Positions 1-36,769 of a DNA stretch of 36,769 bases are shown here, piece by piece. The first letter of the stretch is position 1. Each line of letters opens with the position of its first letter. The stretch is from positions 1 to 36,769 of the IMG/VR virus record IMGVR_UViG_3300037851_001075; one strand, 5' to 3'. The stretch is from a virus. Lineage: Duplodnaviria; Caudoviricetes. The notes under the pieces were generated by a model. That model saw nothing but the letters and a program-made list of their open reading frames with translations, was not told the origin of the DNA and did no database searches. The position numbers and the translations under genes were made by a program.

Positions 1-1239
1 TGCTTCCTTAATCTTCGATATCTCTACGTTCTTCTTTGCGATCTGCTTATCTATCGCAGCGCGCTTTAACAGATCCTTCTTTGCGATCTTTATTACTTGC
101 CCGCCTTCTACTACTTCGCCTTTAAGTGCTGCGCGCTGCTCTTTGATCATAACGTCAAACACCTTTTCGGCTACCGCTGCTTCAAAATCTGCTGTCGGCT
201 TTGATATCCCTTCGCCGATCGCGTTCTTCGCAAGCGTATCTGCATAGCGCGGATAGTCAAAAGTTCCTGCCTTATCATAAAACTCTTTCGGCAGCGTTCC
301 TGCTTTTGCTTCCGCGTCTATACGCGCCATTATGTCTGCTTGTTTTCTCACGGGAATATCATTTATTCCGCCAACGCGGTCAGGCGGCGTGATCGCAGAA
401 GCGGGTTTTTGCGGCGCGCCTTCGGGCGCAGCAGCCCCTTCCTGTATTACGGGCGCGCCTTCAAAAAAGCCGCGCCCTGCCTTTACGTTTGACACTCCCC
501 TTACTCCCACCTTTGCTACCGCCCTTGTAAATAACGCGTCAAGCGTTGTTGAAACAGGGTGTTCCATTGTATAAAACCACTCGCGCTTAAAATCTTCGTA
601 TTGCTTATTCCCCGCAGCCATTTGAAACGGCGTAGCAACGAGTTTTGCGCCGCGTTTTAGCGTGCGCCATATTCCCTTGATCCCTTCCGTAAGCCCCCCT
701 ACTGTCAGGGCATAACCCGTTCCGCCGAGCGTCCTTGCAGATCTGTGAAGAAGATCATCGTAGATAGGCAACATCGCTTCAAACATTTCGGCTTCTATCC
801 TTGCCTTTTCTTCTGCGTTATCCGTGCTTTCATATTCTTGAAGTTTAAGTGCAAGGATCTCTTTTGCCTGCTCATCGTATATGCGCGGATCAAAAAGCCC
901 GCGAAGTATTTCAACTGCTTCTTTTGGGGTGTATTCGCCAAGACGGGAAAGAGTTCCTTCTACAAAACCTTCTTCCATAGGCGGGGCTGCCGTAATCATA
1001 CCGAGTTCGTTCAGCGTCTTAAAAGTATCGGAGTATCTTTTTGCCTGATCTTCTGTAAGCGCTTCTATATTCGCGCCCTGCATAGTAAAAACGGGCTGCC
1101 TGATAACATCTCTTTGCGGCGCTTGAACGGGCGGCGCTTGTATAAACTCGCCTTGCTGTTCGGGCGTAAGCGTTAGGGACGGGGCAGGCGCATTAAATAT
1201 CTGATCGGGTGTTGGGATCTCTTCGGGTTTGATCTCCAT
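1..1239 (-). CDS. N-terminal part (413 codons) of a large probable internal virion/ejection protein; runs off the left edge
   Basis: ATG at 1239 (MEIKPEEIPTPDQ...) directly after the stop of 1243..2607, and I saw no stop down to base 1. Absent from the ORF track because it has no stop in the window. Probably continues into 33903..36769. Confidence 0.75.
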   Translation of the reverse strand, partial: MEIKPEEIPTPDQIFNAPAPSLTLTPEQQGEFIQAPPVQAPQRDVIRQPVFTMQGANIEALTEDQAKRYSDTFKTLNELGMITAAPPMEEGFVEGTLSRLGEYTPKEAVEILRGLFDPRIYDEQAKEILALKLQEYESTDNAEEKARIEAEMFEAMLPIYDDLLHRSARTLGGTGYALTVGGLTEGIKGIWRTLKRGAKLVATPFQMAAGNKQYEDFKREWFYTMEHPVSTTLDALFTRAVAKVGVRGVSNVKAGRGFFEGAPVIQEGAAAPEGAPQKPASAITPPDRVGGINDIPVRKQADIMARIDAEAKAGTLPKEFYDKAGTFDYPRYADTLAKNAIGEGISKPTADFEAAVAEKVFDVMIKEQRAALKGEVVEGGQVIKIAKKDLLKRAAIDKQIAKKNVEISKIKEA

Positions 1240-1242
1240 AGA

Positions 1243-2607
1243 TCACACTCCGAGCGAAGATTTTAGTGTCCTGTAAGCCGATAGTCCCGAAGGTATATTC
1301 TCATAATTCGTAAGAACTTCGCTAAAATAATCCCGCGTTGCTACCTTCTTCGATCCTTTTGCCTGTGCTGTCTGTGCTGCTTGTATCTTGTTTTGAGATA
1401 TAGGACGCGCTACGGGCGCAGGACGCGGCGCGATCGGCGCTGTCGGTGTGGGCGTTGCCGTTGCGGGAACTGTCGGCGTAAACGAAGGGACTACGGGCGC
1501 AGTAATTGCAGGCGAAGGCGCAGCCAAAGGCGCAGCGGCGGGCGCGGGAACTGCCCCTTGCTGCTGCTGCGCCTGATATGCAACATAACTTGACGGCATA
1601 GGTTGCGGCTGTCCCGCAGGCGCAAACATACCGCCTGTCTGCGAAAACAGTTCTTTGCCCTTTGCGGCTACGTTCATCGCTTGCTGATAGATATCTGCTG
1701 ACGCGCCTTGTGCTGCCGTAGAAAAGCGCTGCGGCGTTCCGTATATCGTATTAAGGGCGTTGACGGCTGCCGCCTTTGAGTTTTCGGGGATCGGGTTGTA
1801 AGATCCTTCAATTACCTTTTGCAGATCATTATCAAGCCATATAGCGCCGTCTGCTGTTTTCGGGATAGACTTTGCCCAAGAAAGCGTTTTTCCCAAGATC
1901 GCGTTTCCGAGCATAGAGTTATAATATTGTTCCGAGTTCATTTTCCCGCCCGCGTAAAGCGCGTATGCGTAGTTGTTGAGTTTTTCGGTTATATCCCCTT
2001 CGTTCATATTTGCGAAGCCCGTCATCTGTCCCCACTCCGTCTTTTTTGCAGGGTTTATATCGTCTATGAATAACGAATAAATCATAGACATTTCGGGTGT
2101 GGTGTTCGCGCCTACGGCTTTCAGTGTTTCTGCGGCAGCCGTAGTATAAAGCAGTTGTCCTGCGTTCTTCTTCTCGAAAAGATTTTTGTTAGGGTATTTT
2201 TCTGCGTATTGCAGGATCTTCTGATCCGCAAGATCGGAGTAGTGCGGCGGCTCTTTCTGCGATCCCATATACATACGCAGATAATTCATACGGTCATCAA
2301 CGGCTTTTGAAAGAAGTTTTTCGCCGAGCGTTCGCCCGAAGTATGTAAGCACGTTCACCGTTGGCATTTCAGGAAGTTTCTCTATGATCGCCTTGCGCAG
2401 ATTTTTACCTTCGTTCTGTGATAGCCCGTCAAACATTTTCATATATTTCGTTGCATACGGCGACAGAACACCATAATCGGCAACGTCCTGCATTTCAGCG
2501 ATCGTTCGTTCAACTTCCGCGTTTTTGATCGCCGTTGCAAGTTCAACGCCTTTTGCGGCTGCTTCTGTTAATTTGGAAAAAGCCGTAGGGCTATATATCG
2601 GGGGCAT
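1243..2607 (-). CDS. Probable internal virion (ejection) protein, 454 aa, Pro/Ala/Thr-rich C-terminal part
   Basis: Long ORF with SD-like AAGGAAGGTG. Position after the nozzle and before the giant ORF matches podophage ejection genes. Function is inferred from synteny. Confidence 0.6.
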   Translation of the reverse strand: MPPIYSPTAFSKLTEAAAKGVELATAIKNAEVERTIAEMQDVADYGVLSPYATKYMKMFDGLSQNEGKNLRKAIIEKLPEMPTVNVLTYFGRTLGEKLLSKAVDDRMNYLRMYMGSQKEPPHYSDLADQKILQYAEKYPNKNLFEKKNAGQLLYTTAAAETLKAVGANTTPEMSMIYSLFIDDINPAKKTEWGQMTGFANMNEGDITEKLNNYAYALYAGGKMNSEQYYNSMLGNAILGKTLSWAKSIPKTADGAIWLDNDLQKVIEGSYNPIPENSKAAAVNALNTIYGTPQRFSTAAQGASADIYQQAMNVAAKGKELFSQTGGMFAPAGQPQPMPSSYVAYQAQQQQGAVPAPAAAPLAAPSPAITAPVVPSFTPTVPATATPTPTAPIAPRPAPVARPISQNKIQAAQTAQAKGSKKVATRDYFSEVLTNYENIPSGLSAYRTLKSSLGV

Positions 2608-2619
2608 AGCACACCTTCC

Positions 2620-3264
2620 TTATCTGATCGGCGCTGTCAGGGAAAGTCCCTGCGGGCGCGGAACGTTAAACGGGTTTATCGCATTAGATCCGCCCGTTAT
2701 GTTTTGCATTAAAGAGTTATAAAGATCTACTGTGTTCTGATTTGCGGCATACTGTCCTGCCGCCGTTCCCGTTGCCTGCGGCACAAATTGCGAAGTCGCT
2801 ATATCAGAAAGCGCGCTTGTCAGATAGTCCGCTATATCGAAGCCCCGCTGTGTGGCAGCGCCCTGCTGCGCGTATGCTTGCTGCTGCGCTTGTAGCATAG
2901 ACCTTCCAAGCACATCTGCCTTTGCCGCGCTGATTTGCGACATAAAGTCCTCGATCGCCTTCTTGCGTTCTTTGTCTGCCGTTTCTGCAAGGTAGTTCTC
3001 TATCGCGCCGCCTGAATATATGCCACGCGCGGCAGCGCTTTTTATCGCCTTGTTCCTTTCAGTGTCATAGAACTCACCTATTTTAGCAAGTCCCTGATCT
3101 ATTATCGGCTGATAGTATTGATCTATCTGCCCGCGCATAAAGTTCGAATATCCTTCAAAATAGTTTGTCGGGTTTACAGAAGGTTGAAACGCTCTTCCTA
3201 AAACCGATCCGATCGCCTGCGTCCCAAGTGAAGCAACATACGGGGCTAAAAATTCAAATGCCAT
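2620..3264 (-). CDS. Probable small ejection/pilot protein (Ala/Gln/Gly-rich)
   Basis: SD AAGGAAGGTGG before ATG 3264. Hydrophobic N-terminus and an AARGIYSGG motif of the kind seen in podophage pilot proteins. Synteny. Confidence 0.55.
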   Translation of the reverse strand: MAFEFLAPYVASLGTQAIGSVLGRAFQPSVNPTNYFEGYSNFMRGQIDQYYQPIIDQGLAKIGEFYDTERNKAIKSAAARGIYSGGAIENYLAETADKERKKAIEDFMSQISAAKADVLGRSMLQAQQQAYAQQGAATQRGFDIADYLTSALSDIATSQFVPQATGTAAGQYAANQNTVDLYNSLMQNITGGSNAINPFNVPRPQGLSLTAPIR

Positions 3265-3282
3265 TTTATCCACCTTCCTTTG

Positions 3283-3519
3283 TCAAGGTAGTGCTGTCAA
3301 GTTGACATAATACCATTTATCGCTTAAACGCACAAGTAAGCGTTTATTAACATCATCTACTTCTACTTGTCCCGCGAAGCCCGCAGCCGTTCCTGACGGG
3401 CTTCCCTGATTTACATCGTGAAAGCGGCTTTGCCCCTGATTTCTCAACTTCCGCTGTAATAGATCTATCTGCGGATCGCCTGTCGGCGCAAGTCCTTTCA
3501 CTCGCCCTGTTCCCGCCAT
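3283..3519 (-). CDS. Small hypothetical virion protein, 78 aa
   Basis: Tightly packed between the nozzle and pilot genes. Confidence 0.6.
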   Translation of the reverse strand: MAGTGRVKGLAPTGDPQIDLLQRKLRNQGQSRFHDVNQGSPSGTAAGFAGQVEVDDVNKRLLVRLSDKWYYVNLTALP

Positions 3520-3520
3520 T

Positions 3521-6337
3521 TTACAAACCCCCTGACTTTATCGCGCTTTGATAGTTCGGATCTTTGTCCCTGACTTCATACTCGATCTTCATAGAGCGTA
3601 TGCCTATTAGATCAAATATGTGATCAACGTGGACATCAAGATCCCACTGCGCCCATATAAATCTGACTATTACGGAGTTTGCCCACCCTATCGGCTCGCG
3701 CCTGCCTTCGCAGAACGTAGTCCACGCTGCGGGAGTTATGCTTCCCGAAAACGGCGGGATCTGTCGCGGATCTTGAACGGGGATAAACTTCGGCAGCGGC
3801 AGCCCCGCTGTGTAATTGATCGGGTGATTTAAAGGCGAAGTAATTCCGCCCGAAACATTGTTCAAATATGTGAAGCGCTGCCCTTCATACGGCGTTGTCT
3901 GATCTACCCACAGATCAAGATCGCCCGCATACGCTTCCAAGTCTTCGCCTGTTTTAAGCAAGATCTCTACCTTCAACTGATTAGGCATTATCGGCGGCGA
4001 AGGCGCAAGCCCGCGCTGATCGCGGTCAAGCATTATCGTAATACGCTTTATGTTCTTAAAGATCCCGTCATCTATAAAATATTCAAACTCCGCAGCGGCG
4101 GGCGAAAGCCGAGCAAGCGTGCGATCTTCCCACTCCGAACGGATCTCATAGACGTTTGTCCTGTTTGAAGAAAAACTATCCTGAAAGACAAGCGTCTTGT
4201 GCGCCCAATTCAGCATAAACGCAGCGCGCCTGAACTCCCATTTGAAATATCGGAAGCCAATTTCCTGATCCGATCCGTCTAACATCATAATCGGACTATT
4301 GTATTCATCGCCCGCCTGTGTATAAGCGATAAGATACTTGTTCTTCCACATAACAGAAGATATGTTGTGGTTGCTTTTGGGAAAGTTTACAAGCGACTTA
4401 TACCAAAACACTTTGAAAAAGTTCATCTGAAACGGCTTTAACATATAAAACGGCGTAGCCGCGTTTGCGGTTATTTGGAACTGTATCGCTGTTGTAAGTC
4501 CCGCAGCGTGCGGATCGGGCGGCGGGCTGCCGTCAGTGCAGGCAAGCCAAGCAGACCAAGTGGACGTAGCCCCGTTATAGAAGCGCATTTCAAATGCCTT
4601 TGTCCACGTTCCACCGTGTTCGTTGTAATCAAGTTCCACAGCGCCCCAAAAGTCTTGATCAACTGATATTTCCTTGCTGCGCCAATAAAGGTTGGTAAAG
4701 CGGGCGCGTCCCCATACTCCCGTTATAGACGCTTGCGCGTTAAATACCCGCATATAATAATATCCGCTTCCGTATGCTGACGCGTCTTGATAGTTTATGT
4801 TATATGTATATGTAAATTGCATATATCTTCCCGACATTACTTGCAGGATAAATGGATCGCTTTCAAGTTTTGCATAATAACTCCACCCCGATCCCGCTAC
4901 TCCACCTGTTAACGGATTATGATAAAGGGCGTGAAAACTTTCTACGTTAAATACTACCTTTGCGTTGCAATATTTCTTCGCGGAATTAAAAGTTCCGCTA
5001 TCTACGTTTATCGTAGCCCCGCCCGTCAAACTTACAGATCCGCCCGTTCCTGTTATTCCCCAAGAGTAATCGCTGCTATGTATAACACTATTATCTGCCG
5101 TATCAATAACCTGAAAGTTTATCTTGCGCGGGATAGGACAAAAACCCTGTGAGTTTGTTAAGTGCGGGAAGTTTTTGTTTTTAACAAAAGCAGCAGTTCC
5201 GCTTGTAAAGTCCCAAATCTGCTTGCTTGTATCAACGGAAGAATAAGCCCAATTTGTAGAGCCGTTCCAAAATGTATTATTTTCAAGTTGAAACATAGTC
5301 CCGTCATCAGGACTATACATCGTATCTGCGATGAAGGTAGTGCTTTTTGTGGTAGTTTCATAATAGTAATTAAGCGGCGTTCCGCCTGTGTCTTTCTGTG
5401 AGTTCCACTGCTGCCCGATAAGCGTGAACTCATATATCTTGAAGTCATAGATCTGCGTCATCTGTTTTGCAGAAATAGGAATATTTTTCGGCAGCACGGT
5501 AATCCCTGTGCCGTCTGTCATATAGAAGCCGTCATACCCCAAGAATATAACAAACCCGCCGTATTCCTGTAAACTGTCCGAGTTCATACAGCCAATATCA
5601 TCAGATAACGGGATCAGTTCGAAGTTCTCTTCGCTAGTTCCTGTGAGAAGGCGAACAGCGTCATTTTTGAATACAAGCAAGCCGTGCTTGCAGTTTGCAA
5701 GTCCCGTCCCGCGTCCGCTGCGTCTGCTTGTTATTTTGAATACATTTGTAGCGGGGAAGCGATCCGAAGAAGCCGCGCCCGTAAGTCCGATCGTTGAATA
5801 ATAAAGTCCGTCAGGGTTAAAGTCATCGTTTAATATCCATACGCGATCGCCGTATGATATTATGTATCGCCCTTTCTTTGCGGCGGTTTCATCTATCGTT
5901 GCCGATCCGTCATATCGCCAAACGTTATTGCTTCCGTTCGTTCCGATAAGAAAACCGAGATATGAAGTCATTTTTGTATCGTATAACGGTGAAAGGACAA
6001 GGGGGTTTGCGGGAATAGTTGGATCGGGTATGTTGGTGTATGTGCTAAAATCTTCGGTGATCTTAACGTTTACGTTATCCGTCATCGCTACCCTTTGAGT
6101 TGAAACGCGATCTACATAAGCAAAGGCGCGCTTTACAACGAAGTTCAATGGCGTGGTATATTTTTGTTCAAAGGCGGGGTATGGACGCAATACCCCGCCT
6201 TCATCTACATATACGTTGTGCGTAAGGCGTGCCTGATTTGGCGCGCGGTTTAAGTTCTCGTTTAAACCGCCGCTGAAATCCTTTTCAAGTGTGAATAGGT
6301 CTAACTGCCGCTGTGTCTGTCCGCCTGATAGTTTCAT
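3521..6337 (-). CDS. Tail nozzle / DNA stabilisation protein (P22 gp10 / T7 gp12-like beta-propeller) with a large insertion, 938 aa
   Basis: N-terminal DFSGGLN motif and propeller-like segments (YGDRVWI, LYYS, LLVFK, DIGC, FLGYDGFY). Lies downstream of the adaptor. Confidence 0.7.
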   Translation of the reverse strand: MKLSGGQTQRQLDLFTLEKDFSGGLNENLNRAPNQARLTHNVYVDEGGVLRPYPAFEQKYTTPLNFVVKRAFAYVDRVSTQRVAMTDNVNVKITEDFSTYTNIPDPTIPANPLVLSPLYDTKMTSYLGFLIGTNGSNNVWRYDGSATIDETAAKKGRYIISYGDRVWILNDDFNPDGLYYSTIGLTGAASSDRFPATNVFKITSRRSGRGTGLANCKHGLLVFKNDAVRLLTGTSEENFELIPLSDDIGCMNSDSLQEYGGFVIFLGYDGFYMTDGTGITVLPKNIPISAKQMTQIYDFKIYEFTLIGQQWNSQKDTGGTPLNYYYETTTKSTTFIADTMYSPDDGTMFQLENNTFWNGSTNWAYSSVDTSKQIWDFTSGTAAFVKNKNFPHLTNSQGFCPIPRKINFQVIDTADNSVIHSSDYSWGITGTGGSVSLTGGATINVDSGTFNSAKKYCNAKVVFNVESFHALYHNPLTGGVAGSGWSYYAKLESDPFILQVMSGRYMQFTYTYNINYQDASAYGSGYYYMRVFNAQASITGVWGRARFTNLYWRSKEISVDQDFWGAVELDYNEHGGTWTKAFEMRFYNGATSTWSAWLACTDGSPPPDPHAAGLTTAIQFQITANAATPFYMLKPFQMNFFKVFWYKSLVNFPKSNHNISSVMWKNKYLIAYTQAGDEYNSPIMMLDGSDQEIGFRYFKWEFRRAAFMLNWAHKTLVFQDSFSSNRTNVYEIRSEWEDRTLARLSPAAAEFEYFIDDGIFKNIKRITIMLDRDQRGLAPSPPIMPNQLKVEILLKTGEDLEAYAGDLDLWVDQTTPYEGQRFTYLNNVSGGITSPLNHPINYTAGLPLPKFIPVQDPRQIPPFSGSITPAAWTTFCEGRREPIGWANSVIVRFIWAQWDLDVHVDHIFDLIGIRSMKIEYEVRDKDPNYQSAIKSGGL

Positions 6338-6342
6338 TTCGC

Positions 6343-6771
6343 CTATTTCGCCTTGAAGCCAAGATACAGCACACCCGCGCTTTCATAGTTTTGCATAGGG
6401 CGAACTGCGCTTAATGTAAACCCCACGATCTCGTTTGGTTTTATGTAGTGAAACCTTCCCGCGATCCTGACTTCCTGCTCTTCTTTGGAAGTGTTCTTGT
6501 AAAAATAGATCGCGTTGAATTTGTCGCCTTCGATATACGTTATGTTCTGCTTCGTAATATCAAGTGCGTCAACGATCGCCTGCGGGTTTTCTTTCTTTTT
6601 CGGCGCGGGATCAGGCGGCGGCGCGGTCATATCTTCATCATCGCCCGCGTCCTGCGGCGCTATCGCGCCTGCTGCTACAAGTGCCGCTTCGATATCTTCC
6701 TTGCTTGCGTTGCGCGGAACTTCGATCCCCTTCTGTTTCGCGATCTCTAACAACTCTTTTTTCGTTGACAT
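6343..6771 (-). CDS. Hypothetical protein with N-terminal HeH/Rho-N-like helical motif
   Basis: TKKELLEIAKQKGIEVPRNASKEDI pattern, followed by an acidic/Pro linker. Leader AAAAAAACGAAAGGCGG. Confidence 0.6.
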   Translation of the reverse strand: MSTKKELLEIAKQKGIEVPRNASKEDIEAALVAAGAIAPQDAGDDEDMTAPPPDPAPKKKENPQAIVDALDITKQNITYIEGDKFNAIYFYKNTSKEEQEVRIAGRFHYIKPNEIVGFTLSAVRPMQNYESAGVLYLGFKAK

Positions 6772-6795
6772 CTTTACTACCGCCTTTCGTTTTTT

Positions 6796-7422
6796 TTAAA
6801 CGAGATCTATTCTCTCGCCCCTGATCGCGCCCAACTTGTCGCGGCTTCCTTCATACTCGCGCTGATAGAAAGCAGACAACGGATCGCGATCATATTCTTT
6901 TTTCCACAGATATATTACTCCCTTTATAAGCGGATCTATAAATGTTTCAGGTATTACTGAAAGAAAATCTTCTGTGTCCGTAAGCCATATTGCGTCAAGC
7001 GCGTTCACATCAGGGATATTGCTTGTTATGACGCGTATATAATAATTGCTTTCAGGCTCAAAGTGCAGCCGCAGAACAAAGCCCTGAACTGTTGCGGCAA
7101 GATCCGAGTGAAAATCGAACTCGTAATCTATGTTCTTGTCAAGTTGAACGAAGGTTTGATTATAAATATCAAAGTCTTCGGAAGTCCCGTATAATACCTT
7201 TTCGCAGGATATAATGCTGTCAGTTGTCTGCCAACGGAACTCGCGTTCAACGGGGTTTGTTCCTACAAACACATCGTAAGCCCTTCTGAACGCCTGCGTT
7301 TCCTGTGCTATATCCCTGATCCTGTCCTTGACAAGCGTCAGCATAACGTTCGGCGTAAGGCGCGGGTTGAAATCAACGGCGTTTATAATGCGCTTTTTAA
7401 AATCGCCTATTGTTAGTCCCAT
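6796..7422 (-). CDS. Probable head-tail adaptor protein, 208 aa
   Basis: Size and position before the nozzle. C-terminal IPETFIDPLIKGVIY resembles the IP..f...l..g motif of podophage adaptors. Confidence 0.55.
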   Translation of the reverse strand: MGLTIGDFKKRIINAVDFNPRLTPNVMLTLVKDRIRDIAQETQAFRRAYDVFVGTNPVEREFRWQTTDSIISCEKVLYGTSEDFDIYNQTFVQLDKNIDYEFDFHSDLAATVQGFVLRLHFEPESNYYIRVITSNIPDVNALDAIWLTDTEDFLSVIPETFIDPLIKGVIYLWKKEYDRDPLSAFYQREYEGSRDKLGAIRGERIDLV

Positions 7423-7774
7423 ATTTGACCACCCTTTCGACCGATAATTTCAAGCGCCTGATCGCCGACATGGTTTTCATAACGATCGGGAACTTCCTTT
7501 CGAGTTCTATCTGCTTGCGCCACAGCCACGTTGAAAGATCAAACTTCTTTTTCTGTTTAAGACCGCTTACAACGAAAGATCGCGTTTGATTTATGTGATA
7601 TCTCTTCGCGTCTTTTGCAAGAACTGTTGTTTCGTGCATAAACGCCTTATCGTTGCCTTCGCGGCGCGCGGCTTCTTTCTTGTCTATTTTATTGAGCGTG
7701 TCCTTCCACATATTATCGAAAGTTGCCCTTGACATCTCAACGTGCTTTTTTGCTTCGGGATCGTAAACCTTCAT
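7397..7774 (-). CDS. Basic hypothetical protein, 125 aa
   Basis: Overlaps both neighbours in the operon. Confidence 0.6.
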   Translation of the reverse strand: MKVYDPEAKKHVEMSRATFDNMWKDTLNKIDKKEAARREGNDKAFMHETTVLAKDAKRYHINQTRSFVVSGLKQKKKFDLSTWLWRKQIELERKFPIVMKTMSAIRRLKLSVERVVKYGTNNRRF

Positions 7775-7959
7775 TTATTCCCTTTCGCTATTCCCCTTAA
7801 AGTTTCAGCAAGAACGGCGCGCTTCTTCACGGTAGGGTTTTTCGACTTCTTCCCTTCCGCGATCGCTTTGGTCAGCGTCATATTGCGTTCCTGTGCATAC
7901 TTTTTAAAAGCGCCCTTGTTCTTAATCGCGCCCGCGATCCACTTCTTTTTGTCAGACAT
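7771..7959 (-). CDS. Small basic phage protein (KWIxxAIKxxGA...KRAxLAxTL type)
   Basis: Pattern recalled from small basic proteins in phage head modules. SD GGGGG. Confidence 0.65.
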   Translation of the reverse strand: MSDKKKWIAGAIKNKGAFKKYAQERNMTLTKAIAEGKKSKNPTVKKRAVLAETLRGIAKGNK

Positions 7960-7968
7960 AGTAGCCCC

Positions 7969-8130
7969 CTATTTCATCAGATCTGAAAGAAACTGTGCTT
8001 CTTCTTCCCGTTTCTTTTTCAGGCGACCTTTAACGCGCCATACGTTCGGCGTTGCATGCTGCTGCTGTTCGGGAGTTTCTTCAACGTCAGCGTTTTCCTT
8101 TTTGCTTTTATCCTTTTTTGTGTCAGCCAT
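7969..8130 (-). CDS. Small charged protein, 53 aa (MADTKKDKSKKENADVEE...), not in the ORF track
   Basis: Read by hand from ATG 8130 to TAG 7969, with GGGG upstream. Fills the operon gap. Confidence 0.6.
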   Translation of the reverse strand: MADTKKDKSKKENADVEETPEQQQHATPNVWRVKGRLKKKREEEAQFLSDLMK

Positions 8131-8146
8131 TTTATAACCCCGAAGG

Positions 8147-8194
8147 CGCTACGAGCAGGCGGGATAACGCGCTATCCCGCCCGCTGCGTTAGCG
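8147..8194 (-). terminator. Long GC-rich hairpin after the capsid gene (attenuator, mRNA stabiliser or processing stem)
   Basis: CGCTA..GCGGGCGGGATA-GCGCGT-TATCCCGCCTGC..TAGCG on the minus strand. No U-tract, so not a classic intrinsic terminator. Confidence 0.5.
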
Positions 8195-8217
8195 TTTATA
8201 CTACTGCGATCTTACGA

Positions 8218-9447
8218 TCACAGCGTTGCGTCTAATGCGTCTATCCTGCCGAACGCGTTCCTGCGCTTCGTGGTTATGTTGTAATCCATAACCCCCTTCG
8301 CCCAAAATACGTCCGAGTTCCTGTCCCCGTGAAGCAGTTGCCCGTCAAGGTCATCGAAGATGAACGCGCTGAACTTGTTGTTCTTCGTGGGGTAAAGTTG
8401 GTGTATTTTCAGGAAAGAAGGGTTGAAGCCGAATACTTGCCCGTAGGGGCAGTAAAGATCGGCATAGATCGGGTAGCCGTTGTAATTCAGCGCCGTGAAG
8501 CCGCCCTGTATGTCCATCATCTTTGGCGCTATAAACTTCTGTTGCAGGATCATAGCGATCTTGTTCCTGATCGCTTCTGTCGTGCAAACGATGATGTCCT
8601 TGCCCGCCCTTTCAAGCACGGTAAGAAGGTTTTGCAGGCGCAGTTCTGTGATCGCCCTTAAAGCCGCTGCCGTGTCAACGTAGCCGTTCCACCTGTGGAA
8701 CGTTGCTTCCGAGATCCCTTGAAGGTTGCTGACAAGCGTCCCGTTGTCCGCGAAGCCCATTAAGCCCATTGGCTCGTTGTTGTAGTTCCTGTCGATGAAG
8801 AGATAGTCCCCCGCGACAAGTCCGACAACGGTATCAAGCGTGAGTTGTCTTGCGGCTTCGTTTACAGCCGTTATTGTGTAAGATCCCCTGCGGGTTGCGA
8901 AGGTAGGATCGTATGCTTCCAATACCATACCTTCGTCAAACCAGTTCATATTTGGGGCGATCCCCGCGAGCGCAGCGCCCGCGCCTTCGATCGTTATCGT
9001 GCTTCCTGCGATCGCGTCCACAAGCCCAAGATCGCCGCGTCCGAAACCGTATGCCGCCCTGTTGATCTCGATCCTGCCGCTTTCCGAAGCGTTCTTTAAC
9101 TCGAACTGAACGAGATTTTCGAAAGCCCCTTCCTTCGTTAAGCAGGCGCGTATCGCCATACCGTCAAACTCCGTGTAGGCGTAGAGCGTCCTGATTTCCG
9201 AAGTCGAGTGTTTCGTTTGAGCGTTCCCGCCTTGCGGCATATATTGCGATGTTTGGCGGAAGCCCATTTTGGTGTTCCTTGTGAGAACAACGGGGTGTTT
9301 GATAGTCCTTGCCCCAATGTCAACGTCATCAGTTCCCGCTGTAATTTGGTTAAGCAGCATAGTGTCCTTTACTATCTGATTAACGATCGGCTCGCGGAAT
9401 ACTGTTTTAAGCAGCCCTTCTATGTCGGCTATCGTGATTTCAGCCAT
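8218..9447 (-). CDS. Major capsid protein (HK97 fold), 409 aa
   Basis: Follows portal and scaffold. Motifs GLMGF, LQGI, GGFTALNYNGYPIYADLYCP and terminal RNAFGRI resemble podophage MCPs. Confidence 0.85.
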   Translation of the reverse strand: MAEITIADIEGLLKTVFREPIVNQIVKDTMLLNQITAGTDDVDIGARTIKHPVVLTRNTKMGFRQTSQYMPQGGNAQTKHSTSEIRTLYAYTEFDGMAIRACLTKEGAFENLVQFELKNASESGRIEINRAAYGFGRGDLGLVDAIAGSTITIEGAGAALAGIAPNMNWFDEGMVLEAYDPTFATRRGSYTITAVNEAARQLTLDTVVGLVAGDYLFIDRNYNNEPMGLMGFADNGTLVSNLQGISEATFHRWNGYVDTAAALRAITELRLQNLLTVLERAGKDIIVCTTEAIRNKIAMILQQKFIAPKMMDIQGGFTALNYNGYPIYADLYCPYGQVFGFNPSFLKIHQLYPTKNNKFSAFIFDDLDGQLLHGDRNSDVFWAKGVMDYNITTKRRNAFGRIDALDATL

Positions 9448-9482
9448 TGTATTTCACCTTACCTTTGTAGTAGTTGGTTGCG

Positions 9483-10175
9483 TCAAGTTTTTTTCAAATA
9501 CGTTTGAACACGTTTTGAAAGTTCCGCCGCGTCATCAAGCGTAATTGGCTTATCGCTTCCTTCGCCTGACGGAACGGGCGCGCCGCCGCCACCGATAAGA
9601 TCCTTTCGTGCGGCTTCGGACTTCTCTTTGATGTATGTTTCGTGTCTTTTGGCAACGCGGGCTTCGATCTCTTCGTGGATCTCTTTCGCAATTTCAGGGA
9701 TCTTTTTCAAGTCCCGCTTGTCGGGCGCAAGGTCAAGTAAGCGCCTTCTGATGTCCGCCACTGTTGCGTTCGGGAACTGCTCAACGGCTTTTTCCGCTTT
9801 CATTTCAAACACTTCTTTTGTAAGTCCAAGAAGTGCCTGATCGCGCGGATCGATAGGATCACCCTGCGGCTTGCCGCCGCCTGCGCCCTGTCCGCCATTT
9901 CCGCCTTCCCCGCCTGCCGCAGCGCCGCTTCCTGCCTTCGCTGACTTCAAGCGTTCCCGTCCTGCTGCTACGAGATCGTTCCAAGACATCTTGCCTTCGC
10001 CGAGATCTACAACTTCATCTGCTTCGAAAGCGTCTGCGTTGACGGCTGCGCCGTCTGCCGCCGCCTGACCACCGTTTGGGTTTTGATCAGGTTGGGGTTG
10101 TGATCCGCTTCCGTTTTGCGCTGCGTTTTGGGCTGCCCCTGCGCCTGCCGCTGCGCCTGCGTTCTCGTTTGCCAT
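9483..10175 (-). CDS. Capsid scaffolding protein
   Basis: Immediately upstream of the MCP. Low-complexity N-terminus, charged helices and a C-terminal GGGAP...ITLDDAA motif. Confidence 0.7.
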   Translation of the reverse strand: MANENAGAAAGAGAAQNAAQNGSGSQPQPDQNPNGGQAAADGAAVNADAFEADEVVDLGEGKMSWNDLVAAGRERLKSAKAGSGAAAGGEGGNGGQGAGGGKPQGDPIDPRDQALLGLTKEVFEMKAEKAVEQFPNATVADIRRRLLDLAPDKRDLKKIPEIAKEIHEEIEARVAKRHETYIKEKSEAARKDLIGGGGAPVPSGEGSDKPITLDDAAELSKRVQTYLKKT

Positions 10176-10202
10176 TTTAGACACCTTCCCTTTTCGTTTA
10201 TT

Positions 10203-10472
10203 TTACTTCTTTGCCTTTTTTGCTATCGGCTTTATCTCGCTTGCCATAGCATATTTCGGCTTTTCTTTATCGTAATTATACGAAACAGTGCTTGTTTTGT
10301 CAAGATCTTTGCTGATCGACATATAACACAGTTCCCATTTTCCCTTGTTGCTTTTCAGATTAAGGTTGATCCGCGCGTCCTTGTCGCCTACGTTCATCAT
10401 CTCGCCGATCGCTTCGTCATCGATATCAATTTCTATTTCGATCCCTTCCCCACCCGAAAGTTTTGCTTTCAT
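10203..10472 (-). CDS. Hypothetical protein (~89 aa)
   Basis: Fills the gap between portal and scaffold. ATG 10472 follows GGAAGGTGG. Confidence 0.55.
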   Translation of the reverse strand: MKAKLSGGEGIEIEIDIDDEAIGEMMNVGDKDARINLNLKSNKGKWELCYMSISKDLDKTSTVSYNYDKEKPKYAMASEIKPIAKKAKK

Positions 10473-10473
10473 T

Positions 10474-12639
10474 TTACATACCACCTTCCATTTGATTTAA
10501 TGCGCCCTGAAAGTTCTGCGCGCCTTGCCGCATATTAAGAAGTTGCGCGATCTGCGGCGGCAACGCGCCCGCGCCTTGTATCATATTTGCCCGTTCCTGT
10601 GCGATCGCTGCCTGCGCTTCCTGCTCGCCCTGCGCTTCGCCCGCTGCCTGTTCTTCGGGAGTAAGTTGCTGTCTGCCTGCCGCCTGTGCTTCCTGTTGTT
10701 TCTTTAAGATCGCGGCTGCCTTTTTCTGCGCCCTGATCGCTTCGCCTTTTTTGTAAAGTTCAATTTCAGCCGATAAGAACTGCACAAGTTTCATATCGAT
10801 ATGCGTTGCGTCCATACAGCCCGCTGCAAGCAACGGCTCGGTAGCAAAAAGTTTTACCGCCATATCAAGGTGTTCGTTTAAGTGTTTCATAGCAAAATCC
10901 TGAACTTCTTGCGGCTGCTGCGGAAAATCGCTTGTCTTTGTCCACTCGATCACGATCTTCGCGTGGATCAGGTGATTTTCTGTTTTTGATATTGAGATCC
11001 CGTCAAGACGTTTTTCTTTCATTTCATTGTTTTCTATCTTCTGCCTTACTATGTCCTTGAAGTCCTTGCGATATACGCTTTCAACTTCGCCGAACTCCAT
11101 AAGTTCTCGTATCTCTTGCGGCGAAAGGATCTGCGCTGCGCCCATTTGAAACAAGATCTGCTGCCGTGCAACGCGATTAAGCGGAAGCCCGCCCACTACG
11201 TTCACTTCAACTTCGGGGTTTTCAGAAAGATCCTTCCCTATGTATTGCGCGTAATAAATATTTTCTTTGCCGAAAATCTTTATATCGCGCTTTTCTGTGT
11301 AATATTTTCTGATAAGATTAAGGGACTTTTGCCCTGCGCCCGCGAACATATTGAAATATGATCTGATCGTAGGGCTGTGTTGTTGATCGTCTTCTTCCAC
11401 CATATAAGCGAGCATAAGCCCGCTTCTTACTCCTTCGGGGCGCTTCGCCATAGAAGGATCGTGTATCGCGGAAAGATCATCAAGATCCGCTTCAAGTTTC
11501 GCAAGGTTTAAGTGAAAGTATTGCGGCAGTTCTGCGGGTTGCAGCCAAAACGGCTTGCCGATCCTTTCATCGTATCTGAATACTTTTACGCGCCTGTTTG
11601 CGAACTCTTCTGATTTTATTTGTGATTTATACGGCAGACACGGGACAGGGTTTGCTATCTTCTCGCTTAATGCTGCCATTTGTGCGCGGTAAAGTGATAT
11701 TGCCTTATCAAGCGAAACAAGGTATGACATCGGTGTTTCTGCATATCCGAAGCCCGTGTCTATAAACTTTGCCTGATTAAACGGGTGTTTGTTGTCGGGC
11801 GTTCCAAGATCCGCCACTTCAAGGATCTGCCTTTCTGTCATTGTGATTAAGCGCCCTTTCGGATATTCATCTGTCGGCTCTTCGTGGTATTGAACTACTT
11901 CCATATAGTCCTCAAAATGGATCGTGCTATCAAGTTCGTATGGGTTGCCGCAAAGCAATATTCTGTATTTCTGATTTTGCGTATCGATAAGTCCTTCGCC
12001 GTTGTTGATTTTGTTTCCCCACCTTTTCTTTGCGCGTTCGCGTTTCATAATTATCGTATGGAATATGATCGGCGACATCTCTACGCAGGACACCTTCGGG
12101 GGATAATAAACTTCAAAACTGCTTACGTCCAATATTTCAACTTCGCCCTTACGAACAACTTCGCTTCCGCTTACGGCTATTATATCCCCCTTGCCTGAAT
12201 TGTAATGTGCCTTCGTATATGCGTTTCCTGTGATCACATACCACATTTCGCAACGGCTATGAACGCCGTTTTTCTGTGTTTGTTGCCATATTTGCCGCAT
12301 TACGTTTTCAGCAAGTTCAGATCCGAACTCACTTGCCGCGTCAAGTGAATTTGGTATGACGCGTATTATCGGGCTTGCCTTCGCGATCTTCGCAACGATC
12401 GCCCTATATCGCGGCAGCAATTTGTTCGATTTGAAAAACTCCTTGTATTTTTCGCTTTTTATATAATTGTCAAGCGGCTCTACTCCGCCGTTGCGCGTAT
12501 AGACGTATTTATCCCGCGAGAAGGTAGAATAGAAGTTTATGATCCAAACCCCTTCAAGCGGCTTTCGCGCTTCGCGCAGCCCGTCAAACTGCGCCCATAA
12601 TTTCGTGTGTTCCTTTTTCAGATCTATTTGATCGGGCAT
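10474..12639 (-). CDS. Portal protein (P22/BPP-1-like), 721 aa
   Basis: Size and position. Motifs NKLLP, ITGNAY, HPF, GVRSGLML and a Gln-rich C-terminal tail. Confidence 0.85.
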   Translation of the reverse strand: MPDQIDLKKEHTKLWAQFDGLREARKPLEGVWIINFYSTFSRDKYVYTRNGGVEPLDNYIKSEKYKEFFKSNKLLPRYRAIVAKIAKASPIIRVIPNSLDAASEFGSELAENVMRQIWQQTQKNGVHSRCEMWYVITGNAYTKAHYNSGKGDIIAVSGSEVVRKGEVEILDVSSFEVYYPPKVSCVEMSPIIFHTIIMKRERAKKRWGNKINNGEGLIDTQNQKYRILLCGNPYELDSTIHFEDYMEVVQYHEEPTDEYPKGRLITMTERQILEVADLGTPDNKHPFNQAKFIDTGFGYAETPMSYLVSLDKAISLYRAQMAALSEKIANPVPCLPYKSQIKSEEFANRRVKVFRYDERIGKPFWLQPAELPQYFHLNLAKLEADLDDLSAIHDPSMAKRPEGVRSGLMLAYMVEEDDQQHSPTIRSYFNMFAGAGQKSLNLIRKYYTEKRDIKIFGKENIYYAQYIGKDLSENPEVEVNVVGGLPLNRVARQQILFQMGAAQILSPQEIRELMEFGEVESVYRKDFKDIVRQKIENNEMKEKRLDGISISKTENHLIHAKIVIEWTKTSDFPQQPQEVQDFAMKHLNEHLDMAVKLFATEPLLAAGCMDATHIDMKLVQFLSAEIELYKKGEAIRAQKKAAAILKKQQEAQAAGRQQLTPEEQAAGEAQGEQEAQAAIAQERANMIQGAGALPPQIAQLLNMRQGAQNFQGALNQMEGGM

Positions 12640-12647
12640 ATATCACC

Positions 12648-13637
12648 TTATTGGTAGGGATAACGGATCGGCGTTTTATACGCGATCGGCGTTTTATAAA
12701 CTATTGGCGTTTTGTATGCAGGCGGCGGCGCAATTATGCGCGTTGTTATTGGGACAGGCGTATGTGTCTGTGTTATTGTTGGCGTTATTGTATATGTTGG
12801 TGTTATTGTGTGCGTAGGCGTAATTGTAAACGTCTGTGTTATTGTCTGTGTGTTCGTTGCTGTTATGACGGGAGTGTTTGTCTTCGTTATTGTCGGTGTT
12901 ATCGTAGCAGTGTTTCCGCCCGAACAGATCGCGCCGCTGCAAGGTTTAACTCCGCTGTTTGTGTCAGTAGTTCCGCTTGTATCAGTGCTTTCGCAAATAT
13001 CTATCCAAGTAGTGCCGCCGTCAGTTGTAAATTGCAGCCGCACATACTTCCACTGCGTAGCCTCTTTTCCTGTTGGATATCCACCAAGATCGCTATCCTG
13101 TGGGGAAGAATAATCATCTGTTTTCGTAAGGTTGCCCCAGTCGCTTCTGCGCGCTATATAAAGCGCATTTCCGCTTCCCGAAGGTTTAACATAATATCCG
13201 CCCCCTTCAAGATTTTCAGATCCGTTGTATCGAGCAGTAAAGGTTGTCTTTGCATAGTGCGTTATCCCGCCCGATGTTCCACAGTTCTGTTCCGATCCGT
13301 CTGAATAATCAAGTGTCCACGATCCCGAAGCATTTCTTACATAACTGTCAGAAGTGTTATAGACTATCGCCTGATTTGAAGATGTATTATTCGCCCACCC
13401 CGAAGCAGTAATATCTGTTTCCCTAACATATCCTACTATCCGAAGGTCTGAAATCTTAACAGTAAATGTGCAATAGTTTACGATAACGTGCTGAAATGCA
13501 AAGGTGTTCGATGACAGATCGGCGCTTTCAAATGTAAGAAGATCAAAATCAAGATTAGCGCCGCCCGAAACCGTCCTTCCGTATGATCCCGCAGCGATCG
13601 TAATCAATAAAATTAGTGCAAGTAATGTTTTTTTCAT
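12648..13637 (-). CDS. Signal-peptide protein with CBM3-like domain, Thr/Pro-rich linker and (YKTPI)x3 tail
   Basis: MKKTLLALILLITIAAGSYG signal. ISDLRIVGY and RSDWGNLTKTDDYS resemble CBM3 motifs (LSDLKIRYY, KxDWSNYxQxNDYS). TITPT repeats. Confidence 0.6.
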   Translation of the reverse strand: MKKTLLALILLITIAAGSYGRTVSGGANLDFDLLTFESADLSSNTFAFQHVIVNYCTFTVKISDLRIVGYVRETDITASGWANNTSSNQAIVYNTSDSYVRNASGSWTLDYSDGSEQNCGTSGGITHYAKTTFTARYNGSENLEGGGYYVKPSGSGNALYIARRSDWGNLTKTDDYSSPQDSDLGGYPTGKEATQWKYVRLQFTTDGGTTWIDICESTDTSGTTDTNSGVKPCSGAICSGGNTATITPTITKTNTPVITATNTQTITQTFTITPTHTITPTYTITPTITQTHTPVPITTRIIAPPPAYKTPIVYKTPIAYKTPIRYPYQ

Positions 13638-14017
13638 TATTGCAGCCCTATCGCTTTCAGGAAGTATTCGTTTTCAAAATCGTTGTTTATATCAAGTAGC
13701 ATACTTTTCGCCGTCCCCGTTATTTTTTTTGCTTCGTTCCATAGAAGCGTTTTGTTTGTAGTCCCGTAGTCCGTAATGCATATCACATACATATACATCT
13801 TTTCGCTATCAACGTATTTTGATAGGTTGTATTTTACAGCCCTGTCCGCGATCCATATTCCCATATTCCAAAGTCGCGAAGGATAAGGATCGTAAACAAC
13901 AAACGTGTCAATTATCTCTTCGTTATTGTCATAAAGATCTTCCTTTGAAGTCGCGGCAGCAAAAACAGCCGCAGCGACCGCAAAGATGATCGCTATGAGC
14001 GTAATCAGCCGTTTCAT
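13637..14017 (-). CDS. Signal-peptide hypothetical protein, 126 aa
   Basis: MKRLITLIAIIFAVAAAVFA Sec-type signal. TAATG overlap with the next gene. Confidence 0.7.
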   Translation of the reverse strand: MKRLITLIAIIFAVAAAVFAAATSKEDLYDNNEEIIDTFVVYDPYPSRLWNMGIWIADRAVKYNLSKYVDSEKMYMYVICITDYGTTNKTLLWNEAKKITGTAKSMLLDINNDFENEYFLKAIGLQ

Positions 14018-14018
14018 C

Positions 14019-14927
14019 TTATTCTTCCGTGTATGTTATTGAATAGAATACTTCTTCCGATCCCGCGAAAGAAGCCCTTACGATCTGCACGGCGTTCCCC
14101 GAAGATCCCGTGCTTTTTATCTCGCCTGAATTAAAAGACGTTTGCCGCGCGCAGTAAATCTTTGCAATATCAGTTCCCGCAGCAAACTCTACTACTACGC
14201 TTCCCGCGTTGCTTTCGGTAGTTAATACCACGTTCGAAACAACAGCCGATCCCGTAGGTGTAAATATCGTAGTAGTTCCGTTTCCCGTTGTAGTTCCCGT
14301 AATCGTTCCGCCTGCCTTTTTTGTGTAAAGCGGGCGAGTGTTTGTGTTTTCAAAAAGGTTTTGCGCGCTTGAAGGATATCCATATAGCGCAAACGGAAGC
14401 GGGTTTGTTAGAAGATTATTGTAGATAGAAGATCCGTCATACCAAGAAGTTATAGCGCTTACATCAAGGGCGCGCTTTGTCCCTATTACAGACGACATTA
14501 TCCCGTTTAAATTGTAGTCATACGTTCCCGACATCGTGGGAAGAACGGCGCTTCCGCTTATCGTTGAGTTCCTTAATTGCTGTCCCCAACTGTCAAGGAT
14601 CATATAATACGGGGTTGTCGAGAAGCGGCAGTTTACGTCAAGCGCCTGCACGCTTCCAAGAGTAATTGACGTTATTGGCGTTCCCGATCCGTCAGATATC
14701 CAAGCGTCAGATCCAAGCAAATAGTTTCCACCTATCAGTGGGGTATATAACGAACTTGCCCCCGTGCTGTTTAAGAGATACATTGATCCCGCGCCGCCGC
14801 CCGATCCTACCACGTTCACTTCATAAACCCCATAAGGTCTTCCGTTTTCATCTGTTTTGAGAAGGTATGCGAACGCAGCCGCAACGATCATCAAAACAGC
14901 CATTACAACTATCACGATCCTTTTCAT
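14019..14927 (-). CDS. Signal-peptide, Ser/Thr/Gly-rich beta protein (fibre-like)
   Basis: MKRIVIVVMAVLMIVAAAFA signal, a repeated ALDV motif and a beta-rich C-terminal domain. Confidence 0.65.
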   Translation of the reverse strand: MKRIVIVVMAVLMIVAAAFAYLLKTDENGRPYGVYEVNVVGSGGGAGSMYLLNSTGASSLYTPLIGGNYLLGSDAWISDGSGTPITSITLGSVQALDVNCRFSTTPYYMILDSWGQQLRNSTISGSAVLPTMSGTYDYNLNGIMSSVIGTKRALDVSAITSWYDGSSIYNNLLTNPLPFALYGYPSSAQNLFENTNTRPLYTKKAGGTITGTTTGNGTTTIFTPTGSAVVSNVVLTTESNAGSVVVEFAAGTDIAKIYCARQTSFNSGEIKSTGSSGNAVQIVRASFAGSEEVFYSITYTEE

Positions 14928-14938
14928 CTTTGCCACCC

Positions 14939-15301
14939 CTAAAATAAGATTTTGTGTTCACTGTCATCGATAATATCTTCTGTAAGCATATCATCGAATA
15001 TTTTGCGTTCTTTAACTCTCACAAGCACGCCGTCTTGATCTTTGACATCGTATCTATTTTCATCGATCTTAAACCCGCTGAAAAAAGCGTTCAGTGTTTC
15101 TTCGGTTTCTTTTTCCGCTGCGGGCTGTTGATCGGAATTATTTTCTTTGGAAGTATCTTTTGCTTCGGCAAGATCGCGCTGATTTTTTGAGATAGACAAA
15201 AGAGATAAAGCGATATCTTCGAACAATATGAAATACTTGTATGCGGCAAAGCATAATGCCAAAATCGCCGCCGCTGTGATCGCCAAGAGTATATTTGTCA
15301 T
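14939..15301 (-). CDS. N-terminally membrane-anchored acidic protein, 120 aa
   Basis: Hydrophobic residues ~3-25. SD AAGGCGG. Confidence 0.65.
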   Translation of the reverse strand: MTNILLAITAAAILALCFAAYKYFILFEDIALSLLSISKNQRDLAEAKDTSKENNSDQQPAAEKETEETLNAFFSGFKIDENRYDVKDQDGVLVRVKERKIFDDMLTEDIIDDSEHKILF

Positions 15302-15310
15302 AGTGCCGCC

Positions 15311-16969
15311 TTAATCTATGAAGTCGATCCCGTCAAAGTTCAAGCCGTAAGCGGAGTTCTTCCTTTCCCTTCTTGCTTCTCGCAATTCATCATTATTCGA
15401 TTTTTTCTCATTATATCCTTCTTTATCCACGTTGTCAAGGGAAAAGTCGAAGAAGTTCACATCGAGATTAAAAACCTTCGGCGCATATCCGATCGCGTCT
15501 GTCAAGTCATCGTGGGACGCGTTCGGGAAGTTGTCCATTTCGCGGCGCAGTTCTGTTTGAATTACATCTACAACGTCCGCTTCGTTCGGGGACGTTTTCA
15601 TCATCTTGCTGCGTATGCTGCGGAACTGTTTTCGGCGCAGATACGGCTCGATCGCGAGAATACGGGCTTCTTTGCGCCGTCCTTCGTGAGATACGCCGTC
15701 AACGAATACGCGATCTGATAGCCCTATTTCAGCAAGCCGCTGTTCAAGGTAATATGATATTCCGCTTTCAAGCGCGCCCTTTTCGATATAGACGTTGTAG
15801 ATCCGCAATTTTAGGATCATAGCAATCAGATATTCAACTATATCGTGTGTTTCCCCCTTAAACTTTGCCGCGTCAATAAGGTTAAGGAACTTGTTATCGT
15901 AATAAAATGCCGCGATCCCCGTGTAGTCTGTTTGCCGTCCGATAACGCCTGCGGGATCTACAATGATCGCAAGTTGTTCTTGCGGAACTTGCGCTGCCTG
16001 TATCTTGTCAAGGATATCGTGTTCTTCTTCGGGCGTAAGAAAAACAATGTCATTAAAGTTCAGATATCTTGAAACGTTTGCCTGCGGGCTATTCATCATT
16101 TGAAGCGCGAAGGCAAAGTCGCCGAGTATGTATTTGCGTTCATATTCAAGTGCTTCAAGAGAAAACTTCTTCGGGTAAAGCGGTTTCTTGCGCGGATCTG
16201 TCCAGTCGAAGCACGGCGTTCCGTCAGGGAGTATATAACAGGAACGGTGAAATATTTTGAAGGTGTTCCCCATTTGTGTTATGATGTGATTATAAAGATC
16301 ATCTTCGTGCCAACGCGTGCCGTAAACTATCATACGCCCGTGCGGTTTTTTCAGCAACGAGAAAAGATCCTTGAATACGCGCAGGACGCGTTCGCGATCC
16401 TTTTCACTTTCAACGTTATTTCTTTCCACAATGTCATCAACGATTATCAGGTCATAGTGCTTCGATGTTTTGCCCTTGTCAACGCCCATAGTTTCGATCG
16501 TGAAGGTGTTATCAGGCAGCGCGGACGCTGCGGGCGCGACTACGATTTTCTCAATGTTCCATATATCGCCTTTAAACTTTCCGTAGTTCTGTTCGATCGC
16601 GGGGCTTTCAAGGATCTTCTTGATCGCGGCGAGAAAGTCCTGCGATAAGTTCCACGTGGAACTAACGAGAAGTATTGTAATTTCAGGGTTTTTTATAATT
16701 TCCTGTGCGGTATATGTGTAATTTCCTACGGTAGTTTTAAGGTGATGACGCGGGACAAGGATCAGTTTAAATGGATAAGGATCTTTCAGGAACGCGGCAA
16801 ACTCCTGATGAAAGTCATCTGTATCATGATATCCTATCAGGTGAGCAAGTTCAACAAGATCGTGTAGCGCAAGACGGGCGCGCTGCCTGCCCTGAATATC
16901 TTTGAGTTCGCGGCGCAGATCCTTATAAATCTCGATCATATCCTTAATGTTCTTGCCGGCCGCCTTCAT
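15311..16969 (-). CDS. terL: Terminase large subunit, 552 aa
   Basis: Walker A-like PRHHLKTT, Walker B LIIVDD, coupling motif GTRWHEDDLY, nuclease IIVDPA and HDDLTDA. Confidence 0.93.
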   Translation of the reverse strand: MKAAGKNIKDMIEIYKDLRRELKDIQGRQRARLALHDLVELAHLIGYHDTDDFHQEFAAFLKDPYPFKLILVPRHHLKTTVGNYTYTAQEIIKNPEITILLVSSTWNLSQDFLAAIKKILESPAIEQNYGKFKGDIWNIEKIVVAPAASALPDNTFTIETMGVDKGKTSKHYDLIIVDDIVERNNVESEKDRERVLRVFKDLFSLLKKPHGRMIVYGTRWHEDDLYNHIITQMGNTFKIFHRSCYILPDGTPCFDWTDPRKKPLYPKKFSLEALEYERKYILGDFAFALQMMNSPQANVSRYLNFNDIVFLTPEEEHDILDKIQAAQVPQEQLAIIVDPAGVIGRQTDYTGIAAFYYDNKFLNLIDAAKFKGETHDIVEYLIAMILKLRIYNVYIEKGALESGISYYLEQRLAEIGLSDRVFVDGVSHEGRRKEARILAIEPYLRRKQFRSIRSKMMKTSPNEADVVDVIQTELRREMDNFPNASHDDLTDAIGYAPKVFNLDVNFFDFSLDNVDKEGYNEKKSNNDELREARRERKNSAYGLNFDGIDFID

Positions 16970-17547
16970 AATGCGCCTACATCTACGCCCTTTTCAGCGA
17001 AGAACTTTTCAAGCACGCTCATCTTATCGAGCAGTTTCTTCGCTATCTCGTTGTCGGCGCTTTCCGTTTTTATTAAACCCGCTACCCCTATGTTCTGTGT
17101 GCTTTGTCCTGTTTCAAGGCGGTAAATATCGTAGTTTACTTTTACGATTTTTGACAGATCGCCGATCGAAGCGTCAGCCAATTTCTGCGGCGTGATCGCG
17201 GCAAGGGCGTATGCAAGGCGATCCTTCGCGGCAAGTTGAAGGTTATCCCTTACCTTCTCGATCGCAACGCTGCTTGCGCTTTCATTGAACGCTTTTTCAA
17301 TGAAAGTTTTCAGCGGGGACACCATAATCTTATCGAGTATTCGGACAACGTATCGTTTATCGCGCCCTACGATCGCAGCGATTTCGCGTTCGGACTTTGC
17401 CTGCTTGCGCAGGACGTAAACCGCCTTGACTTCATCAAGCGACATTTTCTTTGCCGCCATAGGGTTAAGAATAGACAGTTCGTCTTCCGACAGATTACCG
17501 TCATTGATTATTTTCGGAAGAGCAGACGGGTTGCCTATATTCGCCAT
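16966..17547 (-). CDS. terS: Probable terminase small subunit (HTH), 193 aa
   Basis: HTH SEREIAAIVGRDKRYVVRIL and C-terminal RLETGQSTQNI. Overlaps the terL start. Confidence 0.7.
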   Translation of the reverse strand: MANIGNPSALPKIINDGNLSEDELSILNPMAAKKMSLDEVKAVYVLRKQAKSEREIAAIVGRDKRYVVRILDKIMVSPLKTFIEKAFNESASSVAIEKVRDNLQLAAKDRLAYALAAITPQKLADASIGDLSKIVKVNYDIYRLETGQSTQNIGVAGLIKTESADNEIAKKLLDKMSVLEKFFAEKGVDVGAL

Positions 17548-17551
17548 AGGA

Positions 17552-17989
17552 TCACCCGTTGCCCGTGATTATGAAAAAGTCCCGCGCGGAATAAACCACC
17601 CTGCCCGTAGAACTTTTATTTGCAAGGCGTTTCCCGACAAGGATCTTTTCCGTTCGGAACGCCTTTGCCGTGATCGCAGACGCAAACAGAAAGATGTCCT
17701 TCGGTATTCGTTCGAGTATGGACTTTGCTTCGATGTCCTTGATCGGATAGACGCGGTTATGAAGGATATTGATCCCTTCAATTTTTTTCATAATTGGGTT
17801 TTTGACTTTGACCTTAAAGAGTTCAGCGATCGTTTCATCGGCAGGGGGAAGTTCTGTGCCGTCATCGAAGAAAACAGGATAGGGCGCGGAATTGACTATC
17901 AACGCGCCGTTGATCAGGAACGCTTGAAGACGCAGCGTATCGCCGAGCGCCGTCTTGACCTTAACTTCCTTGCAAATTGCCGTTGTCAT
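17552..17989 (-). CDS. Hypothetical protein, first gene of the late operon (~145 aa)
   Basis: ATG 17989 preceded by AAAAAACGAAAGGCGGAG and a sigma70 promoter. Confidence 0.7.
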   Translation of the reverse strand: MTTAICKEVKVKTALGDTLRLQAFLINGALIVNSAPYPVFFDDGTELPPADETIAELFKVKVKNPIMKKIEGINILHNRVYPIKDIEAKSILERIPKDIFLFASAITAKAFRTEKILVGKRLANKSSTGRVVYSARDFFIITGNG

Positions 17990-18015
17990 CGTGTCTCCGC
18001 CTTTCGTTTTTTGCA

Positions 18016-18044
18016 AGCATATCAGACGGGCAGGAACTTGTCAA
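18016..18044 (-). promoter_or_regulatory. sigma70-type promoter of the leftward (late) operon
   Basis: TTGACA (18044-18039), 17-bp spacer, TATGCT (18021-18016). Confidence 0.8.
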
Positions 18045-18297
18045 CAATTATTTCACAGTTCGTCAACATTTTATCCACAGGGCAAATTACAGAAAACGCC
18101 GCGCCGAAAAGGATCTTCTGGGTTATCCACTTATCCACCGCTACAACAACATCTACAAGGTTTTAAGTATTTCTTAAATACAAAGAACTTGTAGTAGTTG
18201 TATAGCGCGCCCAAAAATGTGGATAACCACCTAAAACGCATACAGGACAAGGAAAAGATATCCACAAAGTTATACACATCTATCCACAAAACCCACA
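18038..18297. other. oriC-like replication origin: DnaA-box clusters with an AT-rich core
   Basis: Consensus boxes TTATCCACA 18071-18079, TGTGGATAA 18218-18226 and TTATACACA 18270-18278. One-mismatch boxes at 18049, 18123, 18131, 18258 and 18280; more degenerate ones at 18038, 18060 and 18289. AT-rich 18161-18190. Confidence 0.8.
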
Positions 18298-19460
18298 GCG
18301 GCGCGGGGAAAGCGCAGGAAACGCCCGTAATTACAGGCATACGGCGCGAAGCGCCCCGCCGCAAAACGGCAGGAAGACGCAGAAAACGCCGCCGCCGCCG
18401 CACAAAAAGACAGAACAACAGCCCCACGAACGAACGCGGCGCGCCCCCCGCGCGGAAAGATCCGTCTTGTTGTTTCAGGGCGCGAAGCGCCCGCGCGATT
18501 TTTTTCCCCCACGCCCCCTGAACAACAGCCCACAGACACCCACGCAGGACGCAGCAGAAGCCCTTTACAGCCACGATCTCGCCACGCCCCACACCTGACT
18601 ACCCCTGCCCCAATAAAACGCAAGGACAGCCCCTTGCCGCCTGCGGCAGCCATACGCCTGACGCGGCTCTCAACACCGTTTCCCACAATTACAGATACAC
18701 GCAAACCCGAAGGGACGGTCTTTATCAAAAAAAATGAGCGCCTTCCCACTGCTCTTTTTTTTTATGCGCGCCTAAAAACGATATCCGTTTGATCACGAAG
18801 GCATTTTATTGGCAACCGTGATCTTGAAGCCCCGCCGCCCCCCTTATTTCAGCGCGTATGTGCGTGTTCAAGCGTCTGCGACAAGACCGCCGCGAAACTT
18901 GCCGCGCGTGTCCGTGTATGCGATCGGCTTGTTATCCTTTGCTTGCCTTGTGCTTCATCGCTTCGCTTGCTTCCCTGCGGCGCGGCGCGTGCGGCGGGCG
19001 GGCGCGCTGCGGGCGGCAGAAGACGGGCGGCGCGTGTCCGTGTCCGTGTCCGTGAAGGCGGCAGCAGATAAGGGATAAATACAAAGGCGAAAGCAAAAAC
19101 ACGGAAGGAAGGCGGCGCGGGCGCGTAAAGCCGCCCGCTTGCCTTCCCCTTATAACACATAAGGGCTTTTCATACTGTCTTTATGGATCGGCGGGCTTTT
19201 ACTGCGCGGGCGGGCGGCGATCTTTTCGGCGGGCTTCCCTGCTTTCATACGGCGCGGCGCTTCCGCGCCCGCGATCACGGGCGGCGCGGCTTTCAGCGCG
19301 GCGGCTTCCCTTCCCTGATACTTTCACAGCGGGCGGGCGCGGCAGGATCACGGCGCGCGCGATCATACCCGCGCGGGCGCGCGTTTACCTTTTCGGCGGC
19401 GGCGGGCGCTTGCTTTTTTTTTTACTGTCATTATGGCGCGCGCTGCCCTTCCTTTCCGCA

Positions 19461-19478
19461 TGTTAGTTTATACTAACA
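19461..19478. promoter_or_regulatory. Operator-like palindrome TGTTAGT-TTAT-ACTAACA
   Basis: Perfect 7-4-7 inverted repeat, an AT-rich island ~60 bp upstream of the early promoter -35. Confidence 0.5.
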
Positions 19479-19518
19479 AGCAGCGCCGCGCGCGGCTTCC
19501 TTTTCGCGGGCAAGTGTG

Positions 19519-19569
19519 AAAAGATTTTTAAAAATAATACTTGACAAAACAGGCGCGCGCTAGTATAAT
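19519..19569 (+). promoter_or_regulatory. Consensus sigma70 early promoter with AT-rich UP region
   Basis: TTGACA 19541-19546, 17 bp, TATAAT 19564-19569. A/T tract upstream. Confidence 0.9.
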
Positions 19570-19676
19570 TTAAGTAAAGGAAAGGAAAGTAAAGCGGCAG
19601 CAATGAGGCGCGGAAAGGAAGGGCAGGCAGCAGCGCAGCAAGCCGCAAAAAAAAAACGGAAAGGAAGGCGGGCGCG

Positions 19677-19874
19677 ATGACACAACAGCAGCGGGAAGCG
19701 ATCGCGGAAGTTAGGGCGATCAAGCAGGCGATCAGGGAAGCGCAGATTAGGGCAGCAGCAAGGCAGGAAAGCGGCGCGGAACTGCGCGAAACTGAAAGGC
19801 GCTTTATGCGGTTTTACAGGCAGCAGCAGCAGGCAATAAAAGCCGCGTATGATGTTTATTTTGCGGCAGTGTAA
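19677..19874 (+). CDS. Small helical early protein, 65 aa
   Basis: SD GAAAGGAAGG. First sizeable ORF after the early promoter. Confidence 0.65.
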   Translation: MTQQQREAIAEVRAIKQAIREAQIRAAARQESGAELRETERRFMRFYRQQQQAIKAAYDVYFAAV

Positions 19875-19942
19875 ACGGGCGGAAGGCAAAGCAACATATA
19901 GCGGCAAGCAAGCGCCGCAAAAAAACGGAAGGGGTAAAAAAA

Positions 19943-22408
19943 ATGATCAACGAACTTTTCACAGAAAAGGAAGTAAAAGGCAAGGGCGGAAAGGTTTTTA
20001 CTGTAAAGGAAGTTGACAAGGGAAAACAAAAAGAACTTTTCAAAAATTATCTGCTTGAATTACAAGCAGATCCCGCAAAGGCGCGCCGCTTCTTTGAAAA
20101 CATAGCAGCGCAGGGTTTGGCTTTCCATAATTACAGTTTCGGAAACTTGCTTATGGCGCTATTTCAGCGACCTGATTTTGAACTTTTGGCAGGGTTCAAC
20201 CGTTGGAAGGAATTAAACCGCAAGGTTAAGAAGAGCGAAAAGGGCATTGTCATACTTGCGCCCGTGTTTTTTAGCGGCGATATGTTAGAAAAGCGCGCCG
20301 CTGCTATTAAAGCGCAAAAACCCGCCCTTTCATTGGATCAGATCCGCGACAGGTTAAAACATGCGATCGCATATTTTAAAAACGTTTATGTTTTTGACGT
20401 AAAGCAAACAGACGGCGCGCCGCTTGACTATGACACGTTGACAGGACATAACCTTGTTAAAGCAAAGGATCAGGAAAGCGCGCAGGCGCTTTATTCCTTT
20501 CTGCTTGATTTCACACGGGCGGCGGGGTTTGAAGTAAACGACACGGCAACACACGGGAAAACAGGCGGCTATATAACACATGGTAAAAAATATATAGCGA
20601 TTAGCGGCGGGCTTTCCGTAGTGGGTAAAATATCGGTATTACTTCACGAAATAGGACACTACAAGGCAGGACATACGCAGGAAGGCGGCTTGTCTATTAT
20701 TCAGGCGGCAAACCAACAGATCAGGGAAGCGGAAGCGCAGTTAATCAGTTTTATAACTTGCCGCTATTTCAACATAGATAATAAAGACTTTACAGACGTT
20801 TATTTGTCATCTTATCTTGGCGCGATGAACTCGGAAAAAATCTACAATTATTTTAAGTATATTGTAGATCTTGCCATAGAATTGATTAAGGAAGCCGCCG
20901 CGTATAAAAATACAGGCAAGGCTGAAATTAAGGCAGCGGATATATCTAAAATCAGGAAGGCGCGCGGCGATAAAGAAGACGGCGGCGGCGATGATGACGG
21001 CGGCGGGAATGGCGGCAAGCAGCAAGCGCCCGCGCAGGATCAGACAGCGCCCGCAGTGGATCAGGCAGGCAGCGAAGTTAAACAGGAAAAACCCGCCGCG
21101 CCCGTGAAGGCAGGCAGGAAAGGCGGCAGAAAAAAAGCCGCAGATGATCCGCGCGCGGCGATCATTGAAGCCGCAGCAAAGGCGGGCGCGCCGCTGCTTT
21201 TAGGGCGCGGGCTTGAATTGATCCCTCTTGAAGATATTGCCAAAACATACGGGATAGAAAGCCCGCAGTATAAGGCAACGGCGGCAGCCCTTGCCGCGAT
21301 CGAAAAGTTAAACAGGCAGGAAGCGGGCGCGGAAGCGCCCGCCCTTCCCGCCGTTGATCCTGATGAAGTTTCATTTAAAAACTTCATACAGGCAGCGAAG
21401 GCGGGCGGCTGCATAGGCGCGGGATCGCTTGACTATTTGAAAAATATACACATACAAAACAAGCGCGCTTTCTTCATAACGGCAAGCGAAAAGGGCGCGG
21501 CGGTTTTTCCGCAGGAAGTAAACGCAGAAGACGGGATTTATGATATGGGTTTTTATAAACTTGATTACAATGATAACATAGTTGAATTAAAGAATTTTGT
21601 TTTTGATGAAAAACCGCTTGTTAAAGGGGTGATCCCCGCCGCAGAACTTGCGGAAACCCTGCCTTATGCGCTTAAAGACGACAGCAAGCACAATTTAAAC
21701 GGGATATGTATTGACACGGGCAAAGGCGGGTTATATGCAACAGACGGGCATAGGGCGCGCGCTGCTTATGTATCAACGGGAGAAGTTATCAGTGGAAAAA
21801 ACTTCCCGCGCTTTATTATTCCGCTTGATCTGATCACAGCGGCGGCGGCTTGCGGCGCGGGCGATCTTAAATACACCTATACAGACAAGGGCGGGATCAT
21901 AATCAGCGCGCCGCTTGCCACGATATACGGGCGCGCGATAGATGAAACCTTTCCCGAAATTGAAAAGGTAGAATTACAGCCCGCGCCCGCGATCCACGAA
22001 GTAAATTTTAACAAGGCGGCAGCCCTTGCGCAGATTAAGGCAGCGATCAAACAGGCGCGCCCGCTTGCTAACAGGTTTAAAAAGACGGCGCGCCTTGTAG
22101 GCGGCGCGCTTGTCTATGAAAGCAAAGCAGATTTTACAGCCCGCGCGATCCTGATCCCAGCCCTTGAAGGCGTAGACTTAATGCCCTTTAATGCTTTTTA
22201 CTTTCATGAATTCCTTTCCGATCCGATAACGCAGGGCGGGCAAATCGCGGCGGCTTCCTGTATAATCAGATCCTTTAAAGCAGACTATGGGACAGCAGGA
22301 AAGCGCGGCGGGCTTGCCTTCTTAATGTCATTAAGGGACAGGGCGGAAGAAGAAAGGACAGCAGCGCCCGCGATCGAAAAGGCGCGGAAGGCGGCGGCGC
22401 GTGAATAA
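19943..22408 (+). CDS. Polyvalent early protein: ArdC-like N-domain + zincin metallopeptidase (HExxH) + beta-clamp-like domain, 821 aa
   Basis: ArdC-N: YSFGNLL..FQRP..LAGFNRWKELNRKVKKSEKGIVILAP..YVFDVKQTDG. Zincin: LLHEIGH..REAEAQ. DnaN-like: LNGICID..YATDGHR..RAIDETFPEIEKV..FNAFYF..LMSLR. Confidence 0.8.
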   Translation: MINELFTEKEVKGKGGKVFTVKEVDKGKQKELFKNYLLELQADPAKARRFFENIAAQGLAFHNYSFGNLLMALFQRPDFELLAGFNRWKELNRKVKKSEKGIVILAPVFFSGDMLEKRAAAIKAQKPALSLDQIRDRLKHAIAYFKNVYVFDVKQTDGAPLDYDTLTGHNLVKAKDQESAQALYSFLLDFTRAAGFEVNDTATHGKTGGYITHGKKYIAISGGLSVVGKISVLLHEIGHYKAGHTQEGGLSIIQAANQQIREAEAQLISFITCRYFNIDNKDFTDVYLSSYLGAMNSEKIYNYFKYIVDLAIELIKEAAAYKNTGKAEIKAADISKIRKARGDKEDGGGDDDGGGNGGKQQAPAQDQTAPAVDQAGSEVKQEKPAAPVKAGRKGGRKKAADDPRAAIIEAAAKAGAPLLLGRGLELIPLEDIAKTYGIESPQYKATAAALAAIEKLNRQEAGAEAPALPAVDPDEVSFKNFIQAAKAGGCIGAGSLDYLKNIHIQNKRAFFITASEKGAAVFPQEVNAEDGIYDMGFYKLDYNDNIVELKNFVFDEKPLVKGVIPAAELAETLPYALKDDSKHNLNGICIDTGKGGLYATDGHRARAAYVSTGEVISGKNFPRFIIPLDLITAAAACGAGDLKYTYTDKGGIIISAPLATIYGRAIDETFPEIEKVELQPAPAIHEVNFNKAAALAQIKAAIKQARPLANRFKKTARLVGGALVYESKADFTARAILIPALEGVDLMPFNAFYFHEFLSDPITQGGQIAAASCIIRSFKADYGTAGKRGGLAFLMSLRDRAEEERTAAPAIEKARKAAARE

Positions 22409-22487
22409 TATATTAAAGGCAGCGGCGGCGATCCTTGCGCTTGCCTTGCTTTCAAGGGCGGCGCTGTTCCTGATTAAGTTGTTATAA
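22401..22487 (+). CDS. 28-aa hydrophobic peptide (MNNILKAAAAILALALLSRAALFLIKLL)
   Basis: GTG start overlapping the previous stop region, GGAAGGCGG upstream, single transmembrane-like helix. Confidence 0.45.
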   Translation: MNNILKAAAAILALALLSRAALFLIKLL

Positions 22488-22499
22488 AAAAACTCACAG

Positions 22500-22534
22500 C
22501 CCGCCGCCCGCCTGATCCGCAGGCGGCGGGCGGG
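22500..22534. terminator. GC-rich hairpin
   Basis: CCCGCCGCCCGCCTG-ATCCG-CAGGCGGCGGGCGGG (imperfect stem), followed by an AT-rich stretch. Confidence 0.5.
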
Positions 22535-22580
22535 ACAGTATTCAAGTATATATATAATATTATAGAAAGGGGGTTATGCT

Positions 22581-22988
22581 ATGACGGAAAAACCTTTTAC
22601 AGACGGAAGCGGGGAAGTTTGGATAGTGCCTTCTCATCTTTTCAAAGTGAAGCGGAACGGAAGCGGCACAAACATTATTGCCGTTAATGGCGAAGTGATC
22701 GCGACAGTTGAAGAAGTGATCTGCGATTACTGCAATATTGAAGTGCCTGATCTGATCGAAGCAGCGGAAGGGATCAACAAGTTTTATCTTCCTGCGCCGC
22801 TTGCCTTGATCAACGGCGGCAGGGAAGCGATCTGTCTTAAATGCTTTAAGAAGTATTACCCGCTTCAATACGAATTACAGCAGGAAGGGATCGAAGATCT
22901 GATCAAGCGCTATAAGGAAGAGATGATCAGGCAAGGGCTTATCGTGATCAAAGACGGGCGGGAAGAACGCAGCACGGGCAAACACTGA
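22581..22988 (+). CDS. Hypothetical Zn-binding protein (CDYC...CLKC), 135 aa
   Basis: SD GAAAGGGGG. Two CxxC pairs. Confidence 0.7.
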   Translation: MTEKPFTDGSGEVWIVPSHLFKVKRNGSGTNIIAVNGEVIATVEEVICDYCNIEVPDLIEAAEGINKFYLPAPLALINGGREAICLKCFKKYYPLQYELQQEGIEDLIKRYKEEMIRQGLIVIKDGREERSTGKH

Positions 22989-23043
22989 TAGCGGCGGGCG
23001 GAAGGGCAGGGCGGCAGGATCGCGCCCGCCCTTCAAGATCCGC

Positions 23044-23094
23044 CGAAACTCCAACGCCGCGCCTTTCAAAAGGCGGGCGAAACTCCAACGCCGA
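23044..23094 (+). repeat. Two direct copies of CGAAACTCCAACGCCG (23044-23059, 23078-23093); a third, inverted copy at 23559-23576
   Basis: Exact sequence matches read directly. Confidence 0.9.
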
Positions 23095-23122
23095 AGATAT
23101 CGGCGGGAAAGGTAGGGTTGCT

Positions 23123-23629
23123 ATGAAAAAAGAAAAGTTTAAAGAGCATTATGAAAAACGGATCAAGGAACTTTACGCGCACAAGCAGAAGGAAGACGGG
23201 ATCAAGAAGGCGCTTCAAGAAAGGATCGACACGCTGCTTTCCTTCATCGAAGTTTACACGGAAGCGCACAAGGCGGGCGATCAGAAGCGGCTTGATCAGG
23301 CAGCCGCGCAAGTGGTAGCCGCAGCGGATCAGGCGCGGCAGGCGCTTGATGATCTCGCGGAACTTGTCAAAAAGATCATTGGCTTTTCGTTCGGGCTTTT
23401 TGTCTTCACTGTCAACAAGGGATATGATCCCGAAATAAGAAACAAAGGACGGGACGGGCTGAAACAGTTGAAGATCGACAAGGAAAAATATCTTGCGGAT
23501 CTTCATTACAAGCGCGCCGTAATAGACAGGGCGAAAAACGCGGCGCTTTCCAAAACTATCGGCGTTGGAGTTTCGCGCGAAGAAGCGCAGAAGGTCAGGG
23601 ATCACGATGAAGAAAAAAAGAACAGTTAA
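23123..23629 (+). CDS. Hypothetical helical protein, 168 aa
   Basis: SD GAAAGGTAGG. Codon style matches its neighbours. Confidence 0.7.
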   Translation: MKKEKFKEHYEKRIKELYAHKQKEDGIKKALQERIDTLLSFIEVYTEAHKAGDQKRLDQAAAQVVAAADQARQALDDLAELVKKIIGFSFGLFVFTVNKGYDPEIRNKGRDGLKQLKIDKEKYLADLHYKRAVIDRAKNAALSKTIGVGVSREEAQKVRDHDEEKKNS

Positions 23630-24059
23630 GAAACAGGCGACACAGAAGCAGCGGCAGGAACGGGAAACCCCCGACAAGTTGACACAAGCGCAGCGCTTTA
23701 TCAAGCACGTTGAACAGTATTTCAGCGCGGCAGGGCAGCCACCTGATGATATCGCGGCGGAAATCTGCGAAGCCCGCGCGCGGTTTAAGGAAGCAAGGGA
23801 AAGCAAGATCGATTTGATCGCAGCATACGAAGAGAAAAGAACAAACTATCAAAAGCGTATGGCGGTAAGATCACTTGCCCGCGCCGCCTGCCGCTTGCAA
23901 ACAGCGCTTTACGATCTCGGAAATCTTGCGCGGGAATACTGCTTAACGCTCGAATACTATTCAACGGCAGCAGTATTTACAAGATACATCAGCGAAGCGG
24001 GGAACTTTATCGGCTCGCTGCTTGAAGACTTACACTGTTTCCGCGACAAAAATACTTGA
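23607..24059 (+). CDS. Hypothetical protein (~150 aa)
   Basis: ATG 23607 after AAGGTCAGGG, preferred to the track's TTG start. Confidence 0.65.
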   Translation: MKKKRTVKKQATQKQRQERETPDKLTQAQRFIKHVEQYFSAAGQPPDDIAAEICEARARFKEARESKIDLIAAYEEKRTNYQKRMAVRSLARAACRLQTALYDLGNLAREYCLTLEYYSTAAVFTRYISEAGNFIGSLLEDLHCFRDKNT

Positions 24060-24084
24060 CAAGGAAAGGATCTTTTGCTATGCT
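24051..24084 (+). promoter_or_regulatory. sigma70 promoter
   Basis: TTGACA 24056-24061, 17 bp, TG-n-TATGCT (24079-24084). Shares AATACTTGACAA with the 19541 promoter. Confidence 0.8.
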
Positions 24085-24117
24085 TTAAACTAACAACGGA
24101 AAGGAAGGGAAAGCAAT

Positions 24118-24294
24118 ATGAAAAAACGAAAACAGTTCGGAAGGTTTCTTCCCCAAAAAAACAAGCAGCGCCCTGTATTTGTGCGGCGCAGGATCGCGCC
24201 TTCGGATCTCGCAGCGTGGATCTTCTTCGCGATCTTTATCCTTTACTTCGGCGGGCATATAATAGTTGCCGTTATTAACGGGCGGCTGCCGTGA
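24118..24294 (+). CDS. 58-aa membrane protein with basic N-terminus, not in the ORF track
   Basis: SD GAAAGGAAGGG. TM segment LAAWIFFAIFILYFGGHIIVAVI. GTGA overlap with the next gene. Confidence 0.7.
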   Translation: MKKRKQFGRFLPQKNKQRPVFVRRRIAPSDLAAWIFFAIFILYFGGHIIVAVINGRLP

Positions 24295-24500
24295 GAAAGT
24301 GTCCTTACTGCGGCAACGAATTACTGCCAACGCACAAGTGGATAGTAATTCCCGATAACAAGCCGCCGAAACATAAGTGTAATCACAGACGCGTTCTTGT
24401 GCCGATCGAAGTTGCCGCGTATGTTGAAACATTAAAAAAACGAAAGGGGAAAGAGATATGCACACAACGGCAAAACTCGCAGAAATCGGAAGGGATATGA
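24291..24500 (+). CDS. Small Zn-ribbon protein (CPYC...HKC)
   Basis: Coupled start and CxxC. Confidence 0.6.
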   Translation: MRKCPYCGNELLPTHKWIVIPDNKPPKHKCNHRRVLVPIEVAAYVETLKKRKGKEICTQRQNSQKSEGI

Positions 24501-24766
24501 TCGCTTCGGATAACAGACTTACAGCCGCGCCCGTGTGGGTATATAAGAAAACTCTTCGCTTCTTCCTTACCGAAAAAGCAGCGAAGGAATACTGCGAAGC
24601 GGAAGGGCTTGATCCTGACAGCGACATTTACGTTGCAAGCGCGCACGATAATCCGCATATCCTTTCGCTTATGGCTGTATGTATTCAGGAAGCAGGACTT
24701 TCAAACCACCCCGCTGCACATAACGCTTACTATAAGGCAGTTAAAATCATACGGGAAGGAGTATAA
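24458..24766 (+). CDS. Hypothetical protein, 102 aa
   Basis: SD GAAAGGGG. DNRLTAAPVW..FFLTEKAAKEY pattern. Confidence 0.7.
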   Translation: MHTTAKLAEIGRDMIASDNRLTAAPVWVYKKTLRFFLTEKAAKEYCEAEGLDPDSDIYVASAHDNPHILSLMAVCIQEAGLSNHPAAHNAYYKAVKIIREGV

Positions 24767-24768
24767 AT

Positions 24769-25047
24769 ATGAGTGGCGAAGTATGCGGAAGTGAAGGCGA
24801 ATATATCCCGCCAACACAGGCGGAACAACAAGCATACGAACAGGGTTTCAAGTGTGCCTTGCGCCTTGTGTATGAAAAATGCGGGAAGATAATTCAGGTT
24901 TCAAATACTATGCTTGAAGGACACAAGCGGCGGGATAATGGGTTTTGGCTTACTCACGGACACAGAAACATCGCGATCGATATCAGACAATTTATCAACA
25001 AAACGGAAGCGGACTATGACAAGCGCTTCTTTAAAAACAGGGGGTAG
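24769..25047 (+). CDS. Hypothetical protein, 92 aa
   Basis: SD AAGGAG. Tight packing. Confidence 0.65.
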   Translation: MSGEVCGSEGEYIPPTQAEQQAYEQGFKCALRLVYEKCGKIIQVSNTMLEGHKRRDNGFWLTHGHRNIAIDIRQFINKTEADYDKRFFKNRG

Positions 25048-25049
25048 GT

Positions 25050-25349
25050 ATGGGCTGTAAATATGCTTGTGTATGCGGGGGCTTCTGTCCTTCCTGCACA
25101 TCAAGGGAAGCGGAAGAATACTTCGGGGAAGCAGAAGATATATCATCGCGGTCGCGCGGCTTTAAAGACTATGACGATGAAATGGAACACCACAGAAAGA
25201 CACAAGAACAGAAGGACAAAGGAAACAAGTGCGAACAATGCAAGGGAAGTGGACAAATAAACGTGAGCGGTTTTGATATTCCGCACGGGAATATACAGGT
25301 CGGGTGTCCGTCTTGCGGCGGCACAGGCATAGATCGGGGGGTAAAATGA
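25050..25349 (+). CDS. Cys-rich protein with DnaJ-type CxxCxGxG zinc finger
   Basis: CEQCKGSG and CPSCGGTG, plus an N-terminal Cys cluster. Confidence 0.7.
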   Translation: MGCKYACVCGGFCPSCTSREAEEYFGEAEDISSRSRGFKDYDDEMEHHRKTQEQKDKGNKCEQCKGSGQINVSGFDIPHGNIQVGCPSCGGTGIDRGVK

Positions 25350-25774
25350 TTAACGAAGCGCTTTTTAGCAGGAAGTCTGATGAGTGGGCTACGCCGCAGG
25401 ACTTATTCGATCGTCTTAACAACACATATCTCTTTACGCTTGATCCGTGTGCCACAAAAGACAATGCAAAGTGCAGCGCCTACTATACGGCGACAGATGA
25501 CGGATTAAAAAGACATTGGACGGGAAGCGTATTTGTAAACCCCCCATATTCGCAGATAAAAAAATGGGTTAAAAAGGCGGCGGAAGAAGCATTGAATTGT
25601 GATATTATTGTAATGCTTATCCCTGCAAGAACGGACACATCATATTTTCACGATTACATATATAAAAAAGACAACGTTCAAATAGAGTTTTTGCGCGGAC
25701 GGCTTCGTTTTGGCAAATCAAAAAACAGCGCGCCTTTCCCGTCTATGCTTGTTTACTTTAAGGGGGCAAAATGA
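25346..25774 (+). CDS. Phage DNA N6-adenine methyltransferase (T1 Dam-like family)
   Basis: DEWATP, FTLDPCA, DDGL, FVNPPYS, MLIPARTDT, FLRGRLRF, SAPFPS. ATG at 25346. Confidence 0.92.
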   Translation: MINEALFSRKSDEWATPQDLFDRLNNTYLFTLDPCATKDNAKCSAYYTATDDGLKRHWTGSVFVNPPYSQIKKWVKKAAEEALNCDIIVMLIPARTDTSYFHDYIYKKDNVQIEFLRGRLRFGKSKNSAPFPSMLVYFKGAK

Positions 25775-25908
25775 AGCACATTTTTCCGTATGTCTTGGCA
25801 ACGTTTGATATATTTGCTTTTGTTTTCTACGTAATAAATAAAGATTATTGGCGCGCTGCCTATTGGTTTAGCGCTGCTGTCCTTACTTTTTCCACCACTA
25901 AAATGTAA
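25771..25908 (+). CDS. 45-aa two-helix membrane protein, not in the ORF track
   Basis: MKHIFPYVLATFDIFAFVFY...YWFSAAVLTF. SD AAGGGGG. Confidence 0.65.
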   Translation: MKHIFPYVLATFDIFAFVFYVINKDYWRAAYWFSAAVLTFSTTKM

Positions 25909-25994
25909 AGGAAAAAACGCGTGAGGCGTAAAGGTTGAATTTAAAAAAGACCTGAAAGAATAAAAATAATTATAGAGAAAGAGAAGGTGAAAAA

Positions 25995-27515
25995 ATGGAA
26001 GAAAACAAGCAAGCCGCCGAAACCACAACGGCGCTGATCCACGCAGAACTTGAAAAGGAAGAAGGCGTTCTTAACCGCGAACAGATCTACGAAATTATGG
26101 ACAGGATCGATGACCTTGCCGTAATGAATAAAGTAGGGCAGGAAGTTCTCGCCGATATGGTATATCGCTTTTCAGATGAAAGCGGCAAGACGGTTCTCGG
26201 CTTGTCAAAGATCGGTGTTGACAGCGCAGCCGCGCAGTTGGCAGGGCAAGGGATCATCATCAGGGAAGTTTCGGTTGACTTTAAAGAAACCCCTGACGTT
26301 TATTATTTCACGGCAAAGGCGGCGCGCTTTGCCCGTGATAACTACGGCAACGAAACAGAACTTGAAAGCGCCTTCGGTTTCAAGCGGCAGCAGAAGCGGC
26401 AGTTTCAGAACGTCCCTGTCCGTGATGAACACGGCAAGAAGATCTATAACACAGACGGCAACGTCAAGCGGGAATATAAGGAAGTTGAAAACAAGTTCGC
26501 CTTTGAGCAGGGCGGGATCAAGGCGGTAAGGAACGCGAAGCGCCGCTTGATCGGCGAAAGTTTAATCAAGCGCCTGATCGAAGCGAAGTTAAATCAGGGC
26601 AAAGTGCAGGACATAAAGGTAAAACAGATCGCAGATGAAGCGGACTACTACAATAAAGACGGAAAGAAGATCGATCCCGCAGAAGCGAAGAAGGCGGCGG
26701 ACGCAAAGGCGGCAGCAGATCTTAAAGAGTATGAAGAGATATATAAAAAGTTCTCTTCCGATTTTGTTGCGTCCGTGATAAACGTCAAGTATAATGTGAA
26801 AAGGTTGCGGGATATTCCGCTTGACAAACTGAAAGCGGATCTTCCCGCCCTTCTCAAAGCATACGAAGATCACAAAACAGGAACAGGCGCGGCGGTAAAA
26901 AAAGGCATTACCCCTTCCAATGATCCCCAAACCCCCGCCGCCGCGCCTGCTTCCGCCCAAATCCCGCCGCCTGCGCCTGCTGTTTCGGCTACGGCTACGG
27001 ACGGGAAGGCGGAATATAAATATACTCCAAACAAGGACAGCGCCGAAGGGCTTCCCTTACTTGTTGAAAAGATACAAGGCGGGCGGATCGCGTCAAGGTA
27101 TGAGATCGCCCGCAGTGCAGACGGAAAACTTATGTGTTCCTGCCCTGCCCGCAAAGAGTGCAAGCACATCAAGGAAGCGGGCAACGTGCTTGAACTTTAC
27201 AGGGAGTTTAAGAAGGCGGAAGGAACGCCGCCGCCCGTAGCGAAGCCGTCAGCCGCGCCCGCGAAAACCTTCCCTTCCTTTGATCGTAAGAAGTATGAAG
27301 CGATCAAAGACGCGGAAGGAATACCCGCAGCCCTGTGCAAGTATTTGCAGGAAGTTCACGCGTTTCGTGGGGCAGCCCTGTTTAATCTGATCACAAAACT
27401 TGCAGGCAAGAAGAGTTTCAACGACATAACAGAAAAGGACTACAAGCAAGTATGGGAATATCAGATCTTCGGGAAGTCAACAGAAGAACTTACGGCGGTT
27501 TTAAATGCAAAATAA
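25995..27515 (+). CDS. Probable single-strand annealing protein (Rad52/RecT-like fold) with SWIM Zn finger, 506 aa
   Basis: GLSKIGV...FTAKA...FAFEQGGIKAVRNAKRRLI SSAP-like helix and SWIM motif CSCP..ECKHI. Lies next to an exonuclease. Confidence 0.55.
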   Translation: MEENKQAAETTTALIHAELEKEEGVLNREQIYEIMDRIDDLAVMNKVGQEVLADMVYRFSDESGKTVLGLSKIGVDSAAAQLAGQGIIIREVSVDFKETPDVYYFTAKAARFARDNYGNETELESAFGFKRQQKRQFQNVPVRDEHGKKIYNTDGNVKREYKEVENKFAFEQGGIKAVRNAKRRLIGESLIKRLIEAKLNQGKVQDIKVKQIADEADYYNKDGKKIDPAEAKKAADAKAAADLKEYEEIYKKFSSDFVASVINVKYNVKRLRDIPLDKLKADLPALLKAYEDHKTGTGAAVKKGITPSNDPQTPAAAPASAQIPPPAPAVSATATDGKAEYKYTPNKDSAEGLPLLVEKIQGGRIASRYEIARSADGKLMCSCPARKECKHIKEAGNVLELYREFKKAEGTPPPVAKPSAAPAKTFPSFDRKKYEAIKDAEGIPAALCKYLQEVHAFRGAALFNLITKLAGKKSFNDITEKDYKQVWEYQIFGKSTEELTAVLNAK

Positions 27516-27666
27516 ATATTCCGTAGGTATGGAAGTATATGTATGGGAACGCTTGAAGATATTGCAGATCACGAAGATCAAGGGCAAGAACTATGAAGGC
27601 GTGTGCCGAAACGGGAACGTTTACACGTTCAAGAAAGAAGACATTAAGGGCGTAGTCAAATACTGA
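27505..27666 (+). CDS. 53-aa small beta protein, not in the ORF track
   Basis: MQNKYSVGMEVYV... fills the intergenic gap. Confidence 0.55.
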   Translation: MQNKYSVGMEVYVWERLKILQITKIKGKNYEGVCRNGNVYTFKKEDIKGVVKY

Positions 27667-27681
27667 AAGGGACGGTGTTCT

Positions 27682-28962
27682 ATGGAAAAGGAAACAAACG
27701 TAGTCAAGGAAAACACAGGCACGGCAAGGAAGGCAAAGTATAAAGATACTGTCTTCTCGTTCAGCAAGATCAGCGACTTCCTTTTTTGCCCGAAGAGATA
27801 TAAGCATAAGTTTATAGACAACGTGAAGGAAGCGTCAAACGTCTTCAAGGACTACGGCTTGAAGATACACGATCTATCCGATCAGGCGGTAAAGAAGAAC
27901 GGCACGATCGACCACGAAACAGCCGCAGACATATTCAGAAAGAACGGCTTGAACGAATTGGACATATCGCGCGGGCTTGCTTATATGGAATATTTAAGCA
28001 AGTATTCAAACATACTTTCCGAATACCGCTTCGAACTAAAACTTAAACGCGGGATCAGCGTTGAGTTTCACATAGACAGGATCTTCTTCGATGAGTATGG
28101 AACTTGCTTCATACAAGACTTAAAGACAAGCCCGCAGCCGCTTGATGAAGAGCAGATCGAAGCGGATCTTCAACTTGATATTTACTGTTGGGCTTTCGTG
28201 GAATACCTGAAACAGATCCTTCCTGATATAAAGAAGGAACTTGCCTTCCTGACAGACAAAAAGAAAACCGTTGACGCTGCGGCGCAGCAGGCGAAGCCGC
28301 AGACAAACGAACAACTTGAACTGCTAACGGAAGGTATGCGCTTACAGAACGAAATAAACTTCCGAAACAACCTGATCAACACAGCAGGCGAAGGAAAGAT
28401 CGTTAAGGGTATATGGCTTTGGCGCTATAACTACAAGGCGGAAGTGGAACACAAGCGCAGCGATCTGTCAGATCAACTGATCTATACGATCGAACACATC
28501 AAGAAGTGCAAAGAGTTTACGCCAAAGGCAAACCGCTTCTGTGCGGACTGTGATTATTTCAGGACTTGTTATCCCGTGCCGATCACAAAGTCATACAAAG
28601 AACTGAAAGCCCTTGAAGCACACTACAAGAAACTTGCGGAAGACAGGAAGAACGAGATAGTGCAGGACGGCTTTCAGATCGGATCAAATCTTGTCAGCGA
28701 CAACGGCACACAGGTTTACATCAAGGAAACAACGTCAAAGGAATACGATCCGAAGGCGATTAAGGAAATCGTTGAAAAGGCAGGGCTTGATCCCTTCGAG
28801 TTCTTGAAGCCCGATAACGCAGCCGTCAACAGGGAACAGAAGAAGAAGTCAAAGCGCTTTACGATCGAGCCGATCAGCGTTTCGGTTTCACTACGCATAG
28901 ACGCGAAGGACAAACTAAAAGAAGGGGGCGATGATAATGCCGATAACGAAGGAAAGGCGTAA
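27682..28962 (+). CDS. PD-(D/E)xK exonuclease, Cas4/AddB/RecB-like, with Fe-S cysteines
   Basis: SFSKI..FLFCPKRY, HIDRI, QDLKT, QLDIY, CADCDYFRTC. Confidence 0.85.
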   Translation: MEKETNVVKENTGTARKAKYKDTVFSFSKISDFLFCPKRYKHKFIDNVKEASNVFKDYGLKIHDLSDQAVKKNGTIDHETAADIFRKNGLNELDISRGLAYMEYLSKYSNILSEYRFELKLKRGISVEFHIDRIFFDEYGTCFIQDLKTSPQPLDEEQIEADLQLDIYCWAFVEYLKQILPDIKKELAFLTDKKKTVDAAAQQAKPQTNEQLELLTEGMRLQNEINFRNNLINTAGEGKIVKGIWLWRYNYKAEVEHKRSDLSDQLIYTIEHIKKCKEFTPKANRFCADCDYFRTCYPVPITKSYKELKALEAHYKKLAEDRKNEIVQDGFQIGSNLVSDNGTQVYIKETTSKEYDPKAIKEIVEKAGLDPFEFLKPDNAAVNREQKKKSKRFTIEPISVSVSLRIDAKDKLKEGGDDNADNEGKA

Positions 28963-29347
28963 ACTTTACCCTGATAATTGGAAGCAGATAGCGCGGCAAG
29001 TCAAGGCAGAAGCGGGGTTATGCTGCGAACTTTGCGGAAACAAACACGGACAGCCGCACGATCGCACGGGATCAAAGGTAGTCTTGACTGTTCATCACCT
29101 TGACTACGATCCAACAAATAACGTCCGCCTTAACCTGATCGCCCTGTGTCAGCGTTGCCATAACAGGATAGACAGGCGCTTCCGCGTTCATAACAGAAAA
29201 CTTAAACGCAGGATCGGCGATATCTCGAAGCGGATCAGGGATAAGGAAGAGCGTGTGCTGCTGTGGAAGATCTTCTGTGCAAGCCAACTTCCAAACAGGG
29301 ACGGCGCTATGATCGCCTTGCTTAAAGAATACAAGGCGGCAAAATGA
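28937..29347 (+). CDS. HNH endonuclease
   Basis: YPDNW..CELCG..VLTVHHLDYDPTNN...NLIALCQRCHN. Confidence 0.88.
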   Translation: MPITKERRKLYPDNWKQIARQVKAEAGLCCELCGNKHGQPHDRTGSKVVLTVHHLDYDPTNNVRLNLIALCQRCHNRIDRRFRVHNRKLKRRIGDISKRIRDKEERVLLWKIFCASQLPNRDGAMIALLKEYKAAK

Positions 29348-29434
29348 AAAGACTATCAAAGGCGCGTAAAGCCGCGCTAAAACGGAAGCGAAGAAGGATC
29401 GCGTTTTCCTTTCGCTTCGGAAAGGGGCTGTATA

Positions 29435-29644
29435 ATGGGAACTTCAAAGGCAGGCGCGTTCGGTTATAAGGACAAGGACGGTCTTCATTTTGGGATCAAC
29501 ACGAAGCGCGGCGTGTGTTATGCCATAAGAATATACCCGTTCAAGCGCGCGTGGTTTGAAGCGTGGAAGCCGCCGTTTCATAAAGGGCGCGGTTTCTACA
29601 TAACGATCGGGTTATTTTTCATCGCCCTATATCGCGGATATTAA
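29435..29644 (+). CDS. Hypothetical protein, 69 aa
   Basis: SD GAAAGGGG. Confidence 0.55.
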   Translation: MGTSKAGAFGYKDKDGLHFGINTKRGVCYAIRIYPFKRAWFEAWKPPFHKGRGFYITIGLFFIALYRGY

Positions 29645-29656
29645 AAACAGAAGGGA

Positions 29657-29869
29657 GTGATACAAGTGGAAAGTTTGATCAGGTTGAAAGACGTTGCGAA
29701 GATATTAAGCATACACCCGAAGTATGTTTCAAACTTCATCAAGAAGCACGGCATACCAAAGCAGCGGGTAAACGCGCGGCTTGTCTATGTAAAGGAAGCC
29801 GATCTTCAAACGTTCTTGAACAAGAACATCGAAGAGAACAACAAAAAAAACGCGGGGGTTAAAAAATGA
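29657..29869 (+). CDS. Xis/AlpA-like HTH DNA-binding protein
   Basis: LIRLKDVAKILSIHPKYV...GIP...VYVKEADLQTFL. Confidence 0.75.
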   Translation: MIQVESLIRLKDVAKILSIHPKYVSNFIKKHGIPKQRVNARLVYVKEADLQTFLNKNIEENNKKNAGVKK

Positions 29870-30279
29870 ACGTAGCAAAAGAGAAGCACGCCGTTAAAAG
29901 GTATGAAGTTGCAGCGCTGATCAAGGCGCTGCGTATGACGCATAGGGCAAAGATAGACAGGGCAACACGAAAGGATCTGCGCCCCCTTATAAGCGGGCTT
30001 CTTGGAAGGGCAATATCTATGCGAAAGTTGTCTTGGATCAAGGAAATTGCAAACGAGCATTTACGAAGGGTTATTATCGGATCAGATGATCGCGGTTGGT
30101 ATATCATCAAATCGCGGGAAGACTTCGTGAGTGCTTACCACACCTACGAAAGCAGACGGAACGATTTATCGCAGAAGTTATCGCTGCTTTCAGGAAAATA
30201 TACGGCGATCTTCGGCGGACAACTAACGCTTCCCCTGCAAGACAAGCAAGGAAAGGGGATCAAGTTCACCTTTGGATAA
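29866..30279 (+). CDS. Probable winged-helix phage protein, 137 aa
   Basis: IIGSDDRGWYI..SREDF pattern. ATGA-type overlap with the previous gene. Confidence 0.55.
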   Translation: MNVAKEKHAVKRYEVAALIKALRMTHRAKIDRATRKDLRPLISGLLGRAISMRKLSWIKEIANEHLRRVIIGSDDRGWYIIKSREDFVSAYHTYESRRNDLSQKLSLLSGKYTAIFGGQLTLPLQDKQGKGIKFTFG

Positions 30280-30285
30280 GTGCCT

Positions 30286-30786
30286 ATGAAGCGAAGCATA
30301 CTGCTTGAAGTGCTTGTGTTATTGCTGCTTATATTGAACGCTTGGGCTTTACGAGATAATGCGAACTTGAAAACTGCTCTTGAAAAGAAGGACACAGAAC
30401 TGAAAACATACGCTATAATCAACGGGAAAAATCTTGCGCGCAAGTATAAGTCAATGGAATTAAAGGATATAGCAGAAGCGTGCGATCTTCTTCCCGCGCC
30501 GATCGGCTGCGTATGGGCTTTGCGTCAGTGGGAAAACGGTATTCCTTATCACGGCTACGGCGTGATGAGATACTTTGAGGAGTTTCAGAACGAAGAACAG
30601 AAACAGTTATATTCCTGCATTAAGATCGTGCAGCAAGTTGAAGCGGAATACGTTTCAGATCAGAAACACAGAAAAGAGTTCATTGATCTTCTTGCAAAGA
30701 GATATAATAAAAACTATGACAAGATCGTGCCTGCTGCCCTGTTGAAGATGTGGGAAGAACACGATCAGGAAGGAAGGAAGAAGTGA
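30286..30786 (+). CDS. Membrane-anchored protein, possible lysozyme-like fold
   Basis: N-terminal TM, coiled coil, then ALRQWENG..GYGV..Q..FIDLLAKRYN. The fold call is tentative. Confidence 0.5.
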   Translation: MKRSILLEVLVLLLLILNAWALRDNANLKTALEKKDTELKTYAIINGKNLARKYKSMELKDIAEACDLLPAPIGCVWALRQWENGIPYHGYGVMRYFEEFQNEEQKQLYSCIKIVQQVEAEYVSDQKHRKEFIDLLAKRYNKNYDKIVPAALLKMWEEHDQEGRKK

Positions 30787-31007
30787 GTTTCTTTGGTATT
30801 TCGAGATATAACAAATCGCTTCAAGAAGCGCAGGATCTTATAAACGATAAGGACGCTGACAAGATCCACGATCTTGTGAAGCGGGGTATGTCTTACATAT
30901 CAGCCCGAAAAAAAGTAAAGGGGGAAGTCAAAGATGAGAAGGTTTCGAGCGCGGAAGAAAGGCGGACAGGAAACAGGAATACAGACAGCGATCCTGTCAT
31001 ACCTTAA
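30783..31007 (+). CDS. Hypothetical protein (~74 aa)
   Basis: GTGA overlap with the previous stop. SD GGAAGGAAG. Confidence 0.5.
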   Translation: MSFFGISRYNKSLQEAQDLINDKDADKIHDLVKRGMSYISARKKVKGEVKDEKVSSAEERRTGNRNTDSDPVIP

Positions 31008-31341
31008 CGCTATCGGTATTCTTGCTTGGCGGCAAAGTAATCATGCCGTCCCTATGCTGATCGGCGGCGAGATAGTTTACAGGAAGGATTACTTCCGCTT
31101 GCGTGGCGTGGGCGATATAACTGGCATACTCTATGACGGCAAGCGCCTTGAAGTTGAAGTCAAGGCAGAAGGAAAAAAACAAAGCGATGATCAGATACAT
31201 TTTGAAAGTTTAATCAACGAGAACGGCGGGATATATATCCTTGCTTACAGCGTTGATGACGTAGAAAATGCCCTTCACGCGAAGGGCTACATAATAAAAG
31301 ACGGAAGGGGTGTAGTATGTTTAAACAAATCAACGAAGTAG
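30934..31341 (+). CDS. VRR-NUC family nuclease (probable Holliday junction resolvase)
   Basis: ETGIQTAILSYL, GVGDITG, EVEVK, SDDQIHF, GGIYILAYSVDDV. Confidence 0.85.
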   Translation: MRRFRARKKGGQETGIQTAILSYLNAIGILAWRQSNHAVPMLIGGEIVYRKDYFRLRGVGDITGILYDGKRLEVEVKAEGKKQSDDQIHFESLINENGGIYILAYSVDDVENALHAKGYIIKDGRGVVCLNKSTK

Positions 31342-31784
31342 TGGATCGTTTTAACTGTATGGAATACAAAGATCGGCTTTCCTTTAACCGTTTTATCTAC
31401 CTTGAAGTCAGAAGTAGAACGATGATGAAGCAAGTTGCCTTTGCTTATAATTTTGATCGCTTTGCGTTCGGAAGGGAAAAAGTAATTCAAGCGATCTTGC
31501 GCGTTCCTGCGGAAGCGATCGCGGCTTTTATGACCGCCGAAATCTGCGGCTTTGATGTGGACAACGGGGCTGCCGTGATCGTAGAAGGAACAAGCGCCGT
31601 TGTGGTATGTTTCCTTGAAGGTATGATGTTATACGGAGTTTTCCGTATGAACGAAGATCGCTGCATAGAGTTTAAAGAAGCCGATATTCAGCGCGCTTTT
31701 TTTGACAATGACAGAAATGGCAAGACGCTCGTAGAAAGTATGATCAGCGATGATGACCTAATCGATATGTTAAAGCAGGCATAA
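31317..31784 (+). CDS. Hypothetical protein, 155 aa
   Basis: SD GAAGGGGTG. Confidence 0.7.
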   Translation: MFKQINEVVDRFNCMEYKDRLSFNRFIYLEVRSRTMMKQVAFAYNFDRFAFGREKVIQAILRVPAEAIAAFMTAEICGFDVDNGAAVIVEGTSAVVVCFLEGMMLYGVFRMNEDRCIEFKEADIQRAFFDNDRNGKTLVESMISDDDLIDMLKQA

Positions 31785-31791
31785 TATAGGT

Positions 31792-31867
31792 TGCGGGGTA
31801 GATCAATAGGTAGATCAACGCGCTTTGAACGCGTAGGCTGCAAGTTCGATCCTTGCCCCCGCAGCCA
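31792..31867 (+). tRNA. tRNA-Gln, anticodon UUG, CCA encoded
   Basis: 76-nt cloverleaf: acceptor TGCGGGG/CCCCGCA, D stem GATC/GATC, anticodon arm ACGCG-CTTTGAA-CGCGT, T arm GCAAG-TTCGATC-CTTGC, G73-CCA. Confidence 0.95.
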
Positions 31868-31892
31868 AAAAAACAACGAAAGGGGGTAGCGT

Positions 31893-32078
31893 ATGGAAAG
31901 GAAATATAAGATCAAGTTCGCCGCGCAGGGCATAGATGTGTATCAGGCAGAACGCGAGATCCTTGCTGAAACCTTAATCACCGTAGGAAACGAGATCGTT
32001 TTTGTATCAAAAGAAAAGTCCGTTGCGTTTATCAGGAAGGATCTTGTCCTGATGATCACAAGCGAGCCGCAGGCATAA
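31893..32078 (+). CDS. Hypothetical protein, 61 aa
   Basis: SD GAAAGGGGG. Last gene of the plus arm. Confidence 0.7.
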   Translation: MERKYKIKFAAQGIDVYQAEREILAETLITVGNEIVFVSKEKSVAFIRKDLVLMITSEPQA

Positions 32079-32159
32079 AGCAAGGGCGGGGAATAGTTTA
32101 CATAGCGCCTTGCGCCACGCGCAGCGCCCTGTGCTTCCTTCCCCGCCTTCGCTTGCCTT
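32071..32159. terminator. Stem-loop at the convergence of the two transcription arms
   Basis: GGCGGGGAA (32085-32093) pairs with TTCCCCGCC (32139-32147), with an outer AGGCA/TGCCT pair. No U-tract. Confidence 0.5.
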
Positions 32160-32814
32160 ATACGTCAAAGCCGTGCTTTGCGATCCTGTAAGTATCAAGT
32201 TTAAGTTTGTGCGTAAGGTTGATCCTTTCACACAGACTTTCAGGCGTTTCGTTTTCTTCAAACTTCCCCTTCGTGAGAACTTCGTAGATCCTGCCTATAA
32301 ACTTGAAGGAAGTCCTGACTTGCCGCGAGCAGACATACATATCCTTGCCTGCAAGCGGGTTGCGCATAAACTTGCGCATAAGCCCCCCAAGCGGCGGGAA
32401 TATCCTGTTAATGATCCCGTAGAAGCCGAAGCCGATCAGGGCGGGGATATCATACTTCTTCCCGTGCTGTTCCACCCACACCTTCTTGATCAGTTCAAGT
32501 TCGGGAACTGTCAAGGGCTGCTTCGCTTCCATAACCACAAGACGGTTATCGCCCTTCATAACCTTATCGCGGTATTCATCGATGATGTGCCAATTTACCG
32601 CCTTCCCGTCCGCTTCGATCGTGCGCCCGTTTCCGTCCCCGCCGACATACTGAAAGGCGTGTGCGGGATCAAGCCAATTCCCGTTGCCCGTCCCCCACTG
32701 TATCAGCGTTCCGACATCAAAGAAGTTCTTTGTTTCAACGAATAAAACGTCAGCAGGCGATAGCCGCTTGCAGAACTCTATCCACTGTTCAGCCGTCATC
32801 TTCAAGCCCGACAT
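32158..32814 (-). CDS. Permuted papain-like NlpC/P60 enzyme (YaeF/YiiX type)
   Basis: His before Cys: PAHAFQY..TIEA..GKKYD..YVCSRQV. ATG 32814 after AGGAAGGTG. Confidence 0.75.
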   Translation of the reverse strand: MSGLKMTAEQWIEFCKRLSPADVLFVETKNFFDVGTLIQWGTGNGNWLDPAHAFQYVGGDGNGRTIEADGKAVNWHIIDEYRDKVMKGDNRLVVMEAKQPLTVPELELIKKVWVEQHGKKYDIPALIGFGFYGIINRIFPPLGGLMRKFMRNPLAGKDMYVCSRQVRTSFKFIGRIYEVLTKGKFEENETPESLCERINLTHKLKLDTYRIAKHGFDV

Positions 32815-32815
32815 A

Positions 32816-33049
32816 TCAAACACCTTCCTTCTTATCAGCGCTGTATTCCTTCGTGTTCGCCCAATTAAAGGCGGTTGCCTTTCCAAGAACGCCTGCTATA
32901 AAAACACCGTCAAGTCCTACTGCGATCTGCATAAGCGACTTCTCTACGCAGCAGGCGATCAGCGTTGCGATCAGACCGAGCAACATAATCACGGCGTTAA
33001 ACTGATCTGCGGCAAGTTTTCTTCCGCCCTTGTCTGTCTTTATAAACAT
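32816..33049 (-). CDS. Small membrane protein, holin candidate
   Basis: Two hydrophobic segments and a charged C-terminus, next to the endolysin. Confidence 0.55.
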   Translation of the reverse strand: MFIKTDKGGRKLAADQFNAVIMLLGLIATLIACCVEKSLMQIAVGLDGVFIAGVLGKATAFNWANTKEYSADKKEGV

Positions 33050-33062
33050 AACACCCCCCTTT

Positions 33063-33581
33063 CTATACGCGCTTTAACCACCCGCGAAAGAATACTTCCT
33101 GACGCGGATCGTTGCGTATTATGTGAACGTATCTCTCAAACTGCAAGCCGTTTATTATCTTCATCAGATAGGGCTGATCGTGCGGCGGTAGTCCGTTGAC
33201 AACTTCAAGCGTCTTCTCGCCTATGATCCCGTCTATTTCAAGATCCTGCCAATTTTCACCGTTCCTATTCAGATAGTTAAGTGCCATTTGTAGAACGCGC
33301 CCTGCATATCCAGTTCCCATATTTACGGCGATATCAAATATTTCCGTTGCGACCGCCTGATCAAACACCTTATCGAGATTTAAAGCGTCCCAATAATCCT
33401 GCTTATATATCGCTTTTGCTGCGTCAAGCGGCAGTGTTTCCATATCGCCTTTATATCCGTGCGCCCGCGCTACGAGTTCAGTTATTCCGAAGCGCGTCTT
33501 TCCGCCGCGATCATAGCGATCGTTCGAAAACCCGCCTTCGAAAAATAATATAATCTCTATCGACTTCATAAAGTCAGCCAT
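33063..33581 (-). CDS. Endolysin, glycosyl hydrolase family 108 with peptidoglycan-binding domain
   Basis: EGGFSND..DRGGKTRFGIT, IYKQDYW, FDIAVNMG, DGIIGEKT, FFRGWLKRV. Confidence 0.93.
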   Translation of the reverse strand: MADFMKSIEIILFFEGGFSNDRYDRGGKTRFGITELVARAHGYKGDMETLPLDAAKAIYKQDYWDALNLDKVFDQAVATEIFDIAVNMGTGYAGRVLQMALNYLNRNGENWQDLEIDGIIGEKTLEVVNGLPPHDQPYLMKIINGLQFERYVHIIRNDPRQEVFFRGWLKRV

Positions 33582-33591
33582 ATTACACCGC

Positions 33592-33903
33592 CTATTTTTT
33601 TATGTAATTGACGTAGGCAAGGGCGATCGTTGACAGCATAGTCAACAACGTGAAAACAGCCGTGATAAGTGTAGTGATCATCAACTTGCCGAAACCGTCT
33701 ATTTTCTTAAATATCTCTTTGTCTGTTTCTTTCATATCTTTTACGTCCCCTTTCAGCGTTGTAATGTCTGTTTCACGGCTTTCCTTTTCCTGCTTAATTT
33801 GAAGTTCAAGCAGATCACAGACAGAACAGTTATCCACCGCCTTCTTTGCGGCTTCATCTGCTATCTTTTCGACTTTCAACAAGTCCCCGTTTTCAAGCGT
33901 CAT
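33592..33903 (-). CDS. Coiled-coil protein with C-terminal TM (XhlA-like / holin-associated)
   Basis: ATG 33903 in a TAATG overlap with the upstream stop. TM LMITTLITAVFTLLTMLSTIALAYV. Confidence 0.65.
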   Translation of the reverse strand: MTLENGDLLKVEKIADEAAKKAVDNCSVCDLLELQIKQEKESRETDITTLKGDVKDMKETDKEIFKKIDGFGKLMITTLITAVFTLLTMLSTIALAYVNYIKK

Positions 33904-36769
33904 TAGTAGTTTACTTCCTTCCCTGTCAGTGCGGGCTTCGAGAAAAGCGCCCATTTGATATCGCCTGTATCGATCGCGCGGGCAAGGCGTTTGATCGCTA
34001 CGCCTGCGGGGACAATGTTCCTTCCCATAAGTTTATAGAACTTCTCAAAGTCAGCGTCCATAAGAGCGCCAAAACCTTCAAATACTATGTTAAATATCGG
34101 GCTTTTATCAGGACGCGGGATCAACTGTTTATTAGCCATAACGTTAAACATCGAGATATCAAAGAAAGTTTTAAGCAGCGCGACAGACGCATACGTCAGC
34201 AGCGCCCAACGGACAACGGCAAGCCGCCCTTCATTGTTTAATTTGTTTATATATTGAACTCCGTCCCCGCCGTCCCGCGTGATCTGTATGAACTTCTTGA
34301 CGTAAGGATTTTTCATATCCTTCGTTGCCTTCATAAGTTCGCCGATTAACTTCCACTGCTTTATTGTATAACTCGAAAGGTGATATAATGACTTTGCAAA
34401 GTTTCCTTTCAACATACGTTCGGTGTGGATCGGCGACCAAAACTGCTGCGTAAAGCGCGACATCTCGCCCGCGATCTGATTTATTTCATATAGACCTACC
34501 CTGTCTTTCCCCGTTGCTTTGAGTATATTCTTCGACATCTCATAAGACCAAACGCGCGTGAAAAACTCGCCCGCCTTTACCGTAAAAAGTGTGCCTTCAA
34601 GAACTTTATTCCACGCGTTTTGCCAAACGCCGCCCTTCATAGCAGCGCTTTCGGGCGCGTCCCCTATAACCCTTTCAAGCGTAGCAAACACACCTTCGCG
34701 TTTCAGAGCAGCCCGCGCCTTCGGATCAAGAACGGTTGCCAATGTTTTAAATAGCCCGCCGCTGATCGCTTGTATAGATTTTAAAGTAGGTATAAGCCCC
34801 GCGTGCGTAGGCATAAGCGAAAGCATAGTAAGCGCCTGCGTGATCTGCAAAATGAAGTTCTGTATGTTTACTCCAAGCACAGCCGAGTAATGCAGCATTT
34901 TTACGTTGCCGACCAACTTGCTGATCGGAGTTAGTCCGATAACGTCCGAAGGTTTGAGCGTTCTCTTTTCCCACGCCTTCTTTGCTTCGTTCCACACTTC
35001 CGCTTCAAAACGGAATATGTTCTCGTTTTTCGCATAACCCTTTTTCAGTTCGGGGTTGCGGATCTTCATCTTCTTCGCAAAAAGTGGGTTTTTTAAAACG
35101 CCCCACAGATACGCTATACTGAACGGCTCTTTGCTTGACAGCGCGTCAAGGAAAGCGCGATCGCTTACCTTCTGCGTTGTAGATATCTCTTCAATATGTT
35201 CCTTCACTATGTCTTTTATGTAATTCCACCCCTTCTGATTAAGGGCGGGATCTGTTGCCTTCTTGTCATCAAGCATTTTGATCTGATTATCGAGCGCAGA
35301 TATCTCGCTTTCGATAACGTCCTTCGGACGGGCAGGCGTTTCGCTTTCAAGTTCTACTACTTTCGCAGCCCGTTCTTCGAGTTTTGCCTGTATGTTATTA
35401 TCTATCTCTTCAAGCCACTCGCCCGCTTGCTTTGCTTTGTTTAACGCTACTTCTCTTACCGTATTAAGCAGTGTTCGATCCGCGTCAAGAAACGCCTTCT
35501 TGAAAGCGGCTTCGGTATAAATGCGCAGCGCTTCTACTGGATCTTTCAAGTGCCGCAAGTTCGCTTCTCTTTCAAGCAAGAACGGATCGAACGCTTCCCC
35601 AAAAACAGCGTTCTTGATCTTCATCTGATCAGCCGTGAGCAAGTTCTGCTTGCCTTCCTTTATGCGGTTTGCTATCTCTTCAAGGACTAAATGCGGAAGG
35701 TATTGTTCCCTGTATTTCGCCTGCTCTTTAAGATCAAACATATCAGCGAAGGTGTCTGTTATCTCTTTGATCCTATTGCCGATCTCTAATTCCTTCGGAG
35801 TTCCTACCTTGTTTTCAAGATCGATCTTTTTGCTTTGATAGTCATCGAAGAACTTTGCCTTATCGATCTTGTGCTGCTTGAATAGTTTGTCGATCGCGTC
35901 TATCTTCGCAGCGAAATCTGTGCGGGCGCGGCTTTGAAGTTTCCAAAAACTGTTTTCTATGTTTGCGAGTTCAGGAAGCCCCATTTCCCGCAGAAAGTCC
36001 ATAATATTGCGATAGTCAAGGATCGATATCGGAACTCTTACCACTTTGTCTATGATGTTTTTTGCTACATAAGAAACGAGATCTGTTAGTTTGAACTGTT
36101 TCAGGTATTCAAGCCCCACTTCCTTTACGTCTGCAAGGCGGGATAGTTCTTCTACCGTCAACGGCTCGCCTTTTGCGGCTTTTTCAAGTGCGATCTTTTC
36201 AAGTTGCTTGTCATATTCAAGCGTGCCTTTCTGCGCTGTCGGCTTTGGCGCTGCTTCGCCCTTCGGCTTTATAATCTCGGCAGAAGGGATAGGCGCGGCG
36301 GCAGCGATCTGTGTCCCTTCTACACCGCTTGCTTCGGGGATCGGCGCTTCGCCTTCCGTTGCAGAAGATCTCGCGGCGCTTACGGCTTCGTTTCCCTTTC
36401 CTGTTGCTATGTCTGCTGCTTCTTTCATATTTCCTAAACCCTGCCCTTTGAACTGTGCAGCCCTTTGCGCTATGTCTGCCCTGATAGCGTCAGGCAAAAC
36501 GCCGCCGTATTTTAAAACCTTTCCTGTTTGAAGACCTACTTCGCGCCCGATCTCGTTGTAAAGCGCCGCGTCCCACTCTTCCGCGATCGCGCGCTTGATA
36601 TAATCAGGCGCTTGCTTTGTTTGTCTATATGCTTCGCGATCGCGGACTATTTTTGCTACTGCTGCTGCTGCCTGCCGCGTGGATCTTGTCCGTTCTGCGG
36701 GCAACTTGCCGCCGCCGCGTGTCTTTTCGATCTTGTTTGTGAGCGCGTTCCTTTGATCATTAAGTTCAG
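33903..36769 (-). CDS. C-terminal part (>950 codons) of the large probable ejection protein; open to the right edge
   Basis: The frame stays open from 36767 (ELNDQRNALTNKIEK...) through the track's TTG at 36704. Helical, with hydrophobic C-terminal segments as in podophage ejection proteins. Confidence 0.7.
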   Translation of the reverse strand, partial: ELNDQRNALTNKIEKTRGGGKLPAERTRSTRQAAAAVAKIVRDREAYRQTKQAPDYIKRAIAEEWDAALYNEIGREVGLQTGKVLKYGGVLPDAIRADIAQRAAQFKGQGLGNMKEAADIATGKGNEAVSAARSSATEGEAPIPEASGVEGTQIAAAAPIPSAEIIKPKGEAAPKPTAQKGTLEYDKQLEKIALEKAAKGEPLTVEELSRLADVKEVGLEYLKQFKLTDLVSYVAKNIIDKVVRVPISILDYRNIMDFLREMGLPELANIENSFWKLQSRARTDFAAKIDAIDKLFKQHKIDKAKFFDDYQSKKIDLENKVGTPKELEIGNRIKEITDTFADMFDLKEQAKYREQYLPHLVLEEIANRIKEGKQNLLTADQMKIKNAVFGEAFDPFLLEREANLRHLKDPVEALRIYTEAAFKKAFLDADRTLLNTVREVALNKAKQAGEWLEEIDNNIQAKLEERAAKVVELESETPARPKDVIESEISALDNQIKMLDDKKATDPALNQKGWNYIKDIVKEHIEEISTTQKVSDRAFLDALSSKEPFSIAYLWGVLKNPLFAKKMKIRNPELKKGYAKNENIFRFEAEVWNEAKKAWEKRTLKPSDVIGLTPISKLVGNVKMLHYSAVLGVNIQNFILQITQALTMLSLMPTHAGLIPTLKSIQAISGGLFKTLATVLDPKARAALKREGVFATLERVIGDAPESAAMKGGVWQNAWNKVLEGTLFTVKAGEFFTRVWSYEMSKNILKATGKDRVGLYEINQIAGEMSRFTQQFWSPIHTERMLKGNFAKSLYHLSSYTIKQWKLIGELMKATKDMKNPYVKKFIQITRDGGDGVQYINKLNNEGRLAVVRWALLTYASVALLKTFFDISMFNVMANKQLIPRPDKSPIFNIVFEGFGALMDADFEKFYKLMGRNIVPAGVAIKRLARAIDTGDIKWALFSKPALTGKEVNY

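Follow-up and report, generated by a model that had tools for sequence, protein, structure and literature searches.

How can a tailed phage start to replicate its DNA when it encodes no recognisable initiator? Phages, in the usual account, supply an initiator of their own, host DnaA only assisting. Plasmids likewise bring an initiator along that DnaA only assists, according to excerpts of PMC10797057. The question is raised by a 36,769-nucleotide stretch of tailed-phage DNA (hereafter the window), in which a cluster of DnaA boxes resembling a bacterial oriC had been predicted and proposed to be fired by host DnaA alone. If this is true, a phage of this kind would represent a further mode of replication, tied to the host DnaA-ATP level and competing with the chromosome, and such a mode would account for part of the large number of environmental phages without visible replication genes. 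No description of such an element in phages was found in the literature searched, the scope of which leaves out most subscription papers.

The DnaA-box cluster and its surroundings

Seven boxes with at most one mismatch from TTATCCACA lie within 300 bp, at positions 18071-18288, whereas the best 300-bp stretch elsewhere in the window holds one; the only two perfect copies of TTATCCACA in the whole window are both inside the cluster, and none of 200 order-3 Markov simulations reached seven boxes. The box scan thus found the cluster to be unique in the genome, and the three boxes that had been read as exact matches to TTWTNCACA, at 18071 (+), 18218 (-) and 18270 (+), were all recovered. The predicted total of about 11 boxes was too generous: eight have at most one mismatch to TTWTNCACA and 11 are reached only by allowing two to three mismatches, among the extra ones 18038/18039, where the leftward promoter has its -35 hexamer. 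The cluster, first placed at the point where transcription diverges, occupies the left end of 1.66 kb of intergenic DNA, and the rightward promoter lies about 1.25 kb away (Table 1).

Table 1. Coordinates of the features discussed in the text
Feature	Position	Strand	Remark
Studied stretch of IMGVR_UViG_3300037851_001075	1-36,769	one strand	tailed-phage DNA, Caudoviricetes, uncultured
145-aa orphan ORF, first gene of leftward operon	17552-17989	-	no family; adjoins cluster
Leftward promoter, sigma70-type, TTGACA-17-TATGCT, extended -10	18016-18044	-	10/12 consensus
Weak DnaA-box-like 9-mer	18049-18057	+	1 mismatch to TTWTNCACA, 3 to TTATCCACA
Perfect DnaA box TTATCCACA, distal left	18071-18079	+	one mismatch in relative L005
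Overlapping tandem DnaA-box pair (18123/18131), 8-bp spacing	18123-18139	+	second box perfect in relative
4-nt spacer and left trio-like track (track 18144-18158)	18140-18158	+	five triplets in canonical register
AT-rich core, 28 bp, predicted melting site	18161-18188		18% GC; 6-bp inverted repeat 18167-18181
Right, mirrored trio-like track	18189-18205	-	four C-periodic triplets in a row, two of them canonical trios
GC-rich spacer and perfect DnaA box (18218-18226)	18206-18226	-	faces AT core from right
Three co-oriented distal DnaA boxes (18258, 18270, 18280)	18258-18288	+	
Non-coding spacer, GC-rich, repeat-rich	18298-19540		less conserved
Rightward (early) promoter, sigma70	19541-19569	+	perfect consensus
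ArdC-N, metallopeptidase-like and beta-clamp-like fusion, 821 aa	19943-22408	+	first large early gene
Possible ssDNA-annealing protein	25995-27515	+	weak leads; common to G003
PD-(D/E)XK exonuclease	27682-28962	+	common to relative G003
137-aa orphan early ORF near expected initiator position	29866-30279	+	no family
Endonuclease of Holliday-junction-resolvase type	30934-31341	+	
tRNA-Gln (TTG) gene	31792-31867		end of early operon

In the basal unwinding system (BUS) of bacterial oriC, of which B. subtilis incC is an example, a DnaA-box pair, a spacer, DnaA-trios and an AT tract are found together (excerpts of PMC8287927, PMC6669920, PMC10721633 and PMC10201434). The cluster contains an overlapping tandem box pair at 8-bp spacing, the form found in many bacterial oriCs, and the AT-rich core that had been predicted among the boxes belongs to the weakest 0.1-0.2% of duplex windows, yet is not the single weakest. 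Two tracks border this core. The left track sits in 4-nt register, has the central A on the trio strand in one of its five triplets and carries three TTGT motifs on the minus strand; the right track is shifted by 2 nt from its second triplet on and carries two TTGT motifs on the plus strand, and 18188-18201 is an inverted copy of 18146-18159 with 12 of 14 positions matching. The published rule calls for at least three NAN trios in succession, no more than 16 bp from a box (excerpts of PMC8287927); neither track contains such a run, the longest strict runs being one trio on the left and two on the right, with C-periodic runs of six and four triplets, respectively, instead. Changing the central A of a trio to T lowers unwinding by B. 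subtilis DnaA (excerpts of PMC10721633). The variant triplets of the tracks create TTGT, of which six copies, both strands counted together, are found in 66 bp (top 0.03% of windows). This motif is named as one bound by E. coli DnaA in single-stranded DNA (excerpts of PMC10797057), and its copies in the tracks may be linked to such binding. An IHF consensus was not found at the element, nor was a non-coding RNA family found at the cluster.

The cluster lies directly upstream of the leftward, late promoter, which precedes the packaging and virion operon of orf145, terminase and virion genes, and this position would also fit a different function. The boxes may regulate the adjoining late promoter and/or soak up host DnaA, stalling chromosome replication, in which case the element would be no origin and the phage would replicate by a recombination- or transcription-primed route. 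The first strong box is located 23-26 nt upstream of the -35 element of the pre-terminase promoter both in the window and in G003, a complete phage of 42.5 kb that only a DNA-pattern search brought up, the trios are off-consensus, and DnaA-regulating loci outside oriC, datA and DARS, are described for E. coli (excerpts of PMC13220808). A sink or an operator, however, needs no in-register spacer, track and melting core. We consider a purely regulatory or titrating role a less likely, though serious, alternative, also in view of what is conserved.

Conservation of the element

Two contigs, L004 and L005, represent one related population; they are identical where they overlap and 87-89% identical to the window around the cluster. 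In a single comparison, that of the window with this one relative population, the core at 18123-18226 differs in L005 at 4 of 104 positions versus 170 of 838 in non-coding DNA on its flanks (Fisher p 6e-6); by the same comparison the terminase-small gene differs at 44 of 582 positions. The longest identical run in non-coding DNA, 69 nt at 18143-18211, spans the tracks and the AT core and thus goes beyond the boxes alone, which argues for unwinding, above mere binding. A regulatory or titrating role accounts poorly for the strongest selection being on the tracks and the core: the stretch with the promoter-proximal boxes, 18016-18122, differs at 17 of 107 positions, and the box at 18071 gains a mismatch in the relative. 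The conservation that was to be looked for in relatives is therefore present, the core being nearly invariant, and the same layout recurs in G003, which is syntenic with the window (terminase 31%, capsid 27%, portal 25%) and has, in this order, the promoter, boxes, tandem pair, a CAA-type track and an AT tract, without the mirrored right module. With the tandem pair, the in-register track, the mirrored module and the strong conservation, the likeness to oriC is stronger than first noted.

It is also possible, if somewhat unlikely, that the element is a DnaA-assisted origin which, like the origins of iteron plasmids, still needs an unrecognised phage protein, either an origin-binding initiator or a helicase-loader adaptor. 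Such a protein would bind at the 14-bp inverted repeat and at the palindrome of the AT core, and the invariant stretch does include the atypical trios and the symmetric core. At plasmid origins DnaA boxes assist a Rep protein (excerpts of PMC10797057). An iteron array apart from the DnaA boxes was, however, not found: of the 20 largest repeat families listed, the cluster contains nothing but one box-like pair of 19 nt, 18040/18062.

The element might finally be due to chance, to a chimeric assembly that took in a bacterial oriC, or to capture of what is now a dead relic. Chimeras do occur here. L004 is joined 0.85 kb from the cluster to bacterial DNA (L004:1-3097, with genes that, judged by eye from their translations, are a nucleoside transporter gene and phosphorylase-like). 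We read this join as an assembly chimera and not as integration, since the two parts share only about 20 nt where they meet and L005 carries on as phage sequence. But in run X1 one contig covers 17000-20500 without a difference, run X2 contains 18147-18610, and run X3 contains 17000-19149 and carries the L004/L005 variant at the positions compared by eye. The element lies between phage genes in L004/L005 and in G003, it is under purifying selection, and the record contains no dnaA gene; together with the Markov simulations, this makes an artefact or a relic very improbable, and conservation and the independent assemblies largely refute it.

The spacer at 18298-19540, between the two promoters, is 1.2 kb of low-complexity DNA with many short repeats and hairpins. 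The contig of the relative in run X3 stops at 19149 and L004 breaks at 19135, both inside this spacer, which is possibly a packaging or terminal region. Cumulative GC skew is lowest at 18974, just where the genes change strand, and the skew signals of the window and of G003 are confounded by gene layout; in a codon-level test, none of seven unrelated or unconfounded genomes has a GC4 skew switch at the module (p<0.05).

Replication genes in the window and in other phages

The supposition that the genome is near-complete is supported by inference, against a record that is classed as linear with a CheckV completeness of 43% and has no terminal repeat. Both contig ends fall inside a minus-strand frame, and the homologue P0178 bridges them, its residues 18-410 aligning to the piece 1-1239 (52%) and residues 454-729 to the piece 33903-36767 (54%), with about 41 codons left between the pieces. 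Thus about 120 nt are likely missing and the genome would be about 36.9 kb long, barring an insertion in the gap, an estimate based on this one homologue. The two pieces are probably halves of one gene of about 1400 aa for an internal virion protein; G003 has a single 1730-aa gene at the matching position. The alignments suggest that the genome is likely almost complete and the CheckV value looks wrong for this lineage. The concern that an initiator may be hidden at the junction was addressed in the same way, the predicted gap being probably too small to hold one. Comparison with isolated phages gave no DNA similarity above chance and terminase matches that were all below 60% identity (best 28%), and an IMG/VR search by terminase and capsid protein for close relatives returned distant ones or none. 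Two homologues are labelled as Bacteroidales MAG, a label that may reflect binning.

Pfam and PHROGs were searched with 51 likely genes and NCBIfam with 30, and the PHROGs search was extended to another 144 ORFs; 195 of the 196 listed ORFs were thereby scanned, the 196th being a longer form of one of them. No initiator, loader, helicase, primase, polymerase or integrase was matched in the 195 ORFs, and a six-frame search with phrog_270 and phrog_2514, each of which detected two of four initiator-bearing control phages, found nothing in the window. The original prediction that replication genes are absent stood for these functions and has to be qualified by a beta-clamp-like domain, an exonuclease, a resolvase-type nuclease and a possible annealing protein. 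The clamp-like domain matches phrog_947 (E 9e-10) and TIGR00663 (E 3.5e-4, far below cut-off) and was not found in 25 other module-bearing records. For the possible annealing protein the ESM Atlas gave sub-0.9 leads to Rad52, RecT and Sak and otherwise hypothetical clusters. The two nucleases and the possible annealing protein would suit a recombination-primed route and thus an element that serves for regulation or DnaA titration. The other identified genes encode terminase, a P22-like portal, capsid, endolysin, a Dam-type methylase, HNH and an HTH_17 protein. A Dna2 match (Pfam) on 23123-23629 (E 5e-4) was discounted, as it does not reach the cut-off and coincides with a helical region.

Some 15 of the early ORFs have no known family, and the 145-aa orphan next to the cluster might conceivably be a hidden origin-binding protein. 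AlphaFold models of 29866-30279 (pLDDT 37) and 17552-18016 (pLDDT 42) were too poor for fold searches, and PDB sequence searches were empty. None of the early orphans of the window matched in 26 other phage records compared, 14 of them with such modules, and the initiator families give no match in the window where controls match; both results speak against a dedicated phage protein acting at this element.

Viral records were surveyed with a pattern of a box followed by CTACTACTA, a wrong-strand pattern serving as control. The survey yielded 89 records in 63 groups, 34 of which have at least three boxes nearby, the matched box counted, versus 67 records in 25 groups, four of them with at least three boxes, for the control; the raw record counts (89 vs 67) were uninformative until de-duplicated and scored for neighbouring boxes. 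Forty-four records were checked, 15 of which are at least 90% complete; one of these, 6 kb long, was set aside because its match is likely due to chance. Among the remaining 14, DnaC/IstB was found in one, DnaB in none, a tyrosine integrase in one and a DnaA-domain match in one, the latter being the loader of G003. PHROGs annotation covered seven of the 14 (ORFs of at least 125 aa minus two very long ORFs; 31 chosen ORFs for G003), and five of these seven (G021, G032, G036, G040 and G043) have no recognisable initiator, helicase, primase or polymerase. In G036, which has capsid and portal families in common with the window, the module sits within the early region and at a distance from the terminase genes, a position that speaks against regulation of a late promoter. 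The first 7.4 kb of G040 reappear at the record end (duplicated ORFs). Three viral records of 109-162 kb with textbook oriC modules, G007, G045 (L124, L176) and G009 (L117), gave no DnaB, DnaA, DnaC or tyrosine integrase match.

The other two annotated phages, G039 and G003, combine the module with an initiator-like gene, which favours an origin that still needs a phage protein. G003 encodes a replisome-organizer/DnaD-like protein and a DnaC-like loader (L098:1160-4319), neither of which was found in the window; its initiator-like gene, however, has no iteron repeats of at least 14 nt. G003 also carries GroEL/GroES.

As a control set, 12 capsid relatives with at most two boxes per 300 bp were examined for early-region ORFs only (125 proteins). 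Core replication genes were found in seven of the 12 and none recognisable in five; among those at least 90% complete, five of eight have none. These five, G046, G049, G050, G058 and G061, are complete capsid relatives of 38-43 kb without DnaA boxes, and no intergenic trio run was found in them. The expected anti-correlation between the module and own replication genes is absent, such genes being lacking in five of seven phages with the module and five of eight without it. A missing recognisable initiator therefore does not single out module-bearing phages, and the absence of a match is weak evidence; either initiators can escape profile libraries, as an unrecognised phage protein here would have done, or another route exists. 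Among 80 loci of distant capsid relatives (flanks up to 10 kb) none has at least four boxes per 300 bp.

The proposed origin and known systems

The conservation of the core and tracks, together with the lack of a visible initiator, led us to choose a host-DnaA-fired origin as the best explanation: the element at 18049-18288 may well be the replication origin of the phage, opened by host DnaA without a phage initiator, a reading which, drawn from sequence, we hold as plausible but short of probable. The original proposal of host DnaA alone is backed by the oriC-like anatomy and by the lack of a recognisable initiator; it is weakened by G003, which keeps the element yet encodes an initiator-like gene and a loader, by the off-consensus trios, and by the box-free relatives, which equally lack replication genes. 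The injected genome would circularise, and host DnaA-ATP would bind the distal boxes as well as both proximal sites, which face inward. Starting at the pair 18123/18131 and the box 18218, DnaA would oligomerise onto the trio-like/TTGT tracks, on opposite strands, and the 28-bp core would melt under the oligomers, the open core then recruiting host loader, helicase, primase and polymerase. Later the exonuclease, the possible annealing protein and the resolvase-type nuclease could make concatemers for packaging. Bound DnaA may additionally affect the adjoining late promoter.

More tentatively still, a wide class of tailed phages could be mini-chromosomes with an oriC unwinding module that is fired by host DnaA with no phage initiator, an own initiator or loader being optional; the window would hold a two-sided variant, its mirrored tracks seeding DnaA on both strands. 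Textbook modules are found in 34 viral sequence groups, several of which are better suited to testing than this phage.

A scan of bacterial genomes with a tandem-box pattern gave at least 120 loci, 101 of them distinct. The spacer is 4 nt long in 98 of the 101 (the pattern allowed only 0-4 nt), 100 start with CTACTACTA and none with CAA, and dnaA lies within 1.5 kb in 66 of 120 loci by a crude motif test. With these oriCs and the BUS the phage element has in common a proximal co-oriented box pair, a 4-nt spacer, an in-register track of 3-nt periodicity and an AT tract, as well as the distal boxes 18071, 18258, 18270 and 18280. The box with at most two mismatches that the BUS has beside its unwinding site is represented by the 18123/18131 pair and by 18218. 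The element differs in being on a phage and not beside dnaA/dnaN, in that most of its trios are 3'-GTT-5' where the bacterial ones are 3'-GAT-5', and in having a further track in mirror image, which comes with a perfect box of its own. It is not filed as a BUS member because one defining feature, the run of NAN trios, is lacking.

Closer in layout are the oriCs with an inverted TAGTAG run beyond the AT tract, resembling the right track of the phage (20 of 101, Chloroflexota and Binatia records among them), which share with it the order of a track, about 30 bp of AT-rich DNA and an inverted track, but have the canonical CTACTACTA on the box side. In L330, L331, L342, L351, L373, L381 and others the inverted trio run lies about 30 bp past the AT tract, and these bacterial modules possibly represent a two-sided unwinding design as well. 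Phage origins of the lambda/P1 type use a Rep or O protein with DnaA assistance. These and iteron plasmid origins resemble the phage element as parts of extrachromosomal replicons with DnaA boxes, an AT-rich element and a host replisome; they differ from it in that no Rep/O gene, iterons or own loader were found in the phage. With datA and DARS the element, which is predicted from its letters, has in common that it would be a DnaA-interacting locus outside oriC, and it is distinguished from them by its conserved trio-like tracks and melting core.

Follow-up and report, generated by a model that had tools for sequence, protein, structure and literature searches.

A candidate host-DnaA origin with two facing box-and-triplet arms in a tailed phage

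How might a tailed phage with no recognisable replication initiator open its own DNA? The question is raised by a short site in the viral record IMGVR_UViG_3300037851_001075, where two arms, each combining DnaA-box sequence with a tract of three-base repeats, face one another across an AT-rich core. An earlier note on this DNA had read the arms as a pair of modules resembling the bacterial basal unwinding system (BUS), and every element that it listed (boxes, tracts, heptamers and palindrome) is where it had been placed. We asked whether the arms follow the published rules for such modules, how far they are kept in relatives, and which explanation of the site fits best. The window that we analysed is the entire record, 36,769 bases long.

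The record and the layout of the site

We compared 46 of the 152 listed ORFs, those judged to be likely genes, with Pfam and PHROGs, and 30 ORFs with NCBIfam. The Pfam and PHROGs matches include tailed-phage families (a P22-like portal, a major head protein, a large terminase and a GH108 endolysin) together with an ArdC-type polyvalent protein, a Dam methylase, a PD-(D/E)XK exonuclease and an HNH family. Structural genes run leftward from 18016 and early genes rightward from 19943, and the twin-module site lies at the left edge of the 1.9-kb intergenic region, between two predicted divergent promoters (Table 1). Against a CheckV completeness estimate of 43%, we infer from sequence comparison that the record is a near-whole 36.8-kb tailed phage, because related contigs measure 36.8 and 38.3 kb, the gene order parallels that of contig L016, and both window ends map inside a single 1,355-aa gene of L016 (C-terminal match, E 1e-53; N-terminal match weak, E 5e-4). 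An in-frame joining of the two window ends was not found.

The GC-skew minimum lies at 18975, and the switch follows gene direction: at four-fold sites the sense strand has a positive skew in each of the three gene blocks (0.23, 0.14 and 0.19). We rejected GC skew as proof of bidirectional replication, because it follows the genes and the arcs between its extremes are unequal (13 versus 24 kb). Elsewhere in the intergenic region, the predicted early promoter lies between long inverted repeats at 19439-19506 and 19610-19676, which include a perfect 17-mer pair. To the right of the candidate origin stand two copies of the GC-rich motif GGCGCGAAGCGCCC (18384-18410 and 18478-18500), which is also kept in the distant relative L014 (580-606); it is possibly a protein site or a hairpin.

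Table 1. Coordinates of the site, of the predicted promoters and of selected ORFs (window positions unless another contig is named).
Feature	Position	Strand	Remarks
145-aa ORF between candidate origin and terS	17552-17989	-	conserved in L014 (49%)
Predicted sigma70-type promoter of the packaging/structural (late) operon	18016-18044	-	consensus 10/12; points away from core
Left flanking boxes	18038-18079	+	2 mismatches at 18038, perfect at 18071
Left arm, overlapping tandem DnaA boxes TTATCCAC at 18123 and 18131	18123-18139	+	8-bp period, 1 mismatch each
Left triplet tract CTA CAA CAA CAT CTA CAA	18141-18158	+	predicted bound strand is -
AT-rich core, candidate unwinding element	18159-18188		inner palindrome GTATTT-CTT-AAATAC at 18167-18181
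Right triplet tract, in phase ATA CAA CTA CTA CAA	18189-18205	-	faces left tract
Right spacer, GC block GGGCGCG plus A run (T5 on - strand)	18206-18217	-	12 bp
Right arm, perfect DnaA box TTATCCACA	18218-18226	-	directed at core
Three right flanking boxes	18258-18288	+	1 mismatch each, 10-12 bp apart
Predicted early promoter, divergent from the late one	19541-19569	+	consensus 12/12
821-aa polyvalent protein	19943-22408	+	ArdC-N, M78 metallopeptidase, C-terminal sliding-clamp-like region
506-aa ORF	25995-27515	+	no family match; ESM Atlas neighbours SWIM and Rad52/Rad22, scores 0.80-0.87
Bac_DnaA_C-like ORF	L358 2194-2571 (G306 C1 about 19900-20270)		beside near-perfect mirrored BUS

The 'GC linker' described for the left module amounts to 1-2 bases, with a G at 18140 standing between boxes and tract, and the right arm carries a single box, not a tandem pair. 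The leftmost flanking box, at 18038, overlaps the -35 element of the predicted late promoter. An inverted heptamer pair (CTACAAG at 18153-18159 and CTTGTAG at 18188-18194) brackets the core, and the symmetry centres, 18174.5 for the boxes, 18173.5 for the heptamers and 18174.0 for the inner palindrome, all lie within half a base of 18174. Seven of the 15 boxes with at most one mismatch in the window fall in 18071-18288; 400 dinucleotide shuffles gave at most three boxes in any 220 bp. The facing pair of box-plus-CWA modules appeared in none of the 400 shuffles, the CWA pattern having been chosen post hoc, once the sequence had been seen. By computed duplex stability, no 40-bp or 60-bp window of the intergenic region is less stable than the core, which falls in the top 0.1-0.2% of the genome for instability; other spots in the genome are more AT-rich. 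A repeat search around the core found no iteron-like direct repeats apart from the boxes. Both arms are present in JGI contigs L012 and L013 and in a run X3 contig from Logan, while a Logan contig of run X2, which starts at 18147, has the right arm; because these separate assemblies carry the arms, an assembly artefact is excluded.

Triplet phase and the published trio rule

The published BUS search (PMC8287927; definition of Pelliciari 2021) asks for a box, a spacer of at most 16 bp and at least three consecutive 3'-NAN-5' trios. Boxes with at most two mismatches, single or tandem, are found in both arms (one plus one mismatch in tandem on the left, none on the right), and the spacing is 9 bp from the outer left box and 11-14 bp, depending on register, on the right. 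Easily melted AT-rich DNA adjoins the tracts in the form of the core, and the 3'-G of the trio is in phase in 6/6 left triplets and in four consecutive right triplets. The trios themselves fall short in both arms: the best NAN runs are 1 (left) and 2 (right) in the window, 1 and 2 in L012, and 1 in L014, and on the predicted bound strand of the left tract a central A occurs in only two of the six triplets. TTGT occurs three times on the predicted bound strand of the left arm and twice on that of the right. A bacterial oriC lies on a chromosome, usually beside dnaA/dnaN; here the terminase and early genes flank the site and the record holds no dnaA. Because both arms fail to reach three NAN trios, the published rule does not count the site as a BUS; it may still work like one. 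The earlier reading is partly supported: the box cluster, the conserved tandem box with its triplet tract, the unstable core and the lack of a recognisable phage initiator speak for a BUS-like origin probably driven by host DnaA, and the short NAN runs of both tracts weaken it.

The caveat attached to the CAA trios from the outset proved a serious one. In PMC10721633 and bioRxiv 2022.03.18.484894, flipping the central A:T of trios 1-3 slows strand separation by Bacillus subtilis DnaA, and thymine at the centre of trios 1-3 lowers both strand separation and initiation. According to PMC10721633, the G and the A of each trio are both captured by DnaA, and the contacting residues are not universally conserved. 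In the mechanism of Pelliciari 2023, a 3'-G is preferred as the first base of the captured dinucleotide. TTGT is given as a single-stranded DNA motif of Escherichia coli DnaA in PMC10325909, PMC12342881 and PMC10797057.

Relatives, twins elsewhere and the search for an initiator

A metagenome scan found three relatives (L012, L013 and L014). L012 and L013, at 95% terminase identity, are identical to each other over the site, and run X3 carries the same substitutions, so the three are counted as one lineage. The longest run unchanged from L012 is 18143-18211 (69 bp; rough p 0.013), on a background of 87.6% intergenic identity and 48 changes at 204 four-fold sites of terL. In L012 and L013 the left tract opens with CCA in place of CTA, the right triplet tract is invariant in L012, L013 and X3, and two of the three right flanking boxes retain at most one mismatch in L012 and L013; conservation is higher in the tracts and core than in several of the flanking boxes.

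In the distant L014 (52% terminase identity) the tandem boxes are still there, followed by a CAA/CTA tract and by an AT stretch that ends at a GC block; this left module is its only blastn match to a 17401-20100 query, and the first 16 bases of the left tandem boxes are invariant in L012, L013 and L014. A reverse DnaA box is absent from L014 (the best candidate has four mismatches), as is an inverted triplet tract at the matching place, and a GC block with an A run, placed similarly to the right spacer, has no box behind it. The inner palindrome is not kept either. One outcome that the earlier note had named as refuting its reading, a right-hand module that is not conserved and is dispensable, is thus borne out by half: the module is missing from L014, although it is invariant in the close clade. 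Because L014 keeps the left module only, we regard the left arm as the conserved core and the right arm as a clade add-on; the relatives seen represent two independent lineages only, and gain and loss of the right arm fit equally. The window's right tract shares 14 of 15 bases with the L014 left tract, more than the window's own left tract does (11 of 15). This fits a possible origin of the right tract through inverted duplication of a left one.

No similar DNA was found in GenBank phages, and viral-contig relatives recovered by terminase or capsid were 22-32% identical, without the box cluster in the DNA examined. The relatives are binned in MAGs under four different labels, which suggests mis-binning. 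A host search with early-region DNA against 99 genomes of the phylum of MAG G002 gave four short matches, with none in a CRISPR array as judged by eye. The dnaA locus of G002 itself (L071) is 26% GC, and its record label names Methylomirabilis, which we take to be doubtful given that GC content. A distant phage in the same MAG (L111 9560-9690, on contig C25 of G002) has a long CAA/TAA tract about 500 bp upstream of a probable terS, a position similar to that of the candidate origin in the window, but without recognisable DnaA boxes.

Facing arms recur in other phages. A scan for a tandem box followed by CWACWA gave 41 viral loci. Almost all of them consist of one module whose trios are CTA; 1/41 passed the twin rule and 3/41 a relaxed version. 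Ten loci came from a twin-directed scan, with a trio tract on an inward-facing arm in L062, L064 and L068, and a third scan gave the near-perfect mirror L251. That scan shows no enrichment of twins by count, because its one twin among 97 distinct matches was equalled by one in a wrong-orientation control. The strict trio rule is passed on both arms in L062 (7/5), L068 (3/9) and L251 (7/5), which belong to unrelated phages (G263, G264 and G306, respectively) with records rated complete, and in which the twins sit among early genes, away from the terminase. With Pfam, no AAA+ initiator, helicase, primase or polymerase was found in 132 of the 134 ORFs of G263, G264 and G265 or in 39 of the 40 ORFs of G306. 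In G306, a complete 35.9-kb phage, a small DnaA-domain-IV-like ORF (Bac_DnaA_C match) lies directly upstream of the box cluster and twin. Helical phasing of the facing boxes across seven twins was not significant (p about 0.33). About half of L019-L059, GC-rich viral contigs of 33-36 kb, form a recurring family in which one canonical BUS accompanies a box cluster; in L019 it adjoins a DnaB-like helicase gene.

Bacterial dnaA loci gave no facing twins (0/32) and a module in 26/32, in a narrow sample comprising the two MAGs that hold relatives and 30 genomes from one of their phyla. An apparent second arm in the oriC of G002 failed the twin rule. The statement that origins have one module each is partly built into the published survey, which keeps one candidate per genome (PMC8287927); passages of a review (PMC13220808) describe one trio tract per origin. 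A tandem box with CAA-rich trios occurred at no bacterial origin in 201 genomes of the phylum of MAG G001, and a looser CAA pattern matched in 25/151 genomes, no more than a reversed control, with two boxes nearby in 0/27 places. No CAA-rich chromosomal origin that would explain the CAA variant was found in the genomes searched. In viral DNA, a box-plus-CAA scan gave about 380 matches, and only one of the 120 examined, a 39-bp tandem repeat, had at least three boxes; such loose patterns match mostly by chance.

Initiator, helicase, primase and polymerase families were absent from the 46 ORFs compared with Pfam and PHROGs and from the 30 compared with NCBIfam, and a six-frame search of the record for Bac_DnaA, DnaB_C and Bac_DnaA_C was empty, with positive controls detected. 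Between about half and most of the early-region ORFs have no family, and a novel phage initiator could be among them. The 145-aa ORF adjoining the site has a predicted model of moderate quality (pLDDT 67), whose best fold match, a weak one, is the CRISPR ring nuclease Crn4 (Foldseek E 0.07; VIA Z 5.6, rmsd 3.3, 83 aligned); a sequence search against PDB gave no match. The catalytic residue of Crn4 is H15 (PMC12830947), and the ORF has no histidine near the start of the Crn4-matched region. Going by this model, the protein may be an inactive or nucleotide-binding Crn4 relative and does not look like an initiator. The 821-aa protein, product of the first large early gene, may touch host replication, and the 506-aa ORF is, as a lead only, a Rad52/SWIM-like annealing protein.

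Readings of the site and known systems

We lean towards the view that the cluster at 18038-18288 is an origin opened by host DnaA, in which the core is non-canonical and the mirror arm an accessory, because it combines a box cluster, a conserved tandem box with triplets and low duplex stability in a phage with no recognisable initiator. Host DnaA would bind the boxes of the cluster, and an ATP-DnaA filament would extend from the left tandem boxes onto the - strand, one triplet per protomer. With G in phase and a central A or T, specificity could come from G capture or from TTGT-type contacts. The AT core would then open, perhaps aided by negative supercoiling behind the two divergent promoters; the right box could seed a second filament on the + strand and so widen the bubble, and host helicase, primase and polymerase would finish the forks. 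The conserved left arm would nucleate melting, while the right arm, which is confined to this clade, would keep hold of the other strand. We call the right arm accessory because the left arm must suffice in L014, if the L014 site is an origin. If the site is an origin, we give the right arm a little less than an even chance of actively melting or holding a strand. In the fuller proposal the origin would be symmetric and free of a phage initiator: a pair of host-DnaA filaments would converge on opposite strands and set up both forks through T-centred triplets read mainly by guanine capture. We consider this doubtful; were it true, a trio code forbidden by the B. subtilis rules would be in use. 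The suggestion that such a site out-competes the host origin found no support in our analysis.

The departure of the tracts from the DnaA-trio rule would also suit a plasmid-like origin, in which an unrecognised phage initiator acts on the CAA/CTA tracts or on the melted strand and host DnaA assists through the boxes. In plasmids DnaA boxes assist a Rep protein, and TTGT motifs are found there too (PMC10797057); about half of the early ORFs have no family, and a DnaA-domain-IV-like protein stands next to the G306 twin. We nevertheless think this origin unlikely: iteron-like repeats were not found around the core, a tract following a tandem box of 8-bp period is a layout also seen at bacterial dnaA loci, and nothing resembled an initiator, the adjoining ORF being weakly Crn4-like and the 506-aa ORF a Rad52/SWIM-like lead only. 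The boxes might instead form a DnaA sink or a late-promoter switch, with no unwinding at the site and replication by another route such as recombination. The overlap with the predicted late -35, the poor performance of this trio type with B. subtilis DnaA, and the presence of a PD-(D/E)XK exonuclease and a probable Rad52/SWIM-like annealing ORF all fit, but a sink would need neither a phased tract nor an unstable core, yet both are kept at depth, and tracts and core outlast several flanking boxes in conservation, which makes a sink or switch quite improbable to us.

A role in packaging, as a pac signal or as some other terminase site ahead of the terS-terL operon, would account for the position about 1.2 kb upstream of terL, for a probable TerS with an HTH domain and for the palindrome in the core. 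It leaves the perfect DnaA boxes unexplained, however, the inner palindrome is not kept in L014, and the twins of L062, L068 and L251 lie among early genes rather than beside the terminase, so we give it very little weight. Chance or faulty assembly is barely credible: the CWA pattern was defined after the fact and loose box-plus-CAA patterns are mostly random in viral DNA, but the facing pair is missing from all shuffles, recurs in independent assemblies and is kept, in its left arm, at the terminase divergence of L014, a degree of conservation that in itself refutes this reading.

We return to a host-DnaA origin and compare it with what has been described. The literature search found no phage-borne or twin BUS and no phage that starts replication with host DnaA alone, in a coverage that mostly excludes subscription journals; the word 'phage' is absent from the texts of PMC8287927 and PMC10721633. 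The latter names the loading of two helicases at one origin as an open question, for which a mirrored origin, single-arm relatives and canonical twins in other phages would be ready substrates. If CAA tracts work, the trio rule used for origin prediction is too narrow.

Like the B. subtilis BUS (PMC8287927, PMC10721633), the site has tandem boxes, a short spacer and period-3 triplets with G first, followed by AT-rich DNA; unlike it, the site is phage-borne, has two facing arms and a mostly T-centred left arm, and its left spacer, counted from the outer box, is 9 bp, where published distances peak at 10-13. The TTGT motifs on the T-rich strand next to a box recall the DUE of E. coli oriC, with its TT[A/G]T(T) motifs beside box R1 (PMC10325909 and PMC10797057), from which the site differs in its mirrored layout and in having no 13-mers that we could see. 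With the iteron origins of plasmids and phage-plasmids (RK2, F, R6K and P1; PMC10797057) it shares an extrachromosomal setting, DnaA boxes and an AT-rich region, but no Rep gene or iterons were recognised (many ORFs being family-less) and its boxes abut trio-like tracts. The twins L062 of G263, L068 of G264 and L251 of G306 also have inward-facing box-plus-triplet arms around an AT core, and their phages, 36-44 kb long, likewise have no AAA+ initiator or helicase that we could recognise; these twins have canonical CTA trios on both arms, whereas the window has CAA-rich tracts and a single-arm relative. The twin layout itself therefore occurs in other phages, and what is new at this locus is the non-canonical, G-phased CAA code together with the single-arm relative.
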